Source of the DNA: an uncultured Bacillales bacterium
Lineage (GTDB): Bacteria; Bacillota_I; Bacilli_A; RF39; UBA660
Assembly: GCA_947564265.1 (NCBI GenBank)
Contig: CANOBK010000005.1
Coordinates: 66,548-130,547, forward strand
Length of the DNA stretch: 64,000 nucleotides
Reading direction: 5' to 3'
Shown here: positions 1 to 64,000 of the stretch, piece after piece
Layout of the letters: the number at the start of each line of letters is the position of its first letter
How positions within the stretch are numbered: position 1 is the first letter of the stretch
Notes under the pieces: model-generated
Database searches by the model: none
What the model was told of the DNA's origin: nothing
The model's input: the letters and a program-made list of their open reading frames with translations, nothing else
Program-made: the position numbers and the translations under genes

Positions 1-64
1 ACTCTTATACCAGTCAGATGGTTCGAACTGCCAAAAAATTAATGGAATTAATGTAAAAATAAAA

Positions 65-96
65 AGGAAGAAACGTTTTTGATTTCTTCCTTTTTT
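65..96. terminator. Rho-independent terminator hairpin (AGGAAGAAA...TTTCTTCCT followed by a T-run) downstream of the minus-strand gene ending at 106
   Basis: inverted repeat aggaagaaa / tttcttcct with 9-nt loop, then TTTTTT. Confidence 0.5.
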
Positions 97-105
97 ATGT
101 CTTCT

Positions 106-1215
106 TTATGCACTTTGTAATCCCATTGTTTTTGAAAGAACACGATTTTGATAAGTAGATTGGTTCGTAACATCATCTAACACATGGATTTCACTTGGAA
201 TGATAATATCTCCTGTTTTTGTCATGGGCTCTACTTCCATCAAGACAAATCCATTCTCAAAAATATCGAGTCTTACATATTCATTTTGATAAAGAATGGT
301 ATATCTTGTCTTTTTAATCGAACTGCGAATTGGAGTGTTTTCTAAATAGTTTAGATACTCTTCTAGAGATAAATTCCTTTTTTGAATTAGTCTAGAAGTA
401 CCATTTTCTAACTTTTCTTGAACGGTCATTGTATAATAATGATCTTGATCCATTTCTACATTCCTAATTCTAAATTCATAAGGACTGTCTGGGTAATCTA
501 GATAAAACTGATGAATCTTAGACTTGGAACAGAGTTGCTTAAACTGAATGAATTCGACAGTGTTTGCATCAACAATATACTTTCTTTGATTTCGAAAGGC
601 AACTTGAAGATCTAAAGTTTCTAGACAAAAGTCTAAAACAGTGTTTACTTTTTCAGAGAAATCCGCCTCATTCTCTACAATCTTTAAATTGGAATGTCCA
701 CTCCAAGCTTGTAATGTTTTTTGATCCAATAGAATTGCTTCTTCCTTGCTTTCTGTTCTGGCAGTATTATTCTCTAATGTATAGATGCCATTTTCTGCAC
801 GTGCTGCGGTTACCATATGAATGACGGCATCATATCGATTCTTGAGTTCTTCTTCTTTTAAATTTCTAGAAGCAAGTAATCTCTTCCAATCTGGATAATC
901 TAAGTAAGCCTTATTATCCAAAACCCCACGGTCATATAGAATGACAACATCTCTACCAGATGCTTCTAGTAGGTTTGCAGCTTGATTATAAGTTTTTTCT
1001 TTTGCTAGTTGATAATCCAAAATGATTCCTTGAAAGTCAAGTCCATACAAAGCTTGATCTCCAAAAGGACGAACACCACCTTGTATTAATTCGGTTGCGC
1101 TTTCCGGAACAATTAATACCGCATACCCCTTTTCCAATAGATAACTTTCTAATTTGGAAAGTGCTGTTGATTTTCCTGCACAAGGACCTCCAGTTAAAAC
1201 AATTCTTTTTATCAT
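106..1215 (-). CDS. AAA_28 (NadR-like) P-loop ATPase fused to a C-terminal CYTH (triphosphate tunnel) domain
   Basis: N-terminal Walker A GGPCAGKST with NadR/AAA_28-like body; C-terminal ~170 aa has CYTH-like RKYIV start, an EFRIR motif and terminal acidic LMEVE motifs. Confidence 0.55.
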   Translation of the reverse strand: MIKRIVLTGGPCAGKSTALSKLESYLLEKGYAVLIVPESATELIQGGVRPFGDQALYGLDFQGIILDYQLAKEKTYNQAANLLEASGRDVVILYDRGVLDNKAYLDYPDWKRLLASRNLKEEELKNRYDAVIHMVTAARAENGIYTLENNTARTESKEEAILLDQKTLQAWSGHSNLKIVENEADFSEKVNTVLDFCLETLDLQVAFRNQRKYIVDANTVEFIQFKQLCSKSKIHQFYLDYPDSPYEFRIRNVEMDQDHYYTMTVQEKLENGTSRLIQKRNLSLEEYLNYLENTPIRSSIKKTRYTILYQNEYVRLDIFENGFVLMEVEPMTKTGDIIIPSEIHVLDDVTNQSTYQNRVLSKTMGLQSA

Positions 1216-1261
1216 AAAAACCCTCTCTTATTTTTAATTTTTATATTTAATTTTTCATTTT

Positions 1262-1909
1262 TTACTGACTTTGATCTGTAAGTACTAAATTTCGTATCTT
1301 TTGGTTATAAATATCATATCTCCTAACTAAATCCTGTTGTTCTTCTATGGTTGCATCTCTCATTAAATCTTTATAAAATCCACAGTTTCCGAAGACTTCT
1401 GGACATCCTCCACAGCGAACGCATTGAGGAACATTGGACCAAGCAATCACCTCACTATATTTTCTAATTTCTTCAATCACCGCCTCCCAATATTTTCTAG
1501 TGGTAGGATCTGCACACATACAAAGTCTTTTTTCAGAAATGTTGATAAGGCCTTGCAGATTTGCATCCATTTCAACAGGGATAGGATTCATTTGACTTCG
1601 CTCTTCCCTTGTTACATTCGTTCGATCCTCTCTTTCTGTTGCGACAAATTTTTCACACCCTTCGTGATGCCTTACAAAGTGAGTACTAATTGCATAAGGG
1701 ATGTTTTCCCATTTCCAACTAGTAATTCCTCTTCGTATGGGAGAATGTCTACAAATCAAGAGTTTCTTTTTCCAATCTGTATTTGGCTCTTTTCCTGCAG
1801 CTTTGTTGATGGTTGTCATGCATGCAGACTTAATTTTCATCCAATTGACATAGAAGTCTGTAATTTTTACAGTTGTATCATAATTTTTCATATTCTTCAT
1901 ATTCATCAT
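1262..1909 (-). CDS. ThyX-like (flavin-dependent thymidylate synthase fold) protein with divergent motif
   Basis: Region HSP..I.S.KWENIPYAISTHFVRHHEG resembles the ThyX core around the RHR motif, but the motif reads RHH and the catalytic Ser positions are replaced; sits next to tdk in a nucleotide cluster. Assigned from memory of ThyX sequences, not a search. Confidence 0.35.
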   Translation of the reverse strand: MMNMKNMKNYDTTVKITDFYVNWMKIKSACMTTINKAAGKEPNTDWKKKLLICRHSPIRRGITSWKWENIPYAISTHFVRHHEGCEKFVATEREDRTNVTREERSQMNPIPVEMDANLQGLINISEKRLCMCADPTTRKYWEAVIEEIRKYSEVIAWSNVPQCVRCGGCPEVFGNCGFYKDLMRDATIEEQQDLVRRYDIYNQKIRNLVLTDQSQ

Positions 1910-1911
1910 TC

Positions 1912-2469
1912 CTAATAGATTTTTTTAATTTGTTTTGTTTTGGGATCGTATTCATGAATAGAGGCATGAGTAACACCAAACCTTTCCTTGTTCATATCAA
2001 GTGGAATTCCTTCTAATTCATAATAAACAGCGTTAATGACTCCTCTATGTGTCACAATCAATGAGTAATCTTGTTCAAGAAAGACGGGAAGGTTAATTTT
2101 AATTCTTTCGTAAAATCCCTCAAGAGATTCCCCATTTGGATAAACGGTATCTATCTGAATGTTTTGAAAGAAATCACGATTTTTAGGTTCTACTTTCATT
2201 TTAAATTCTCCATTAAAGTCTCCCTTGTTCTGCTCTCTCAGTTTTTCATCATAGATGATAGGAACTGGAAATTCTTCCCCTACCATTAAAGCTGTTTCTT
2301 TGGCTCTTTCAATATCACTACTATAGATTTGTTCGAAGTGGATGGGATTGTTTTTTAAAAACTCAATTGCTCTTTTTACTTGGTTTCTTCCTTCCCAGAT
2401 TAGTTGTCCATTACTCCATCCTCCAATAAATCTTTCATCATCTAGTCCATGTCTTAAAAAATAAATCAT
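1912..2469 (-). CDS. Histidine phosphatase family protein (phosphoglycerate mutase-like)
   Basis: N-terminal LRHG motif, typical ~185 aa His-phosphatase layout; 3-nt gap to downstream ThyX-like gene. Confidence 0.7.
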   Translation of the reverse strand: MIYFLRHGLDDERFIGGWSNGQLIWEGRNQVKRAIEFLKNNPIHFEQIYSSDIERAKETALMVGEEFPVPIIYDEKLREQNKGDFNGEFKMKVEPKNRDFFQNIQIDTVYPNGESLEGFYERIKINLPVFLEQDYSLIVTHRGVINAVYYELEGIPLDMNKERFGVTHASIHEYDPKTKQIKKIY

Positions 2470-2608
2470 AAACCCTCCTAATCAAGTGTAATAAGTACAC
2501 TTATAAATTGTTAAATATAGATGAATAGTTCAACCATAATTTTATTGTGTAAAAAATACACTTATAATAGAATAAAATATGGATGAATTTCTTCATCAGT
2601 TTTTTTCA

Positions 2609-3229
2609 TTAAATTTTTTTCAAATATTGCATATTCTTTTCGGGTAAAACTACTTCCTTTAGAAAGCAATTCCCACAAAGTGGTTCGTAAGTAATATTAG
2701 CATCACTTCCATCGATGATACATTCCTCTCCACTCATCGTATAAGCTCCATTTATTTTTCTTGCATTAAATAATGCTTTTTCTCCACATTTACAAAGTGG
2801 AATAATCGGTAGCTCATTTAGTTCATCCGCAAGTTCAAAGAATCTTCGGCTCCCCTCGAATAATCTTCCTTTAAAATTCGCCCGAAGTCCAAAGCCAATG
2901 ACTTGAATATCCAGTCTTTTGGAAATAGTCCAAAGTTCTTCTACTTGCTCTTTCGTTAAAAACTGTGCTTCATCGATAATGATAGCATCCATTTCAAATA
3001 TTCGAGAAAGATTAGCATCTGATAGAAAGCTCTCGTTTTTATCAATCCATAAATCAATCTTTCTTTGTGCACCTGATCTAGAAACAATATGGTCATCCCC
3101 TTTTGTATCAATACCCGGTTTCACTACGAGTGTTCGTTGATTATTTTCTTCTAGATTATAGGCCATTGGGATTAAGATTCCACTTTTTCCTCCCTTCATA
3201 GCGCTATAAAAATAAATTAATTTTGCCAC
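2609..3229 (-). CDS. tdk: Thymidine kinase
   Basis: Walker A GGKSG, IDEAQF motif, C-terminal zinc ribbon CKCG...CGNC; length 206 aa. Confidence 0.9.
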   Translation of the reverse strand: MAKLIYFYSAMKGGKSGILIPMAYNLEENNQRTLVVKPGIDTKGDDHIVSRSGAQRKIDLWIDKNESFLSDANLSRIFEMDAIIIDEAQFLTKEQVEELWTISKRLDIQVIGFGLRANFKGRLFEGSRRFFELADELNELPIIPLCKCGEKALFNARKINGAYTMSGEECIIDGSDANITYEPLCGNCFLKEVVLPEKNMQYLKKI

Positions 3230-3238
3230 AATACCTCC

Positions 3239-3913
3239 TTAAAAAATTCTTTTTTGTTTTTTTTCTTTTCGAAAGCGATACAACTTGGCAGGTTTCTTTC
3301 CTCCAAATTTTGCGGTTTCTCCCGTGTCTTCAATTAAATCTAAGGAAAGCATCCGTTTTCGAAAATTCCTACGATCATAATTTACTCCAAGAATCGATTC
3401 ATAAACCTTTTGAATCTCTGGAAGCGTGAACTCTTTTGGAAACAGACTTTCTAGAATATCTGATTCAACGATACTTTCTTTGAGTTTTTCTAACGCATCT
3501 TGGATAATCTCTTGATGATCATAGGCAAGTGGTGGAATCTGATTAATGGCAAACCATCCTGCATTCGATGTTTTTAAAGTAGAAGTTAAAAGTTCTACTT
3601 TGAAACGATCAATGACCCCAAAATAAGAAATCCCAATCATACGCATACAAGGAGATCGATGAACTTTTCCGAAGACACTGCATTGTCTTAAGTTAGGAAT
3701 AACAAGTCCTGTTTTTTCAAGGAGCTCTCTTCTCATACCATCTTCTAAATCTTCATCATTATATAGAGCCCCACCTGGGAGTGACCACATCCCATAAAAT
3801 GGTTCATTTTTTCTCTCTACGAGTAAGATTTTTGTAATTCCATGATCGACAGTAAAGATGGCTGCCATTACATGAATCCCTTGTTTCTTATATCTCGGAT
3901 TATTGATTTCCAT
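3239..3913 (-). CDS. NUDIX hydrolase with C-terminal winged-helix domain (NrtR-like)
   Basis: Nudix box GGALYNDEDLEDGMRRELLEKTGL; ~90-aa C-terminal extension typical of NrtR-family proteins. Confidence 0.65.
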   Translation of the reverse strand: MEINNPRYKKQGIHVMAAIFTVDHGITKILLVERKNEPFYGMWSLPGGALYNDEDLEDGMRRELLEKTGLVIPNLRQCSVFGKVHRSPCMRMIGISYFGVIDRFKVELLTSTLKTSNAGWFAINQIPPLAYDHQEIIQDALEKLKESIVESDILESLFPKEFTLPEIQKVYESILGVNYDRRNFRKRMLSLDLIEDTGETAKFGGKKPAKLYRFRKEKKQKRIF

Positions 3914-4112
3914 ATCATCACCACAATTCTATTATATGTGTACCTTTTACACAAGTCAATAGTAAATTTTATAATATGACAAAATTGTAAGGAAATTCCT
4001 AGGAAAAAAAGTGGAAAAGGGTAGAAAATATGGTATACTGAATATGAATGTAAAGAATAATAGGAATAAATGTTTGTAAAAAGGATAAAACAAAATAGAA
4101 AGGGAGAGAAAC

Positions 4113-5294
4113 ATGAAAAAAACAATTATGGATTTGGATCTTGCAGGAAAGCATGTAATTATTCGTTGTGATTTTAATGTTCCACTAAAAGATGGAAAAA
4201 TTATAGATGATACTAGAATTGTAGAAAGTCTCGATACGATTCGTTATGCGATTGGACAAAGAGCAAAAATTATTTTAATGTCTCATTTAGGTAGGATTAA
4301 AGAGGAAAGCGATTTAGAAAAAAATAGTCTAACACCAGTAGCCATGTGTTTAGGAGAGTTGTTGAGACTTCCAATTAAATTTATTAATCGAACAAGAAGT
4401 GAAAAACTAAAAGAAATTGTTGCCAATATGAAAGAAGGGGAAATCGTTCTCATTGAAAATACAAGATTTGAAGATTTGGATGGTAAAAAAGAAAGTTCCA
4501 ATGATGAAGAATTGGCTTCTTATTGGGCAAGCCTAGGAGATATTTTTATCAATGATGCTTTTGGAACGATTCATAGAGCACATGCTTCTAACGTTGGAAT
4601 CGGGAGTAAATTACCGAATGCAATTGGGTTCTTAGTAGAAAAAGAACTTTCTGCCTTAAGCAGATTAGATAATCCAGAAAGGCCTTATGTTGTCATTTTG
4701 GGAGGATCCAAAGTATCTGATAAAATCGGAGTCATTCAAAATTTAGTAGAAAAAGCCGATAAGATTATCATAGGTGGGGGAATGGCATTTACTTTCTTAA
4801 AAGCGGCCGGATATAATATTGGTAACTCTATTTTAGATAATGAAAACATTAATTTTTGTAAAGAAATATTAGAAAAATATCAGAGTAAAATTATTCTTCC
4901 AGTCGATGTAAATGCAGCTATCGATACAAAAGAAAGTACACCGAGTCGGATTGTAAAAGTAGGAGATTTACAATCTAACGAAATGGGATTAGACATTGGG
5001 ACCGAGACCATTAATCTATTTGCGAAGCATCTAATGAATGCCAAAACGGTAGTATGGAATGGACCTCTTGGTATGTATGAAATTCCGAAATATAGTATTG
5101 GAACAGAACAGATACTAAGATGTGTAACAGAATACAAAATTGAAACCATTCTTGGTGGTGGAGACATTGTCGCTGCCTCTAAAAAATTAGGTTACAAGGA
5201 TAAAGTAAGTCATGCATCTACAGGTGGGGGAGCAACACTTGAATATTTAGAAGGAAAAGAATTGCCAGGATTAAAAGTAATCAACGAAAAATAA
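4113..5294 (+). CDS. pgk: Phosphoglycerate kinase
   Basis: 393 aa, conserved PGK N-terminus (RCDFNVP) and C-terminal GGGA region; RBS GGGAGAG upstream. Confidence 0.95.
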   Translation: MKKTIMDLDLAGKHVIIRCDFNVPLKDGKIIDDTRIVESLDTIRYAIGQRAKIILMSHLGRIKEESDLEKNSLTPVAMCLGELLRLPIKFINRTRSEKLKEIVANMKEGEIVLIENTRFEDLDGKKESSNDEELASYWASLGDIFINDAFGTIHRAHASNVGIGSKLPNAIGFLVEKELSALSRLDNPERPYVVILGGSKVSDKIGVIQNLVEKADKIIIGGGMAFTFLKAAGYNIGNSILDNENINFCKEILEKYQSKIILPVDVNAAIDTKESTPSRIVKVGDLQSNEMGLDIGTETINLFAKHLMNAKTVVWNGPLGMYEIPKYSIGTEQILRCVTEYKIETILGGGDIVAASKKLGYKDKVSHASTGGGATLEYLEGKELPGLKVINEK

Positions 5295-5313
5295 CCAAAA
5301 TAAGGAGTAAACT

Positions 5314-6330
5314 ATGAAAGGTGTAAAGAAAAACAGTATTATTTTATTAGCAATTACCATTATAATTGTTGCCTTTGTCTTAAAAGATGACTTTAATGCC
5401 ATTATGGAAGCACTATTGAAAGCAAATCTTCTTATCTTAGTCCTTGCATTTCTTTGTCAGATAGTAGCGATCATGTTTGAGGCACTCGCCTATAAAAAGG
5501 TAGTAGATAGCTATACTGATCATTATTCTTATAAAAGTGCTTTAAAAATGCAATTTATTACAAAATTTTTTAATGGAATTACACCATTTTCTACTGGTGG
5601 ACAACCGATGCAAATTTATCTTCTTAAAAAAGATGGTTTCCGATTGACAAAAGCAACCAATATTATTATGCAAAACTTCATTCTATATCAAGCAGCCTTA
5701 GTAACTTATGGAATTGTTGCTTTAGTCATCAATTGGCAGTGGAATCTATTTCCGGAAGTAACGTTACTAAAAAATTTGATCGTACTAGGATTTTTTATGA
5801 ATACCTTAGTTATGTTGGGACTAATAGTGGTCAGTTTTAGTAGTAAGTTTAATCACGTAATGATTGATAAGATTATTGCCCTTCTTGCCAAATTAAAAAT
5901 TGTAAAAGATAAAGAAAAGAAACAGGCAGAATGGAGTGAGAGAGTAGATGATTTTCATCAAGGAACTACCTATTTAAAACAACATAAAAGGTTGTGCTTT
6001 CAGTCCTATCTTTATAATTTAATCTATTTAACACTAAACTATTTAATGCCATACTTCGTAATAGCGTCTCTCTTAGGATTTAATAATCCAGTAACGCCAG
6101 TAGGTGCCATTTGTTCATCCGCATATATCTTGATTATTGGTTCCTTTGTACCAATCCCAGGTGCTTCAGGAGGAATTGAATATGGATATTTAAGATTCTT
6201 TGGATCTTTTATAAAAGGAAGTATTCTAAAAGCCTCTCTTCTAATTTGGAGATTTATTTCATATTATTTCTTAATGATCGTAGGTGCGGTCACATTTAAT
6301 ATCAAGGGAAGTGACAAGAAATGCGAATAG
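5314..6330 (+). CDS. Flippase-like / lysylphosphatidylglycerol-synthase TM-region (UPF0104) family membrane protein
   Basis: Multi-pass membrane protein with GGQPMQIYLLKK motif typical of UPF0104; immediately followed by and overlapping a GT4 glycosyltransferase. Confidence 0.6.
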   Translation: MKGVKKNSIILLAITIIIVAFVLKDDFNAIMEALLKANLLILVLAFLCQIVAIMFEALAYKKVVDSYTDHYSYKSALKMQFITKFFNGITPFSTGGQPMQIYLLKKDGFRLTKATNIIMQNFILYQAALVTYGIVALVINWQWNLFPEVTLLKNLIVLGFFMNTLVMLGLIVVSFSSKFNHVMIDKIIALLAKLKIVKDKEKKQAEWSERVDDFHQGTTYLKQHKRLCFQSYLYNLIYLTLNYLMPYFVIASLLGFNNPVTPVGAICSSAYILIIGSFVPIPGASGGIEYGYLRFFGSFIKGSILKASLLIWRFISYYFLMIVGAVTFNIKGSDKKCE

Positions 6331-7580
6331 GAATTTTTACAGAAACCTATACTCCATATATTAGTGGACTAGTAACAAGTGAAGTGATGCTTAAAAAAGC
6401 ATTAGAAAAATTAGGACATACCGTCTATGTAGTTACAGCGAACCTCGAAAGCTTTCATTATGATTACGATGAAAAAGAACACATTTTAAGAATTCCAGGA
6501 ATTCCAACAGGGATTTATGATTCCCGCCTTACAGGTCTTTATCCGATTAAAGCGGTTAATATTATAAAAACATGGAAATTAGATATTATTCATTCTCAAA
6601 CAGAATTTGCAGTGGGAACCTTCGCGAGACTTCTTGCCTTTCAATTAGATATTCCGCTCGTTCATACTTACCATACGATGTATGAAGATTATGTTCATTA
6701 TGTGACCAAAGGTTATTTTGATAAATCGAGTAAAAAGGTTGTGGAGTATTTAACAAAATTCTACTGTGATAGGACAGCGAGTGAGCTCATTGTACCAACA
6801 AAAAAAACATATGATTTATTTAAAGAAAAATATAAAGTAGATAAAAATATCCATATTATTCCAACAGGAATTGAACTAGAACGTTTTTACGAAGAAAATC
6901 TAGACCCAGAAAAATTAAAGAAATTAAGAAAAAAATGTGGGTTTAAAAAAGAAGATTTTGTCGCAATCTTTGTAGGAAGAATTGCCCAAGAGAAAAATAT
7001 TGTTTATTTAATAGATGTGGTTCGGGATTGCTTAGACGAATGTCCCAATTTAAAAATGTTAATAGTTGGAGATGGTCCAGATGCCGAAGAGTATCATGAA
7101 TTAATCAAAAGTTATGGCTTAGAAGATAAAATTTTGATGGTAGGAAAGACTGCTTGGGAGGATACCCCTTATTATTATCATTTAGCAGATATCTTTTTAA
7201 CCGCTTCTACGACGGAAACGCAAGGACTTACCGTGATTGAAGCAATGGCCTCTGAAGCGACTCCAATTTGTATTGAAGATGAGAGCTTTGTAAATACTGT
7301 GATTGATGATTTAAATGGAAAGTTATTTAAAACAAAAAAAGGTTGTAAAAAAGCGATTGTAGAATTATACCGTGATAGGGATAAAAATAAAAAACTAGCA
7401 AAGCAAGCAAGAATTAATGTAGACCGTTATAGTTCCAGTTATTTTGCGGAATCAGTATTAAAAGTATATCAATATGCTTTAGAACATAAGGAAAATAGGC
7501 TAGGAGTATTTGGAAAATTAGTAGAAAAATTTAAAGGAGAGAAAGAAGAAAAAGATGAAACTGATCATAAGCAATCATAA
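6321..7580 (+). CDS. Glycosyltransferase family 4 (diacylglycerol glycosyltransferase-like)
   Basis: GT4 fold features (N-terminal sugar-acceptor domain, E..E C-terminal motif region GRIAQEKN...EAMAS); overlaps upstream membrane gene by 10 nt. Confidence 0.75.
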   Translation: MRIGIFTETYTPYISGLVTSEVMLKKALEKLGHTVYVVTANLESFHYDYDEKEHILRIPGIPTGIYDSRLTGLYPIKAVNIIKTWKLDIIHSQTEFAVGTFARLLAFQLDIPLVHTYHTMYEDYVHYVTKGYFDKSSKKVVEYLTKFYCDRTASELIVPTKKTYDLFKEKYKVDKNIHIIPTGIELERFYEENLDPEKLKKLRKKCGFKKEDFVAIFVGRIAQEKNIVYLIDVVRDCLDECPNLKMLIVGDGPDAEEYHELIKSYGLEDKILMVGKTAWEDTPYYYHLADIFLTASTTETQGLTVIEAMASEATPICIEDESFVNTVIDDLNGKLFKTKKGCKKAIVELYRDRDKNKKLAKQARINVDRYSSSYFAESVLKVYQYALEHKENRLGVFGKLVEKFKGEKEEKDETDHKQS

Positions 7581-8265
7581 AATGAATTTTACATTAGAGG
7601 AAATTAAAATTTATGTAGAACAGCTAGAAACAGTTCAAAGTAAGAACAATCTCCTAGTTTTTTGCCCTAGCTTTTTATATTTACCTTATTTTAAAGGGAA
7701 AAACTATTCTTTAGGAAGTCAAAATGTAGCAAGTCAAAAGATGGGTGCCTTAACAGGAGAAGTTTCTGTAGAACAATTAAAATCTTCTGGAGTAAGTTAT
7801 GTAATTATTGGTCACTCAGAACGAAGAAATCTCTTAAAGGAAGATAAAGACTCTATTCAGAAAAAGATTTCTCTTTGTTTAGAAAATGAAATCACTCCCA
7901 TTTTATGTATTGGGGAGCAGTTGGAAGAAAAAAATCAAAAAGAAAAAGTACTACAGGAAGAAATAGATAGTGCCTTCCAAGAAGGACAAGCCTTAGATGA
8001 GATCATTATCGCCTATGAACCAATTTGGTCGATTGGAACAGGAATTATTCCAAGTAAGGAAGATATTACTTCTACATTTGAATGGATTAAATCTTATGTA
8101 AAAGAAACATATCATGCGAACTGTAAAGTTATTTATGGTGGCAGTGTCAATGAAGAGAATATCCGGCTGTTAAATCAGATTCAAATCATTGACGGATACT
8201 TACTCGGTGGAGCAAGTCTTGAAATAGAAAAATTAAGAGAAATAATTAAAGTAGTGGAGGGATAG
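7555..8265 (+). CDS. tpiA: Triosephosphate isomerase
   Basis: AYEPIWSIGTG and GGS motifs; start overlaps GT4 gene end, so exact start is uncertain. Confidence 0.9.
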   Translation: MKLIISNHKMNFTLEEIKIYVEQLETVQSKNNLLVFCPSFLYLPYFKGKNYSLGSQNVASQKMGALTGEVSVEQLKSSGVSYVIIGHSERRNLLKEDKDSIQKKISLCLENEITPILCIGEQLEEKNQKEKVLQEEIDSAFQEGQALDEIIIAYEPIWSIGTGIIPSKEDITSTFEWIKSYVKETYHANCKVIYGGSVNEENIRLLNQIQIIDGYLLGGASLEIEKLREIIKVVEG

Positions 8266-8266
8266 T

Positions 8267-8434
8267 ATGAACTTAAATATTATTGATGACATTGGTACAT
8301 GGTTTGAAAAAACAATGAAAGATTTAGAAAATTTAGTAGTGGAGCATTATAGTGAACCATTATTTTGGATCTTAATCGTCGTCATTGTATTAGCGATTGT
8401 AGCGTTTGCTTTTAACTCTTTATCAGATCGATAG
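8267..8434 (+). CDS. Small membrane protein (55 aa, one C-terminal TM helix), hypothetical
   Basis: ATG 8267 preceded by GGAGGG RBS; below the ORF-track length cutoff; hydrophobic stretch FWILIVVIVLAIVAFAF. Confidence 0.35.
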   Translation: MNLNIIDDIGTWFEKTMKDLENLVVEHYSEPLFWILIVVIVLAIVAFAFNSLSDR

Positions 8435-8448
8435 AAAATTCTTTTCTT

Positions 8449-8514
8449 TTCGACACTATTTGACAAAACTAGTGTTTCTTCGCCGTATCATTTTGTAAAA
8501 TATTATTGTATAAT
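8449..8514 (+). promoter_or_regulatory. spo0A upstream regulatory region: 0A-box (TTCGACA = reverse complement of TGTCGAA) and extended -10 TGTATAAT
   Basis: TTCGACA at 8449-8455; TGTATAAT at 8507-8514, about 30 nt upstream of the spo0A ATG. Confidence 0.4.
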
Positions 8515-8544
8515 GAAGATGCGTGTAGTAAGAAAGGGGAAAAT

Positions 8545-9318
8545 ATGAAAAAGGTCAGAGTACTTATGATCGATGATAATATCGAGTTAGTAGGAATGAT
8601 TAAGGAGTATTTTAAGAATCACGCTAGTATAGAGTTAGTTTTAGAAGCGAATGATGGAGAAGAAGGATTGGACTTAATCCGAAAAAGACAAAATGAATAT
8701 GACACGATTATTTTGGATTTAATTATGCCAAAACGTGATGGATTATTTATTTTAGATGCTATGAAGAAAGAACAGATTGATAAAAAGGTAATTGTTCTAA
8801 CTTCTTATAATTCACAAGATATGATTAGGAAAGTATCAGAATATGGAGTAAACTATTTTATACTAAAACCATTTGAATTATCTGATTTGGAGAGAAGATT
8901 AGAAGAGTGTCAAGAGAATAGTAGTTATCGCAATACATCGATTGATATTTATCATAATAACTTACAAATCTCGATCACGAAAATTCTGCATGAATTAGGA
9001 ATTCCATCACATATTAAAGGATATCAATATATTAGGGAAGGAATCTCTATTATTTATGATAAACCAGATGTAATCGGAGGAATCACGAAAGAATTATATC
9101 CAAGTATCGCCGGAAAGTTTGATACGACAGTTTCCCGTGTAGAGCGTGCGATTCGTCATGCGATAGAAGTCAGTTGGAATCGTGGGGATTGGGATTTGAT
9201 GGAAGATATTTTCGGACATAGTGTCGATATTGATAAAGCAAAACCAACCAATTCAGAGTTTATTGTCACAGTCGCAGATAAATTAAGATTAGAATTTCAA
9301 AGAAATTATAGTAAGTAA
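8545..9318 (+). CDS. spo0A: Stage 0 sporulation protein A (response regulator)
   Basis: REC domain plus unmistakable Spo0A_C signature (GYQYIREGI..., [33 protein letters not shown]); start chosen at [11 protein letters not shown] with RBS AAGGGGA. Confidence 0.93.
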
Positions 9319-9340
9319 GAGCTTTTTATAAAGTTCTTTT
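9309..9340 (+). repeat. 32-bp direct repeat copy 1 (TAGTAAGTAAGAGCTTTTTATAAAGTTCTTTT) covering the last codons and terminator hairpin of spo0A
   Basis: Identical 32-mer recurs at 10029-10060; contains AAGAGCTTT/AAAGTTCTT imperfect hairpin followed by a T-run. Confidence 0.7.
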
Positions 9341-9471
9341 CTTTATCCTTAGGATGATTTAAATTTTATTTTTATATCACAATAAATTGTAGATAGACCT
9401 TAAAAAAATTGACAATTGTAGCATAATCTGTTATAATCTAAGCACTATTTTGGTAGGGGGAAAAGTACTTT

Positions 9472-10038
9472 ATGAAGAATTTTAAATTAAATAGAAGTTT
9501 AGGTGCTTTCTTATTATCAGGCACGATTGCAGCAACTTCCGTTGGATGCGGTAAAGAAGAACCAAAGTTAACAGTGGTTGAAACTATGCAAGAAGCACAA
9601 AGTTTTGATTTATTACAAGATGAAGATAAATTAATAATTACAACAGTAGATGCGATGGGAAAAGAAAAAACTAGCTTTGTACATAGAGAATGTTTGGATA
9701 ATTTAATAAATTGTAATCAAAGAAAAAAATACCAGTCGTCTGAAGAGTATCGTAAATATCATAGAAATGGGTACTATGCAAGAAATATTTATTTATATTT
9801 TGATGCATTCGAAGGGGATTTGCTTTCTGTAGAATATATTGATAGTGATAAGCATGTATTCAAAGATAATGAGACCAATACTTCTTATATGATTTCAGAA
9901 ATTGTCGATACGGATTTCGCTTATAATTATGCTGTTTTGTATTATGGAGATCAAGATAGCTATAGTAGGGATGAAATGCAACAATTAATTCAAATGATTA
10001 TCGATGATAAATCAGTAAAAAAGATAGGTAGTAAGTAA
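9472..10038 (+). CDS. Putative lipoprotein, hypothetical
   Basis: Signal peptide with lipobox-like SVGC; no recognisable domain. Confidence 0.5.
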   Translation: MKNFKLNRSLGAFLLSGTIAATSVGCGKEEPKLTVVETMQEAQSFDLLQDEDKLIITTVDAMGKEKTSFVHRECLDNLINCNQRKKYQSSEEYRKYHRNGYYARNIYLYFDAFEGDLLSVEYIDSDKHVFKDNETNTSYMISEIVDTDFAYNYAVLYYGDQDSYSRDEMQQLIQMIIDDKSVKKIGSK

Positions 10039-10060
10039 GAGCTTTTTATAAAGTTCTTTT
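10029..10060 (+). repeat. 32-bp direct repeat copy 2 covering the last codons and terminator of the lipoprotein gene
   Basis: Identical to 9309-9340. Confidence 0.7.
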
Positions 10061-10154
10061 TTTCTTTCCTTTTGTTTTTAAGGGAATTCGCATGAAGTAA
10101 TTGACAAACCTCATGGAAAAATCTATAATGTAAATATAAAATAGTGTAAGGAGA

Positions 10155-11438
10155 ATGCGATTTATGGAACGAAAAATATACCAAGACTTACAGAAGTGGA
10201 AAAAGGATTTAAACAGGAAACCATTATTACTCTATGGAAATAAGCAAGTAGGAAAGACATATACTGCGATTGAATTTGGAGAAAAGGAGTATAAGACTGT
10301 CGCATACATCAACAGTGATAATAATACGGCCTTAAAAAATATGGTTCAAAAAGAAAGAACGACTGATCGATTGATTGCGAGACTTTCTTTATTAGTAGGG
10401 GAATCAATTCTTAAGAATGATACATTAATTATTATTGATAACATCAAGGATGAAGAAATCGTCAAAGGATTTAAAAAATTTGGAACAGAACCTAGTGAGT
10501 ATCATATTATTTTAATCACTTCAAATCGAGAAAAACTCCCTTTATTTAAAGGAGAGGAATTACAATACCGCAATATGTTTGGATTAGACTTTGAAGAGTA
10601 TTTAAAAGCAGTCGGAAACCTAGAATTAATAGAGTTCATTAAAAGTTCTTATCGCAGTAACAAACCAATGCCTTTTCATAATATCGCTATGGACTATTAT
10701 GAAAACTATCTAATGACAGGGGGACTACCAGAAGTAGTGAAGGCAAGTCTAGATAAAGAGTCCGATCTAAAAATCAAGATGATCCAAGAAAAAATACTGG
10801 ATTGTTATAAACGAGAATTATTAAGTATTGATAATTTAATTGATGTTCAAAGAGCGGAAGATGTATTAAATATCCTTCCTTATCAACTTCTAAAATCAAA
10901 TCGTAAGTTTCAATATGGATTAATGCGTACAGGAGGAAGAAGTAAGGATTATGAAAAAGCCCTTGAGTTTTTAAGTAATAATGGGATTGCCTATAAGTGT
11001 TATAAGATTAGTGAAGTGAAGCCTCCACTTAGTCATTGTAAAGACCCAGAAAGTTTCAAATTGTATTTAAATGATACTGGAATTCTTTTCATGATGATGC
11101 ACTTATCAAGGATTAAGCTTTTAAGTGATGATAACTTAAAATATATCCTTTATGAAAACAATATCGCAACTACCATTATTTCTTGTGCCTATAATTTATA
11201 TTATTATCAATCCGAAGGAAAAGCAGAAGTTCCATTTATTGTTCAAACAAGGGCTGGTAAAATTATTCCAATTGAAATTGTGAATAGAAACGTTTCTAAA
11301 GCCAAATCTCTCTCTCTATTTATGAGTAAATTCAATATTCCAGAAGGAATTCGAATTACAGAAGATAATTTTGGAATGAAGAAAAACGTTCGTTATATTC
11401 CGATTTATGCTGCCTTTTGTTTAAAAGAAAGCTTATAA
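10155..11438 (+). CDS. AAA+ ATPase with DUF4143 C-terminal domain (AAA_14/DUF4143 family)
   Basis: Walker A GNKQVGKT; 427 aa; architecture typical of the widespread AAA+DUF4143 ATP-binding proteins. Confidence 0.6.
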   Translation: MRFMERKIYQDLQKWKKDLNRKPLLLYGNKQVGKTYTAIEFGEKEYKTVAYINSDNNTALKNMVQKERTTDRLIARLSLLVGESILKNDTLIIIDNIKDEEIVKGFKKFGTEPSEYHIILITSNREKLPLFKGEELQYRNMFGLDFEEYLKAVGNLELIEFIKSSYRSNKPMPFHNIAMDYYENYLMTGGLPEVVKASLDKESDLKIKMIQEKILDCYKRELLSIDNLIDVQRAEDVLNILPYQLLKSNRKFQYGLMRTGGRSKDYEKALEFLSNNGIAYKCYKISEVKPPLSHCKDPESFKLYLNDTGILFMMMHLSRIKLLSDDNLKYILYENNIATTIISCAYNLYYYQSEGKAEVPFIVQTRAGKIIPIEIVNRNVSKAKSLSLFMSKFNIPEGIRITEDNFGMKKNVRYIPIYAAFCLKESL

Positions 11439-11621
11439 AATGTCCCAATAGTCAAAAGATATAAATAATAATAAGTAGGTATATTTGGATCAAATGTGTT
11501 TATGAAAGAATTAGTAAACAAACTGATTCATATTATTCTAGTTTTAATTCTAGTAATAATAGTTCTAGTAATCTATTTAATAAAACACTAGGCATTCTAG
11601 GGGTTTTGATTAAAAAGAAAA

Positions 11622-11644
11622 AACATTTGATAGAATCAAATGTT
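11622..11644. promoter_or_regulatory. Perfect 9-bp inverted repeat AACATTTGA-N5-TCAAATGTT upstream of gpmI
   Basis: Palindrome seen directly; no T-run follows, so more operator-like than terminator-like. Confidence 0.3.
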
Positions 11645-11803
11645 ACACAAACAGTGGACATTTGGCTCAACTCCAAATGTACCTCTACTTATAATATATA
11701 CTACATATATACTACTTTTTAGATAGATACAAGAGAAAAATATAAAATAGATAAAGGTGCAAGTAGTTTTCGTCTACAAATGTTTAAAAAATGGGAGGTT
11801 AAA

Positions 11804-13303
11804 ATGAAACCAGTATTATTAGCAATCCTGGATGGATTTGGAATTCGAGAAGAAAAATCAGGAAATGCAGTAAAGTTAGCTAAGAAACCAAACTTTGACT
11901 TTTTATGGGAGCATTACCCTCATAGTACTTTAGATGCGAGTGGTGAACCAGTAGGACTTCCAAAAGGACAAATGGGTAATTCTGAAGTAGGACATATGAA
12001 CATTGGGGCTGGAAGATTGGTATATCAGCCTCAGGAATTGATTAACTCTAAAATCAAAGATGGTACCTTCTTTGAAAATTCAGAAATTTTAAAAGTAATT
12101 GAACATACGAAAGAACAAAGTTCTAAATTACATATTATGGGATTAATCAGTGATGGAGGGGTACATTCTCATATTGACCACTTGATGGCTATTTTAGAAA
12201 TGTGCAAAGAAAATAAAGTAAAAAAACTATATCTTCATCTATTTACGGATGGAAGAGACGTAGATAAAAAAAGTGCCTATCAATATATCTCTAAAGTAGA
12301 AGAAAAATTACAGGAAATTGGCATTGGTAAAATTGCAAGTATTGGTGGAAGATATTATGGAATGGATCGAGATAATAACTATGATCGACTAAAAAAAGGA
12401 TATGATGTGATTGTAAATGGAATTGGACCTAAAAAGGATTCAATTCAAGCATTTATTGAGGATAGTTACGAAAATGGGATTACCGATGAATTCTTAATCC
12501 CCACCATCTTTGATGAATCAGGAAATATTGAAGAAAATGATGGAGTCATTGTATTTAATTATAGAAAAGACCGGTTAAGAGAAATTTTAACAGCAATTAC
12601 CAATCCAACATTTAAAGAAATGGAAGTAAAGAGATTTCAGAATGTAAAAGTAGTTACTATGTTACCTGTTGTAGAATCTGTTATCGCACCGCATGCTTTT
12701 AGTGACCCATCATTAAAAAATATTTTAGGGGAATACATCGAGTCTCAAGGACTTTCTCAACTTCGTATTGCAGAAACTGAAAAATATGCCCATGTTACAT
12801 TCTTCTTTGATGGTGGAAAAGAAGTAGACTATCAAAAAGAAAAGAAAATCTTGATTCCTTCTCCAAAAGTGGCAACCTACGACTTAAAACCAGAAATGAG
12901 CATTGTAGAAGTAACAGATTCTTTATTAAAAGAATTAGAGGAAACTCACTATGATGTGATTATCTTAAACTTTGCTAACTGTGATATGGTAGGTCATACA
13001 GGCAGTTTAGATGCTGCGATTCAAGCAGTAGAAGCAGTGGATCAAAATCTAGGAAGAGTCTATGAAAAAATTCAAGAGTTAGGTGGGACTCTTTTAGTAA
13101 CAGCAGATCATGGGAACTGTGAATTAATGATGGACGAAAAAGGCAATGTTATCACTTCTCATACAACCAATAAAGTGCCATTCATCGTGTGTGATAAAAA
13201 ATATCAAGTAAAAGATGGAAAACTTGGAGATATCGCACCAACCATGTTAAAAATTATGAATTTAGAAATTCCAGAAGAAATGACTGGAAACCCTCTTGTA
13301 TAG
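11804..13303 (+). CDS. gpmI: 2,3-bisphosphoglycerate-independent phosphoglycerate mutase
   Basis: Start at MKPVLLAILDGFG with GGGAGG RBS; conserved iPGM motifs including the ADHGN region; ~500 aa. Confidence 0.93.
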   Translation: MKPVLLAILDGFGIREEKSGNAVKLAKKPNFDFLWEHYPHSTLDASGEPVGLPKGQMGNSEVGHMNIGAGRLVYQPQELINSKIKDGTFFENSEILKVIEHTKEQSSKLHIMGLISDGGVHSHIDHLMAILEMCKENKVKKLYLHLFTDGRDVDKKSAYQYISKVEEKLQEIGIGKIASIGGRYYGMDRDNNYDRLKKGYDVIVNGIGPKKDSIQAFIEDSYENGITDEFLIPTIFDESGNIEENDGVIVFNYRKDRLREILTAITNPTFKEMEVKRFQNVKVVTMLPVVESVIAPHAFSDPSLKNILGEYIESQGLSQLRIAETEKYAHVTFFFDGGKEVDYQKEKKILIPSPKVATYDLKPEMSIVEVTDSLLKELEETHYDVIILNFANCDMVGHTGSLDAAIQAVEAVDQNLGRVYEKIQELGGTLLVTADHGNCELMMDEKGNVITSHTTNKVPFIVCDKKYQVKDGKLGDIAPTMLKIMNLEIPEEMTGNPLV

Positions 13304-13317
13304 AAAAAATATCCCAA

Positions 13318-14568
13318 CTAGGATATTTTTTTAATGGCATTAGGATTTGGACAATATGTCGTCATAGTCTCTTCATAATGACGATATCTGTTTAATCTTT
13401 CAAGTAATAAAATTCCACAAGATTGAAATAATTTTTTATCTTCAGAATCTAAAATTACAATTTCTTTTTGATATTCGTTCATAAAATCAAATAGGGAAAG
13501 GAATTCTTTATTTAGAGAAAGATAGAGATCTTTTGTTATGATTTTTTCGATGCGTCTTCCTTCTCCAGAGATAAGAGAGCCCTTAATGATTTCTCTCCCA
13601 GCATAGTAAAATTGTCGAACAATGTTTAAATAAGTAGTATCCATTTGATGATAGAGAGATTTTTCATTATTTACTTTTTGAAAAAGATAATTATAAAACT
13701 GTAGATTTTTTTCATTCCATCGCCGATAGAAGATATCCTCAATGTCATCTGTCATATAATCATTAATAATTTCATAGATAAAATCAGACTCTACAGAATC
13801 AGAAATTCCTCGAGCGAGAATATGTTTCTGATTATCACTACAGATTGCAATTGTTTCGCGACTTAATAAATGATTTGCTTCATGAATTATGGTACGAAGA
13901 GGAATCCCATATCCAAAACATACAATCAAAGAAATTACATCCGTATTGATAAATGTGTGACCAGATTCACTAGTATCCACTTTTCCTAAATGTAGATAAT
14001 TCAATAATAATTTTTTACAAGCATCTTTCTCATCATCGTCTATACCATTAGACCCAACTAAAATAATTTTCTCATCAGGATATTTTTCACAAAGTTTGAA
14101 AACTTCCTCTAAATAAATTAATTTCATCGCATAATACTTGGCATCTATAAAAAGATTCCAAGATAATTCCCTATTTTTTGAAATCAATTCTTCTATTTCT
14201 TGGTTTTCTATTTGAAAGAGACTTTTTTTATTGAAATCTAAATATTTTGAAATCTCACGAAAATCCTTTTGGTGGAGTTTTTTTAAATAGTCCATCTCTT
14301 GCCTTTTTTGAAATTCCGTTAGAGTTCCACTATAATCACAACGAGCGATAATTAAATTAGAAAAAAGAGACTCGATCTTTCCTTTCCAATGTTCTCCATA
14401 ATACTCAATAAAGCTTTGAATTAAGCAATCTTGAACATAATTCGTATAGAAGGATTCTATAATTTTATTGTACATAGTAAAATTATCTTGAGCCATAGAA
14501 ATCATTCCTTTTGCGAATAAGTATATCATGAAAAGCAAAAAAGATTCAATATTCTTGCTTTTTTTCAT
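13318..14568 (-). CDS. Hypothetical protein with HExxH motif (possible metallopeptidase-like)
   Basis: 416 aa, hydrophobic N-terminus, IHEANHLL motif; no family recognised. Confidence 0.35.
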   Translation of the reverse strand: MKKSKNIESFLLFMIYLFAKGMISMAQDNFTMYNKIIESFYTNYVQDCLIQSFIEYYGEHWKGKIESLFSNLIIARCDYSGTLTEFQKRQEMDYLKKLHQKDFREISKYLDFNKKSLFQIENQEIEELISKNRELSWNLFIDAKYYAMKLIYLEEVFKLCEKYPDEKIILVGSNGIDDDEKDACKKLLLNYLHLGKVDTSESGHTFINTDVISLIVCFGYGIPLRTIIHEANHLLSRETIAICSDNQKHILARGISDSVESDFIYEIINDYMTDDIEDIFYRRWNEKNLQFYNYLFQKVNNEKSLYHQMDTTYLNIVRQFYYAGREIIKGSLISGEGRRIEKIITKDLYLSLNKEFLSLFDFMNEYQKEIVILDSEDKKLFQSCGILLLERLNRYRHYEETMTTYCPNPNAIKKIS

Positions 14569-14612
14569 GTTTTGTAGTAAAATATGCTTGCTTTTTAAGA
14601 GGGGGAATTAGT

Positions 14613-15554
14613 ATGAAAAATTTAAAGTTAAGTGTGGGTAGAATTGCACTGGGAGGTATGCTTGCCTTAGGACTAACGAATAGAGTTACGAGTAATGATA
14701 TGGCAACAGTTTATGCTTCTTCGATAGAAGATGACTTAATACCATTTTTAGAAGATGGGAAAGTTTTACAATTGGTTAAACTGGAAGTTGATTCACATTC
14801 TGAAATTTTATTTGGATACTTATATGTACAAGATAACTGCATATTTTTGGAAAATCCATTAAAGGATAAAACTTATAATTTGAGTGAGACAGATAAGAAT
14901 CATAATGTACATATTGCGTACTGTGAAGCAAAACAAGTATTCCCAGAGGAAGTGGCTTCCGATTTTGGAATTACCAAAGAGATGGCAGAAGAAACGGTAA
15001 GTAATATCTTTGTAATCGAAAAAACAGCTAGTAATCAATATTTCCAATTCCCTTACGATACTTTCGCAGGTCCTTTTATTGATAGTGATCAGTTAAAAGA
15101 TGTTAAGAACTATGGAATTTTTGATTCTCCGGATCTTTGGTTCTTTCATGATACTTTTGATGAATCCCAATTAAAGGAACGAAAGGAAAATAAATTAGAA
15201 TTAGGATATTATGAAAATACAGGAATTATTCCTTACTATAGTACGATTTATCAAACGGAACCAAGTGGATTTACAGAAGCCTCAGGAATTATTAGTAAAT
15301 ATTATATGTTTGATGAGATGGGTAATAAAGTTGCTTCCTTTGATACACAGAAAGACCTAGAAAAATTCTTAGAGGAAAATTCATGTTTAGATGAGTATAC
15401 TTGGAAAGCAGCCCTTTGTACAAATGGAGATGTCGATGACTTGTTAGATCAAATTATGAATGACCATGCGATTTCCAGTGAAAATGCAGCATACTTTATT
15501 GATTATGATATTTCGACTACAACTAATTCAAAGAGAAAACGTTATAATAATTAA
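14613..15554 (+). CDS. Secreted hypothetical protein
   Basis: N-terminal signal peptide (GRIALGGMLALGL); no recognisable domain; divergently transcribed from the 13318-14568 gene. Confidence 0.45.
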   Translation: MKNLKLSVGRIALGGMLALGLTNRVTSNDMATVYASSIEDDLIPFLEDGKVLQLVKLEVDSHSEILFGYLYVQDNCIFLENPLKDKTYNLSETDKNHNVHIAYCEAKQVFPEEVASDFGITKEMAEETVSNIFVIEKTASNQYFQFPYDTFAGPFIDSDQLKDVKNYGIFDSPDLWFFHDTFDESQLKERKENKLELGYYENTGIIPYYSTIYQTEPSGFTEASGIISKYYMFDEMGNKVASFDTQKDLEKFLEENSCLDEYTWKAALCTNGDVDDLLDQIMNDHAISSENAAYFIDYDISTTTNSKRKRYNN

Positions 15555-15786
15555 ATTAAATAGTTTTAATGATAAATTCATAGAAATTTAGAATGTGAAT
15601 TTATCATTTTTTTATTGTAATAAAAATAGAATGAAAAAGGGAATCCATAAAATAGAAAATTGTTCTGGTAAAAAATTGATAAAGAATGCAATAGAGAAAA
15701 TGAAGAAAATTGTAACTTACTAATTTTAATTTAATATCTAAAAAAGTAAATCCAAATAAAAAATTAAATAAAAATTGAAAAAAGAC

Positions 15787-15815
15787 TTGCGAAACAAAAG
15801 GGGCTATGCTATAAT
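15787..15815 (+). promoter_or_regulatory. SigA-type promoter of the S10 ribosomal operon (TTGCGA-N17-TATAAT)
   Basis: -35 TTGCGA at 15787-15792, -10 TATAAT at 15810-15815, 17-nt spacer; ~120-nt leader precedes rpsJ. Confidence 0.6.
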
Positions 15816-15937
15816 TTAATGCGTGTGGCTGCTTAGATGTGGGAGGTTGTCGATACACCGGGTTAAGTTGTTCGGTGAAATCGGGTGATTCACACGGAGC
15901 AAGTCTATACTAGATATAGGCGAAGGGAGGATTCAAT

Positions 15938-16255
15938 ATGTCAAAAGACAAGATTCGCGTAAACTTAAAAGCATACGATCATAGAATTCTAGATAATGCT
16001 GCAAAGAAAATTGTGGAAACAGTAAAAAGAACTGGAGGAGAAATCAGTGGGCCAGTACCACTTCCAACAGAAATTGAAAAATACACAATTTTAAGAGCTG
16101 TTCATAAATATAAAGACAGCCGTGAGCAATTCGAAATGCGTACGCACAAGAGACTAATTGATATCAAAAATCCAAGCAAGGAAACTGTAGATGCATTAGC
16201 ACACTTAGATTTACCAAGCGGTGTTGATATTCAAATCAAAGTACAACAAAATTAA
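15938..16255 (+). CDS. rpsJ: 30S ribosomal protein S10
   Basis: Conserved S10 sequence and gene order. Confidence 0.97.
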
Positions 16256-16270
16256 TAGGAGGAAAAAAAT

Positions 16271-17074
16271 ATGAAAGGAATCTTAGGTAGAAAAGTCGGA
16301 ATGACTCAAGTATTTACTACAAATGGTAAATTAATTCCGGTTACTGTAATCGAAGTACAACCTAACGTAGTTACTCAAATCAAAACAGTAGAAACTGACG
16401 GTTACAATGCGATTCAATTAGGATATGAAACAATCAAACCTAAAAACAGTAACAAACCAAAAATGGGTCATACAAAGAAAGCAAATACAGAACCTAAGCG
16501 CTTCTTAAGAGAGATTAGGGGAGTAAACATCGAAGATTACACATTAGGTCAAGAACTAAATGCTAGTGTATTCACAAAAGGAGAAGTTGTTGATGTTAGC
16601 GGAATCAGTAAAGGTAAAGGATTCCAAGGTGTAATCAAAAGACACAATCAATCACGTGGGCCAATGGGACATGGTTCTCAATATCATAGAGGAGTAGGTT
16701 CTCTTGGTACAATGTTACCAATGCACGTATTAAAAGGAAAGAAACTTCCTGGACATATGGGTAATGTAATGACTACTGTTCAAAATCTTGAAGTAGTAGA
16801 TGTTGATTTAGAAAACAACGTTATTTTAGTAAAAGGTAACGTTCCAGGTCCTAAAAAATCTTTAGTTATGATTAGAACTTCAGTAAAAAAGGGAGAAAAA
16901 GTAAACGAAATGGAAGAGTTAATTACTTATGAAGTAGTAGAAGAAGCTACAGAAGAAGTAGTAACTGATACCGAAGAAGTAGTAGAAGAGGCTGTAACAG
17001 AAGAAAATGTTACAGAAGAGGCTACAGAAGAAGCTCCAGTTGCTGAAGAATCAAGCGAAGAAGTAAGCGAATAA
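16271..17074 (+). CDS. rplC: 50S ribosomal protein L3 with ~50-aa acidic low-complexity C-terminal extension
   Basis: L3 body conserved through ...IRTSVKK, then in-frame EE[AV]TEEVV repeats up to the stop at 17074. Confidence 0.9.
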
Positions 17075-17129
17075 TCATCACAGGAACTAAATAAATAAAA
17101 AAGAAATGTGATGGAAGGAGGAATTAAAG

Positions 17130-17726
17130 ATGGAAAAACTAAAGGACGTTAAATTAAATAAAGAATTAACAAGTATTGAACCTAATCAAAATGTTTTATT
17201 TGATGCCATTATCTTATCTCAAGCATCATTAAGACAAGGAACTCATTCAACAAAAACTCGTAGTGAAGTACGTGGTGGTGGTAGAAAACCATGGCGTCAA
17301 AAAGGAACAGGACATGCTCGTCAAGGGTCAATTCGTGCTGTTCAATGGGTAGGTGGAGGAAGATATGGTACTCCAGTTCCTAGAGACTACAGTATTAAAC
17401 AAAATCGTAAAGAAAGAAGATTAGCTTTACAAACTGCTTTCTTAAACTTATACAATGAGAAAGCAATCGTAGTTGTTGACGAATTAAAAGTAGCAACTCC
17501 AAAAACAAAAGAAATGGTAGAAATCTTAAATACATTAGAAATCGCTGATAAGAAAGTCTTAGTAGTAGTAAATGAACTAGACGAAAACTTAATTCTAGCA
17601 TCTAGAAACTTAAGAAACGTAATGGTAATCGAACCAGTAGAGATGAATGTATTAGATTTAGTAAATGCTTCAGTCGTATTAACGACGAAAGAAACATTAA
17701 AAGAAATCGAGGAGGTGCTTAAGTAA
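17130..17726 (+). CDS. rplD: 50S ribosomal protein L4
   Basis: Conserved L4 sequence and gene order. Confidence 0.95.
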
Positions 17727-18007
17727 TGGATACAAAGTATTTAGAAATCATTAAAGCGCCAGTCATTACTGAAAAATCTGGAAATCTTGCTCAAGGAAAT
17801 CAATATGTATTCAAAGTTGATTCAAGAGCCAACAAAACAGAAATCAAACAAGCAATTGAAAAAATATTTAACGTAAAAGTCGAAGCAATTCGTACAATCA
17901 ACGTAAAACCTAAGAAAAGAAGAGTTGGTCGTTATACAGGATTAACAAATCGTACAAAGAAAGCGATTGTTACTTTAGCAGAAGGTCAACAAATCGAACT
18001 TAATTAG
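17726..18007 (+). CDS. rplW: 50S ribosomal protein L23
   Basis: Conserved sequence and gene order. Confidence 0.95.
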
Positions 18008-18021
18008 AAGGAGGGTTACTC

Positions 18022-18852
18022 ATGCCAGTAAAAAGCTACAGACCAATTACTAACGGGCAAAGAAAAAAGAGTACTTTAGTAAATACTGATATTACGAAAA
18101 AGACTCCAGAAAAAAGTTTAGTAGTTAGTCTAAAGAAAAATGGTGGTCGTAACAATCAAGGTAGAATTACTGTAAGACATCAAGGTGGAGGAGCAAAAAG
18201 AAAATACAGAATTATCGATTTCAAAAGAAATAAACGCGATATTCCTGGAACAGTAGCTGCCATTGAATACGATCCAAACAGAACTGCAAATATTGCATTA
18301 ATTCATTATAACGATGGTGAAAAGAGATATATCATCGCTCCAAAAGGTTTAACAGTAGGAAGTAAAATTGAAAGCGGTGAAAACGCTGATATCAAAGTTG
18401 GTAACGCATTACCAATTATGAACATTCCTGTTGGTACAATGATTCATAACATTGAACTTCGTCCAGGAAAAGGTGGAGAACTAGCAAGAAGTGCTGGAGC
18501 ATCTGCTCAAATCTTAGGACGTGAAGGAAATTACGTAATGGTAAGACTTTCTAGCGGTGAACAAAGATTAATTCTTGGAACATGCTACGCAACAATCGGT
18601 GCTGTAGGAAATGAAGATCAAGAATTAGTAAGATTAGGAAAAGCAGGACGTAAACGTCATATGGGAATTCGCCCAACAGTACGTGGATCTGTTATGAACC
18701 CTAATGATCACCCACATGGTGGTGGTGAGGGACGTGCGCCAATCGGTCGTAAAGGTCCAGTTACTCCTTGGGGTAAACCAGCACTTGGATACAAAACTAG
18801 AAAGAAGAAAACGTCTGATAAATTTATCGTTCGTCGTCGTAATAGTAAATAG
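18022..18852 (+). CDS. rplB: 50S ribosomal protein L2
   Basis: Conserved L2 motifs (HPHGGGEG). Confidence 0.97.
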
Positions 18853-18870
18853 GAAAGGATTGAGTGATTT

Positions 18871-19137
18871 ATGGCAAGAAGTTTAAAGAAAAAGCCTTAT
18901 GTATTCGCAAGATTACTAGCTAAGGTAGAAAAATTAAATGAATCTGGAAAAAAAGAAGTCATTAAAACATGGTCACGTCGTTCAACTATCTATCCTGCAT
19001 TTATTGGACATACATTCGCAGTACATAACGGAAAAGAATTTATTCCAGTTTATGTAACCGAAGATATGGTAGGACACAAGCTTGGAGAATTTTCACAAAC
19101 TCGTAAGTTTGGTGGACACGGCGATAATAAGAAATAG
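18871..19137 (+). CDS. rpsS: 30S ribosomal protein S19
   Basis: TWSRRSTI motif. Confidence 0.96.
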
Positions 19138-19156
19138 TGACTAGGAGGAGAATAAT

Positions 19157-19489
19157 ATGGAAGCAAGAGCAATCGCAAAAACTCTTAGAGTATCACCTAT
19201 TAAAGCTCGTTTAGTAGTAGATTTAATTCGTGGTAAAAATGTTAACGATGCATTAGTAATATTAAATAATATGAATAAAAAATCTGCTCGTCTTACAAAG
19301 AAAGTTCTAGAATCTGCTACTGCCAACGCAGTAAACAACAATGGGGCAAAACAAGAAGAACTTTATGTAAAAGAAGCAAGAGTAGATGCTGGTCCAGTAT
19401 TAAAACGTCATATGTTTGATTCACGTAGTCATATTGGACATAAAGATAAAAGAACAAGTCACATCGTAATTGTTGTGGCTACTAGATAA
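19157..19489 (+). CDS. rplV: 50S ribosomal protein L22
   Basis: Conserved sequence and gene order. Confidence 0.95.
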   Translation: MEARAIAKTLRVSPIKARLVVDLIRGKNVNDALVILNNMNKKSARLTKKVLESATANAVNNNGAKQEELYVKEARVDAGPVLKRHMFDSRSHIGHKDKRTSHIVIVVATR

Positions 19490-19506
19490 CTGGAGGAGGT
19501 TAAATC

Positions 19507-20160
19507 ATGGGTCAAAAGGTGAATCCAAATGGACTTAGACTTGGAATAAACAAAGACTGGGACTCAAAATGGTATGCGAATCGAAAAGATTATTCAAGAT
19601 TATTAAATAACGATATCAAAATTCGTGAATATTTTGAAAAGAATCTAAAAGATGCAGCTATTGCAAAAGTACAAGTTGAAAGAAATTCTAAGAGAACTGA
19701 AATCATTGTTCATACTGCAAAACCTGGTGTAATCATCGGACGTGGTGGTGAACAAATCGAAAAATTAAAGAAAGAAATTTCAAAACTAGTAAACGAAGAA
19801 ATTCAAATTTCAATCGTAGATATCAAAAAACCTGATATGAATGCACAAATCGTTGCAGATTCAATCGCAAATCAAATTACAAACCGTGCATCATTCAGAA
19901 TGGCACAAAAAAGAGCAATTCGTAATGCAATGAAATCAGGAGCTAAGGGTATTAAAACATTAGTATCTGGACGTCTTGGTGGAGCAGATATGGCTCGTAG
20001 TGAAGGATATACCGAAGGAACAATTCCTCTACATACTTTAAGAGCAGATATCGATTATGCTACAAGTGAGGCTGATACAACATTTGGAAAAATCGGTGTA
20101 AAAGTATGGATCTACAAAGGAGAAATTCTTCCATCAAAAAAGGCTAAAGGAGGTAATTAA
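19507..20160 (+). CDS. rpsC: 30S ribosomal protein S3
   Basis: KH domain and S3 C-terminal region conserved. Confidence 0.96.
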
Positions 20161-20162
20161 TT

Positions 20163-20594
20163 ATGTTAATCCCATCAAGAACAAAATATCGTCGTGTTCA
20201 TAGATTACCTTACGAAGGTCATGCAAAAGGAAATACAAAACTAGACAAAGGTGACTATGGATTAATGGCAAAAGAAGGAGCTTGGATTACATCAAATCAA
20301 ATCGAAGCAGCCCGTATTGCCATGACACGTTATATGAAACGTGGTGGAAAAGTATGGATTAATATTTTCCCACACATGCCTTTAACAAAGAAGTCAATTG
20401 GTACTCGTCAAGGAAAAGGTAAAGGTAACGTTGAAGCATGGGTAGCTGTAGTAAAAGAAGGAAAGATAATGTTCGAAATCAAAGGAGTAGACGAAGAAGT
20501 CGCTCGTGAGGCATTAAGACTTGCTTCTCACAAACTACCTATCAAAACAAAATTCGTTATGAGAGAAAATGGTGGTGAAGAAAATGAAGGTTAA
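20163..20594 (+). CDS. rplP: 50S ribosomal protein L16
   Basis: Conserved sequence and gene order. Confidence 0.96.
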
Positions 20595-20781
20595 GGAAAT
20601 AAGAGAACTAACCACTGAAGAAATTGTTGCAAAAATTAAGGAATGTAAAGAAGAATTATTCAACTTAAAATTCCAACAAGCAACAGGAAATTTAGAAAAA
20701 CCTTCAAGAATCAGAGATTTACGTCATACAGTAGCTCGTTTAAAAACAGTACTACGTGAACGTGAGTTAGAAGAAAAATAA
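20584..20781 (+). CDS. rpmC: 50S ribosomal protein L29
   Basis: Start set at MKVKEIREL, overlapping the rplP 3' end by 11 nt; the ORF track begins at 20569. Confidence 0.9.
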
Positions 20782-20795
20782 GGAGGGTTTCGTAG

Positions 20796-21053
20796 ATGGA
20801 AAAAGTAAGAAAAGAATTAGTCGGAACAGTAGTTAGTGCTTGTAATAACAAAACAATTACTGTAAAAGTAGAAACTTATAAAAAACATCCAAAATATGGA
20901 AAAAGAGTGAGAAGCTCAAAGAAATATGCAGCTCACGATGAAACAAATAAAGCTAAAGTAGGAGATACAGTTAGAATCGTTGAAACAAAACCAATTTCTA
21001 AAACTAAACATTTCTATTTAGCAGAAATCGTAAAAGAAGCAGTTATTCTATAA
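20796..21053 (+). CDS. rpsQ: 30S ribosomal protein S17
   Basis: Conserved sequence and gene order. Confidence 0.95.
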
Positions 21054-21079
21054 CTCTTAGGTGAAGGAGGATATGATTT

Positions 21080-21448
21080 ATGTTACAACAAGAAAGCCGT
21101 TTAAAGGTTGCTGACAACTCTGGTGCAAAAGAATTATTAGTAATTCGTGTACTAGGGGGAAGCAAAAGAAAAACAGGAAATATCGGTGACATAGTTGTTG
21201 GTACAGTAAAAAATGCCACACCTAATGGAACTGTAGCAAAAGGAAAAGTTGTAAAAGCTGTTATCGTAAGAAGCAAACGTGGAGTTCGTCGTGATGACGG
21301 AAGCTACATCAAATTCGATGACAATGCTTGCGTAATCATCAAAGAAGACAAGAGTCCAGTTGGAACTCGTATATTTGGACCAGTTGCTCGTGAATTACGT
21401 GACAAAGATTTCATGAAAATAGTATCTTTAGCGAAAGAAGTGCTATAA
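21080..21448 (+). CDS. rplN: 50S ribosomal protein L14
   Basis: Conserved sequence and gene order. Confidence 0.97.
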
Positions 21449-21459
21449 AGGAGGATATT

Positions 21460-21771
21460 ATGAAACTTAAAGTTGGAGACAAAGTAAGAGTAATAGCCGG
21501 ATCTAGTAAAGGAAAAGAAGGAAAAATCACAAAGACCCTTAGAAAAGAAGATCGTGTAATCGTTGAGGGTGTTAATCTTGTGAAGAAACATAAAAAAGGA
21601 AATGGACAAGAAACTGGTGGAATTCTAGAAGTAGAAGCACCAATCCATGTATCTAATGTTATGTTGATTGATCCAAAAACAAAAAAACCAACTAGAATTG
21701 GTTATAAGCTTGATGAAAAATCAAACAAAAAAGAAAGAATTTCAAAAAAATCAAACGAGAAGATTGATTAG
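21460..21771 (+). CDS. rplX: 50S ribosomal protein L24
   Basis: KOW motif; conserved gene order. Confidence 0.95.
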
Positions 21772-21789
21772 TTGGGAGGAGGGTAATAG

Positions 21790-22329
21790 ATGAACCGCCT
21801 AAAAGAAAAATATCTAAACGAAATAGTTCCAAGTTTACAAAAGAAACATAACTATAAATCAGTTATGGAAGTACCTAAATTAGAAAAGGTAGTAATTAAT
21901 ATTGGAGTTGGAGATGCTACTTCAAATTCAAAATTAATTGAAGCTGCAGTAAAAGATTTAGAGTTAATCTCTGGACAACATCCAGTAGTTACAAAAGCTC
22001 GTAAATCTATCGCAGGATTTAAAGTAAGAGAAGGACAAGCGATTGGATGTAAGGTAACATTACGTGGAGAAAAGATGTATAACTTCATCGATAAATTAAT
22101 TTCCATTGCATTACCTCGTGTTCGTGACTTCCGTGGAGTTTCACCAAAAGCATTTGATGGTAGAGGAAACTATACAATGGGAATCAAAGAACAATTAATT
22201 TTCTCTGAAATTGATTATGATAATGTTGTAAAAGTGCGCGGTATGGATATCGTATTCGTTACAACTGCAAAGTCTAACGAAGAAGCATTTGACTTATTAA
22301 ATGAACTTGGAATTCCTTTTAGAAAGTAA
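21790..22329 (+). CDS. rplE: 50S ribosomal protein L5
   Basis: Conserved sequence and gene order. Confidence 0.97.
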
Positions 22330-22341
22330 TTGGAGGATATT

Positions 22342-22527
22342 ATGGCAAAAAAAAGTATAAAAATAAAAGCTAGTCGTAAACAAAAATTCAAAGTGCGTGA
22401 ATACACTCGTTGTGAAAGATGTGGAAGACCTCATGCCGTTATGAGCAAATTCGGAATCTGTCGTATTTGTTTTAGAGAATTAGCAAATAAAGGACAAATA
22501 CCAGGCGTTAAAAAATCAAGCTGGTAA
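22342..22527 (+). CDS. rpsZ: 30S ribosomal protein S14 type Z (zinc-binding, 61 aa)
   Basis: CxxC...CxxC zinc ribbon (CERCGRP...CRIC); start at MAKKS with GGAGGA RBS. Confidence 0.93.
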
Positions 22528-22545
22528 AAGGAAGGAGGATAAAAT

Positions 22546-22947
22546 ATGGCTGTAGTAACAGATACAATCGCAGATATGCTTACGAGAATTCGTAATGCCA
22601 ATAGTATGCGTTATACGGAAGTAAAAGTACCTGCTTCTAAACTAAAATTAGAACTTGCTAGAATTTTAAAAGAAGAAGGATTTATCAAAGATTATAAAGT
22701 GGCAGATGAAAACGTTCAAGGAATGATTTATCTAACACTTAAATATGGACAAAATAAAGAAAGAGTAATTACAGGACTTAAGAGAATTTCTAAACCAGGA
22801 TTACGTGTTTATGCGAAAGCTGATGAAGTTCCTAAAGTATTAAATGGGTTAGGAATTGCCATTATTTCTACATCAAAGGGAATTATGACAGATAAAGAAG
22901 CTCGTAAACAAAACTTAGGTGGAGAAGTTTTAGCTTATATTTGGTAA
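22546..22947 (+). CDS. rpsH: 30S ribosomal protein S8
   Basis: Conserved sequence and gene order. Confidence 0.96.
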
Positions 22948-22972
22948 TAACAAAAATAAGGAGGTGTCATAA

Positions 22973-23509
22973 ATGAGCCGTATTGGAAACAGAAAATTGA
23001 TAGTACCTGAAGGTGTTACAGTAACAATTGAAGAAAATCAAGTAACTGTAAAAGGACCAAAAGGTGAATTATCATTAGAGATTGTGAAAGATATCACAGT
23101 AGCATTAGAAGATAATACTGTAGTAGTAACAAGAGCAAATGATGAGAAAACAACAAGATCAATGCATGGAACAACCAATGCTAACATCCGTAACATGATT
23201 GAAGGTGTTACAAATGGTTTCAAGAAAGACTTAGAGATTATTGGTGTAGGTTATCGTTTTGCAATGAAAGGAAACGCATTAGTAATCAATGCTGGATATT
23301 CTCATCCAGTAGAATTAGAAGTTCCAGCTGGACTTTCAGTAGAAGTTACTTCAAATACTGAAATCTCAGTAAAAGGAATTAGCAAAGAAAAAGTCGGAGA
23401 GTTTGCAGCAAACATTCGTAAAGTAAGAAAACCAGAACCTTACAAAGGAAAGGGTATCCGTTACAAAGACGAATATGTACAACGTAAGGAAGGTAAGAAA
23501 GCTGCTTAA
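22973..23509 (+). CDS. rplF: 50S ribosomal protein L6
   Basis: Conserved sequence and gene order. Confidence 0.96.
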
Positions 23510-23535
23510 TAATAAGTAGAAGGGAGAAGTTACTT

Positions 23536-23892
23536 ATGATAAATAAAGTATCTCGCAATGAAATGCGTAAGATTAGACATGAGAGAGTAAGAAGTAAAAT
23601 CTTTGGTACGCCAGCAGTTCCAAGACTTTGCGTATATAGATCAAGTAAAAATATCAGTGCGCAGATCATAGATGATGAAAATGGTATTACTTTAGCAAGT
23701 GCTTCCTCATTAACTTTAAAGCTTAAAAACGGTGGAAACAAAGAAGCCGCTACTAAAGTTGGTGAAGCAATTGCAGAAGCTTGTAAAAAAGCAGGAATTA
23801 CTAAAGTAGTATTTGATAGAGGTGGATACCTTTATCATGGACGTGTAGAGGCATTAGCCGAAGCTGCACGTAGCAAAGGATTAGAATTCTAA
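23536..23892 (+). CDS. rplR: 50S ribosomal protein L18
   Basis: Conserved sequence and gene order. Confidence 0.95.
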
Positions 23893-23905
23893 TAGGAGGG
23901 TATTT

Positions 23906-24421
23906 ATGCAAAATAGAAATAACGACCCAAGACAAAAAGAAAAAGAGTTAGAAGAATTAGTCATTGAAGTAAAATCTGTTGTTAAAGTTAACAAAGGTGG
24001 ACGTCAAAGAAGATTCTCAGCTTGTGTTGTTGTTGGGGATAGAAAAGGTCGTGTTGGATTAGGAATCGGTAAAGCAAACGAAGTACCTGATGCCATCAAA
24101 AAAGCGATTCAAGCTGCAAATAAGAATCTAGTTAGAATCTCTTTAGTTGACGGAAGAACAATCCAACATGAAGTACTTGGTGTACAAGGAGCTGCCAAAG
24201 TATTCTTAAAACCTGCAAGTGCCGGTACTGGAGTCATTGCCGGAGGTGCAGTTCGTGCTGTATTAGAACTTGCTGGTGTCCGTGATATCTTGTCTAAATC
24301 ACTTGGAAGTCGTACAAAGCTAAACATGGCTACTGCTACAATTAATGCATTAACATCAGTAAAATCTGTTAGTGAAGTTGCAAAATTAAGAGGAAAAACA
24401 GAAGAGGAGATTTTAGGATAA
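23906..24421 (+). CDS. rpsE: 30S ribosomal protein S5
   Basis: Conserved sequence; followed directly by rplO with no rpmD gene. Confidence 0.96.
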
Positions 24422-24864
24422 TGAAGTTACATGAATTAAAAGCAAGTGAAGGTTCACGTCAAAAAAAGAAAAGATTAGGACAAGGACCTGGTAGTGGTTT
24501 AGGAAAGACAAGTGGAAAAGGACAAAAAGGACAAAAAGCTCGTAGTGGTGGAGGAAAAGGTGCTGTATTTGAAGGTGGACAATTACCATTATACAGACGT
24601 CTTCCAAAACGTGGATTTAGTAATGCAAGATTCAAAGTTGAATATGCAGTAATCAACTTAGACGATTTAAACAGATTTGAAGATGGTACAGTAGTAACAC
24701 CTGCTTTATTAAGAGAAACTGGTTTAGTAAAGAAAAGTTATGATGGTATCAAAGTACTTGGTGATGGTACATTAGAAAAGAAAATCACAATTCAAGCAAA
24801 TAAATTCTCAGCAACAGCTGTAGAAAAGATTGAAAAGTCAGGAAGTAAAGCCGAGGTGATCTAA
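24421..24864 (+). CDS. rplO: 50S ribosomal protein L15
   Basis: Gly-rich N-terminal region; conserved gene order. Confidence 0.95.
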
Positions 24865-24865
24865 T

Positions 24866-26149
24866 ATGTTTCAAGTATTGAAACAATTATTTGCACCAAC
24901 AAATAAAGATTTAAGAAAAAGAATCGGTTTTACGTTGGCTGCATTAATGATCTTTGTTATTGGAACATCAATTAGAGTTCCAGGAACTGCCGATATTACA
25001 GGAAACTTAGGATTCCTAGAATTGATGGATGCGATGGGTGGAGGTTCCCTAAAAAGATTCTCAATCTTTGCATTAGGAGTTATGCCTTATATTACGGCAT
25101 CCATTATTATGCAATTATTGCAATTAGACATTGTTCCTTATTTCAGTGAATTATCGAAAGAAGGACCTGTTGGAAGACAGAAGATTAATCAAATTACCAG
25201 ATATATGGGAATCATATTCGCCTTTATCGAAGGATTTGCCTTCTCATTTGCCTTCTTAGGAAAGAACGTAAGTGCTTTAGAACACTTATATGTTGCAACT
25301 ATCCTAACAGCAGGTACAGCCTTTACCTTATGGTTAGGGGATCAAATCACGAAAAAGGGAATCGGAAATGGAATGTCTCTCATTATCATGGCAGGAATTA
25401 TTGAATCCCTTCCACAAATGTTCATCGCAGCATTCGAAGGGTTAATTGTAAATTCTCTATTGTCACAGGCAGTGGGAATTGCCTTATTTATCGCATTTAT
25501 CGTTGTATATTTCCTAATTGTGATTGGAGTAATTTGGGTACAAGAAGCAGATCGTAAGATTCCAATTCAGTATGCCAATAAATCAACCAGTGCATATGGA
25601 AGTGCCCAGAGTTTCATGCCAATGAAGATAAATGCAGCAGGAGTAGTACCAGTTATTTTTGCCTCTAGTTTCTTAGCAATTCCAGCTACGATTGCTCAGT
25701 TTACAAAGAATCAAGGATTTATCGACTTCTGTAATAATTATTTAACATACACAACTCCTGTAGGATTTTTGATTTATGTACTATTAATATTCTTCTTTGG
25801 ATATTTCTATACATTTATTCAAATCAAACCAGAGGAGTTATCTAAAGACTTACAACAAAGTGGTGGCTATATTCCAGGAATTCGTCCAGGAAAAGACACT
25901 GAGAATTATATCTCAAAAGTAATTTCTAGACTTACGGTCGTAGGATCAATCTTCCTAATTATTATCGCAGGACTTCCAATTGCTTTTACCGCACTTGTAA
26001 ATCTTTCTAATAAAATTAGTCTACCTAGTAACGTAACAATCGGTGGTACTGGATTACTAATCGTTGTTGGAGTAGCACTAGAAACATACAAACAGCTTGA
26101 AGGAAGCTTAGTAACAAGAAGTTACAAAAAGAGTTATAGGAGAAAATAA
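24866..26149 (+). CDS. secY: Preprotein translocase subunit SecY
   Basis: 10-TM SecY sequence in the canonical position after rplO. Confidence 0.97.
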   Translation: MFQVLKQLFAPTNKDLRKRIGFTLAALMIFVIGTSIRVPGTADITGNLGFLELMDAMGGGSLKRFSIFALGVMPYITASIIMQLLQLDIVPYFSELSKEGPVGRQKINQITRYMGIIFAFIEGFAFSFAFLGKNVSALEHLYVATILTAGTAFTLWLGDQITKKGIGNGMSLIIMAGIIESLPQMFIAAFEGLIVNSLLSQAVGIALFIAFIVVYFLIVIGVIWVQEADRKIPIQYANKSTSAYGSAQSFMPMKINAAGVVPVIFASSFLAIPATIAQFTKNQGFIDFCNNYLTYTTPVGFLIYVLLIFFFGYFYTFIQIKPEELSKDLQQSGGYIPGIRPGKDTENYISKVISRLTVVGSIFLIIIAGLPIAFTALVNLSNKISLPSNVTIGGTGLLIVVGVALETYKQLEGSLVTRSYKKSYRRK

Positions 26150-26152
26150 TTC

Positions 26153-26812
26153 ATGAATATTATTTTACTTGCCCCACCTGCCGCAGGAAAAGGGACACAA
26201 GCTGAATTATTAGAAAATAAATACCATTTGAATCATATATCTACTGGCGACTTACTTCGAAAAACTGCCAGTAGAGACGATGATTTTGGAAAAAAGATGA
26301 AGGGAATCTTAGAAAGTGGTGTTTTAGTAAGTGACGAAATTATTTTCGAAATTCTAACGAAACACTTAGAATCATGTGAGAATAAGAACTTATTATTTGA
26401 TGGCTTTCCAAGAAACATTCATCAAGCAGAACGACTAGAAGAAATGCTAGAAAAATGGCATGACAAATTAGACTTTGTATTTCTCTTAGAAGTAGATAAA
26501 GAAATATTGAAACAAAGAATTACAGGAAGAAGAATTTGTAGGGAATGTGGTTCTGCCTACAATGTGAATATAGACTCTCTAAAGCCAAAAGTAGATTCTA
26601 TTTGTGATAAGTGTCATGGGAATTTATATCAAAGAGATGATGATAATGAGAAATCTTTTGAAATCCGTTATCAAGAATATTTGGATAAAACCAGTGCGCT
26701 GATTGATTATTATCAAAACAAACAGATTCTCTACCGTATTCAAAGTGATCAAAGCAAGGAAGAAGTATTTCAAGAACTTTGTGGAGTCATAGAAAAAGAG
26801 ATGAAGAAATGA
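26153..26812 (+). CDS. adk: Adenylate kinase (zinc-binding lid form)
   Basis: P-loop GAPPAGKGTQ; lid CRECG...CDKCHG. Confidence 0.96.
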   Translation: MNIILLAPPAAGKGTQAELLENKYHLNHISTGDLLRKTASRDDDFGKKMKGILESGVLVSDEIIFEILTKHLESCENKNLLFDGFPRNIHQAERLEEMLEKWHDKLDFVFLLEVDKEILKQRITGRRICRECGSAYNVNIDSLKPKVDSICDKCHGNLYQRDDDNEKSFEIRYQEYLDKTSALIDYYQNKQILYRIQSDQSKEEVFQELCGVIEKEMKK

Positions 26813-27555
26813 TAACGATAAAGAGTGCAAGAGAAATAGAATTGATGCGTATTGCTGGGAACATCGTGTATAAGACCCATCAATACCTAAAGCCATATGT
26901 GAAAGAAGGAATCACTACCAAAGAGTTAGACAGGTTGGCAGAAGAATTTATTCTAAGTCAAGACGCAACACCTTCTTTTAAAGGTTACGGTGGTTTTCCG
27001 GGGACGATTTGTACCAGTATTAATAATCAAGTAGTTCACGGAATTCCAGGAAAGAGAAAATTAAAAAACGGAGATATCGTAAAATTAGATATCGGAGCTT
27101 GTTATAAAGGATTTCACGGAGATTCTGCTTGGACGTATGCTGTTGGAGAAATTAGTGAAGAAAAAAAGTATCTAATGGAACATACAGAAAAAGCGCTCTA
27201 TGAAGGAATCAAGCAAGTAAAGCCAGGAAACCGAATCGGTGATATTGGCGCAGCAGTCGAAGCATATGCAGAAGAACATCATCTAGGAGTCGTAAAGGAA
27301 TTAGTAGGACATGGAATAGGAACGAGTGTTCACGAAGATCCAGAAGTTCCAAACTATGGAAAAAAAGGAACAGGTCCCATGTTAAAAGAGGGAATGGTAA
27401 TTGCCATCGAACCAATGTTAAACCTAGGAACTGCTGATGTTTATATCCTAGACGATGATTGGACCATCGAAACAGACGATGGGATGCCATCTGCACACTA
27501 CGAACATACCGTAGCTGTAACGAAAGATGGATATAAAATTTTGACGGGAGAGTGA
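26809..27555 (+). CDS. map: Type I methionine aminopeptidase
   Basis: Start at [11 protein letters not shown], 4-nt ATGA overlap with the adk stop; conserved metal-binding residues. Confidence 0.93.
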
Positions 27556-27559
27556 AAAA

Positions 27560-27781
27560 ATGGCGAAAGATGATATTATTGAAATGGAAGGTAAAGTCCT
27601 AGAAATAATACCTGGTGGACATTTCAAGGTTCAACTTGATAATGGTCACATTGTAGAAGATGCTCACCCTTCTGGTAAAATCAGACAAAATTACATTCGT
27701 ATTTTGCCAGGGGATACCGTAGTATTAGAAATGTCGCCTTATGATCTAAATAAAGGGCGCATAACCTATAGAAAAGGTTAG
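27560..27781 (+). CDS. infA: Translation initiation factor IF-1
   Basis: Conserved 72-aa S1-like sequence. Confidence 0.97.
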
Positions 27782-27791
27782 GAGGAGAATT

Positions 27792-27905
27792 ATGAAAGTA
27801 AAACCATCAGTAAAACCAATGTGTGCGAAATGTCAAATAATCAGACGTAAAGGTAGAGTCAGAGTTGTTTGCCAAAATCCAAAACACAAACAAAAACAAG
27901 GATAA
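27792..27905 (+). CDS. rpmJ: 50S ribosomal protein L36
   Basis: Not in the ORF track (37 aa). [37 protein letters not shown] with GGAGGAG RBS; codon-by-codon count gives stop at 27903-27905. Confidence 0.9.
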
Positions 27906-27923
27906 TTTATAGGAGGTGTATTT

Positions 27924-28289
27924 ATGGCACGTATTAAAGGAATTGATATCCCTAATGAGAAACATATCTCAATCGCATTAACGTATATCTATGGTATTGG
28001 AAGAAATCTAGCGTTAACAATTTGTAAAGATGCAAAAGTTGAACCTAGTAAAAAGGCTCGCGATTTAGACAATGACGAATTAGCAAGAATCCGTGATGAA
28101 GTATCTAAATACTTAACAGAAGGTGACTTACGTCGTGAAGTCAACATGAATATCAAGACAAAAATGGAAATTAATTCTTACGAAGGAATCCGTCATAAGA
28201 GAGGATTACCAGTAAGAGGACAAAGAACAAATAGAAATGCACGTACTCGTAAAGGGAAACCAAAAACAATCGCTAATAAAAAGAAATAA
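27924..28289 (+). CDS. rpsM: 30S ribosomal protein S13
   Basis: Conserved sequence and gene order. Confidence 0.96.
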
Positions 28290-28312
28290 TAAATAGTTAG
28301 GAGGTCAGACTT

Positions 28313-28696
28313 ATGGCATATAAAACAAGAAAAAGAAAAGTCAAAAAGAATGTACCAGAAGGTGTTGCTCATATTCATTCAACATTTAACAACACAATCG
28401 TAACCATCAGTGATAAAGATGGAAATACAATCAGTTGGTCATGTAGTGGGGCTATCGGATTTAAGGGTAGCAAGAAATCAACACCATACGCTGCTGGTAT
28501 GGCTGCAGAAGCTGCAGGAAAAGCTGCTTACGACATGGGAATGCGTAAAGTAGAAGTATTTGTTAAAGGTATGGGTCCAGGACGTGAAACAGCAATTCGT
28601 TCCCTACAAACGGCAGGACTTGAAGTTACAGCAATTTCAGATGTAACACCAATTCCACATAATGGATGTCGTCCACCAAAACGCCCTCGTGGCTAA
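28313..28696 (+). CDS. rpsK: 30S ribosomal protein S11
   Basis: Conserved sequence and gene order. Confidence 0.96.
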
Positions 28697-28717
28697 TTAA
28701 AAAAGGAGGAAAGTTTC

Positions 28718-29668
28718 ATGTTACAGTTTGAAAAACCAATTTTTAAAATAGTAGATTATATTGAGAATAATTTCTTTGGAAAGTTTGAATTAGAACCTTT
28801 AGAAAGAGGATTCGGTACCACTTTAGGAAATGCACTTAGAAGAGTAATGTTATCATCTTTACCTGGAAGTGCGATTACCAGTGTAAGAATTGAAGGAGTA
28901 TCTCATGAATTCCAAACAATCGATGGAGTAATTGAAGATGTTTCATTAATTATCTTAAACCTAAAAGATATCGTAATTAAGAATCATTCAGGCGAAAAGA
29001 AAGTAATTCGTATTAATGCAAATAAGGAAGGTCCAGTAACTGCCGGAGATATCGAAAAAGATGCAGATATAGAAATCTTGAATCCTGACAAAGTCATTGC
29101 TAACTTAGCTAAAGGTGGAAGTCTAGTAATGGAAATGACAGTAGATAATGGTAGAGGATATGTTAAGAGTGACGATAACAAGAAATTGTTAACTGACAAG
29201 AAAGTTGGAACAATCGCAATTGACTCTCTATATTCTCCTATTGAAAGAGTATCTTATGAAGTTGAACCAGCTCGTGTTGGACAAGATGAAAGTTATGATA
29301 AGTTAGTGCTAAGTGTATGGACAAATGGTTCTATTAAACCAGAAGAAGCTGTTGCTTTAGCATCACGTATCTTAATTGAGCATTTTGAAATCTTAACTGA
29401 TTTAAGTAATATCGCAGATGTTACAGGGTTAATGATTGAAAAAACAGAAGATCCAAAAGTAAAAGCATTAGAGACAACAATCGAAGATTTAGACTTCTCA
29501 GTACGTGCTTATAACTGCTTAAAACGCGCAGGTATTCATAACTTACAAGACTTAGTAAATAAATCTGAATCTGAAATGATGAAAATCCGTAACTTAGGAA
29601 AGAAATCATTAAAAGAAGTATTAGACAAAGTAAGAGATTTAGGTTTAGTACTTAGAGATGAAGATTAA
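28718..29668 (+). CDS. rpoA: DNA-directed RNA polymerase subunit alpha
   Basis: Conserved NTD/CTD sequence in the canonical position. Confidence 0.97.
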
Positions 29669-29685
29669 TAGTAAGGAGGTTAATT

Positions 29686-30030
29686 ATGGCATATAGAAAA
29701 TTAGGTCGTGATAATAAACATAGAAGAAGCTTACTTGCTAACCAAGTAAAAGATGTCATTATGCACGAGAAAATCACTACAACAGAAACAAGAGCAAAAG
29801 AAGTTCGTAAATTTGTTGATAAGATGATTACTTATGGAAAAAATGGAAGTTTAGTGTCTAGAAGAAAAGCGTTAGCATTCCTTCAAAATGATACAGAGGC
29901 TGTCAAAAAAGTATTTGATGACTTAGCAAAAAGATATGAAAACCGTAATGGTGGATATACAAGAATCTTAAAGATGACTGAAAGACGTGGAGATGATGCG
30001 TTAATGGTTATCTTAGAACTAGTAAAATAA
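29686..30030 (+). CDS. rplQ: 50S ribosomal protein L17
   Basis: Conserved sequence; last gene of the alpha operon. Confidence 0.96.
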
Positions 30031-30092
30031 AAGGGTAGCCAATCACTACTCTTTTTTTGCCACCAAGAAGTTAGAAAGATGGAGGAAAGAGA

Positions 30093-30596
30093 ATGACAAA
30101 AAGAAAAAATGAAACAGAATTGGCCATTGCCGATTTAATTGGAAATTACCTGAAAGAAGAGAAACGAAATATTGTTGGATTCTATATGGTTCCCTATACA
30201 GTAGCTAAACATAGGAAAATTGAGTTGGTAGTGGTGACAGCGAAACCTAGTGAAAGTCTTTGTCCACAACCTGATCAAAGAGTAGATTGCTATGTGGTTG
30301 TATCTAGTATCCATTCTTTAGAGGAATATAAGGAAGAGGAAAATAGCATCGTAATGGATTCATATCAACTAGGAAATAAAAAACTATTAAAGGACTTTAG
30401 AAATGGAATTATCCTTTACGATCCAAAACAAATACTTCTTAAGAGGCAAGAATCTCTGTTAACAAATTCAAAATTGGTAGAACATTATAATACCTTTCCA
30501 GTTCCTGTTGATTTTCAGAACACGGTTACCTCTAAAGTCAATCATGATCTAGAAAGAGCTGAAAAAAGAAAAAACAAAAGAAAAAAATTATCATAA
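30093..30596 (+). CDS. Hypothetical protein
   Basis: 167 aa, basic C-terminus; no family recognised; inserted between rplQ and the ecf genes. Confidence 0.4.
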   Translation: MTKRKNETELAIADLIGNYLKEEKRNIVGFYMVPYTVAKHRKIELVVVTAKPSESLCPQPDQRVDCYVVVSSIHSLEEYKEEENSIVMDSYQLGNKKLLKDFRNGIILYDPKQILLKRQESLLTNSKLVEHYNTFPVPVDFQNTVTSKVNHDLERAEKRKNKRKKLS

Positions 30597-30741
30597 AATA
30601 TTCAAAATAATTGTATTATTATACACTAATAAGTGCAAAATTATGATATTATAATACAAATAAATGAATAAATAGAAGAAAATGCCATAGAATTCTTTGT
30701 TGAAAAAATGTGTCATGGTATAATAAATATAGGTGATTTAT

Positions 30742-31494
30742 ATGAAAGCGTTAGTTACAGGAGCGTCTTCTGGAATTGGATTAGAGATAGCAAAATATCT
30801 AGATGAACTCGGTTATCACTTAATTCTAGTCGCTAGGGATAAAGACAAACTAGAAGAACTTGCCACCACATTAAAACATAAGCCTAAAATTATAGTGATG
30901 GACTTGTTAGTAGAAAGTAATGTAAAATCTCTCTATGTCCTAACGAAAAATGAAGAGATTGATATTTTAGTAAACAATGCGGGATTTGGAGATTTCGGAA
31001 AATTTACAGAAACTGATATCAGTAAAGAATTAGAAATGATTGATTTAAATATCAAAGCACTTCATATGTTAACAAAAATGTTCTTAAAAGAAATGGTAAA
31101 GAAAGACGATGGATATATCTTAAACGTTGCTTCTTCTGCTGCTTTTCAACCAGGACCTTTAATGGCAACCTATTACAGTACAAAAGCTTATGTGTTACAC
31201 TTAACGGAAGCTATCTGGTATGAATTAAAGAAACAAAAGTCTAAAGTTCATATTTCTTGTCTATGTCCAGGACCAGTAGATACTAATTTCAATCGTGTCG
31301 CAGGAGTAAGGTTCTCCGTAAAACCGTTATCCTCTGAAAAGGTGGCTCGCTATGCAGTGGATAAAATGTTTAAAAAGAAATTAGTAATCATTCCAGGGTT
31401 TAAAATGAAATGTGCGAAATTCTTTGGAAGATTCCTATCAGATAAAAAACTAATGTCTATTACATATAAAATTCAAAAGAAGAAAAAGGGATAG
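30742..31494 (+). CDS. SDR family short-chain dehydrogenase/reductase
   Basis: TGASSGIG Rossmann motif, NNAG, and S...Y..xK catalytic triad (SSAAF...YYSTKAY); start set at MKALVTG. Confidence 0.85.
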   Translation: MKALVTGASSGIGLEIAKYLDELGYHLILVARDKDKLEELATTLKHKPKIIVMDLLVESNVKSLYVLTKNEEIDILVNNAGFGDFGKFTETDISKELEMIDLNIKALHMLTKMFLKEMVKKDDGYILNVASSAAFQPGPLMATYYSTKAYVLHLTEAIWYELKKQKSKVHISCLCPGPVDTNFNRVAGVRFSVKPLSSEKVARYAVDKMFKKKLVIIPGFKMKCAKFFGRFLSDKKLMSITYKIQKKKKG

Positions 31495-31563
31495 AAATAA
31501 CTTTTTCTTCCTTTTTTTAACATTTTATGATATAATATAGCCGTTTGAAAGGAAAGGAAATTT

Positions 31564-32136
31564 ATGAGTAGATATGGAAGTAATGATTACTTTTGGTTAA
31601 AAATGGGAGCAGGAGCAGTTACAATTATCTTATTCGGAGCTCTTTATAGTTGCTCAGCAAAAAAAGAAAGGGAATTATCAACAGATATTGGGTATAATTC
31701 AAGCAATTATTATTTTGATGAAGAATCAGGTGAATATAAGGACGCTTGGACAGGGGAGTCCCTACCAGAAAATCCATTTAAAGATACTGCATATAAGATT
31801 AACTATATTGATGAATGGACAGTGGATTATTCAAAATATCAAGATGTAGAATATGAGCCATTTACGCACACTTTATGCGTTAAAACAAAGGGAACTTTAG
31901 CATATGATCAACTAATTTCAGTAGATGTACCTGAGGGATATCAATTGGACTATTGTATTCCAATGGAAAACTCAAATGGTTCATATGGTGATATTTACGG
32001 ATATGTCGTTTTAAAATTTACAAATACAGAAAAAGTTGTAGTACGTGAGTATTATGATACATCAATAGGTAAATACATCAATACTAACTTTGGAACAGTA
32101 GTAGAAAAAGAAAAACAAAAAACAATAGAACAGTAA
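31564..32136 (+). CDS. Membrane-anchored hypothetical protein, tandem paralogue A
   Basis: N-terminal TM helix; shares YEPFTH...VREYYDT...NFGTV.EKEK with the next gene. Confidence 0.5.
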   Translation: MSRYGSNDYFWLKMGAGAVTIILFGALYSCSAKKERELSTDIGYNSSNYYFDEESGEYKDAWTGESLPENPFKDTAYKINYIDEWTVDYSKYQDVEYEPFTHTLCVKTKGTLAYDQLISVDVPEGYQLDYCIPMENSNGSYGDIYGYVVLKFTNTEKVVVREYYDTSIGKYINTNFGTVVEKEKQKTIEQ

Positions 32137-32165
32137 AAGGAATACTCAAAGAAAAAATATAAAAT

Positions 32166-32744
32166 ATGAGAAGGAGAAAATTTATGGGAAAGTATAGTAA
32201 TGATTACTCTAGAAAAAGAGCGATAAGTGCAGGATTAACACTTTTATTATTAGGAATCATTTACTCAACATCTAGAAATGCTGAATTATCAACAGATTTG
32301 GAAGAAGAGTTAGGAAAAGCATATTCCCTTGATACAGGACTAGACCACAATCAATTTAACTTGAATAATGAAATGTTACCAAATGATTCTCAAATGGGTA
32401 TTATAGATACGAACCAATCTACTATTGATTACTCTAATTATCGAGATGTAGTATATGAACCATTTACTCACAAAGTTTATATAAAAGTAGAAGGATCTCT
32501 AGCCTTTGATTCTATGAACGTAAACGCACCAGATGGATATCAGGCAGATTATTCTATCCAAATGGAAGATTCGAATAGTGGAAATCGATACGTTTACGGA
32601 TGTGCTAGTATAGAGTATACGAATACAGAAAGGGTTTTAGTACGTGAGTATTATGATACAGAAACTAAAACTTATGTATATGTTAACTTTGGAACTGTAA
32701 TGGAGAAAGAAAAAACAAAAAAATTGCACGATAAAAAGAATTAA
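32166..32744 (+). CDS. Membrane-anchored hypothetical protein, tandem paralogue B
   Basis: Same motif set as 31564-32136. Confidence 0.5.
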   Translation: MRRRKFMGKYSNDYSRKRAISAGLTLLLLGIIYSTSRNAELSTDLEEELGKAYSLDTGLDHNQFNLNNEMLPNDSQMGIIDTNQSTIDYSNYRDVVYEPFTHKVYIKVEGSLAFDSMNVNAPDGYQADYSIQMEDSNSGNRYVYGCASIEYTNTERVLVREYYDTETKTYVYVNFGTVMEKEKTKKLHDKKN

Positions 32745-32823
32745 AAGAGAAGGCGGAACCACTAATTTCTATTGAAATCTGTTTCGTGTTCTAGTATAAT
32801 AGTAAGCTACAATGGGGTGGACT

Positions 32824-33633
32824 ATGGAAAAAGCATTGGAAATTAACAATTTACAATTTAGTTATCCAGGAAAAGAAGTATTTCGTGGTCTTTCATTGAC
32901 GGTAGAAGAAGGAACATTCACAACCTTTATTGGAAATAACCAAAGTGGAAAAACAACCTTAATTAAATTAATCTGTGGACTCCTTGATGGACAAAAATCA
33001 ATCGTCGCTGGATACGCTTATGTGAATAATCAGAGAATTCATGACAATTCTCGCTTTTTTGGTGTTGTTTTTTCCGATGTAGATGGAAAATTCTTATTTG
33101 ATAATGTTTATAAAGAAATGGCCTTCCCATTAGAAAATCTAAATATTCCCGTTGATCAAATAGAAAACAAAATCATTGAAATCGCAAAAGAATTTGGAAT
33201 TACAGAAATGTTAGATAAAAAAATAGAAGACTTAACAACTTCAGAAAAACAAGAACTTCTAATTGCTATTTCCTTACTGCATGACCCAAAAGTACTATTA
33301 CTAGATAACGCTTTTTCTATGATGAATCAAAAATCAAAAGAAAAAATATTAGAAATTTTAAAAGCTAGAATCAAAAAAGATCATTTAACTGTAATTTTAA
33401 CGACGATGAATTTAGAAGAAATTCTTGATTCAGACTATACTTATGTTTTAAATAACGGAAATATTGTGATGGAAGGTGCTCCTCTTAAGATTCTAAAAGA
33501 AGAACGTCTTCTAAATCAAGTAGGATTAGAATTACCCTTTATGATTGATTTATCCCTAAAACTAGAATTTTATGATTTAATTACTGGCGTAATCACAGAT
33601 ATGGATCGGATGGTGGATACGTTATGGAAATAA
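32824..33633 (+). CDS. ecfA: ECF-transporter ATPase EcfA1-like ABC protein with degenerate catalytic motifs
   Basis: Conserved position (rplQ...ecfA-ecfA'-ecfT-truA). Walker A GNNQSGKTT is intact, Walker B reads LLLDNAF (catalytic Glu replaced by Asn), signature reads LTTSEKQ, and the H-loop His is replaced. Confidence 0.6.
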   Translation: MEKALEINNLQFSYPGKEVFRGLSLTVEEGTFTTFIGNNQSGKTTLIKLICGLLDGQKSIVAGYAYVNNQRIHDNSRFFGVVFSDVDGKFLFDNVYKEMAFPLENLNIPVDQIENKIIEIAKEFGITEMLDKKIEDLTTSEKQELLIAISLLHDPKVLLLDNAFSMMNQKSKEKILEILKARIKKDHLTVILTTMNLEEILDSDYTYVLNNGNIVMEGAPLKILKEERLLNQVGLELPFMIDLSLKLEFYDLITGVITDMDRMVDTLWK

Positions 33634-34433
33634 TTTTAAAAAATGTAGGATATCATTATAAAAATAAAAAATATCTAGAAAAAATCAATCTAAAAATTCG
33701 TTCGAATGTAATTACAGGAATCACGGGGGATAACAAAACACTTTTAGTAGAATTAATCGATGCGTTAACGATGGCAAGTTATGGAGAAATTAAAGTTGGA
33801 GGATTACAAATTAATCGTGAGAACTTGATGAATGTAAGAAAAACAGTCTGCATGATTCAGCAAAAACCAATGGATCAATTTTTTACTACGAATGTCAAAG
33901 AAGAAATGGAATTTCTAATTGGAAGATTAGACTATAAAAATAAGAATATTCATAAGAAGATGAGAGATTCTCTACTAATTGTTGGACTAAACGAATCTTA
34001 CTTAGAAAAAGAAATTTATCAATTATCTTCTGGGGAACAAAAATTAATTCAAGTTGCCATTAGTCTACTATATAACCCAAAAGTCATCATTTTTGATGAA
34101 CCATTCGTCGAATTAGACTACACGAATAAGAAAAAAATGATTCGCTTAATTAGGATGTTAAAAGATCGATATCATAAGACTGTAATTATTACAAGTAACG
34201 ATAGTGATTTACTTTATATGTTAACAGACGATTTGGTCATTCTAAAGGGAAATCGTATTTTGGCAGCAGATCAAACAGAGAAAATCTATCAAGATATTGA
34301 TTTCTTAAACCATAATCATGTGGAGGTTCCTCATTTAGCTTTATTCACTGATAAGGCGAGAAAGAAGAATGTGAAATTATCTTATCATAAAGATATCCGT
34401 GATTTAATAAAGGATGTGTATAAACATGTTTAA
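33624..34433 (+). CDS. ecfA2: ECF-transporter ATPase EcfA2-like ABC protein with degenerate Walker A
   Basis: Walker A GITGDNKT lacks the invariant Gly; signature LSSGEQ; Walker B IIFDEP intact; H-loop His replaced by Asn. Confidence 0.55.
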   Translation: MEIILKNVGYHYKNKKYLEKINLKIRSNVITGITGDNKTLLVELIDALTMASYGEIKVGGLQINRENLMNVRKTVCMIQQKPMDQFFTTNVKEEMEFLIGRLDYKNKNIHKKMRDSLLIVGLNESYLEKEIYQLSSGEQKLIQVAISLLYNPKVIIFDEPFVELDYTNKKKMIRLIRMLKDRYHKTVIITSNDSDLLYMLTDDLVILKGNRILAADQTEKIYQDIDFLNHNHVEVPHLALFTDKARKKNVKLSYHKDIRDLIKDVYKHV

Positions 34434-35082
34434 GAGTAATTCAATTGTTTATGACATAAATATCATTTGTAAGGTAATCTGCGCTTTATTCATGTTATTA
34501 TCTATTATTTTGTTAAAGTTACCTTCCGTTTTAGTATTTCTTGGAATCTTCTTTTTAGGAATTGGCCTAGAATTTAGAAAGATTTCTATTTTAAGTATAA
34601 TTGGAATTCTGTTCTCTATTTTGGCAACCTTCTATCACTCCATCTTTTGGCTTCCTAAAATGATTCTATTTATTACATATTTATGCCTATTGAAGAAGAT
34701 TACGAAAGCTCCAGAACTAAGATACGTATTAGAAGTAACTCTTTATAAATTCCAAAGTAAGAAGGTAACATTCCGTATTTTATACATGATTTATTTTTTC
34801 AAGCAGTTAAGAAAAAATATGAGAATTTTAGATAGATTACGAGATGAGTATGGAATGGCTAGAGACTTCTTCTACTTAAGGTTTACGTTTAAAAAGGCAT
34901 GGAAAAAAACAAAGTACGAGATGAAAGACTTAATTACGATGAATGATTTAAGATTCTATAATTATTCGAAAGATAGAACTTATACAGAAAAGCCAAAATG
35001 GGAAAAATGGGATACAAAATATCTACTTGTGCACATGCTTATCTTAATTGTATTCTATGTTTTTGGGAGAAATATATGGTAA
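34414..35082 (+). CDS. ecfT: ECF transporter T-component-like membrane protein (divergent, short)
   Basis: Polytopic membrane protein at the expected ecfT position; only 222 aa and lacks obvious Ala-Arg-Gly motifs. Confidence 0.35.
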   Translation: MCINMFKSNSIVYDINIICKVICALFMLLSIILLKLPSVLVFLGIFFLGIGLEFRKISILSIIGILFSILATFYHSIFWLPKMILFITYLCLLKKITKAPELRYVLEVTLYKFQSKKVTFRILYMIYFFKQLRKNMRILDRLRDEYGMARDFFYLRFTFKKAWKKTKYEMKDLITMNDLRFYNYSKDRTYTEKPKWEKWDTKYLLVHMLILIVFYVFGRNIW

Positions 35083-35813
35083 GGTATAAGATAACATTTT
35101 CCTATGATGGGAGTAATTTTCATGGATATCAGATTCAACCAAAACTAAGAACGATTCAAGGAGAACTAGAAAGAGCGGTTAGTTATCTCAATCAACAAAC
35201 TGAAACTTCTGTTCAATCATCTGGGAGAACAGATGGGGGTGTCCATGCCTTAGCACAAGTAGCCCATTTTGATCTTAATATTGAAATCCCAGAATACAAA
35301 ATCAAACAAGGATTAAATACTCTTTTACCGAATGATATTCATATTATCTCAGTAAAGAAAGTAAGTGAGAAGTTCCATGCCAGGTTTTCATCAAAAAAGA
35401 AGGAATACATCTATAAAATAAATTTAGGAGAATATAACCCTACCTTGAGAAATTATGAATATCAGTATGGAAAAGAATTAGATATTTCAAAAATGGTAGA
35501 AGCAATTCATTCTTTTGAGGGAACTCATGATTTTACTTCGTTTGTCTCGAGTGAAGATATGAGAGAAGATAAAGTAAGAACTATCTATAAAACTTCTATC
35601 AAAAGAAATAAAGATATTTTAACTATTTCATTTCAAGCAGATGGATTTATGAAATATCAAGTAAGAAATATGGTAGGAATATTAATAGAAATTGGAAATG
35701 GTAAAAAAGAGGTTCAAGATGTAGAAAGAATATTAAATCTAAAAAATCGAAAAACTTCAATAAAAATAGCGCCCGCAGAAGGTCTTTATTTAAAAAAGGT
35801 GTGGTATAAATGA
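35076..35813 (+). CDS. truA: tRNA pseudouridine(38-40) synthase
   Basis: Start at MVRYKITFSYDGSNFHGYQ; conserved TruA motifs (GRTDGGVHA). Confidence 0.93.
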   Translation: MVRYKITFSYDGSNFHGYQIQPKLRTIQGELERAVSYLNQQTETSVQSSGRTDGGVHALAQVAHFDLNIEIPEYKIKQGLNTLLPNDIHIISVKKVSEKFHARFSSKKKEYIYKINLGEYNPTLRNYEYQYGKELDISKMVEAIHSFEGTHDFTSFVSSEDMREDKVRTIYKTSIKRNKDILTISFQADGFMKYQVRNMVGILIEIGNGKKEVQDVERILNLKNRKTSIKIAPAEGLYLKKVWYK

Positions 35814-36598
35814 GTGAAGTTAGAAAAAAATTAGAAACTTTCGGGAATACAGTGATTTATATCCGTTATGAAGAATTTAAGAATGTTCCAATAGATATTT
35901 ATATAGATAACTATACACAAATATTTAATTTTGGAATGAAAATCATATCTTATATGAGGGAACAAGAACATGAGAATTGGGATGTATGGTATATTGATGA
36001 ATGGTTCATTCTAAGAAAATTATTAGAAGAACTCTTGAAAACAGGAGAAGCTACTGTAAAACTTTTTCAGGAAAGATTGTTTTTGGGAAGAAATATTGAT
36101 AAACAGAAAATTAAGGAACTTACTAGTATAACAACTCAATTAGAGGGAGTAATTCAAAAAATTCCTTATGTAAAAAAAGCAAAGGAAAATATAGAAACAA
36201 TTGATGATTGGGTCAAATCGTTAAGAATTTATCAATTGGCTTCTCCCCTCTCCTTAGAAACTGAATGTTATCAAACAAATGATGCTCTATATCAAGATAT
36301 TAGAAAAATAGTTTTAACAAAGACTTCCCCGACTTATAAAAAAATATATGCAATTCGAGTATCTAAATTACTATCTAGTTATGAAAGTCAAAGTAAATTG
36401 CCAGGTGGAATCAATTTCCTAACGGAAGAAGCAGATTGGAAAGGATTAATAGAATTAATAAAACAACCAGAGTTTAATTTCCGAATTCCAGGGGATTATA
36501 AGAAAATAATCCATGATTTAGAAATCAAGGAGAAATTTGAATTTGAAGAATGGAAAAATGATATTCAATTATTGGTGAAAGAAGGAAAGTCTAGATAA
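35810..36598 (+). CDS. Hypothetical protein, paralogue 1 of a tandem triplicated family
   Basis: Shares DDWVKSLRIYQL...ECYQT.DALYQDI.KIVL.KTSP.YKK.Y...VS.LL and ...NFR motifs with the next two genes. Confidence 0.5.
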   Translation: MSEVRKKLETFGNTVIYIRYEEFKNVPIDIYIDNYTQIFNFGMKIISYMREQEHENWDVWYIDEWFILRKLLEELLKTGEATVKLFQERLFLGRNIDKQKIKELTSITTQLEGVIQKIPYVKKAKENIETIDDWVKSLRIYQLASPLSLETECYQTNDALYQDIRKIVLTKTSPTYKKIYAIRVSKLLSSYESQSKLPGGINFLTEEADWKGLIELIKQPEFNFRIPGDYKKIIHDLEIKEKFEFEEWKNDIQLLVKEGKSR

Positions 36599-36600
36599 AA

Positions 36601-37377
36601 ATGGAACTTATCGAAAAAGTAAATAAGGAAGGAACGATATCAATGGATGAAATATATGAAAAATTAGGAAATTTAAAAAAAGAAATTTATATTGGTCGTA
36701 TTCATTGCGATAAAATAACTTATATAATCAAATTACTAGAATATGGAATAGAAACAATAGGTGATATAAAAAATCATCCTGAAGTAGGCAAAGAAGAATT
36801 AGAAATAGCAGTTGGTTTTGGAGAATCTATTCTCTATTTTGCAAAATCAGGATCATGGGGAAAAAATAACGAGCGATTAAGGAAGAAACTCAATCAATTA
36901 GTCGTTCAGTTAGAACAAGAAGTAGATTCAATCAAGGAAATGGATCTTATGAATACGATATATACAGATTTAAATGAATGGGTAGAGTCATTAAATATTT
37001 GTAGATTCAGGGATGGCCATATAAAAGAAGAACAGTATCAAACTAGTTATGATTTGTATGTAGATTTAAGGAAAGGCTTTATAGATCAAAGTATGTCACG
37101 GAAACAAGAGCTATATATTGGTAAAATCGTAGATCAATTGGATCAAGGAAGTACAAAGTTATCGGAAGAGTGTAAAATTGAAGTGTCAGATTATGAATTA
37201 TCGAAACTAATGGGAATGATAAGAGAGAATCCAAGATTTAATTATAGACTGCAACGGGATAATAGCTATAAGCTAGAAACGATCAATCAATCTATTGAAA
37301 GAGAAATGAAGTTAAGTAAAAGACAAGTGCTAGAAAAACGATTACAAAAACTGATTATTGATCATTCAGTTCAATAG
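36601..37377 (+). CDS. Hypothetical protein, paralogue 2 of a tandem triplicated family
   Basis: NEWVESLNI..., EQYQTSYDLY, SDYELSKL, NPRFNYR motifs. Confidence 0.5.
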   Translation: MELIEKVNKEGTISMDEIYEKLGNLKKEIYIGRIHCDKITYIIKLLEYGIETIGDIKNHPEVGKEELEIAVGFGESILYFAKSGSWGKNNERLRKKLNQLVVQLEQEVDSIKEMDLMNTIYTDLNEWVESLNICRFRDGHIKEEQYQTSYDLYVDLRKGFIDQSMSRKQELYIGKIVDQLDQGSTKLSEECKIEVSDYELSKLMGMIRENPRFNYRLQRDNSYKLETINQSIEREMKLSKRQVLEKRLQKLIIDHSVQ

Positions 37378-37399
37378 TATATGGAAAGGACAAATCAAA

Positions 37400-38128
37400 A
37401 TGAGTATAAAAGAAAAACAAGATAAATTAATCGATGAAATTGTGCATGTAAGAGGTGGCTATGCCTATGAGTGTAAATGGGATGATCATATCAATGCTTT
37501 AGAACGAGGAATTGAATTGGCTTCCGATACATTACATTTAATCTCAGAAGAAGATACATCTTCCAATCAAAAAATAGATGATCATGAAATTTTTGCGACA
37601 AAAATATTAATAGAAGAATTATTAAAAGTTTCAGGAATAGACCAACCACAGAAAAGTAGAAATTATAGGGTTAAAAAGGTATACGAATTATCATGTATTT
37701 TAAGAGAAAAATTAAATCAAATTCCCGATATCGTTCAAGAAGAGGAAAAAGTTACATCCATAAACAGTTGGATAAAATCCTTAAGAATATTTAAAATGAA
37801 TTCTAAGTTTATTTCTACAGAATATTATCAAAGTAGTGGGGATTTATGTACAGATATTAGCAAAATCGTATTGAAAAAGACTTCTCCATTATATCAAAAA
37901 CTTTATGTAGGAAAAGTAAGTAGTCTGTTGGATGAAGAGAATCGAAAGACAGAAGATATTTTAAAATCAGATTATGAGTTATCAGAATTAGTCCGTTTAA
38001 CCAAAGATAACCCTGATTTTAACTACAGAAAACTTTCCAGTTTAGAATGGACTTATCAAAAAGCACTCATAAATGATAGAATCGAAAGAGGATTTTACCG
38101 AAGTGGCTTAAAAATGTTGATAAAATAG
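37400..38128 (+). CDS. Hypothetical protein, paralogue 3 of a tandem triplicated family
   Basis: NSWIKSLRIF, EYYQSSGDL, KKTSPLYQKLYVGKVSSLL, SDYELSEL, NPDFNYR motifs; start uncertain (ORF opens at 37358, MSIKEKQ start at 37400 preferred). Confidence 0.5.
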   Translation: MSIKEKQDKLIDEIVHVRGGYAYECKWDDHINALERGIELASDTLHLISEEDTSSNQKIDDHEIFATKILIEELLKVSGIDQPQKSRNYRVKKVYELSCILREKLNQIPDIVQEEEKVTSINSWIKSLRIFKMNSKFISTEYYQSSGDLCTDISKIVLKKTSPLYQKLYVGKVSSLLDEENRKTEDILKSDYELSELVRLTKDNPDFNYRKLSSLEWTYQKALINDRIERGFYRSGLKMLIK

Positions 38129-38270
38129 CGGAAAAAAGACAGTTTTTAATTGACTTTGATACTATTTTATAATATAATTTTAACTGGTACATTTTATATA
38201 TTCCAAATTCTGGTTTTATGTCCTGGGAAAACATAAAATGGGAAGGGAAAAAAGTAAAAGGAGAATATAT

Positions 38271-38699
38271 ATGACAAGTTTTATGCAAAAGAAAGAAACA
38301 GTTGATCGTAAATGGTATGTAATCGATGCAAAAGATCAACCATTAGGAAGAGTTGCTGCTAAAGCTGCTCACATGTTAAGAGGAAAACATAAACCTACTT
38401 ACACACCACATATTGATTGTGGAGATTATATCATCATCGTAAATGCAAAAGAAGCAAAATTAACAGGAAACAAATTAGACAAGAAGATGTATTACAATCA
38501 CTCTATGTATCCAGGTGGACTTAGAGAGAGAACTGCTCGCGAAATGAAAGAAAAATATCCAATTGAAATGGTGGAAAGAGCTGTTAAAGGAATGCTTCCA
38601 CATAATAGATTGGGACGTCAAATGTATAAGAAATTATTTGTATATGAAGGAGAAACTCATCCACATACGGCACAAAAGCCTACTGTGATTGAGCTTTAA
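38271..38699 (+). CDS. rplM: 50S ribosomal protein L13
   Basis: Start at [20 protein letters not shown] with AAAGGAG RBS; conserved L13. Confidence 0.95.
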
Positions 38700-38714
38700 T
38701 AGGAGGATTACGAA

Positions 38715-39134
38715 ATGGCAGAGAAAAAAGCTTATACTGGTACTGGTAGAAGAAAAACTAGTGTAGCCAGAGTAAAATTAATTCCTGGAAAAGGAAAAAT
38801 TACAATCAATGGTAGAGATGTTCGTGATTACTTACCTTATGAAACTCTAATCATGGACTTAGAGCAACCATTAGTATTAACAAATACAAAAGATATGTTT
38901 GATGTAGTAGTAAATGTTCGTGGTGGTGGATTCTCAGGACAAACAGGAGCTATCCGTCACGGTATTACAAGGGCATTATTACAATATGATAGTACGACTT
39001 CAAAAGACTCTGAAAACAGCTATCGTAAGGTTTTAAAACCAGCTGGATTTATTACTCGCGATGCTCGTAAGAAAGAACGTAAGAAACCAGGTTTAAAGAA
39101 AGCACGTCGTGCACCACAGTTCTCAAAGAGATAG
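38715..39134 (+). CDS. rpsI: 30S ribosomal protein S9
   Basis: Conserved S9 with basic C-terminus ...RRAPQFSKR. Confidence 0.96.
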
Positions 39135-39163
39135 AATTACGTTTATGTTTATACCTCGAAAAC

Positions 39164-39200
39164 TCGATGTTTTCGGGGTTTTTCTTTTTTTATACAGATT
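39164..39200 (+). terminator. Rho-independent terminator of rplM-rpsI (CCTCGAAAAC-tcgat-GTTTTCGGGG plus T-run)
   Basis: Perfect stem and T-run seen in sequence. Confidence 0.8.
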
Positions 39201-39313
39201 AGAACTGTTTGAATTGGTTCGTAGGTAACTTAAGGAACATCATTTTAAAATTATAAGATTGTCATAGACAATGGTTGAAAAGTTTAGTATCATATCTATA
39301 CGGAAGTGATGCT

Positions 39314-40021
39314 ATGAAGATATATGTATATTTAGATGAAAGTGGTTCTATCCATAAAAATAGTAACACAAAGTATTTTGCCGTTGGTGGATACTTTGTA
39401 TTTGCTTCAGATAGGAATAAAGTTACATCTCGATACAAAAAAATAAATAAAAAGATGAAAGACAGTAAAAATATTTCTTTATCTAAAGAAATAAAATCTT
39501 ATGATATGACAGATTTAGAGAAAATAGAAATTTTTAATAATATCCAAGATATTGATACATTTTATGGATGTGCTAAAATCTTTGAAAAAGCAGCTATGAG
39601 AAAAGAGATTATAGAATCAAATATATTTTTTAATTACGCAGTTAAGTTGGTATTTAAAGATTGCATTATACCTCTCTTAAATCTAAATCAATTGAATGAA
39701 AATCTAGAATTTATCGTAAGCGTCGATAACAGAAATATTAGAATTGGCGACTTAAATAATTTAGAAACATATTTAAAAACTGAATTTTGTTTAGAAAATT
39801 TTGGATTTAAAATAACTTATTATGATTCTTCAACTAATTATGGAGTACAATTAGCAGACCTAGTTGTTAATACATTTTATAATTCATATAAAGATAGAAA
39901 CATTGTTAAGAAAGTATTACCTACACTGAAAGGTAAAAATTTTAGAATAAGTTTGTTTCCTGGTCATAAAATTAAGGGTAGAATTCAAAAAATTGAATAT
40001 AATAGTAATGAGAATGTTTGA
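39314..40021 (+). CDS. DUF3800 family protein
   Basis: Family-typical N-terminus MKIYVYLDESG and C-terminal QLADLV motif; ORF opens at 39275 but the conserved start is at 39314. Confidence 0.6.
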   Translation: MKIYVYLDESGSIHKNSNTKYFAVGGYFVFASDRNKVTSRYKKINKKMKDSKNISLSKEIKSYDMTDLEKIEIFNNIQDIDTFYGCAKIFEKAAMRKEIIESNIFFNYAVKLVFKDCIIPLLNLNQLNENLEFIVSVDNRNIRIGDLNNLETYLKTEFCLENFGFKITYYDSSTNYGVQLADLVVNTFYNSYKDRNIVKKVLPTLKGKNFRISLFPGHKIKGRIQKIEYNSNENV

Positions 40022-40058
40022 CATGAGAGTAATCTTATGCTAAAATATTCTTACAAGA

Positions 40059-40122
40059 CCTGAGGTAGGTAGCTAAATGCTAAGCGTATGTTAAGTACGC
40101 TGCCCCTCAGGCATTTTTATTT
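40059..40122 (+). terminator. Long imperfect hairpin (CCTGAGG...AGCGTA-N7-TACGCT...CCTCAGG) followed by an A/T-rich tract; probable terminator or small structured RNA after the DUF3800 gene
   Basis: Nested inverted repeats seen directly. Confidence 0.4.
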
Positions 40123-40236
40123 TAAAAAAAAGATAATCAAAAAAAACTAATTTGTAGGCAACAAAATTTCATTTTTCTTTTTAAATACAATCAACATAAA
40201 TTTACAAAAGACAGCATTATGTTTATGTTTCTGACT

Positions 40237-40266
40237 CGAAAACTCGGTGTTTTCGTTTTTTTTTTC
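40237..40266 (+). terminator. Second copy of the rpsI-type terminator (CGAAAAC-tcggt-GTTTTCG plus long T-run)
   Basis: About 40 nt nearly identical to 39150-39195, including the preceding TATGTTTAT. Confidence 0.7.
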
Positions 40267-40375
40267 TAGAACGGAAAAGGTTAGATACTTAAAAATATAC
40301 TTCCATTATCAATCTTGAATATTTATAGTATAATAAACTTATAAACAAATAGAAATCTATTAAGGAGTAATTACT

Positions 40376-40909
40376 ATGGCGAAAATAAGAAGGTTAAATA
40401 TCATTCTTCCGAGTATTTATTATATTTTTGGAATATTTGGATTTTACTTCCTTTTTATCATGGGCATCACTTCTGGATTTCTAGACTTAAAAAAATTATT
40501 TTTGATATTATTTGTAGTTTTACCAATCATCGTTTTGTTACTGCCAATAGTGATAAGAACAATCATGAAAATAGAGTTTTATAAATGTATCCTATTTAGT
40601 TTAATTGGAGTTGTGATTTATTTTATCATTTTCTCTATTGTTTTACTCTCTATTGGTACTTTTAGTGAGAGTAATTGGAAAAATGATAAATATATGAATC
40701 TAAGATATTTAATGATCGATGATTTAGAGTCTAAATATGACCTTATAGGGATGAATAAAGATGAAATTATGAAACTATTAGGAGAAACAAGTGGAGAAGG
40801 GGAACTATGTTATTCTACAAGTAGCTTCATGATAACTACTTACTTTTATTGTCTAAAATATGATGAAAATGATTTAATTACAGAAATCTATGAAAAGGAA
40901 GTAGATTAA
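40376..40909 (+). CDS. Hypothetical integral membrane protein
   Basis: Three to four predicted TM helices in the N-terminal 100 aa; no family recognised. Confidence 0.45.
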   Translation: MAKIRRLNIILPSIYYIFGIFGFYFLFIMGITSGFLDLKKLFLILFVVLPIIVLLLPIVIRTIMKIEFYKCILFSLIGVVIYFIIFSIVLLSIGTFSESNWKNDKYMNLRYLMIDDLESKYDLIGMNKDEIMKLLGETSGEGELCYSTSSFMITTYFYCLKYDENDLITEIYEKEVD

Positions 40910-40981
40910 TTAAGAAGAGTTCTATTTCTAGAGAGGATGCTTTTGGTATTTCTTGACTTTTTTTAAATATCATATAAAATA

Positions 40982-41428
40982 TTGCGAAAAGGAGGGGACT
41001 CTATGGTAGAAGTAAAAAGGCAACGCCCTGCAGTTTTAAAAGAGTATCCTAATAAAATGACATTAGTGGAACAAAATGAGGAATATAATCTAATAAATGG
41101 AGTTGTACTAAGTGATGAGAGATATGGATTTACGTTCATTGACGAACAGGGGAGCGAAATTGAGTATGGGACGCAGTGTCCTATTTTTGGAATAGATATC
41201 GATAAAGAAAATAAACAAGTCCGAGTATGGGAAGAAGGGAAAAGTATTCCTTGGAGATTAGCGATGAAAACAGGAGAAGTAGTAGATTTCGCGAAGTTTC
41301 TTGATATATCGAAACGTGATTTACAATACTTAAAAGATCATTTTGGACTTCCAAAAGAATCGATAGAAGAAGTAAACTCTTATTTTAATAAAGGAAAAAC
41401 GTTAAATAAAAATCATAAAAATGGATAA
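40982..41428 (+). CDS. Hypothetical protein
   Basis: 148 aa soluble protein; no family recognised. Confidence 0.4.
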   Translation: MRKGGDSMVEVKRQRPAVLKEYPNKMTLVEQNEEYNLINGVVLSDERYGFTFIDEQGSEIEYGTQCPIFGIDIDKENKQVRVWEEGKSIPWRLAMKTGEVVDFAKFLDISKRDLQYLKDHFGLPKESIEEVNSYFNKGKTLNKNHKNG

Positions 41429-41561
41429 TGAAATACGAAAGAACGATAGTAGAAGTCTAAAACATTGGAAAAATTCAATGTTTTTTCTTGGTGTTTTTTT
41501 CCTTTTTTGATATTCTATAAAGAAATAGGTAAAACTAGAATTTCTAGTTAGGAGGAATCAA

Positions 41562-42467
41562 ATGATTTTAAGTATTAGTGAAAGAACTGACATTGTTGGT
41601 TTCTATATGCCTTGGTTTTTAAATCGTTTAAAAGAAGGGTATGTAGATGTTAGGAACCCATTTTATCCGAAACAGGTAAGTAGGATTCTTCTGGATCAAG
41701 AACATATTGATGCGATTGTTTTTTGTACGAAAAATCCAATTCCGCTACTGGAAAATCTAGATAAGATTCCCTTTCCCTTTATTGTACAGGTAACAATCAC
41801 TCCTTATATGAGAGAGATAGAGCCGAATGTTCCTTCGAAAAGAAAAATCATAGAGACTGTAAAGAAAATTTCTAAAATGGTTGGAAAAGATCGGGTTTAT
41901 GTAAGATATGATCCAATTCTTTTAAGTAAAAAATATACTATTTCTTATCATGAAAAAATGTTTGAAAGGTTGTGTCAGGAATTAGAGAATGATATCAGTC
42001 GAGTCATTATTAGTTTTTTAGATATTAAAAAGAATGTTTTGAAGAATCGGAAAATCTTAAATCTTACTCCATTCACCAAGGAAAATATCTATGAAATCTC
42101 AAAAAAAATCGGTTCCATTGCCTCTTCACACCATCTAGAAGTTAGTACTTGTGGAGAGAGTATCGATTTATCCGAGTTTGGAATTGTCGGAAAGGGCTGT
42201 ATGAGTGAAGAAGATATCCACAAACTTGTGAATAAACCGATAAAATTTAGGAAGAATAAAACTAGAATGAATTGTAATTGTGTGGATACGACAGATTTAG
42301 GTGTTTATAATTGTTGTAGCCACTTTTGTAAATACTGTTATGCAAATTATGAGGAATCCCAAGTAATGAAAAATAGGAGAAATCATAACCCTAAATCTTC
42401 TTTATTAATTGGAGAGTTAGAAGAGGGGGATATAATAAAAATAAAAGATACAAAGCAGGAAGTTTAA
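41562..42467 (+). CDS. DUF1848 family protein with C-terminal Cys cluster
   Basis: N-terminus ISERTDIVGFYMPWFLNRL...GYV.VRNPF.PKQVSRI matches my recollection of DUF1848; C-terminal CNCVD...CCSHFCKYCYAN cysteine cluster. Confidence 0.45.
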   Translation: MILSISERTDIVGFYMPWFLNRLKEGYVDVRNPFYPKQVSRILLDQEHIDAIVFCTKNPIPLLENLDKIPFPFIVQVTITPYMREIEPNVPSKRKIIETVKKISKMVGKDRVYVRYDPILLSKKYTISYHEKMFERLCQELENDISRVIISFLDIKKNVLKNRKILNLTPFTKENIYEISKKIGSIASSHHLEVSTCGESIDLSEFGIVGKGCMSEEDIHKLVNKPIKFRKNKTRMNCNCVDTTDLGVYNCCSHFCKYCYANYEESQVMKNRRNHNPKSSLLIGELEEGDIIKIKDTKQEV

Positions 42468-42520
42468 AAAATTCCTGTTTTTGGTTGACATATTTTTAAT
42501 AGAAGCATATAATTTAATAT

Positions 42521-42904
42521 ATGAACAATTATTCATATGAAGGAGGGAATATGAAAGAAGAATTATGTGAATGTACAGTCATCCATAAAGAAACTGTAGA
42601 AAAAGTAAAATCTAATATGTTAAGTGATGAGTTGATTTTCGATGTAGCAGAACTATTTAAAATTTTTGGTGATTCTACTAGAATGAAAATTCTATGTGCC
42701 TTAAAAATGAGTGAACTTTGTGTTTGTGATATCGCTTATATTACAAATTCAACACAATCGGCGATTTCTCATCAATTAAGAATTTTAAAACAGTCAAAAT
42801 TAATCCGTTCTAGAAAAGAAGGGAAAGTTGTCTATTATTCGTTAGCGGATGATCATGTAGAGAAAATATTTGAGATTGGATGTGAACATATTGAAGAAAT
42901 ATAA
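42521..42904 (+). CDS. ArsR/SmtB family metalloregulator (CadC-like)
   Basis: ELCVCDIA metal-sensing motif and HTH ...SAISHQLRILKQSKLI. Confidence 0.85.
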   Translation: MNNYSYEGGNMKEELCECTVIHKETVEKVKSNMLSDELIFDVAELFKIFGDSTRMKILCALKMSELCVCDIAYITNSTQSAISHQLRILKQSKLIRSRKEGKVVYYSLADDHVEKIFEIGCEHIEEI

Positions 42905-44948
42905 TTATCGATTAAAAGATTTGGATTGTGCAGCCTGTGGTCAAAAGATTGAAACAGAGCTTTCAAAAAATCCGAATTATCATAACGTAAATGTAAACTT
43001 TTCCACACTGAAACTTAGTTTAGAAGCGGAGGAAAATAAAAATCTAAAAAAAGAAATTAGTAGTTTGATTAAGAAAATAGAACCAGAGGTAGAGGTTTTA
43101 GAGTATGATCAAAAAGTAGAGGAAGATAAAAGTAAGTTTTCTTTATTTCGACTTGGAATAGGAATCATTTTAGGAATTGTTGGACTACTTACTGATTTTC
43201 CATTCTATATCAGTGAAGGTTTAGTGGTTTTATCTTATCTAGTATTACTTTCAAGAACGATGAAAAATGCTTTTCAAATTTTAAAGAATAGTAGATCAAT
43301 TGATGAAAACTTTTTAGTAACGATTTCTTGTATCGGTGCCTATTTAATCGGTGAAATAATGGAGGGATTCTTTGTAGTCGTTCTCTATGAGATTGGAAAA
43401 GTATTAGAGGAAATGGCCATTCGAAATACAAGAAAATCAATCAAAGATTTAATGGATATACGTCCTGATTATGCAAATTTGAAAAAGGGAAAAGAAAGTA
43501 TCAAAGTCTTTCCAGAATCTCTAAAAATAGGGGATATCATTTTGATAAAACAAGGGGAAAAAGTACCAATTGATGGAATTGTCAGAAAAGGTTCTGCCAA
43601 GTTAGATTCATCTATGTTAACAGGGGAAAGTAATCTATTAGATATTGGTGAAGGAGATCAAGTTTTATCGGGAAGTATTAATGCGAAAGGATTATTAGAA
43701 GTAGAAGTTACTTGTGAATATGAAAATAGTACAGTATATCGAATTTTAGAACTAGTAGAAAATGCTACTGATAAAAAAGCAGAAACCGAAACCTTTGTTT
43801 CTAAAATAGCTAAGATTTATACACCGATCATTGTTGGACTTGCAATTTTAGTAGGTGCACTTCTTCCTGTATTTAGCGATGTTAGTTATACAACTAGTAT
43901 TTATCGAGCATTAATTTTCTTGGTAATTTCTTGTCCTTGTGCGATTGCAATTTCTGTTCCGTTAAGTTATTTTACAGGAATTGGTCGTGCTTCTAAAGAA
44001 GGAATCCTAATCAAAGGAAGTTCTTATCTAGATAGTCTAAAAGATATTGGAACCATTGTTTTTGATAAAACAGGAACTTTAACGACTGGTTCCTTTCAAG
44101 TAGAAAATTTAACAATCTATGATTCTAATTATAAAGAAAATCAAGTATTAGAACTCTTTGCCAAAGGAGAAAAATTTTCCAATCATCCAATTGCGAAGTG
44201 TATTTTAGAATATGTAGGCAAAGAGGTTGATACTAAGGACGTTAAAAATTATCAAGAAGTCTCAGGAAAAGGGATTTCTTACGAATTAAAAGGTCATGAG
44301 GTAAAAATTGGAAATGCTTCTTTTTGTGAATACAAGGAAAAAGAAGAGTATACGGGTACTACGATTTATTTAAACTATCAAGAGAAAGTAATCGCTAGTT
44401 TGAATATTGTAGATGGAATTAAAAAGCATGCAAAGGAAACGATGGATACCTTAAATAAAATGGGAATTCAGACAGCCATGTTCACAGGAGATAATGAAAA
44501 AATTTCTAAGTCTATCGCAAAGAAACTGGGAATTGATGAGGTGAAGGCAGAATTACTTCCAACCGATAAATATCACTATTTGGAGCATCTTTTAAAAAAT
44601 CAGGAAGAAAAGAAAGTAGCCTTTGTAGGGGATGGAATTAATGATGCTCCAGTATTAGCGCGAAGTGATATCGGTATTTCGATGGGAAATATTGGTTCTT
44701 CTTCTGCGATAGAAGCAAGTGATGTAGTAATCATGACAGATGAGTTAGAGAAAATCCCAGTAGCAATTGAAATTTCTAATAAAACGAGAAGAATTATTAT
44801 TCAAAACTTAGTGTTTGCTCTTGCTACCAAAATCATCATCTTACTGTCATCGATTTTTGGAATGGCTGGTATGTGGCAAGCAATATTTGCTGATGTTGGA
44901 GTTACCTTAATAACAATCTTAAACACAACAAGAATTCTAAGAAAATAG
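42870..44948 (+). CDS. Heavy-metal (Cd/Zn/Co-type) translocating P1B-type ATPase
   Basis: N-terminal HMA CAACGQ, TM CPC motif (SCPCAIA), DKTGTLT, GDGINDAP; start overlaps the ArsR gene by 35 nt, and an internal TTG start is also possible. Confidence 0.9.
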   Translation: MRLDVNILKKYNYRLKDLDCAACGQKIETELSKNPNYHNVNVNFSTLKLSLEAEENKNLKKEISSLIKKIEPEVEVLEYDQKVEEDKSKFSLFRLGIGIILGIVGLLTDFPFYISEGLVVLSYLVLLSRTMKNAFQILKNSRSIDENFLVTISCIGAYLIGEIMEGFFVVVLYEIGKVLEEMAIRNTRKSIKDLMDIRPDYANLKKGKESIKVFPESLKIGDIILIKQGEKVPIDGIVRKGSAKLDSSMLTGESNLLDIGEGDQVLSGSINAKGLLEVEVTCEYENSTVYRILELVENATDKKAETETFVSKIAKIYTPIIVGLAILVGALLPVFSDVSYTTSIYRALIFLVISCPCAIAISVPLSYFTGIGRASKEGILIKGSSYLDSLKDIGTIVFDKTGTLTTGSFQVENLTIYDSNYKENQVLELFAKGEKFSNHPIAKCILEYVGKEVDTKDVKNYQEVSGKGISYELKGHEVKIGNASFCEYKEKEEYTGTTIYLNYQEKVIASLNIVDGIKKHAKETMDTLNKMGIQTAMFTGDNEKISKSIAKKLGIDEVKAELLPTDKYHYLEHLLKNQEEKKVAFVGDGINDAPVLARSDIGISMGNIGSSSAIEASDVVIMTDELEKIPVAIEISNKTRRIIIQNLVFALATKIIILLSSIFGMAGMWQAIFADVGVTLITILNTTRILRK

Positions 44949-44984
44949 AAAAAGTGATATGCACTCAAACATATCACTTTTTTA

Positions 44985-45197
44985 CTACTTTATTTTTTCA
45001 CGGATTTTTCTAATATTCAGTGCTTGTAATCCTTTACTGGTTTCAAGTAACTCGAATTCAACAAGCTGTCCTTCTTCCAATGTTTTAAATCCATCTTCTA
45101 GAATATTCGAATAATGGATAAAAACATCTTGGTTTTCATTATAATGAATAAATCCATATCCCGTGGTATTGTTGAACCACTTGACACGACCGACCAT
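44985..45197 (-). CDS. Cold-shock protein (CspA family)
   Basis: GRVKWFN...GYGFI RNP-1 motif; 70 aa. Confidence 0.93.
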   Translation of the reverse strand: MVGRVKWFNNTTGYGFIHYNENQDVFIHYSNILEDGFKTLEEGQLVEFELLETSKGLQALNIRKIREKIK

Positions 45198-45327
45198 TAA
45201 TTATACCACCTTTCTAATTCTATTTTTTGCTTAAGCCCCCTAATCATAACATAAAAATAGAGGAAATTTTCAAATAGGTTGAATTAGGTCATTTTTTGGC
45301 GATATTAGGAAAAAATATTGAAAAAAG

Positions 45328-46062
45328 TTAACTATTAATTAATTTTTCCTGTAACTCTTTTTTGTGCTCTCTAGATAACAAATTAGTTTGCTTTTCCCCA
45401 AAACTAATAGTGTGGTCTGTCAAATTGATAGATTCTACATTTTGAAGATTGATAATGCAACTTTGATGAGTTTTTAAAAAGCGAACATCATTTTGTACCA
45501 GTCTTTCAATTTGTGCGATACTCTTTTTTACTTTATAGGTACCCTGCTTGGTGACAACGGAAGTATGATTATCATTTAAATCTTTTTCAAAGTATAGAAT
45601 ATCACGATAAGGTAAGCGGAAAACAATTCCATTAAACTTAAAAGAAAAAGCACGATGACTAGTACAAATATCATAGGCAATATTTAAGGTTTCTTTTAGT
45701 CTTTGAGCGATATCTTCATTTTTTGAAATGAAATCCAGAGTTAATATCTTACTCATAAAAATATCATATCGAAAGTGTTCAAAGGCAGATACAATAATAA
45801 TTTGACTTTTCCAATCCCCCGACTTACGAATCTCTCTCGCAAAGTCAAACCCACTTTTTCCAGGAACTTGAATATCCAAAATATAGATTTTTCTTCCCTC
45901 TAAAGATCCCAATTGATCTTGGGTTGTTTCGTCAAATTCAGAAATTGGAATAATATTATAGACATCTTTTTTACTTCCAATAAATTTATGAACTACTTTT
46001 TCGTATAAATCTCTCATTTTTTTATGGTCTTCGTAGATAATAAAATTAAGCATAAAATTCAC
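45328..46062 (-). CDS. LytTR-family response regulator (AgrA/LytR-like), orphan
   Basis: N-terminal receiver-like domain plus C-terminal LytTR DNA-binding domain (FRLPYRDILYFEKD...); no adjacent histidine kinase. Confidence 0.7.
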   Translation of the reverse strand: MNFMLNFIIYEDHKKMRDLYEKVVHKFIGSKKDVYNIIPISEFDETTQDQLGSLEGRKIYILDIQVPGKSGFDFAREIRKSGDWKSQIIIVSAFEHFRYDIFMSKILTLDFISKNEDIAQRLKETLNIAYDICTSHRAFSFKFNGIVFRLPYRDILYFEKDLNDNHTSVVTKQGTYKVKKSIAQIERLVQNDVRFLKTHQSCIINLQNVESINLTDHTISFGEKQTNLLSREHKKELQEKLINS

Positions 46063-46206
46063 TCCTATTAATATTCTAGGTATAAGAATAATTTTAGCAC
46101 AAAAATAGGAGTTCGTGTAAATTTATGGGAAAAACAGTAAAAAAATGGTGAAATTCAGTAAAAAAGACTACAGGTTATTCTGTAATCTTTTACAATGATA
46201 AAATCT

Positions 46207-46596
46207 CTACTTAATTTCAATTGATGTTTTTGAATTTGTTTCTTCTTTTCTTGGAACCATGATTTTTAAGATTCCGTCCTTAAACTCTGCATCGATGTTT
46301 TCCATTTGAACATCTCCTAAGTAAAATTCTCTTTTATATTTTCCATAGATACGTTCACGACGGATATACTTCTTTTCTTCGTCAGTATTTTCTTGTTCCT
46401 TTTCTGCAGTAACTGTTAAGTAACCTTTATTGCATTCTACTTTGATATCTTTCTTTTCAAATCCAGGAATATCCATTTCAATGTAATAATTACCATCCTT
46501 TTCATAAATATCACATTTCATGTTACTTTCTTCTGGTACTGTTAAGAAGTTATCAAATAAATCATCTAAATAATATTTTCTAGGGATTAAATTCAT
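46207..46596 (-). CDS. Hsp20/alpha-crystallin family small heat-shock protein
   Basis: Alpha-crystallin domain pattern (DIYEKDGNYYIEMDIPGFEKKDIKVE...GILKIMVPRKE). Confidence 0.85.
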   Translation of the reverse strand: MNLIPRKYYLDDLFDNFLTVPEESNMKCDIYEKDGNYYIEMDIPGFEKKDIKVECNKGYLTVTAEKEQENTDEEKKYIRRERIYGKYKREFYLGDVQMENIDAEFKDGILKIMVPRKEETNSKTSIEIK

Positions 46597-46797
46597 CTCT
46601 CATCCTTCCTTTCGTAATTCTGTTATACTCCTATTTTTAGCACTTGTCAAGATAAAGTGCTAATTTCGACATTTTTTTGTCAATCCACCAGAAAGGGTAG
46701 ATTAAAAGTAAAAATAATACAACATAAGATAGAAAATGAGAGATTGGATTGAAAACAAAAATTAGATAGAAAAGCATATACTGAAATAGGTGAGTTT

Positions 46798-47487
46798 ATG
46801 AAAAAATGGGAGATCCTTCTTTTATTATTAGCTTTATTTATGATAGCTTCTCTATTTTTCTTTTTCCCAAAAGCATCTGCTATGACAGAAGAACTCCCTC
46901 TTTTTGGAAGAGTTATTTTTGTTGATGCTGGACACGGAGGTCGTGATGCGGGCGCTATTTATGGGAAACTTTTAGAAAAAGATATTAACCTAGAAATCTC
47001 GAAAGTTCTAGAAGAAACACTAATTTCAAAAGGCGCAATTGTTTATATGACGAGGGATGAAGATGAAGATTTATCTTCTCAATGGGATGAGAAAAAGAAA
47101 AGAGGAGATCTATATCGTAGGTTGCTCATGTACAAAAAGCATAATGCAGAGTTATATCTTTCGATTCATTTAAATTCAGGAGAGAGTGGAGGAAAAGGGG
47201 CAGAAGTATTGTATCACCCAATCAATCCTAAAAATAAAGAATTAGGTACGATTTTGATGAAGCATTTTAAGAATGATTTAAAAACGACACGAGTATTAAA
47301 GAAAACAGATCTTTATATGTACCGAAATACGACGGTACCAGGAGTACTGATTGAATGCGGTTTTCTTTCGAATGCCAATGAACGATATCTTCTCCAGAAA
47401 GAGGATTATCAAAAAAAGATTTCGGAATCCATTACGAATGCTGTAATTGAATTTTTTCAAACCGAAAGTAGTAGTGAAACTTCATAA
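46798..47487 (+). CDS. N-acetylmuramoyl-L-alanine amidase (Amidase_3; CwlD-like)
   Basis: N-terminal TM segment, VIFVDAGHGGRDAGA and SIHLNS...E motifs typical of Amidase_3. Confidence 0.75.
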   Translation: MKKWEILLLLLALFMIASLFFFFPKASAMTEELPLFGRVIFVDAGHGGRDAGAIYGKLLEKDINLEISKVLEETLISKGAIVYMTRDEDEDLSSQWDEKKKRGDLYRRLLMYKKHNAELYLSIHLNSGESGGKGAEVLYHPINPKNKELGTILMKHFKNDLKTTRVLKKTDLYMYRNTTVPGVLIECGFLSNANERYLLQKEDYQKKISESITNAVIEFFQTESSSETS

Positions 47488-47494
47488 AAAAGAA

Positions 47495-48079
47495 CTAAAC
47501 CTTATGATTTAGTTCATCTGGGATGAGTACTCTGAAATACTCTATCATATTTTCTTTGGTATATTGGTTTCCACTCTTTAACCATTCCATTCCGACATTG
47601 ACAACTGCACCAATATAAAACTTCGCAATAATACTTCGTGGAATTTGCTTCTCATCTAGAGAATTATCCTGTTGTAAGTGAGATGTAATATCATGATCTA
47701 AAACATCATAGATAATATCCATTGTAATACTGTTTCTATTATGAATCATGATAGCCAAGTAACTTTCCCTTTTTTCTTCGATATGATCTAAAAATAATTT
47801 AATCATCTCTAAATAATACTCTTTTGTATTAGAGATGTTTTTATTTTTCTTTAATTCCCCTGTAAGAGAATTCTTAAGTTCTTGAATAAATTCTGCGAGT
47901 AATTCGTACTTATCATTATAATGGGCATAAAAAGTAGAGCGATTAATTAATGCTTGATTACAAATATCAGATACTTTAATCTCTTCAAATGTTTTCTCCT
48001 TCATTAAATCTAATAACGTACGATATAAAATATTTTGTGTTTTTACAACACGTAAATCCTTTTTATTCATGCTTATCAC
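47495..48079 (-). CDS. TetR/AcrR family transcriptional regulator
   Basis: N-terminal HTH FEEIKVSDICNQALINRSTFYAHY; divergent from the MMPL transporter gene. Confidence 0.85.
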   Translation of the reverse strand: MISMNKKDLRVVKTQNILYRTLLDLMKEKTFEEIKVSDICNQALINRSTFYAHYNDKYELLAEFIQELKNSLTGELKKNKNISNTKEYYLEMIKLFLDHIEEKRESYLAIMIHNRNSITMDIIYDVLDHDITSHLQQDNSLDEKQIPRSIIAKFYIGAVVNVGMEWLKSGNQYTKENMIEYFRVLIPDELNHKV

Positions 48080-48228
48080 CTAATACCATTATACTCCGAT
48101 TTAAACATTTGTAAAGATAACATACAAAATGTAGTTTATTTAGTAATACGTTTTTAAAAAAGTGTTGGTTATCTAAACAAAATGAGATTTCTGTTGGTGT
48201 TTTTTATTAAAAATTGGAATAGAATGTT

Positions 48229-51200
48229 ATGTCGAATGGAGGAAAAAATATGAAAAAGATTGGTAACTTTGTTTGTGAACATAAATGGTTGATTGCCATC
48301 GTTACTTTCGTGTTAATGATACCAGCTTTATTAGGTTACATTATAACAGATATCAATTATGATATATTAGTTTATTTACCAAGCGATATTGAAACACTAA
48401 AGGGAGAAAATATTTTAACAGATGACTTTCATATGGGAGCATTTTCCATTGTAGTAGTAGATGATATGTCGAGTCAAGAAATACTAAAATTAGAAGAGAA
48501 TTTTAGAAAGATTGAAAGTGTAGGACATGTCGCTAGTATTCATGATATTACAGGGACAACGATTCCAATAGAGATGCTACCAAGTGATTTAGTTTCTAAA
48601 GTAGCAAAAGGAAATAGTGAATTGATCCTTGTAACATTTGAAAATTCTACAAGTGATGATCAAACCTTAGCAGCTGTAGAAGAAATGAGAAATATTACCG
48701 ATGAGAGAGTAAAAATTGGTGGTATGAGTGCGATGGTACTAGATACCAAAGAACTATTTAATAGCGAAATGTTATTATACGTTGTAATTGCTGCTATATT
48801 ATGTATTATTGTACTAGAATTATCACTAGACTCTTATTTGGTTCCTTTATTACTAATGGCAAATATCGGAATTGCCATCCTATTCAATATGGGAAGTAAT
48901 ATTATTTTTGGTGAGATTTCCTATATTACGAAGGCGATTGCGGCAGTACTTCAATTAGGAGTAACGACTGACTTTTCTATCTTCTTATATCATAAGTATG
49001 AAAAATCAAAGAAGGACCACAGTAACAAAGAAGAAGCGATGGAACAAGCAATTCATGAGACGTTAGTATCTGTCTTTGGTAGTAGTCTAACAACCATTGC
49101 AGGATTCTTAGCTTTATGTACAATGAACTTAACTCTTGGAGTAGATATTGGATTAGTAATGGCTAAGGGTGTACTGATTGGTGTAATCTGTGTAATTACC
49201 GTATTCCCTGCGTTACTATTAATTTTTGACAAACAAGTAGAGAAAACAAGACATAGAGAATTATTACCGAAGTTTACCAAAGTAAAAGACTTTGTGATGA
49301 AACATTATGTAGCGATTTTTGCCGTATTTATCATTCTATTAATTCCTGCTTATTTTGCGCAAAACAAAACACCAGTATATTACAAATTAGATGAATCGAT
49401 TCCTGAAGATTATGGATATACGATTGCGACAAAAGCATTAAAAGAAGACTTTGGAATGGTTTCTCAGGAAATGGTCCTTGTAAAGAAAGACATGGAAGAT
49501 TATAAAATTAATGAAATGGTAGAGAAAATCGAAAAAGTAGAGGGAATTGACGCTGTCATTAATCCATCTAGCTTAACAACCCTTGGAATTACAGATCGTA
49601 TGATTCCAGAAAATATTCGTTCTATTTACGAAACAGAAGACTATAAAATGATGATTATCGCATCAAGTTATGATATTGCAACCAATGAATTAAATAATCA
49701 AATTGAAGAGGTAAATCAAATTATTAAGAGCTACGATGAAGAGGCGATTCTAGCAGGAGAAGGACCTCTAATGAAAGACTTAGTAGTAACAACCGATGAA
49801 GATTTCCATAACGTAAACTACACATCGATTGGTGTTATCTTTGTCCTAATGATGATTGTATTAAAGTCAATTTCTCTTCCGATATTACTAGTAACTGCGA
49901 TTGAGTTTGCGATATTTATTAATATGGGAGTTCCTTATTTCACTGGGACAGAAATTCCTTTTATCGCATCCGTTGTTATTGGAACCATTCAGTTAGGAGC
50001 AACAATTGACTATGCAATTCTAATGACGACAAAATATTTGGAAGAAAGAAAAAATGGACACAGTAAAAAAGAAGCTGTAAGAATATCTTTAGATAATTCT
50101 GTTAGTTCCATCTTCGTTAGCGCTATGTGTTTCTTTGGTGCCACGATTGGAGTAGGAATTGTTTCTAAGATTGATATGATTGGGTCTCTTTGTACATTGA
50201 TTGCGAGAGGTGCCATTATCAGTATGATCGTAGTTATGATGGTAGTTCCATCGATTCTAATCATTTTCGATTCTATCATTATGAAAACGACACTAGGAAT
50301 GAAAAATAAAAATTCTAATAAGAAAGGAATGAGTAATATGAAAAATAAAAAAATGAAAAAAACAGTCGCAGCAGTCTTAGCACTTTCAACCATGATGATG
50401 CCATTTTCAGCATTCGCTCTTACCAAAGAAGAGACAGTATATGCTAAGCTAAATAGTGATGGAAGTGTGAAAACCGTTTTAGTGAATGAACATTTACTAA
50501 ATAGAGAACATTTAGATACGATAGAGGATGCTTCTGACTTAGAAGAGATTCTAAATATTAATAGTGATCATACGTTTACTAAAAAAGAAAATCGATTAAC
50601 TTGGGAAAGTAAAGGAAAAGATATTTTCTATCAAGGAACAACAAAAAAGGAAACTCCTGTAACAGAAAAAATCACATATCAATTAGATGGAGAAGATATT
50701 AAATTAGAAGATTTAATTGGAAAAAGTGGAAAAGTTACGATTCAAATTCAATATCAAAATAAAGAGAAACACATTGTAAATGGGAATACCTTATATACGC
50801 CATTTGTGGTCATGACGGCAACTGTAATTCCAGGAGAAAACAATCGTGATATCGAAGTAACGAATGGTAAAGTTGTAGATAACGGAAATGGATATATCGT
50901 AGTAGGATTATCGACGCCAGGGCTTTATGAAAGTCTTGCCATTGATGAACTAAAAGGATTAGACACAGTAACAGTTTCTTATAATACTGAAAAATTTGAA
51001 CTTTCTAGTATTTATTCTGTTGTAACTCCAAAAGTAATCGATAGTGATGACTTAAGTATTTTTGATAAATTAGATTCTCTTTATGGAAGTGTAGGACAAT
51101 TACAAAGTTCTATGAATCAAATTGAAGAGGGGTCTAAAACAGTATTAAATGGATTAAATACTGTGAGTGATGGTAGTATTCAAATTGCATCCAATTTAAA

Positions 51201-52029
51201 TGTAGTAAATGAAAAGTTAGGAGAGCTTCAAAGTGGAGCAACTCAAATTGACCAAGCAATTTCCTTACTATTAAGTAAAATTCCAGAAAGTATGTTAGAT
51301 AATACGGCAAATCAAGAAAAAGGAAATCAATTAACTCAGTTAATTGCTGGTACAGATTCTACCATTGCAACTTTAAATGGACTATGTACACAATTAAGTG
51401 ATGCTTATACAGCATACAATCTTGGTGCTTTAACTTATGATCAAATTTTAGCATCTCCCTCTCCTGATAAAATGACATTATATCAAGTAAAATATAATTA
51501 TGAAAATAGTTATGCCACCTACCAACAATTAATTGGATTATTAAACCTAAATAAAACTGCCTTACAATCTTCCCTAGATACCTTAAATATGTCTAGTGAA
51601 TTAACAAATGCTCTACCACAGATTCAACAATTAAAACAAGGAACGACCCAGTTAGTAGGAGGAGTAGATGCCTTAAAAGAAGGAGTCAATCTATTAAGTA
51701 GTAAGATGAATGAATTATCAATCGGTACACAGAATTTAAAAGAAGGAATGGCAACATTAAATACAGGAATTGAAACGTTCAATAGAGAAGGGGTTCAAAA
51801 ATTATCTGGGATTTCTTCTCAAATGAATCAATTATCAAAGAAGGCAAAAGAACTTGTCAAATTAAGTAATGAGTACCAAACGTTTGATTCTAAGAATGAA
51901 GAGGCAGAAGGAAATACAAAATTCGTATTAGTAGTAGATTCTGTGAAAGCACCGAAAGAAGAAAAGAAAGTTGTAAAAGAAACGAAAAAAGAAACTTTCG
52001 TTGATCGTATTAAGAATTTATTCAAGTAA
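48229..52029 (+). CDS. MMPL-family (RND superfamily) membrane transporter fused to a C-terminal YhgE/Pip-like extracytoplasmic domain
   Basis: Two MMPL 6-TM bundles (aa 1-700), then a signal-peptide-like hydrophobic segment and ~550 aa of extracytoplasmic sequence with ...QLQSSMNQIEEGSKTVLNGLN... repeats. Confidence 0.75.
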   Translation: MSNGGKNMKKIGNFVCEHKWLIAIVTFVLMIPALLGYIITDINYDILVYLPSDIETLKGENILTDDFHMGAFSIVVVDDMSSQEILKLEENFRKIESVGHVASIHDITGTTIPIEMLPSDLVSKVAKGNSELILVTFENSTSDDQTLAAVEEMRNITDERVKIGGMSAMVLDTKELFNSEMLLYVVIAAILCIIVLELSLDSYLVPLLLMANIGIAILFNMGSNIIFGEISYITKAIAAVLQLGVTTDFSIFLYHKYEKSKKDHSNKEEAMEQAIHETLVSVFGSSLTTIAGFLALCTMNLTLGVDIGLVMAKGVLIGVICVITVFPALLLIFDKQVEKTRHRELLPKFTKVKDFVMKHYVAIFAVFIILLIPAYFAQNKTPVYYKLDESIPEDYGYTIATKALKEDFGMVSQEMVLVKKDMEDYKINEMVEKIEKVEGIDAVINPSSLTTLGITDRMIPENIRSIYETEDYKMMIIASSYDIATNELNNQIEEVNQIIKSYDEEAILAGEGPLMKDLVVTTDEDFHNVNYTSIGVIFVLMMIVLKSISLPILLVTAIEFAIFINMGVPYFTGTEIPFIASVVIGTIQLGATIDYAILMTTKYLEERKNGHSKKEAVRISLDNSVSSIFVSAMCFFGATIGVGIVSKIDMIGSLCTLIARGAIISMIVVMMVVPSILIIFDSIIMKTTLGMKNKNSNKKGMSNMKNKKMKKTVAAVLALSTMMMPFSAFALTKEETVYAKLNSDGSVKTVLVNEHLLNREHLDTIEDASDLEEILNINSDHTFTKKENRLTWESKGKDIFYQGTTKKETPVTEKITYQLDGEDIKLEDLIGKSGKVTIQIQYQNKEKHIVNGNTLYTPFVVMTATVIPGENNRDIEVTNGKVVDNGNGYIVVGLSTPGLYESLAIDELKGLDTVTVSYNTEKFELSSIYSVVTPKVIDSDDLSIFDKLDSLYGSVGQLQSSMNQIEEGSKTVLNGLNTVSDGSIQIASNLNVVNEKLGELQSGATQIDQAISLLLSKIPESMLDNTANQEKGNQLTQLIAGTDSTIATLNGLCTQLSDAYTAYNLGALTYDQILASPSPDKMTLYQVKYNYENSYATYQQLIGLLNLNKTALQSSLDTLNMSSELTNALPQIQQLKQGTTQLVGGVDALKEGVNLLSSKMNELSIGTQNLKEGMATLNTGIETFNREGVQKLSGISSQMNQLSKKAKELVKLSNEYQTFDSKNEEAEGNTKFVLVVDSVKAPKEEKKVVKETKKETFVDRIKNLFK

Positions 52030-52166
52030 AAGAGTAGAATTTTATGAGGAAAGGAGAAATCCTTTTCTTTTTTTAAAAAAATTAGCACTCTTTCTTGACA
52101 TCTGCCAAAGTGAGTAGTAAGATAACATTCAGATAGGAAAAAAAGAAAACAGAAAGAAGGATATTT

Positions 52167-54068
52167 ATGAAGAAAAAACAATTCAAAGCAGAATCTAAAA
52201 AATTACTAGATATGATGATTCATTCCATCTACTCAAATAAGGAAATATTTTTAAGGGAACTAATTTCGAATGCAAGTGATGCGATTGATAAATTGTATTA
52301 TCGTTCCTTAACGGATAAAAAGGTAAAAGTAGAGCGAGATGAATTTAAAATAACGTTATCGATTGATAAAGAAAACCGTACATTAACCATTGAAGATAAT
52401 GGTTGTGGAATGACGGAAGAGGAACTAGAAACGAATTTAGGTACAATCGCAGAAAGTGGATCTTTGGCTTTTAAGAACCAAGAAGAAGATAAAAAAGGAA
52501 AGAAAGCACAACAAGAAGTTGATATCATCGGTCAATTTGGTGTTGGATTCTATTCAGCATTCATGGTAAGTAGCGAGGTAACAGTAGAGAGTAAGTCTAT
52601 TGACTCAGAGAAGGCTTATCGTTGGGTTTCTACTGGTGCAGATGGTTATAGTATCGAAGAATGTGAAAAAGAAACAATCGGTACCAAAATTATTCTACAC
52701 ATAAAAGAAGATGAAGAAGAGGAAAATTATAGTGAGTTCTTAGAAAATTATCGAATTCAAGCAATTATTCGTAAGTACTCTGACTACATTCGTTATCCAA
52801 TTCAAATGGATGTGGAACATCGTCATCTAAAAGAAGGAAGCAAAGACGAATATGAAAGTCATGTAGAAACAGAAACAATTAATAGTATGATTCCGTTATG
52901 GAAGAAGAATAAAAATGAAATTAAGGAAGAGGAATATCATCAATTTTATCATGAAAAATATATGGACTATGAGGATCCACTTCAAGTGATTCATACTTCA
53001 GTAGAAGGACAAGTAAGTTACAATGCACTTTTATATATTCCATCTCATGCATCCTATGATTACTATTCAAAGGAATTTGAGAAGGGACTAAATCTTTATA
53101 CGAGTGGTGTCATGATTATGGATAAATGTAGTGAATTGTTACCAGACTACTTCAGTTTCGTAAAAGGACTGGTCGATAGTAATGACTTATCCCTAAATAT
53201 TTCTCGTGAATTACTTCAACAAGACAGAAGACTTCAACTAATTGCAAAAAATATTGAGAAAAAGATCAAAAGCGAATTAGAATCGATGCTTGAAAATGAG
53301 CGTGAAAAATACGAAAAATTCTTTGAAGCATTCGGAATGCAGTTAAAGTTTGGGGTTTATAATAACTTTGGAATGGATAAAGAAAAACTACAAGACTTAA
53401 TCTTATTCCATTCTTCTACAGAAAACAAATTAACAACATTCAAGGAATATGTTTCTCGAATGAAAGATAATCAAGAGAAAATCTATTATGCTTGTGGAGA
53501 GACAATTCAAAAAATTGACTTATTACCACAGGTAGAACAAGTGAAGGAAAAAGGATTTGAAATTCTTTATTTAACAGATTATGTAGATGAATTTGTCATT
53601 CAGGCATTAATGAACTACGATGGAAAAGAGTTTATCAATGTTTCAAAAGCTGATCTTAATTTAGATTCTGAGGAAGAAAAAGAAGAATTGAAGAAAGAAA
53701 ATGAGGAAAGCAAAGAAATGTTTGATCGTATGAAAGAGGTACTCGATAAACAAGTAGAGACCGTTCGTTTCACAAATCGATTAAAGAATCATCCTGTATG
53801 TTTAACTTCTTCTGGAAATATTTCACTCGAAATGGAAAAAGTAATCAATGCCATGCCAACAGATGAAAAAATTAAAGCACAAGCAGCGATGGAGATTAAT
53901 GCACATCACCCAATCGCAGAGAAATTAAAGAAACTTTATAAAAAAGACAAAGAAGGGTTCGAAAACTATACAAAAGTATTATATGCACAGGCTCGTTTAA
54001 TTGAAGGATTGACAATTGAAAATCCTACAGAAATCAGCAATTTAATCTGTGAAATTTTATCAAAATAA
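52167..54068 (+). CDS. htpG: Molecular chaperone HtpG (Hsp90)
   Basis: HATPase N-domain motifs ([17 protein letters not shown]); 633 aa. Confidence 0.95.
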
Positions 54069-54079
54069 AAAGAAGAGAC

Positions 54080-55177
54080 TTAAGATTTCTTTCGAAAGTT
54101 ATCTTCTTTTTCTATGTAAGTATTTGGATAATAATGATTTAAAATCTGATGATAATTGTATCCTGCTTTTGCCATTCCTTCAGCCCCATATTTACTTAAC
54201 CCTAAACCGTGACCATGACCTCTCGTTGTAAAGGTCGTCGCATTTTTCCCGATACTGACACTGAAGTCATTCGAATCGAGTCCCAGTCTTCTTGCGAGAA
54301 GTAACCCGTCGAATACTTTATCTCCAAAACGAATATATTTTACTCGGTGACCAATCGTTTTCATAAGTAATTCGATTTCCGTTCCCTCATTGATGGGAAC
54401 TCTTAGTAATTGACTTAAATAATCATTAGGAACAATTCGATATCCAACGTTACTAGAATCAAGATCCCAGGTACTAGAAACACTCTTTAAATAAGGATAA
54501 GCAAATTTTAAAACATTCGAAGAGTCTTCTGTTTTTCCATTACTAGAAAGATGGTAATAGGCATCGATATATTCCCCATCAAACTTGATCACTTCATTTT
54601 TCGTATCTTGAATTGCTTTTCGAATTTTCTCTGTATAAGACTCGTATTGATTTCCCCAAATTTCTTTTAAATATTTCTTATCACGATAAATATAAGTATT
54701 GGAGTAATCTCGAATTGGCAAATCTTTACTGAGTCGTTTTACCGCATAAGTTCTAGCGACAACGGCCTGCGCTTTAAGCGCTTCTTCACTAAATATTTCA
54801 GGCATCTCATTACTGATGACTCCAAAAATATATTCATCCACTTTCAATTTTTCAATAATTCCTGTACTGTGATTTAAATCGATCAACTTCTGACTTACTC
54901 CATAGTCAACCTCTAATAGTTCGACTAGTTCATCTGCTTTACTATCATAATCGCTTAAATAAAAAGTATCCACAATAATTCCATTAATTACGATACAAAT
55001 TTGATCTCCTTGAAAAGGAATATGTTCATTTCTAATATAATTGTTGATTCTACGATGTAGGGAAAGTAAATGACGATTGCGATTTAGAAATTCTTGTGAG
55101 TACTCTTCTGCATTATTCAAATACAAATAAAGAATCTTTTTTCCTTCGTTTTCTACCACCATATATTTATAAAACAT
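54080..55177 (-). CDS. SpoIID/LytB-domain protein
   Basis: EEALKAQAVVARTYAV signature of the SpoIID/LytB family; no obvious N-terminal signal or TM segment. Confidence 0.65.
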   Translation of the reverse strand: MFYKYMVVENEGKKILYLYLNNAEEYSQEFLNRNRHLLSLHRRINNYIRNEHIPFQGDQICIVINGIIVDTFYLSDYDSKADELVELLEVDYGVSQKLIDLNHSTGIIEKLKVDEYIFGVISNEMPEIFSEEALKAQAVVARTYAVKRLSKDLPIRDYSNTYIYRDKKYLKEIWGNQYESYTEKIRKAIQDTKNEVIKFDGEYIDAYYHLSSNGKTEDSSNVLKFAYPYLKSVSSTWDLDSSNVGYRIVPNDYLSQLLRVPINEGTEIELLMKTIGHRVKYIRFGDKVFDGLLLARRLGLDSNDFSVSIGKNATTFTTRGHGHGLGLSKYGAEGMAKAGYNYHQILNHYYPNTYIEKEDNFRKKS

Positions 55178-55325
55178 TTTATCACCCTAATAGTATTATT
55201 GGAAAAAGTAGGAAAAAACATACAAAAAAATAGGAACTGACAAAAAAATATATTTTTTGACATTTTACTAAGATTAAGATACAGTAATAGTAGAAATATT
55301 TTTTTTAAGAAGTGGGGAGTAAAAA

Positions 55326-55655
55326 ATGGAAAAAGAATTAGAAGAAGAGAAAAATGTAGATTCATACTTTGATGGAGGATTACTTCAATTAATTGGTTGG
55401 AAAATCGTGGGTATTTTAATCACAGTATGTACTTTAGGAATTTGTTATCCATGGGCATGTTGTATGATTTATAATTGGGAAATGAAACATACCGTGATTA
55501 ATGGGAAAAGACTTGCCTTTGATGGAAAAGCAATTCAATTATTTGGAAACTGGATTAAGTGGTTATTGTTAACGATTATTACGTTAGGAATTTATAGTTT
55601 CTGGCTTGGAATTTCACTAAAAAAATGGAAAGTAAAACATACTTATTTTAGATAA
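55326..55655 (+). CDS. DUF898-like small membrane protein
   Basis: Two repeats of F.G......G.....L.....TLGIY.PW typical of DUF898. Confidence 0.45.
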   Translation: MEKELEEEKNVDSYFDGGLLQLIGWKIVGILITVCTLGICYPWACCMIYNWEMKHTVINGKRLAFDGKAIQLFGNWIKWLLLTIITLGIYSFWLGISLKKWKVKHTYFR

Positions 55656-55778
55656 GGTTGAATGATATTTTAGATAAGTGCTTATTTAGTTTGATTTCTT
55701 GTGGTTTTCTTAAGGATATGTTATGATAACGGGCAGAAACAAGCAAAAGATGAAATAAAATAGTATGGTGAATAGAGT

Positions 55779-56330
55779 ATGATTCAAAAAGTATCGCAAA
55801 TAAGAGAAGAAAAAAAGTTTGAAGGTATAGTAAAGTATGATTTATTAGGGTTAAGAGGAGGAGTCCTTCTTTATGAACAAGGACTAAAAATCTTAAAAGA
55901 TCTAATAGAAGAATATCCCAATTGTCTAGAAGAAGATATAGTTACTGAAATTCTAAATCAAGCGAAAGAAATGGGAAGGAGAGCAAATAGAAGTCCCAAT
56001 TCTTATGCCCATTATCAAGACAAGCATGTCATAGACTGTATTCAGGAAAAAGTCTATGTGAAAATTGGTGCCTTTCATGTAAATCCACAAAATGTTATGG
56101 ATTTAAGAAACGTTCCGATTCGCATTTATAATTATGGGATAAGGGGACATTATACTAATAGGATTCTTGTAGATTTAAACTATGACCGAGAAGAAGATGA
56201 ATTAAAATGTCTCGGAGTTTCCGAAACAGAGCCCTATTCTAATTTAAAAACCTATGTTATGACATCGGAGCAAATTAAATTTAGTGGTGTCAATCCTGTG
56301 AAATTAAAATCAATGAGGAAGGAAAACTGA
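55779..56330 (+). CDS. Hypothetical protein
   Basis: 183 aa; no family recognised. Confidence 0.4.
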   Translation: MIQKVSQIREEKKFEGIVKYDLLGLRGGVLLYEQGLKILKDLIEEYPNCLEEDIVTEILNQAKEMGRRANRSPNSYAHYQDKHVIDCIQEKVYVKIGAFHVNPQNVMDLRNVPIRIYNYGIRGHYTNRILVDLNYDREEDELKCLGVSETEPYSNLKTYVMTSEQIKFSGVNPVKLKSMRKEN

Positions 56331-56449
56331 AACAGTAAAATAGGGTTTCCTTCTTTTTTTCTGGAACTTTGTTGTCCAATCTTGTTTTTTTGGAGGATTC
56401 TTTTCACTTTTCCTTTTTCTCTTTTGATTTCATGTTACAATAATGATAG

Positions 56450-56785
56450 GTGATTAGAATGGAAAAAAGTGCAGACGAGGTATTACAGGAAAAAAGAAGT
56501 GAACGTGGTTGGGATCAAGAAGATGAAATGATAAGACATAGAGATGTGGAACCCGTAGAACCCCTTCCATTAACAAACGAAGAGTATCAAGTGTTTCAAT
56601 CAATTTTAAGAAAATTAGCCTTGTATGAAAAAAAGCCAGAATTATGTGATTTGTATTTTGAATTGGATCATCGCGCTACTTATGGAAACCATTATCCACA
56701 ATCAGAGGGAGTAGAAGACATAGAACAAGAGTTATGGGATATTGGTTCCTCTCGCGGTGAGATAGAGACAATCCGTAGAAAATAA
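56450..56785 (+). CDS. Hypothetical acidic protein
   Basis: 111 aa; no family recognised. Confidence 0.35.
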   Translation: MIRMEKSADEVLQEKRSERGWDQEDEMIRHRDVEPVEPLPLTNEEYQVFQSILRKLALYEKKPELCDLYFELDHRATYGNHYPQSEGVEDIEQELWDIGSSRGEIETIRRK

Positions 56786-56811
56786 GAATAATGAAATAAG
56801 AAAAAGGAGAA

Positions 56812-57861
56812 CTAAAACTCAAAATGTTTTAATTCTCTTTTTTTACTACAATCTTTTCCTGTTATGTAACTATTATTTTGTATCAGTTTCTTTAAATTAA
56901 CTTTTTTATTATAATACAGATACTGATTAATTCCACGAATCATTTTTACTGTGGTATCTAGACTTTCGGTATAAAGTTCAATCAAGGACTGAGTGCTAGT
57001 GGTTCTTTTGTCAGTTGGATTATACCACTTTTTATGTTCTAAGTTTAGGAACCATTTATTTTTCTGTATCCTCATATGATAAGATAGAGGAACTTTTCTG
57101 AGTAGATATTTTGGACAAATCGAATCAACTATCTTGTAAAACTTCCGCTTGAGTCCTGTTGGATCATATCGGAAAACACGATAGAAAAATTTCATTTGTT
57201 TGATGGAGGTTAAATAGTAAGTATGGAAGTTCTCAATTCCCCAGACTTCTCGGTAAGTAAAATCCATTACTTCCTGTAATCCAGCTCCCATTTTATCTAC
57301 ATTGAAACAGAAATTGTGGCATTTAAATTTCCATGGCTTTTTATTTTCTCGAATCATAACAAGATAGTCATCAAAGTAGGATTCCATTTCTCCATGAAGT
57401 TGGTTGTACTTGTAGGTCTCTTCCTTTTCTTTTTCAAAATACCCAGTTCGATAAATGACATAAGGATGAATGGTACTGTCTAAAACGTAATGACTGAGCA
57501 TCCCATATAAGAAGGCCATCACTTCAGGATCGTATTGAAATTCATTGTATTTGATATAATTAATTAAAGTTTCAAAAAATTCGAATGTTTTGTGACGATG
57601 AAAAAATTCTCCAAAGTCACGCATTTTCTTTCCCTTTTTAAAATTGGTTAAGTTATAGAAAAAAAGAACATCCATGTTTTGCGCTGCGGTTTTTAATAGT
57701 TCCTTGTGATCTACCAACAGTTCTCGACTGTTCATTCCAAGTCGATCATAGACATCTAAAATAAAATAGGCATGGGTCAAACTACTTGCCATAATATTCA
57801 TCCTCTCTAGCTCTTCTATTTTAACACATTTTTTCATAATTTTTTCATATAAATTACACAA
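56812..57861 (-). CDS. Zinc-dependent phospholipase C family domain protein (intracellular-type)
   Basis: N-terminal THAYFILDVYDRL and internal LSHYVLDSTIHP resemble PLC zinc-ligand motifs (H..W/I...A and HY.GD...P.H); no signal peptide. Confidence 0.4.
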   Translation of the reverse strand: MCNLYEKIMKKCVKIEELERMNIMASSLTHAYFILDVYDRLGMNSRELLVDHKELLKTAAQNMDVLFFYNLTNFKKGKKMRDFGEFFHRHKTFEFFETLINYIKYNEFQYDPEVMAFLYGMLSHYVLDSTIHPYVIYRTGYFEKEKEETYKYNQLHGEMESYFDDYLVMIRENKKPWKFKCHNFCFNVDKMGAGLQEVMDFTYREVWGIENFHTYYLTSIKQMKFFYRVFRYDPTGLKRKFYKIVDSICPKYLLRKVPLSYHMRIQKNKWFLNLEHKKWYNPTDKRTTSTQSLIELYTESLDTTVKMIRGINQYLYYNKKVNLKKLIQNNSYITGKDCSKKRELKHFEF

Positions 57862-57892
57862 TTAGTGTGCTATAATGTAGTCTAGGTGATGA

Positions 57893-58846
57893 GTGATGTC
57901 GATGGACAAAGAATTTAAGAACTTAGAAGAACAGATGGCAATCCTAGAACATAAAGGTTTGATCATTCAAGATAAGGATTTTGCGCGTACCGTTTTATTG
58001 CGGGAAAATTATTTCTTTTTAAATGGGTATCGGCATTTGTTTTTAAAGTCGAAGAATGACCGAAGGTTTATTGAAGGGACTACTTTTGAGGAACTTTATA
58101 GTTTGTTTTTGTTTGATCGACAATTTAGAAATATTTTATTCAAGCATCTTTTGATTATCGAGAACAATATGAAGTCAATTATTTCATATCAATTGTCTAG
58201 GAAATATGGATATAAAGAGAGTGATTATTTAAAACCGAAAAACTTTACGAATCATCCAGAGAAATCAAGACAGGTAAACGATTTAATTAAAAAGATGAAA
58301 CGACAGGTAAGAAGTAATGCGCCACAACATGCAGCAACGATGCACTATGTAAATAATTATGGGTATATTCCTCTTTGGGTATTGGTAAAAGTATTATCTT
58401 TTGGTATTGTTAGTGAACTATTTTCCATACTAAGAAAGGAAGATCAGGAAAGTATCGCAGAAAGTTACGATATTTCTGTTGATTCTCTTACTAATTATTT
58501 ACCAATTTTGGCAAATTATCGCAATTTGTGTGCTCATGAAGATATCGTATTTGAAAATAAGACACAACGAACGGTTGAGGATACTGTTTATCACAAGTTG
58601 TTAAAGATTGAAAAAGAAAATGATGAATATGTCTATGGGAAAAATGATATCTTCGCGTTAATCTTAATTATCAAACAGTTAATTACTCCAGTAGAATTTA
58701 AAAATTTGACTGAAGAAATTAGTAGGGCTCTTTCTAATTTGGAGTACAATTTAAATACAATTACGATTGTGAAAGTATTAGATCGAATGGGATTCCCAGA
58801 AAACTGGCAGGATCTTACAAATATTACAAGGAAGGTGGAAGAATGA
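57893..58846 (+). CDS. Abi_2 family abortive-infection protein (AbiD/AbiF-like)
   Basis: N-terminus LEHKGLIIQD...ENYFFLNGYRHLF...FEELYSLFLFDRQFRNILFKHLLIIENNMKS typical of the AbiD/AbiF family. Confidence 0.7.
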   Translation: MMSMDKEFKNLEEQMAILEHKGLIIQDKDFARTVLLRENYFFLNGYRHLFLKSKNDRRFIEGTTFEELYSLFLFDRQFRNILFKHLLIIENNMKSIISYQLSRKYGYKESDYLKPKNFTNHPEKSRQVNDLIKKMKRQVRSNAPQHAATMHYVNNYGYIPLWVLVKVLSFGIVSELFSILRKEDQESIAESYDISVDSLTNYLPILANYRNLCAHEDIVFENKTQRTVEDTVYHKLLKIEKENDEYVYGKNDIFALILIIKQLITPVEFKNLTEEISRALSNLEYNLNTITIVKVLDRMGFPENWQDLTNITRKVEE

Positions 58847-59967
58847 GAGAAAGAATAGTAAAATTTTTAGGTCTACTTCTAGTAGTGGTGGTAGCAGGTG
58901 CCGGTGGTGGGTACCTAACCTATACGTTCTTAGAAGATCAAATTTCAGAAAATAATACGATTGTTGAACAGACAACCAATACGACAGGTGTTGTGAAATG
59001 TAGTAGTGATATGAAATTAGATGAGACAGGGATTGCAACTTCTGTTGGAAAAATTTATGATGCGACTGTTACGATTCAAAATTATCAAAATGGAAGATTA
59101 ACTTCTTCTGGAAGTGGATTTATCTATAAAAAAGAGGGAGAATATGCTTACGTTTTAACGAATCACCATGTGGTAGAGGATGCAACAAAGTTGTTATTGA
59201 CGTTATCAAACGATGATCAAATAGAGGGAGAAGTTCTTGGAAGCGATCCTTATTTAGATTTGGCAGTTGTTCGTATTTCTTCTGAAAAAGTATCTTTAGT
59301 CGCAGAAATTGGTACTAGTGATGATTCTAATATTGGAGATACGGTATTTACAGTAGGAACTCCAGTTGGCTATGAATATCGTGGTAGTGTAACAAAAGGA
59401 ACGTTATCAGGAAAAAATCGTATGGTAACGGTTAGTATCAACTCAACAAGTGATTGGGTAATGAATGTACTTCAAGTAGATGCGGCAATTAACCCTGGAA
59501 ATAGTGGAGGACCTCTTTTAAATGCGAATGGAGAAGTCATTGGAATTAACTCTTTGAAATTAGTAGAAGATCAAATTGAAGGAATGGGGTTTGCGATTCC
59601 AATCGAGTATGCGATGAAGTATGTAGATGACTTGGAAGCTGGTAGAGAATTAGAAAGACCATTTGTTGGAATTTCGATGTTAAATGTCAGTGATAGTTAT
59701 CGTGTATATCAATATGGAATTAGACTAGATCCAGAAATTGAAGAAGGTGTCGTTGTCACTAGTGTATCTACTGGAAGTGGGGCAGAAAAAGCAGGAATTA
59801 AAAAAGGTGATGTGATTACGGCTGTTAATGGTACCTCTGTATCAAATGCTGCTTATTTAAAATATCTGTTATACCAACATGAAGTAGGAGATACGATTGA
59901 GATTACCTATATTCGTGATCAAAAACAAAAGACAGTAGAAGTGACATTAACGAAATTGGAAGACTAA
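58843..59967 (+). CDS. htrA: HtrA/DegP-family trypsin-like serine protease with PDZ domain
   Basis: N-terminal TM helix, catalytic His (LTNHHVV) and Ser (GNSGGPL), C-terminal PDZ; ATGA start/stop overlap with the Abi_2 gene. Confidence 0.9.
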   Translation: MRERIVKFLGLLLVVVVAGAGGGYLTYTFLEDQISENNTIVEQTTNTTGVVKCSSDMKLDETGIATSVGKIYDATVTIQNYQNGRLTSSGSGFIYKKEGEYAYVLTNHHVVEDATKLLLTLSNDDQIEGEVLGSDPYLDLAVVRISSEKVSLVAEIGTSDDSNIGDTVFTVGTPVGYEYRGSVTKGTLSGKNRMVTVSINSTSDWVMNVLQVDAAINPGNSGGPLLNANGEVIGINSLKLVEDQIEGMGFAIPIEYAMKYVDDLEAGRELERPFVGISMLNVSDSYRVYQYGIRLDPEIEEGVVVTSVSTGSGAEKAGIKKGDVITAVNGTSVSNAAYLKYLLYQHEVGDTIEITYIRDQKQKTVEVTLTKLED

Positions 59968-60235
59968 AAAATAGTCATCATAATCATAAAGAAAAAAGAT
60001 ATCTAAAACTGATGCAAATTTCATTTAGAAAGAATCAAAATTGGATATCTTTTTTTCTGTCATATTCCATGATATAGGTAGGGTATATAAAACTTTTTGA
60101 TTTAAACTAAGGATTATCAGAAAACATTAACACCAATTTCTTAAAGTTTGTAAGCATTTGCCAATAACCTTTTTTTAAATTTTCTTTTTATAATAATTGG
60201 TTTCTAATAAATTAACTAAAAATATCAATAAGAAA

Positions 60236-60266
60236 ACGTCCGGATGAACAACTGGACGTCTTTTTT
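60236..60266. terminator. Bidirectional rho-independent terminator (ACGTCC-N12-GGACGT plus T-run) between the htrA operon and the convergent peptide gene
   Basis: Hairpin plus TTTTTT seen in sequence. Confidence 0.55.
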
Positions 60267-60293
60267 AATTTAAATTATATTTCTAATTGTAAT

Positions 60294-60530
60294 CTAGCAG
60301 GCTCCACAAGCGCCACAAGGTCCTTTAATACTTTTCTTTTTTATTAGTTGATTTGGTACAGATGAAGTTGATTTTTCTTCTTGCTTTTCTTTCTGCTCAA
60401 AATCAGAACCTCCGCAAGCACCACAAGCAGCACATGGTCCAAAAATTCCTTTTCCACTGACGATTGAGTATACACTCAAGGGTAATTTTCCATTTTTATT
60501 TAATTTACTCAAAGCATACTCGATATCCAT
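60294..60530 (-). CDS. Cys-rich RiPP precursor-like peptide (78 aa) with two GPC(A/G)ACGAC repeats
   Basis: GGAGGA RBS 7 nt upstream; leader-like N-terminal half; core contains GPCAACGACGG and, at the C-terminus, GPCGACGAC; immediately downstream of a radical-SAM/SPASM gene on the same strand. Confidence 0.65.
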   Translation of the reverse strand: MDIEYALSKLNKNGKLPLSVYSIVSGKGIFGPCAACGACGGSDFEQKEKQEEKSTSSVPNQLIKKKSIKGPCGACGAC

Positions 60531-60571
60531 AAAATCATCCTCCCCTTCTAATAGGCATAATATAGTATTTC

Positions 60572-61633
60572 TTAATTTTTGTCAATTTTATCATTTGGAT
60601 GAATTGCATTTGAATCTAATAATTCATTAAAATTAAAATGATACCAATTAGATAAACATCCACCGCCACATACAGTATCATCTTTACATTTAGAACAAAT
60701 ATCATCAGGTAGTGCACATAATTTATTATATATTTTCATCATAGAATCTGATTCCCAATATTGATAAAAAGTCTCAGAATCCTTAAAATCTTTATTAAAA
60801 GTTCCTAGTTTTACTTGATGGATAGAATTACAAGGAATTAAACTACCATCCGTATCAAAAACCAATCCAGTTCTTTGCAATAGCATACAGGATGTTTGTA
60901 TTTGATCTTGTTTTCTCATCTTATTAATTATTTCCTCATTCCAAGCACATAAAGGTAAGGTTTGATGGAGCGTAAAATTTCCTTTTGTTAATTCATCTAT
61001 TTTACTATATTGATTTTCAAAGCTTTTAACTATTTTCATTAACGTTTTTACATCATACGTTTTTTCTATTCCATCAAGAACAGAAAAATCATTTTCAAAT
61101 GAAAAGAAGAAATTGTCGATACCACAACTTGTAACTAATTCAATCACATCGGTAATCTTTTCACAATTTTCATCACTGATTACAAATGATGCCATCGTAT
61201 TAATTTTGGATTTTGATAAGTTTTTTAGTGCTTCTAACATTTGATTATAGGAATCTACTCCTGTATTGTTTTTATAACTTTCTCTTGACCACCCTTTGAT
61301 TGAAAAGTTAATATCATCGACCCCTAATTTTTCTAATTTACTTAAATATCGTGGATCACTAAATAAAATTCCATTTGTTATTAAACATACTTTCATATTT
61401 TTGTTTTTAATATATTGAATTAAATTCTCTAATTCATGATAACAAGTTGGTTCTCCTCCAATTAAGGCAACTTCTTCTATGCCCAATTCTTTAAAAAATT
61501 CAACTATATTTTTAGCAAGATTGATATCCATACTGAAACGATAGTCAAATTTCTTTCCTTTTGCATAACACCATTTACATCTTAGGTTACAATTTCTGTT
61601 AATGGTTAACCAAACATTTTGTATCTTTTTCAT
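60572..61633 (-). CDS. Radical SAM enzyme with C-terminal SPASM/twitch-like Cys-rich domain (peptide-modifying maturase)
   Basis: CNLRCKWC (CxxxCxxC) near the N-terminus; C-terminal cysteines CAW...SCM...PCN...CALPDDICSKCKDDTVCGGGC consistent with auxiliary Fe-S clusters. Confidence 0.8.
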   Translation of the reverse strand: MKKIQNVWLTINRNCNLRCKWCYAKGKKFDYRFSMDINLAKNIVEFFKELGIEEVALIGGEPTCYHELENLIQYIKNKNMKVCLITNGILFSDPRYLSKLEKLGVDDINFSIKGWSRESYKNNTGVDSYNQMLEALKNLSKSKINTMASFVISDENCEKITDVIELVTSCGIDNFFFSFENDFSVLDGIEKTYDVKTLMKIVKSFENQYSKIDELTKGNFTLHQTLPLCAWNEEIINKMRKQDQIQTSCMLLQRTGLVFDTDGSLIPCNSIHQVKLGTFNKDFKDSETFYQYWESDSMMKIYNKLCALPDDICSKCKDDTVCGGGCLSNWYHFNFNELLDSNAIHPNDKIDKN

Positions 61634-61958
61634 ATAGTACCTCTCATCTTAAATATAACGTATAATATATGGCACATGTGGATCGTTTTTTCTTTTTATT
61701 TTATGTATTGAAAGTCCAATGATTACGATTTAGTACTTTGATTTTGGTTGAAGATTTCATCCATTGACTGGATGATTCTTTTGAATATTTAGCCTTACTA
61801 AGGTTCTTATAAATTGAGATTATTATACACTAAAATTTATTCCCATTCAATCTGTTGGAAAACAAAATTTAAAAATAGGAATTGTATTTTCTTATTCATT
61901 GTACTTGCATCATTCTAAAAGTTTTTGTAAAATAATTAGAAATGAAGAGGGAGTATCT

Positions 61959-62810
61959 ATGGAGAAGTATCGAGAAATTGAAAATAGTTTGATTACAAAG
62001 TATCGAAAATCCATCTGGTCTAAGTTTGTCAAAGGAACCAAAGAATTTGAGATGATTGAGGAAAATGATAAAATTGCCGTATGTATGTCTGGTGGGAAAG
62101 ATAGTTTTGTTTTAGCAAAGTGTATGCAGGAGATAAAACTCCATGGAAAGATCCCTTTTGATTTGGTATTTCTAGTGATGGATCCAGGATATACAAAGGA
62201 AAATAGAAAACAGATTGAAGACAATGCAAAGTTGATGAATATTCCAATTACGATTTTTGAATCTGATATTTTTCAAGTAGTAGAGGATGTGACAATGTCT
62301 CCTTGTTATTTATGCGCCAGAATGAGACGTGGATGTCTTTATAATAAGGCAAAGGAACTTGGGTGTAATAAGATTGCCTTAGGTCATCACTATGACGATG
62401 TAATGGAAACGATTTTAATGAGTCTTCTCTATGGGGGAGAATATAAGACGATGATGCCCAAACTTCACAGTACAAATTTTGAAGGAATGGAATTAATTCG
62501 CCCGATGTATTATGTAAGGGAACAAGATATTATTGCATTTTCCAAGTTCCATGGATTAAAGTTTTTGAATTGTGCCTGTAAGTTCACGGAAAGGAATCAT
62601 GATGAGAATCTAAACAGCAAAAGACTATTTGTGAAAAACTTAATTAAGGAATTAAAACAAGATAATGCCAATATTGAAAATAATATTTTTAAAAGTGCTT
62701 TTAATGTGAATCTAGATACATTGATTGGATATAAAAGTAAGGATATGGTATATCAATTCTTAGATGATTATAAAGAGAAAAAAGAAATTAAAAAACAAGA
62801 AGGAGAGTAG
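61959..62810 (+). CDS. ttcA: TtcA-family PP-loop ATPase (tRNA 2-thiocytidine synthase-like)
   Basis: PP-loop SGGKDS; CxxC motifs (SPCYLCARMRRG, NCACKF); start at MEKYREIE with GAGGGAG RBS. Confidence 0.7.
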   Translation: MEKYREIENSLITKYRKSIWSKFVKGTKEFEMIEENDKIAVCMSGGKDSFVLAKCMQEIKLHGKIPFDLVFLVMDPGYTKENRKQIEDNAKLMNIPITIFESDIFQVVEDVTMSPCYLCARMRRGCLYNKAKELGCNKIALGHHYDDVMETILMSLLYGGEYKTMMPKLHSTNFEGMELIRPMYYVREQDIIAFSKFHGLKFLNCACKFTERNHDENLNSKRLFVKNLIKELKQDNANIENNIFKSAFNVNLDTLIGYKSKDMVYQFLDDYKEKKEIKKQEGE

Positions 62811-62815
62811 AACAT

Positions 62816-63397
62816 ATGGGAAAATTAGGAGAAACAAAACTTGCGAAGGGAATCATTGAAGAAATGAGGAGTATTTTAACATTGCCTGTTCAAAGGAGTG
62901 AAAATGAAATATCATTCGGAGAATTTATGAAAGTTTATGATCCATCGATTGAAAGTCATAATTTTACCTATTTAGTACCAGATAGTCGTAATTTTCTAAA
63001 TCTGCAGATTTATAATACGATGTTAAAACATCCTTTTATTGTTTTAAAGTTAGAACATCCTCTAATCTATCGAGATGGGTCAGCTTTAGAATTCCATTTT
63101 GATCCAACTAGTAGAAAGAAGAGTGAAGGTTTAGAAGGCTTATTCACGGGACGTGCTTATACTGCACATCTTGGAAGAACGATTCAGTGTCCGAATGATT
63201 TTTTATATAATGAATTGATGAAATTAGATAGAGAACTCTATGAAGGATGGGAATCAGAAGCGTATCCTAGAGTGTTAGAAGATAAGCTTCGATTACGCTT
63301 AGAAGAAAAAGAATTTTTTAGAAGAGAATATTTTCCACAATCTATTCTAGATGCCATTGATGAAGAAAGAAAATCCCCAAAAATATATAGGAAGTAA
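62816..63397 (+). CDS. Hypothetical protein
   Basis: 193 aa, 5 nt after ttcA; no family recognised. Confidence 0.4.
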   Translation: MGKLGETKLAKGIIEEMRSILTLPVQRSENEISFGEFMKVYDPSIESHNFTYLVPDSRNFLNLQIYNTMLKHPFIVLKLEHPLIYRDGSALEFHFDPTSRKKSEGLEGLFTGRAYTAHLGRTIQCPNDFLYNELMKLDRELYEGWESEAYPRVLEDKLRLRLEEKEFFRREYFPQSILDAIDEERKSPKIYRK

Positions 63398-63471
63398 TCA
63401 ATCATTCAATTAAAAAATAAAAATGCAGATAGACGTTTATCTGCATTTCTTATGGATGAATGATATTAGTT

Positions 63472-63990
63472 CTATGAATTTCTAGCTTTTGATTTTATGA
63501 CTTTGGCAGGAATTCCAACAACGGTAGTGTTGGGTGGAACATCATGAAGTACGACAGCATTTGCACCTACTTTACTATTTTTCCCGATCGTGATGTTTCC
63601 CAAGATTTTGGCACCTGCGCCTATTAGGCATCCTTCTTCGATGGTAGGATGTCTTTTTCCATTATGATTTCCTCTTCCACCGAGTGTTACATTTTGGAAT
63701 ATGGTAACATGATCTTTAATTACTGCAGTTTCCCCAATGACTACACCCAGTCCATGATCAATGAATACACCTTCTCCGATGGTTGCACCTGGATGAATTT
63801 CCATTCCTGTCTTTTTCTTTGCCTTCATAGAAAGCCATCTTGCAATGGAGTAGTGTTTATGCAAGTAGAAGAAATGACTGATTTTATAGTAGATAAATGC
63901 ACGAAACCACGGATGAAAATATGCTTCAAACAGACTATGAATGGATGGATCCTTTTCATAAATAGCTTTACGAATTCTTTTAAATAACAA
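63472..63990 (-). CDS. cysE: Serine O-acetyltransferase (hexapeptide-repeat acyltransferase), N-terminus possibly beyond the window edge
   Basis: GMEIHPGATIGEGVFIDHGLGVVIGETA hexapeptide core typical of CysE. Confidence 0.8.
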   Translation of the reverse strand: MLFKRIRKAIYEKDPSIHSLFEAYFHPWFRAFIYYKISHFFYLHKHYSIARWLSMKAKKKTGMEIHPGATIGEGVFIDHGLGVVIGETAVIKDHVTIFQNVTLGGRGNHNGKRHPTIEEGCLIGAGAKILGNITIGKNSKVGANAVVLHDVPPNTTVVGIPAKVIKSKARNS

Positions 63991-64000
63991 AAAATCCCCT

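What the first reader, a model, noticed from the sequence alone, without database searches (positions are those of the whole stretch)
39141..40275. DUF3800 gene islet inserted after rpsI and bracketed by duplicated copies of the rpsI terminator
The conserved truA-rplM-rpsI unit ends with a perfect terminator at 39164-39200. Right after it lies a single DUF3800-family gene (39314-40021) with its own long hairpin at 40059-40122. A second, slightly diverged copy of the rpsI terminator then follows (TATGTTTAT...CGAAAAC..GTTTTCG plus T-run, 40215-40266). A duplicated flank of this kind is the footprint expected from site-specific insertion or recombination of a one-gene cassette. DUF3800 is poorly characterised and turns up repeatedly in variable or defence-associated neighbourhoods.
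Basis: seen in the sequence. Interest (0 to 1): 0.6.

Follow-up and report, generated by a model that had tools for sequence, protein, structure and literature searches.

The report
Mobile DUF3800-plus-sRNA islet at rpsI
A 1.1-kb mobile islet carrying an RNase-H-like DUF3800 gene and its own small structured RNA has been inserted into the end of the ribosomal gene rpsI, leaving a duplicated copy of the rpsI end and terminator; both kinds of element are already described, but this is a clean and recurring example, and what the gene and RNA do is still unknown.

Summary
A 65-69-nt direct repeat (39124-39192 and 40205-40268) holds the last ~11 nt of rpsI plus its terminator. It brackets a DUF3800 gene and occurs nowhere else in the 64 kb.

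The "long hairpin" is a conserved ~70-nt sRNA with its own promoter. It is a truncated relative of Rfam DUF3800-I that scores below threshold.

Comparative data support insertion:
- None of 80 related species has DUF3800 after rpsI. Their frame is rpsI then DUF1848, with varying cargo between.
- The DUF3800+sRNA module is 84-92% identical in genomes whose RpsI is only 60-69% identical, and it again sits after rpsI there.
- In L154 it is bracketed by the same kind of rpsI-end/terminator repeat. In L099 it is bracketed by a repeat of the secA 3' end. In L095 it lies by a tRNA cluster, between hairpin repeats.
- Unrelated one-gene cargos after rpsI are bracketed the same way in four species. The two read further upstream (plus L048 and L020) also have 11-nt tandem repeats resembling integrase arm sites.

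Best reading: an integrase-less, CIME-like cassette at the known rpsI 3' att site. Its cargo is a nuclease-plus-RNA pair, possibly an addiction or defence module; that function is inferred, not shown. This is a new variant of known kinds, of moderate interest.

The parts
38715..39134 (+). rpsI (ribosomal protein S9), the target gene. Its last ~11 nt lie inside the left repeat.
   Evidence: Pfam Ribosomal_S9, 2.2e-47. 97% identical to the closest species, L004.
39124..39192 (+). Left direct repeat (attL-like): the rpsI 3' end plus the native rpsI terminator (stem 39153-39179, then T-run).
   Evidence: Its hairpin and GGGGTTTTCTTTT tail resemble the rpsI terminator of L004, so this copy is taken to be the resident one.
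39222..39230 (+). Single degenerate copy (GTAGGTAAC) of the 11-nt GTAGGCTACA-type motif. This motif is tandemly repeated after rpsI terminators and at cassette ends in relatives; it is a putative arm-type recombinase site.
   Evidence: Read. Homologous positions in L088, L084, L050, L057, L132 and L048. Weak in the window itself.
39265..39293 (+). Promoter-like site for DUF3800 (TAGACA-17-TATCAT), followed by the RBS GGAAGTGA.
   Evidence: The TAGACA...TAGTATCAT stretch is shared with L084, L088 and L151.
39314..40021 (+). DUF3800 gene, 235 aa, predicted RNase HII-like fold with intact acidic residues.
   Evidence: PF12686, 58.8 bits. 235-aa homologues fix the ATG start. AF2 pLDDT 91.4. Foldseek top hits are RNase HII 1eke (E 1.3e-5) and RNase H2A 3puf. 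D8, E9, D138, D171 and Q179 are invariant; D182 is at least 90% conserved.
40018..40046 (+). sRNA promoter: TTGACA-17-TG-extended TAAAAT. The -35 hexamer overlaps the DUF3800 stop codon.
   Evidence: 11 of 12 consensus matches with TG. TTGACA and the TGnTAnAAT box are conserved in all 29 distinct homologous loci.
40053..40123 (+). Structured sRNA of ~70 nt. The outer stem (40059-40065 with 40105-40111) and a second stem enclose two hairpins. The outer stem plus U-run acts as the terminator. It is a truncated DUF3800-I-type RNA.
   Evidence: Rfam RF02969, 31.8 bits, below the gathering score of 44.2 (E 0.036). Own model R1 scores 109.5 bits, with a single copy in the window. 98.9% of cells paired, 6 pairs with compensatory changes, 0 of 500 shuffles as good. 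95-100% identical where the ORF is 79-91% (91% vs 76% in L102).
40154..40166 (+). GTAGGCAACAAAA: one copy of the 11-nt motif in the right arm of the cassette.
   Evidence: The same flank in L151 carries two tandem copies and L084 carries four.
40205..40268 (+). Right direct repeat (attR-like): a degenerate rpsI 3' end (CAAAAGACAGCATTA) plus a second terminator (stem 40237-40255, then T-run). It was probably imported with the cassette.
   Evidence: The same architecture (pseudo-rpsI end plus terminator) closes cassettes in L154, L084, L088, L015, L020, L041 and L048.
40376..41428 (+). Two further genes of the variable rpsI-DUF1848 interval (177-aa membrane protein, 141/148-aa ORF). They are not part of the repeat-bounded islet.
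   Evidence: No homologue in any of 80 related rpsI loci. No family hits above threshold.
41562..42467 (+). DUF1848 gene, the conserved downstream frame of the hotspot.
   Evidence: PF08902, 8.5e-90. It follows rpsI directly in L005 and lies nearby in L004, L006 and L012.

Best explanation
The interval is a ~1.1-kb integrase-less mini-island, a cis-mobilizable (CIME-like) cassette. It was integrated by site-specific recombination into the attachment site formed by the last ~11 nt of rpsI and its terminator.

The left repeat is the resident rpsI end and terminator. The right repeat is a copy carried in by the cassette; it holds a degenerate rpsI end. The rpsI-DUF1848 gap is a hotspot where such cassettes accumulate.

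The cargo is a two-part module. One part is a DUF3800 protein with an RNase HII-like fold and an intact acidic active site. The other is a ~70-nt structured sRNA, a truncated DUF3800-I type, transcribed from its own strong promoter that overlaps the gene's stop codon.

The following is shown:
- the repeat;
- the horizontal mobility of the module;
- its recurrence at rpsI, secA and tRNA sites;
- the RNA structure and its extreme conservation;
- the protein fold.

The following is inferred:
- The recombinase is a tyrosine integrase acting in trans.
- The protein and RNA work as a ribonucleoprotein in which the RNA restrains or directs the nuclease. That would make it an addiction or defence-type module that persists after the rest of an integrative element decays.
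For: Insertion:
- 0 of 80 related species have DUF3800 within 5 kb of rpsI. L005 has rpsI followed by DUF1848 after 66 nt. L004 has other cargo there.

Mobility:
- DUF3800 is 92, 88, 85 and 84% identical in L151, L084, L154 and L088. RpsI there is only 60, 67, 69 and 65% identical.
- Homology between contexts is confined to about 39302-40126.

Same signature elsewhere:
- L154: rpsI-T1-DUF3800-sRNA-pseudo-rpsI-end-T2, with a ~45-nt near-perfect repeat.
- L099: a 41-nt repeat of the secA 3' end brackets the module, and 11-nt tandem TTGTCCACA repeats lie in both arms.
- L095: a ~75-nt hairpin repeat next to a tRNA cluster, with an integrase 1.3 kb away.
- Unrelated cargo behind rpsI is bracketed by rpsI-end/terminator repeats in L015, L020, L041 and L053. 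Five species (6 of 80 distinct loci, the window's own species being counted twice) show such a repeat, against 0 in 306 kb of upstream control.
- Right-end architecture is shared: L015, L041 and L048 have the 11-nt repeats, ATAAATA.AGG and GCTAATTTAGTAA; L088 and L020 have looser versions.
- A RelB/YafQ cassette is 92-94% identical between the rpsI sites of L004 and L088.

Integrases:
- Tyrosine integrases lie beside the module in L090-93 and in L115-129 (Pfam).

Literature:
- The 3' end of rpsI is a known target of IME/ICE tyrosine integrases, with long direct repeats, tandem accretion and decay to CIMEs (PMC5357655, PMC5704250).

sRNA and protein:
- sRNA evidence.
- Protein evidence.
- The sRNA persists beside nine loci (at least four distinct) with decayed DUF3800. 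Only one locus (L122) has an intact DUF3800 without the sRNA.
Against: - No integrase-like ORF was found in the window or in the 83 rpsI loci L001-L083, using a profile built from the integrases next to other DUF3800 modules. The recombinase is therefore hypothetical here.
- In the window the 11-nt arm-like motif is present only as single degenerate copies.
- The two repeat copies differ by ~19%, so the event is old or the copies come from different lineages. No strain of this species with an empty site was found: L001-L003 all carry the islet.
- The function is unsupported by any direct hit. PADLOC and NCBIfam find nothing for the protein, and the literature held gives no function for DUF3800 or its RNAs.
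Confidence: 0.7

Rival explanations
1. The cassettes move by RecA-type homologous (Campbell-like) recombination or by transformation, using the conserved rpsI 3' end and terminator as portable homology. No dedicated site-specific integrase is involved.
For: - No integrase was found in the window or in the 83 rpsI loci L001-L083.
- Cassettes carry an rpsI-end/terminator copy from earlier hosts. The L084 right end resembles the L050/L057 terminators, and L088 T2 resembles the L004 terminator.
Against: - The shared segment is only ~45-70 nt and often ~80% identical, which makes a poor RecA substrate.
- Conserved 11-nt tandem repeats lie in both arms, and they differ between rpsI sites (GTAGGCTACA) and secA sites (TTGTCCACA), as arm-type integrase sites would.
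- Integrases sit next to the module at other sites.
Confidence: 0.15
2. DUF3800 plus its sRNA is itself the mobile agent: an RNA-assisted recombinase or nuclease (bridge-RNA or omega-RNA style) that inserts next to terminators and creates the long duplications.
For: - Homology between contexts stops tightly at the module's ends.
- The module is the sole cargo of repeat-flanked islets at three different targets.
- The protein has an RNase-H-superfamily fold.
- A 16-nt perfect repeat flanks the module in L125-129.
Against: - Cargo unrelated to DUF3800 shows the same rpsI junctions.
- The sRNA is 95-100% identical in all but the most divergent locus compared (91% in L102) across different target sites. 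Its only variable positions are compensatory stem changes, so there is no guide-like segment.
- The best structural matches are RNase HII, not transposases or integrases.
- The protein is only 235 aa.
Confidence: 0.06
3. There was no insertion. The two terminators are similar by chance or by convergence, or by an old local duplication, and the arrangement was inherited vertically.
For: - All three contigs of this species carry the same arrangement.
- The copies are 19% diverged.
Against: - z = 17 for the repeat, and 0 of 100 shuffles give two pattern matches.
- The repeat includes rpsI codons.
- 80 relatives lack the gene at this site.
- DUF3800 is far more conserved than RpsI between carriers.
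Confidence: 0.03
4. The hairpin is only the 3' UTR or terminator of the DUF3800 mRNA and has no separate function.
For: - It lies 31 nt after the stop codon and ends in a U-run.
- The Rfam score is below threshold.
Against: - A conserved TTGACA / TG-extended -10 promoter lies upstream of it in all 29 distinct loci.
- It is 91-100% identical where the ORF is 76-91%.
- Six stem pairs covary.
- It survives next to decayed DUF3800 genes.
- Its core matches the DUF3800-I consensus.
Confidence: 0.05

Closest known systems
DUF3800-I RNA motif (Rfam RF02969) together with DUF3800 genes (Weinberg et al. 2017, PMC5737381)
   Same: - The structured RNA lies next to a DUF3800 gene.
- The core matches: an outer stem encloses two hairpins with the conserved UAAGCG...UAA...CGC sequence.
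- It ends in a terminator.
- The function is unknown in both cases.
   Different: - It scores 31.8 bits against a gathering score of 44.2, and none of the related copies in the 13 loci tested (15 scanned, two without the module) reaches the threshold.
- The 5' hairpin of the model is absent.
- There is no separate 3' terminator hairpin; the outer stem plus U-run terminates instead.
- Here a dedicated promoter, a fixed position and the same strand directly after the gene are all defined.
Integrative mobilizable elements and their decayed CIME derivatives at the 3' end of rpsI in streptococci (PMC5357655, PMC5704250)
   Same: - The target is the 3' end of rpsI.
- Long direct repeats include the gene end.
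- Elements accrete in tandem, and some have lost their integrase.
   Different: - The host is an uncultured gut Bacilli lineage.
- The islets are extremely small, about 1 kb with one cargo module.
- No cognate integrase has been identified.
- The arm repeats and repeat sequences are specific to this clade.
Retron type VII (RT + ncRNA + DUF3800) and TPR-DUF3800 accessories of Cas12a2/Cas12a3 (PMC7736814, PMC10910872, PMC13594972)
   Same: - The protein is a DUF3800 RNase-H2-like protein with an N-terminal DE motif.
- It is paired with a non-coding nucleic-acid partner, in mobile or defence contexts.
   Different: - There is no reverse transcriptase, no CRISPR array and no TPR domain here.
- The C-terminal QxxD motif is present here (QLAD 179-182), whereas the retron-associated branch lacks the Q.
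- There is no PADLOC hit.
Type III toxin-antitoxin systems (ToxIN-like)
   Same: Resemblance in logic only: a nuclease-fold protein is encoded with a small structured RNA in a compact mobile module, and the RNA outlives the protein gene in decayed copies.
   Different: - The RNA is a single copy, lies downstream and has its own promoter. It is not a tandem repeat array upstream of the toxin.
- The protein fold is RNase HII-like, not ToxN/AbiQ.
- Toxicity has not been tested.

Membership tests
Pfam DUF3800 (PF12686) | Profile score above the gathering threshold | tested here: met
   58.8 bits against 21, covering positions 1-148 of the 149-position profile.
Pfam DUF3800 (PF12686) | N-terminal DE motif and C-terminal QxxD motif (as described in PMC7736814) | tested here: met
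   D8-E9 are invariant. Q179-L-A-D182 is present, with Q179 invariant and D182 at least 90% conserved across 57 homologues.
Pfam DUF3800 (PF12686) | RNase H (type 2)-like fold | tested here: met
   AF2 pLDDT 91.4. The top Foldseek PDB hits are RNase HII 1eke (E 1.3e-5, TM 0.51) and human RNase H2A 3puf.
Rfam DUF3800-I (RF02969) | Covariance-model score at or above the gathering score | tested here: not met
   31.8 bits against 44.2 (E 0.036). There are no gathering-level hits in the window or in 15 related loci.
Rfam DUF3800-I (RF02969) | Core multi-stem junction with the conserved UAAGCG / UAA / CGC nucleotides | tested here: met
   Alignment to the model core at high posterior probability. 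The structure is supported by 6 covarying pairs and 98.9% pairing.
Rfam DUF3800-I (RF02969) | 5' hairpin and separate 3' terminator hairpin of the model | tested here: not met
   The 5' hairpin positions are deleted or non-canonical, and the 3' hairpin region aligns to an A/T run.
Rfam DUF3800-I (RF02969) | Genomic association with a DUF3800 gene | tested here: met
   The RNA lies 25-30 nt (about 80 nt in one clade) after the gene in all 36 intact loci scored with the model.
CIME / integrase-dependent integrative element at rpsI | Direct repeats that include the 3' end of the target gene and flank the element | tested here: met
   39124-39192 / 40205-40268. The same is seen in L154, L015, L020, L041 and L053.
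CIME / integrase-dependent integrative element at rpsI | No integrase or transfer genes inside the element | tested here: met
   Only DUF3800 and the sRNA lie between the repeats. There is no integrase-like ORF in the window.
CIME / integrase-dependent integrative element at rpsI | Arm-type recombinase binding repeats in the arms | tested here: inconclusive
   The window has single degenerate copies (39222, 40154). Clear tandem 11-nt repeats are present in L084, L151, L132, L050, L057 and L048.
CIME / integrase-dependent integrative element at rpsI | Excision or integration by a cognate integrase supplied in trans | not testable with these tools
   This needs read-level junction searches or experiments.
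Integron gene cassette | attC site with RYYYAAC ... GTTRRRY core sites, and an adjacent intI gene | tested here: not met
   The hairpins CGAAAAC...GTTTTCG do not fit the core-site consensus. No integrase lies near rplM-rpsI.
Retron type VII | Reverse transcriptase adjacent to or fused with DUF3800 | tested here: not met
   The neighbours are rpsI and a membrane protein. There is no PADLOC hit for the DUF3800 protein.
Type III toxin-antitoxin | Tandem-repeat RNA antitoxin upstream of a ToxN/AbiQ-type toxin | tested here: not met
   There is one RNA copy, and it lies downstream. The protein fold is RNase HII-like.

The most novel reading that the evidence does not exclude
The DUF3800-sRNA pair may take part in the recombination itself. 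It could be an RNA-containing nuclease or accessory factor that lets integrase-less mini-islets insert at, or be maintained at, terminator-containing att sites. This would explain why it is repeatedly the only cargo left between att repeats at rpsI, secA and tRNA sites, and why it sits directly beside integrase genes elsewhere. A less radical version, which I rate more likely (about 0.35), is a new protein-RNA addiction or abortive-infection module.
Probability: 0.07. Interest if true: 0.85.

Novelty: new variant of a known kind. Interest (0 to 1): 0.5.

Why it matters
DUF3800 proteins and their eleven associated RNA motifs have had no function since 2017. They keep appearing in retrons and in Cas12a2/a3 and type VI CRISPR loci.

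This locus offers a minimal, well-bounded unit for experiments: about 825 bp holding one RNase-HII-like gene and one ~70-nt sRNA with a defined promoter and terminator. The RNA is more conserved than the protein and survives after the protein gene decays.

The locus also shows that the module travels as cargo of tiny att-flanked islets at housekeeping-gene ends in uncultured gut Bacilli. Finally, the rpsI terminator region of these genomes turns out to be a cassette-accumulating hotspot. That is useful for delimiting mobile DNA in MAGs.

Tried and rejected
- Integron reading: rejected. There are no attC core sites and no intI.
- Genome-wide repeat (REP-like terminator): rejected for this window, which holds only two copies in 64 kb.
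- k-mer enrichment downstream of rpsI in 81 loci: it gave only terminator-type words and did not by itself recover the 11-nt motif. A regex search did recover it.
- Scan of viral contigs for the tandem GTAGGCTACA motif: it found only two GC-rich, unrelated contigs, which is a chance or irrelevant result.
- Scan of viral contigs for the protein: one partial hit.
- Plasmid and phage collections: only ~30%-identical homologues, in a Fusobacterium replicon and a Streptococcus satellite phage.
- PDB sequence search with the family profile: no hit.
- The supplement of the 2017 RNA-motif paper is not held, and a 2026 preprint mentioning DUF3800 could not be read.
- Extension of the window repeat beyond the T-runs: the alignment is only weak and AT-rich, so it is not claimed.
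- No flanking repeat above noise was found for L101, L088 (right side) or most secA loci. Not every copy of the module is cleanly bracketed.
Full report
**1. What is in the sequence**

rplM (38238/38271-38699) and rpsI (38715-39134) are clear (Pfam). rpsI is followed by a terminator: a stem at 39153-39179 and then a T-run.

A 235-aa ORF at 39314-40021 hits Pfam DUF3800 at 58.8 bits against a cutoff of 21. Nearly all close homologues are also 235 aa, which fixes the ATG start. After the ORF come a long hairpin (40059-40111) and a second terminator (stem 40237-40255 and T-run).

The two terminator regions form a direct repeat.
- Ungapped, it is 58 nt at 81% identity.
- With gaps, it spans 39124-39192 and 40205-40268 (score 69, z = 17).
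- It begins about 11 nt inside rpsI. The second copy therefore carries a degenerate rpsI end (CAAAAGACAGCATTA against CAAAGAGATAGAATTA).
- The repeat pattern and the hairpin pattern each occur only at these two places in 64 kb. No shuffle (0 of 100) gave two matches.

One detail of the finding is wrong. truA (34998-35813) is separated from rplM by three paralogous ORFs of unknown function (35810-38128).

**2. The hairpin is an sRNA gene**

The only Rfam match in the region is DUF3800-I (RF02969) at 40035-40145. It scores 31.8 bits against a gathering score of 44.2 (E 0.036).

The model's core aligns well: an outer stem encloses two hairpins with the conserved UAAGCG...UAA...CGC sequence. The model's 5' hairpin and its separate 3' terminator hairpin are missing.

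A near-consensus promoter, TTGACA-17-TG-TAAAAT (40018-46), overlaps the DUF3800 stop codon. Both boxes are conserved in all 29 distinct homologous loci.

On 20 distinct sequences:
- the proposed 19-pair structure is 98.9% paired;
- 6 pairs carry compensatory changes;
- 0 of 500 shuffles reach this, and slid controls collapse to 28-40% paired.

The outer stem followed by a U-run serves as the terminator (fold at -24.1 kcal/mol, z = -3.1).

A covariance model built from these sequences finds one copy in the window (109.5 bits). It also finds a copy after every DUF3800 homologue with enough downstream sequence, except L122. None of these copies reaches the Rfam threshold.

The RNA is 95-100% identical where the ORF DNA is 79-91% identical; in the most divergent locus compared (L102) it is 91% against 76%. 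It remains intact next to nine loci (at least four distinct) whose DUF3800 gene is broken.

**3. The protein**

AlphaFold2 on a 57-sequence alignment gives pLDDT 91.4 and pTM 0.90. The best Foldseek matches in the PDB are:
- archaeal RNase HII (1eke, E 1.3e-5);
- human RNase H2A (3puf);
- A. fulgidus RNase HII.

This agrees with what others reported for DUF3800 (PMC7736814, PMC10910872). D8, E9, D138, D171 and Q179 are invariant, and D182 is at least 90% conserved. An active nuclease is therefore plausible. PADLOC, NCBIfam and a PDB sequence search give nothing.

**4. Is it an insertion?**

I fetched 80 species-level relatives through RpsI (68-97% identity, uncultured gut Bacilli). None has a DUF3800 gene within 5 kb of rpsI.
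- In L005, rpsI is followed after 66 nt by DUF1848. L006 has a 316-nt gap.
- L004, the closest relative (RpsI 97%), has a RelB/YafQ pair, an HNH-like ORF and a small membrane ORF between rpsI and DUF1848.
- The window's membrane-protein gene and the next ORF have no homologue in any relative.

So rpsI to DUF1848 is the conserved frame, and the interval 39135-41561 is variable.

**5. The module is horizontally mobile and keeps landing at the same kind of site**

Hundreds of 235-aa homologues are 77-92% identical. Sampling their contigs shows the module directly after rpsI in at least six other backgrounds with different downstream genes:

| Locus | DUF3800 identity | RpsI identity |
|---|---|---|
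| L151 | 92% | 60% |
| L084 | 88% | 67% |
| L154 | 85% | 69% |
| L088 | 84% | 65% |
| L132 | 83% | 81% |
| L101 | 74% | 69% |

A non-essential gene that is better conserved than a ribosomal protein, and absent from the nearer relatives, indicates transfer. Other copies lie after secA (L090-93, L099, L100, L112, L133 and others) or beside a tRNA cluster (L095). Between contexts, DNA homology is confined to about 39302-40126: the RBS, ORF, sRNA promoter and sRNA.

**6. The repeat signature recurs**

- L154 has rpsI-T1-DUF3800-sRNA, then ATCAATTTAGTAAGAGATAG (a pseudo rpsI end) and a near-perfect second terminator.
- In L099, a 41-nt copy of the secA 3' end (38 of 41 identical) follows the module. 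Tandem 11-nt TTGTCCACA repeats lie in both arms.
- In L095, ~75-nt hairpin repeats bracket the module (z = 6.7), and an integrase lies 1.3 kb away.
- In L125-129, a perfect 16-nt repeat brackets the module next to a divergent tyrosine integrase.

The signature is independent of DUF3800. Six of 80 distinct rpsI loci (five species, because the window's own species is represented by both L001 and the window) have a second copy of the rpsI end and terminator downstream. The 306 kb of upstream control sequence has none. The repeats enclose unrelated single ORFs in L015, L020, L041 and L053.

Cassette right ends share an architecture:
- 11-nt tandem repeats (GTAGGCTACA type);
- a small hairpin;
- ATAAATA.AGG;
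- GCTAATTTAGTAA[AG][CA]GTTAA, a pseudo rpsI end;
- a terminator.

L015, L041 and the two L048 junctions show all of these elements. L088 and L020 show looser versions, and L053 was not read that far upstream.

The same 11-nt repeats follow the true rpsI terminator in L050, L057 and L132. The window has single copies at the two homologous positions, 39222 and 40154. In L151 the right flank matches the window up to this motif.

L088 shows three terminator copies. They separate an empty unit, a RelB/YafQ cassette and the DUF3800 module. That TA cassette is 92-94% identical to the one at the rpsI site of L004.

The window's left terminator resembles that of L004. The right ends of cassettes can resemble rpsI terminators of other lineages: the L084 right end is like L050/L057. 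I therefore take the left copy to be resident and the right copy to be imported.

**7. Interpretation**

The following features are the anatomy of tyrosine-integrase att sites and of tandem accretion with decay to integrase-less CIMEs:
- direct repeats that include the 3' end of a conserved gene;
- tandem repeats in both arms whose sequence depends on the target;
- stacking of cassettes;
- integrases next to the module at other sites.

This has been described for the 3' end of rpsI in streptococci (PMC5357655, PMC5704250).

The weak point is the recombinase. No integrase-like ORF is present in the window or in the 83 rpsI loci L001-L083. It must act in trans, or else the islets are relics. Homologous recombination through the portable rpsI end is the main rival.

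A self-mobile, RNA-guided DUF3800 is unlikely for three reasons:
- unrelated cargo shows the same junctions;
- the sRNA has no target-dependent variable segment;
- the fold is that of RNase HII.

**8. Function of the cargo**

Nothing in the held literature assigns a function to DUF3800 or its RNAs. The relevant observations are these:
- a nuclease-fold protein with intact catalytic residues;
- a dedicated, strongly promoted and extremely conserved RNA;
- persistence of the RNA after the gene decays, but almost never the reverse;
- repeated survival of the pair as the last cargo of decayed elements;
- neighbours such as RelB/YafQ, Abi_2, Fic and MmeI-type enzymes.

From these I infer a ribonucleoprotein addiction or defence-type module in which the RNA restrains or directs the nuclease. 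I put about 0.35 on this functional part. It is untested.

**9. Verdict**

Both components belong to known kinds: DUF3800 with a DUF3800-I-type RNA, and att-flanked integrative islets at rpsI. The new points are:
- a truncated RNA variant that is invisible to Rfam thresholds;
- its precise promoter and terminator anatomy;
- its higher conservation than the protein;
- the module's recurrent status as the sole cargo of mini-islets at three target genes;
- a cassette-accumulating rpsI hotspot in uncultured gut Bacilli.

Interest is moderate.

Noticed in passing
window 35810-38128: Three tandem paralogous ORFs (262, 258 and 256 aa) lie between truA and rplM. They have no Pfam hit above threshold and no NCBIfam or PADLOC hits. 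Diverged copies (27-48% identity) sit at the same place in L004 and L006.
   Followed up: partly
window 41562-42467: The DUF1848 gene, the conserved neighbour of rpsI in relatives, matches the PADLOC model RTasDUF1848 (a DRT accessory) at 2e-34. No reverse transcriptase is adjacent.
   Followed up: no
window 40376-41428: The 177-aa multi-pass membrane protein and the 141/148-aa ORF have no homologue in any of 80 related rpsI loci and no family assignment. They are probably further, older cargo of the same hotspot, with no recognisable repeat after them.
   Followed up: partly
L048 1857-4400: A cassette array without DUF3800 lies behind rpsI. Junction repeats of ~165 nt (2860-3040 and 4225-4390) each contain tandem GTAGGCTACA repeats, a pseudo rpsI end and a terminator, and they separate small ORFs.
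   Followed up: partly
L099 2598-4135 and L109 997-2556: Copies of the secA 3' end (41 nt and 123 nt) bracket small inserts behind secA. Tandem 11-nt TTGTCCACA repeats lie in the arms in L099. This is a second att system with the same logic.
   Followed up: partly
L125-L129, e.g. L125 3929-3944 and 4817-4832: A perfect 16-nt direct repeat, ATGACACGTCCTTTCA, flanks a more distant DUF3800+sRNA module (55% identity) that sits divergently next to a tyrosine integrase.
   Followed up: partly
L004 5645-6230 and L088 4227-4812: A RelB/YafQ toxin-antitoxin cassette is 92-94% identical between the rpsI hotspots of two lineages that are not each other's close relatives by RpsI (L004 97% and L088 65% identical to the window).
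   Followed up: yes
L124 3-315 and 1520-2301: Two copies of the module lie about 2 kb apart: a DUF3800 C-terminal fragment with its sRNA at the contig edge, then a complete module.
   Followed up: no
L122 1378-2100: This is the only locus with an apparently intact DUF3800 ORF and room downstream but no detectable sRNA. A gene on the opposite strand starts 78 nt after it.
   Followed up: no

Follow-up and report, generated by a model that had tools for sequence, protein, structure and literature searches.

We found that two neighboring genes on the minus strand of a 64-kb stretch of DNA (referred to here as the window; 64,000 nucleotides) encode a radical SAM (rSAM) enzyme with a SPASM-type C-terminal domain and a 78-amino-acid peptide with a Cys-rich C terminus. 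This gene pair is not an isolated oddity; it is one member of a large, widespread family that lacks a curated model. Our data indicate that the two genes very probably encode an enzyme and its peptide substrate. We hypothesize that they form a self-contained peptide-modification cassette in which a leader-guided maturase acts on a Cys core, most likely to form thioethers, and we give this reading as a whole an even chance. Thioether formation specifically, which is suggested by analogy with characterized relatives, has a somewhat less than even chance. Pairs of this kind, an rSAM/SPASM enzyme with a small peptide, have been a recurrent source of new chemistry, for example sactionine, ranthionine, thiooxazole, cyclophanes, and mycofactocin. 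The features of the locus are as follows.

60572..61633, minus strand: gene for a radical SAM/SPASM-type enzyme (putative peptide maturase) of 353 aa, from the ORF call.
61568..61591, minus strand: CX3CX2C motif C15/C19/C22 (CNLRCKWC, residues 15-22), ligand of the SAM-cleaving [4Fe-4S] cluster; invariant in 55 of 55 homologues.
60656..60949, minus strand: SPASM-type auxiliary-cluster region, C229...C249-X13-G-X4-C268...C313-X2-C316-X5-C322-X3-C326, from conservation, TIGR04085, and alignment with CteB.
60294..60530, minus strand: gene for the putative precursor peptide, 78 aa plus stop codon; an ORF whose homologues adjoin homologous enzymes.
60441..60530, minus strand: leader region, residues 1-30 (MDIEYALSKLNKNGKLPL...), with the family motif M-x-I-E-x-A-L-x-L-L-K-K-x-G from the peptide alignment.
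60414..60440, minus strand: core module 1, GPCAACGAC, from a DNA pattern scan and codon comparison.
60324..60413, minus strand: Lys/Glu/Ser-rich spacer between the modules, residues 40-69; differs among relatives.
60297..60323, minus strand: core module 2, GPCGACGAC, C-terminal, with the stop codon directly after it; corresponds to the only core present in most precursors of 43-44 aa.
60539..60543, minus strand: Shine-Dalgarno sequence GGAGG, 8 nt 5' of the peptide ATG (upstream sequence ...AGAAGGGGAGGATGATTTT-ATG).
60557..60585, minus strand: promoter-like site TTGACA-17-TATTAT, 11 of 12 matches in a consensus scan, within the 3' end of the rSAM gene.
60236..60259, no strand assigned: GC-rich hairpin in the gap where the htrA-like and peptide genes converge, with T-rich tracts on each strand, from a sequence scan.
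58843-59967, plus strand: neighboring gene for an HtrA-like protease.
61899-62810, plus strand: neighboring gene for a PP-loop (TtcA-like) ATPase.

The arrangement agrees with the original prediction. The 353-aa radical SAM protein with CNLRCKWC is exactly as described, and the at least seven C-terminal cysteines ascribed to it come to eight by count in its C-terminal third (C229, C249, C268, C305, C313, C316, C322, and C326). The coordinates of the 78-aa same-strand ORF are likewise exact, and its predicted strong ribosome-binding site is the GGAGG listed above. Both of the near-identical GPC(A/G)ACGAC motifs were located, the second of them ending the peptide as predicted, and the neighboring genes confirm the setting between htrA and ttcA with no adjoining transporter. 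No transporter, peptidase, sulfatase, or molybdopterin gene adjoins the pair in the window, and no sulfatase gene lies within approximately 8 kb downstream or 2.4 kb upstream (to the window end). A DUF4760 gene, which is the third gene of Lachnospiraceae-type cassettes, is absent from the window and from window-type loci. From its match to the consensus, the promoter-like site could be the peptide gene's own promoter, and the hairpin is likely a bidirectional terminator that closes the two-gene cassette.

We considered whether the enzyme might be an ordinary housekeeping protein (MoaA, anSME, or heme/NirJ-type) and the 78-aa ORF a chance reading frame, an explanation that the data contradict and to which we assign a negligible probability. 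The top NCBIfam bit scores do belong to MoaA models (100.6), by way of the shared radical SAM core, yet this is far below the cutoff of 325, is restricted to the N-terminal core, and comes with no PF06463 (Mob_synth_C) match; true MoaA proteins first appear past the family boundary, at E >= 1e-13. NirJ/AhbD, tungsten-cofactor maturase, and anSME models are also far below their cutoffs, and we ruled out all four identities from cutoffs and context. The enzyme thus falls into none of these non-peptide families; membership in one of them would have undone the original prediction. A chance frame is contradicted by the strong ribosome-binding site, by dozens of homologues beside homologous enzymes, and by synonymous-only changes. 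In a 99%-identical relative (L085), where the peptide gene is annotated, 4 nt differences are all synonymous and the protein is identical. Furthermore, a degenerate DNA pattern for C-x-A-C-G-A-C has two sites only in the 64 kb, both of them the modules, compared with 0 expected from 100 shuffles. The modules differ from each other in 4 of 9 codons, and 3 of these 4 differences are synonymous.

The enzyme family is sharply bounded and comprises approximately 870 clusters at 50% identity from Firmicutes, Patescibacteria, and others; its carriers include gut Firmicutes, Erysipelotrichaceae, and RF39-like 'Mollicutes'. An adjoining same-strand small ORF with a Cys-rich C-terminal core is present in approximately 50 of 59 genome loci. 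At least five Cys in 20 aa occur in the adjacent same-strand intervals of 31 of 59 loci, compared to 0 of 59 on the mirror strand and 2 of 55 far controls, and at a threshold of at least six Cys the counts are 23 adjacent same-strand, 0 mirror strand, and 0 far controls. Listed peptides bearing strong ribosome-binding sites are found at 44 loci (a few of them chance ORFs), with further ones recognized by eye. Approximately six to nine of the 59 loci contain no convincing adjoining peptide, which counts against the pairing.

We found that peptide type tracks enzyme clade. At 81%, 65%, and 60% enzyme identity, a window-type peptide with one or two C-x-A-C-G-A-C modules lies downstream; at 42-50% identity, the peptide lies upstream and has CGACGAC or (CGA)n cores; and enzymes of 41% identity or less go with Cys/Asp-rich or CPR-type cores. 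Reverse look-ups that started from peptides returned the enzyme in three of three cases, in the order DUF4760-peptide-rSAM. The small ORF is therefore conserved beside rSAM homologues from 81 to 42% identity, and the predicted resemblance to rSAM-matured peptide systems is supported by this conserved pairing together with the SPASM match and weak matches to peptide maturases described below. As expected of a RiPP system, these loci contain a small gene that encodes a conserved leader and a C-terminal core and that both lies beside the enzyme gene and varies together with it.

Most cassettes consist of only two or three genes, and the only recurring neighbors besides the peptide are the DUF4760 gene and, in CPR loci only, a gene for a putative Zn peptidase. 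The latter directly follows the peptide in 16 CPR loci and is a candidate leader peptidase with weak DUF5700/M76 matches. Groupings with UvrD/PcrA helicase and histidine kinase genes were rejected as functional neighbors since they look like lineage synteny. We found no description of the family in the searchable literature; closed-access atlases of rSAM RiPPs could list it as an uncharacterized cluster.

Close relatives of the peptide have in common the core CGACGAC and the leader motif given above, in which L10 and K12 never vary and M1 hardly does, and the motif is the same whether the peptide lies upstream or downstream of the enzyme gene. The usual precursor is 43-44 aa long and has one module, ending in GAPCGACGAC-COOH, which a variable stretch separates from the leader; the window peptide is therefore a variant in which the module is duplicated. 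One-module pairs are exemplified by L087 (MNIEKSLELLKKHGEIPKEEYHSINSNIQKGNHGAPCGACGAC). A single-sequence search with the 78-aa peptide returned no matches, and a profile of 12 peptides retrieved approximately 28 unannotated relatives at E <= 1e-3 among 5.8e9 proteins searched. Scans of seven peptides from four clades against NCBIfam and Pfam matched no family, including any SCIFF or other Cys-rich precursor model of NCBIfam; within NCBIfam, Pfam, and the searchable literature, the peptide therefore belongs to no named class, as claimed.

The window enzyme belongs to the radical SAM superfamily (PF04055, 97.9 against a gathering score of 29.5), and its GGE motif (G59, G60, and E61) is invariant among homologues. 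Its C-terminal 129 aa score 38.3 bits against the TIGR04085 SPASM domain model (cutoff 27), as the original prediction anticipated; the second SPASM model, PF13186, has no match in the window protein and weak matches in only 12 of 55 family members. Seven of the eight C-terminal cysteines are invariant or at least 98% conserved among 55 homologues. The full SPASM motif is defined as CX9-15GX4C-gap-CX2CX5CX3C-gap-C. The enzyme departs from it in that no conserved Cys lies beyond C326 (12 of 55 members have a tail Cys, at unaligned positions) and in that an additional invariant Cys, C229, lies upstream of the canonical ones. The fold is of the SPASM/Twitch type, and seven conserved cysteines for two auxiliary clusters would leave one coordination site open. 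Since the CX3CX2C motif begins at residue 15, the enzyme has no N-terminal RRE domain, a point against the cassette as proposed, in which the enzyme would recognize the leader. C-terminal extensions of approximately 220 aa, present in some homologues and checked as fused substrates or partners, match nothing in Pfam and show no enrichment in Cys.

Apart from the SPASM domain model, the enzyme reaches no NCBIfam family cutoff. Other weak matches of the C-terminal domain are nearly all to peptide maturases (DynA, ScmE, YhhB, PapB, SCIFF, and GrrM), and the best-matching sequence relatives with a solved structure are SkfB, CteB, SuiB, and PqqE. The SCIFF/ranthipeptide systems (CteB, Tte1186, and PapB) are alike in that a single rSAM/SPASM enzyme and a small Cys-rich peptide with a conserved core make up a minimal cassette, without exporter or protease, in Clostridia-type genomes. 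The CX2CX5CX3C motif of the window enzyme aligns to the SPASM motif of CteB in an HMM alignment, and PapB is of similar length, with its model (NF047865) aligning over the whole enzyme. However, the PapB score is 69.3 against a cutoff of 340; the SCIFF maturase model TIGR03974 gives 53.6 against 425 for the L006 member and 13 bits on the window C-terminal domain; and the SCIFF peptide model TIGR03973 is not matched by the peptide. CteB contains an N-terminal RRE that the window enzyme lacks, with matches beginning near CteB residue 96, and the final SPASM Cys is absent. Ranthipeptides typically have Asp, Glu, Thr, or Asn acceptors, whereas the window peptide differs in its leader and has a Gly/Ala core with Cys at every third position that contains none of these.

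Two further systems were compared. The ACGX-repeat system (TIGR04340/TIGR04341), which likewise pairs an approximately 340-aa SPASM enzyme without an RRE with a peptide of short repeats containing Ala-Cys-Gly, has a repeat period of four, in contrast to three (C-G-A) in window-type peptides. TIGR04340 aligns over the full length of the L006 member at 51.7 bits (cutoff 400) and does not rank among the window protein's top 25 in NCBIfam. For the sactipeptide maturases (SkfB, AlbA, and StsB), the match is confined to the radical SAM core: StsB (NF045574) scores 71.4 against 625, and SkfB (TIGR04403) scores 42 against 300 for the L025 member and is missing from the window protein's top 25. In sactipeptides, Cys donors and acceptors lie in separate hairpin halves, whereas the usual precursor here has a single seven-residue core.

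Most characterized rSAM/SPASM enzymes encoded beside Cys-rich peptides form thioethers. By analogy with these, the 353-aa enzyme would recognize the N-terminal leader (MDIEYALSKLNKNG...) of the 78-aa precursor and would modify the Cys-every-third core modules, GPCxACGAC. The CX3CX2C cluster would reductively cleave SAM, and the 5'-deoxyadenosyl radical would take a hydrogen from a core carbon, which may be the C-alpha of a Gly or Ala between cysteines in the window clade and, in the Cys/Asp-rich clades, a carbon in the side chain of an Asp, Asn, or Glu. A core Cys thiolate on an auxiliary [4Fe-4S] cluster with three conserved protein Cys ligands would then capture the carbon radical to give an S-C thioether, and repetition at each Cys would yield a compact cross-linked product. 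Direct binding of a substrate Cys or Sec to the auxiliary cluster has been demonstrated for the thioether formers PapB and Tte1186 (PMC10177961). Two observations weigh against thioether rings and the cassette as proposed. Since the window-clade core has only Gly, Ala, and Pro between cysteines, the rings would be very small unless the two modules cross-link with one another, yet one-module precursors are the norm. In addition, Firmicutes cassettes contain no exporter, immunity gene, or peptidase, which leaves release of the mature product without explanation. Given the near-invariant core and these same absences, a conserved physiological role is likelier than that of an arms-race bacteriocin; such a role has also been proposed for SCIFF-type peptides.

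The same substrate pair might instead undergo different chemistry, in which the Cys beta-carbon is oxidized as by anSME or SbtM to give thiooxazoles (or formylglycine or other oxidized forms) and the product is a metal-binding peptide rich in thiols and heterocycles, either a metallophore or a metal buffer. We regard this as possible, though on the unlikely side. The precedent is SbtM of the GeoRSP system, a SPASM enzyme of approximately 325 aa without an RRE that forms a thio(seleno)oxazole at a conserved Gly-Cys by H abstraction from the Cys C-beta, and whose auxiliary cluster was proposed to bind the substrate Cys (PMC9204691). The GeoRSP rSAM model (TIGR04303) can be aligned with the whole of the window enzyme, albeit at 58.8 bits against a cutoff of 400. 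Because oxidation requires only a small residue before the Cys, it would account for one-module precursors, and for minimal cores such as ICDCDPDE, as substrates. The cores of all clades also resemble metallothioneins in that they combine CxC/CxxC motifs with Gly, Ala, Asp, or Asn and contain few hydrophobic residues. However, the window system lacks selenocysteine and belongs to another peptide family and another taxonomic range, no GeoRSP partner proteins were noted in the neighborhoods examined, and metal-related genes are not consistently adjoining. The anSME model (TIGR03942) does not appear in the window protein's top 25 in NCBIfam and gives 53-55 bits against 349 for the CPR members L035 and L043; anSME also differs in having an eighth auxiliary-cluster Cys, and the partner here is a dedicated small peptide, with no sulfatase nearby. 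Moreover, the second SPASM Cys is followed by a conserved Asn (N269), at the position presumably equivalent, by motif alignment only, to that of the proposed catalytic Asp of anSME.

The near-invariant core, located exactly at the C terminus of most Firmicutes precursors behind a variable leader-core region, is also what a sacrificial scaffold might look like. In such a case, a cofactor or signal like mycofactocin or PQQ would be built from CGACGAC and excised by a protease encoded elsewhere, which we consider quite improbable. The SPASM enzymes MftC and PqqE are about as large, family members match the mycofactocin model over their full length (weakly), and occurrence of the cassette in very small genomes (Patescibacteria, RF39-like 'Mollicutes', and Erysipelotrichaceae) argues for a housekeeping role. 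Conversely, patchy distribution and neighboring recombinases or a prophage lysis module suggest an accessory function. Cofactor-type partners (dehydrogenases, glycosyltransferases, or a PqqD-like chaperone) are missing from these mostly two- to three-gene cassettes, and the long, repetitive, length-variable cores of other clades, with up to 114 aa of Cys/Asp repeats, are ill-suited to a single cofactor.

We also weighed whether the small protein could be a mini Fe-S or metal-binding partner, serving as electron donor or cluster carrier for an enzyme that acts on another molecule; this seems very improbable. In the clostridial ferredoxin motif CxxCGxCxxxCP, the part with the first three ligands fits C-x-x-C-G-A-C, but the fourth Cys and the CP motif are absent, one-module forms have three Cys and minimal CPR forms two or three, and the cores of other clades (CDCDC and ICDCCGxGxxCC) are unlike ferredoxin. 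The window pair lies beside the TtcA-like gene, TtcA being an Fe-S enzyme, and the L001 pair lies directly after a SUF Fe-S assembly operon, an adjacency seen in that single locus. A conserved leader, a variable linker, and a C-terminal core, in contrast, constitute the architecture of a RiPP precursor.

Returning to the enzyme and peptide as maturase and substrate, the product might represent a previously unknown, broadly conserved class of Cys-derived peptides, an extension of the proposal that we consider unlikely. Its members would be poly-modified, 'Cys-every-third' in Firmicutes and Cys/Asp-rich in Erysipelotrichaceae, RF39-like bacteria, and Patescibacteria, and would act intracellularly in a metal-binding, redox, or cofactor-like capacity and not as antibiotics. 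The chemistry on Cys would be new to radical SAM enzymes, such as multiple heterocycles or S-C links inside the seven-residue CGACGAC-COOH. If so, presence in minimal-genome bacteria of candidate phyla would point to a basic physiological need. A thioether peptide would be a compact new scaffold, and a metal-binding or cofactor-like product would bear on the handling of metal and redox stress in reduced-genome bacteria and gut anaerobes. The family, which spans gut Firmicutes and minimal-genome Patescibacteria, includes at least one cultured carrier, Pumilibacter muris (strain CLA-AA-M08, locus L031). Since the core is unusually invariant and very short, few products are possible and mass-spectrometric assignment should be easy; two genes, a 43-78-aa substrate, and a cultured carrier make the question directly testable.

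Some cassettes adjoin recombinases, and those of L089 and L090 adjoin a prophage lysis module. Carriage by phages or prophages was rejected as a general feature, with one full-length member in IMG/VR and none in GenBank phages. DUF4760 has no PADLOC match. For the enzyme, PADLOC, which has no curated cutoff here, gave partial pVip matches of 61-64 bits that cover the radical SAM core only (residues 9-170), and, pVip being a radical SAM enzyme too, we take these to reflect generic similarity of the core.

The original prediction placed both genes correctly. The 353-aa radical SAM (rSAM) protein with CNLRCKWC has exactly the coordinates proposed, and its C-terminal cluster, put at seven or more Cys, contains eight. 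The 78-aa ORF, predicted to have a strong ribosome-binding site and two GPC(A/G)ACGAC motifs, has GGAGG 8 nt before its start codon and both motifs, referred to here as modules. The features are as follows:

60572-61633, minus strand: rSAM enzyme gene, 353 aa; CNLRCKWC at residues 15-22, eight Cys in the last third
60557-60585, minus strand: promoter-like site TTGACA-17-TATTAT, 11/12 matches to the sigma-70-type consensus, within the rSAM gene at its 3' end and just upstream of the peptide gene
60294-60530, minus strand: peptide gene, 78 aa, 41 nt downstream of the rSAM gene on the same strand
60414-60440, minus strand: first of two GPCxACGAC core modules
60297-60323, minus strand: second GPCxACGAC core module
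60236-60259: hairpin between the peptide gene and the convergent HtrA-like protease gene
58843-59967, plus strand: HtrA-like protease gene, convergent with the peptide gene
57893-58846, plus strand: AbiD/Abi_2 abortive-infection homologue (PADLOC AbiD, E 5e-62)

The peptide sequence is MDIEYALSKLNKNGKLPLSVYSIVSGKGIFGPCAACGACGGSDFEQKEKQEEKSTSSVPNQLIKKKSIKGPCGACGAC. Since 3 of the 4 codon differences between its modules are synonymous, the repeat is kept up at the protein level; a search of the 64 kb with a degenerate DNA version of the module gave no third site, and chance predicts none. The relative L085 (GCA_948932945.1), 99% identical, has the peptide gene annotated, with 4 nucleotide changes that are all silent. 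The promoter-like site could be a way to express the precursor well above the enzyme. The predicted HtrA and TtcA flanks were confirmed, the latter as a divergent PP-loop (TtcA-like) ATPase gene, and transporter, immunity and peptidase genes are all absent beside the window cassette. Farther neighbors in the window are AbiD, a Zn phospholipase C, SpoIID, and HtpG. Its G+C content of 31.8% and a sporulation gene identify the window as Firmicute DNA. The AbiD stop codon overlaps the start of the HtrA-like gene, which suggests that this defense gene and the housekeeping protease are co-transcribed.

A homology search with the enzyme returned 59 clusters (E 1e-238 to 1e-35) while generic radical SAM proteins appeared only from 1e-16, and the family boundary is sharp. 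Among 1.84 billion representatives searched by profile, 870 matched at E <= 1e-30. We examined 59 full-length loci, one genome per species, from Lachnospiraceae, Erysipelotrichaceae, uncultured 'Mollicutes', Clostridia, many Patescibacteria, and a few other taxa. We found that a small same-strand ORF, whose ribosome-binding site is good and whose C-terminal core is rich in Cys, adjoins the enzyme gene at nearly every locus (about 50 of 59). At least 5 Cys per 20-aa window occurred on the adjacent same strand at 31 of 59 loci, compared to 0 of 59 on the mirror strand and 2 of 55 in the far control; for at least 6 Cys the counts were 23, 0, and 0. The small ORF is thus conserved beside rSAM homologues, a test on which the original prediction could have failed. 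The type of peptide core tracks enzyme relatedness:

Peptide position and core by enzyme group
Enzyme 81, 65, and 60% identical to the window: peptide downstream; C-x-A-C-G-A-C module present once or twice, with the protein ending in its final copy
Enzyme 42-50% identical: peptide upstream; CGACGAC or (CGA)n core
Enzyme 33-41% identical: peptide upstream or downstream; Cys/Asp-rich core, e.g., CDCDCDYDC
Patescibacteria enzymes: peptide downstream; short cores, e.g., ICDCCGDGNDCCGFN, CQCDCSEC, ICDCDPDE

The leader, the N-terminal part of the peptide, carries the motif M-x-I-E-x-A-L-x-L-L-K-K-x-G (partner-peptide alignment A2) independent of gene order, and Patescibacteria peptides have a similar L-x-K-x-G element, e.g., MEKLIKGLKKNGD.... 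A 12-peptide profile searched against 5.8 billion proteins found approximately 28 additional clusters at E <= 1e-3, none of them named or with a Pfam domain. Since the most frequent form is a one-module peptide of 43-44 aa ending in GAPCGACGAC-COOH, the window peptide is a duplicated two-module variant of a one-module precursor; the peptide of L001, the 81%-identical relative, has kept its C-terminal module and shows a decayed first one. The original prediction is real and its interpretation supported, with a second correction: the window pair belongs to a family that is large, widespread, and still unnamed. The system is without curated annotation and easily tested, and its core of seven residues constrains the chemistry. 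Its peptides matched no model tested, NCBIfam peptide models included, which agrees with the proposal that they lie outside named classes. Full-text searches found no description of the cassette, although subscription-only genome-mining atlases, outside that scope, may list it as an uncharacterized cluster.

A peptide-derived cofactor as the product would fit the invariance of the C-terminal core and the occurrence of the cassette in minimal genomes, but we consider it less likely than the thioether and thio-oxazole readings given below. Similarly less likely is that the peptide is an Fe-S partner rather than a substrate, a reading favored by its CxxCGAC, which resembles a ferredoxin motif. 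That the ORF arose by chance, or that the enzyme is a housekeeping one, can in practice be dismissed.

Two unlike Cys/Asp-rich precursor genes, both with an F-(I/L)-N-K leader motif, flank the rSAM gene in the Erysipelotrichaceae loci L013 (100-273, 1348-1527) and L025 (4812-4973, 6046-6213). Very long precursors (103-114 aa, >25 Cys), nearly all Cys/Asp/Asn repeats, occur in L011 (4637-4981), L017 (6200-6544), L029 (5954-6265), and L054 (5953-6264), the last two overlapping the rSAM gene end.

The enzyme had been proposed to be a peptide-type rSAM/SPASM protein, and our data agree. At full length it scored above cutoff only for the generic models PF04055 and PF13353. Neither it nor four homologues from other clades met any NCBIfam family cutoff, and it fell far below those of the non-peptide families MoaA, NirJ, and tungsten-cofactor maturase; its best scores were MoaA (100.6, cutoff 325), tungsten-cofactor maturase (89.8, 380), NirJ (81.5, 515), ScmE (74, 400), StsB (71, 625), PapB (69, 340), and GeoRSP (59, 400). 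Searched alone, the C-terminal 129 aa passed the SPASM domain model TIGR04085 (38.3, cutoff 27). Of the 11 other weak matches of this domain, 10 are to enzymes that mature peptides or to the SPASM partners of such enzymes (DynA, ScmE, YhhB, FibroRumin, PapB, TIGR04083, ScfB-like, GeoRSP, SCIFF, and GrrM), the other being an unrelated ICE-element protein (E 0.027). The structure predicted from 55 homologues was confident (pLDDT 94.2) and resembled SPASM/Twitch enzymes in Foldseek (SuiB, TM 0.71; anSME, 0.66-0.68), while the closest solved proteins by sequence profile were SkfB, CteB, Tes, SuiB, and PqqE. Five homologues (P0053, P0136, P0173, P0189, P0220; 560-587 aa) carry a C-terminal extension of approximately 220 aa without a Pfam match; those of the first three are heterogeneous and not Cys-rich, and fusion or gene-calling artefact are both conceivable.

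Cys conserved in the family are C15, C19, C22, C229, C249, C268, C313, C316, C322, and C326, spaced CX13GX4C and CX2CX5CX3C with one additional Cys upstream. No conserved Cys follows the CX3C, and the last Cys of the SPASM motif is missing from the window enzyme. Since two auxiliary clusters share seven ligands, we infer that one coordination site is open or non-Cys. CX3CX2C already starts at residue 15, so the enzyme lacks the N-terminal RRE domain that CteB-type enzymes have. SbtM, which is also a short SPASM enzyme and likewise has no RRE, converts a Gly-Cys unit to a thio-oxazole (PMC9204691). The main rival to the thioether formation favored below is that the enzyme oxidizes Cys C-beta as in SbtM; this would give a metal-binding product and fits the metallothionein-like appearance of all core types.

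The conserved enzyme-peptide pair, the leader/core architecture, and the SPASM-type enzyme are established, and the 78-aa peptide is very probably the substrate. The cassette belongs with rSAM/SPASM-modified Cys-rich peptides and is conceptually not unprecedented: its two-gene layout is common to SCIFF-type systems, and its repeat logic is like that of ACGX-repeat and other TIGRFAM/NCBIfam Cys-repeat systems. SPASM enzymes paired with Cys-rich peptides most often form thioethers, and we tentatively favor this chemistry here, at somewhat less than even odds. The enzyme would bind the leader, cleave SAM at the CX3CX2C cluster, and abstract hydrogen from the core, after which a Cys sulfur, held on the auxiliary cluster with the open site, would couple to the resulting carbon radical. 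In PapB and Tte1186, both of which form thioethers, direct binding of Cys/Sec to the cluster has been demonstrated (PMC10177961).

A DUF4760 gene is the recurrent third gene of Lachnospiraceae-type cassettes (L087, L088, L089-L093, L006-L008, L012) and was not found in the window or window-type loci. It immediately precedes the peptide gene (e.g., L087 2367-2867) and encodes approximately 166-210 aa with a hydrophobic N-terminus; the family is uncharacterized, with one passing mention in the searchable literature. Look-ups starting from peptides gave DUF4760-peptide-rSAM cassettes in 3 of 3 cases. In 16 Patescibacteria loci, including L036 (3395-3931), L043 (1603-2217), and L035 (5579-5992), a small protein gene directly follows the peptide gene; its weak matches to the putative Zn peptidases DUF5700 and M76 make it a candidate leader peptidase. 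Firmicutes cassettes are without this gene.

At one locus only (L001, 1-3696), the rSAM-peptide pair is immediately preceded on its own strand by an operon for SUF Fe-S assembly (sufB/D, sufS, sufU). In the 65%-identical relative L002 (2227-3918), a 563-aa protein without a Pfam match or a window counterpart is encoded directly upstream of the rSAM gene; L003, a second contig, conserves it. Phage collections contain almost no members of the family. In L089 and L090 (1387-4708), the DUF4760-peptide-rSAM cassette nevertheless comes directly after the SPP1-type holin and M15 endolysin of a prophage lysis module, where prophage cargo genes usually sit, and large serine recombinase genes lie upstream in L002 and L088.
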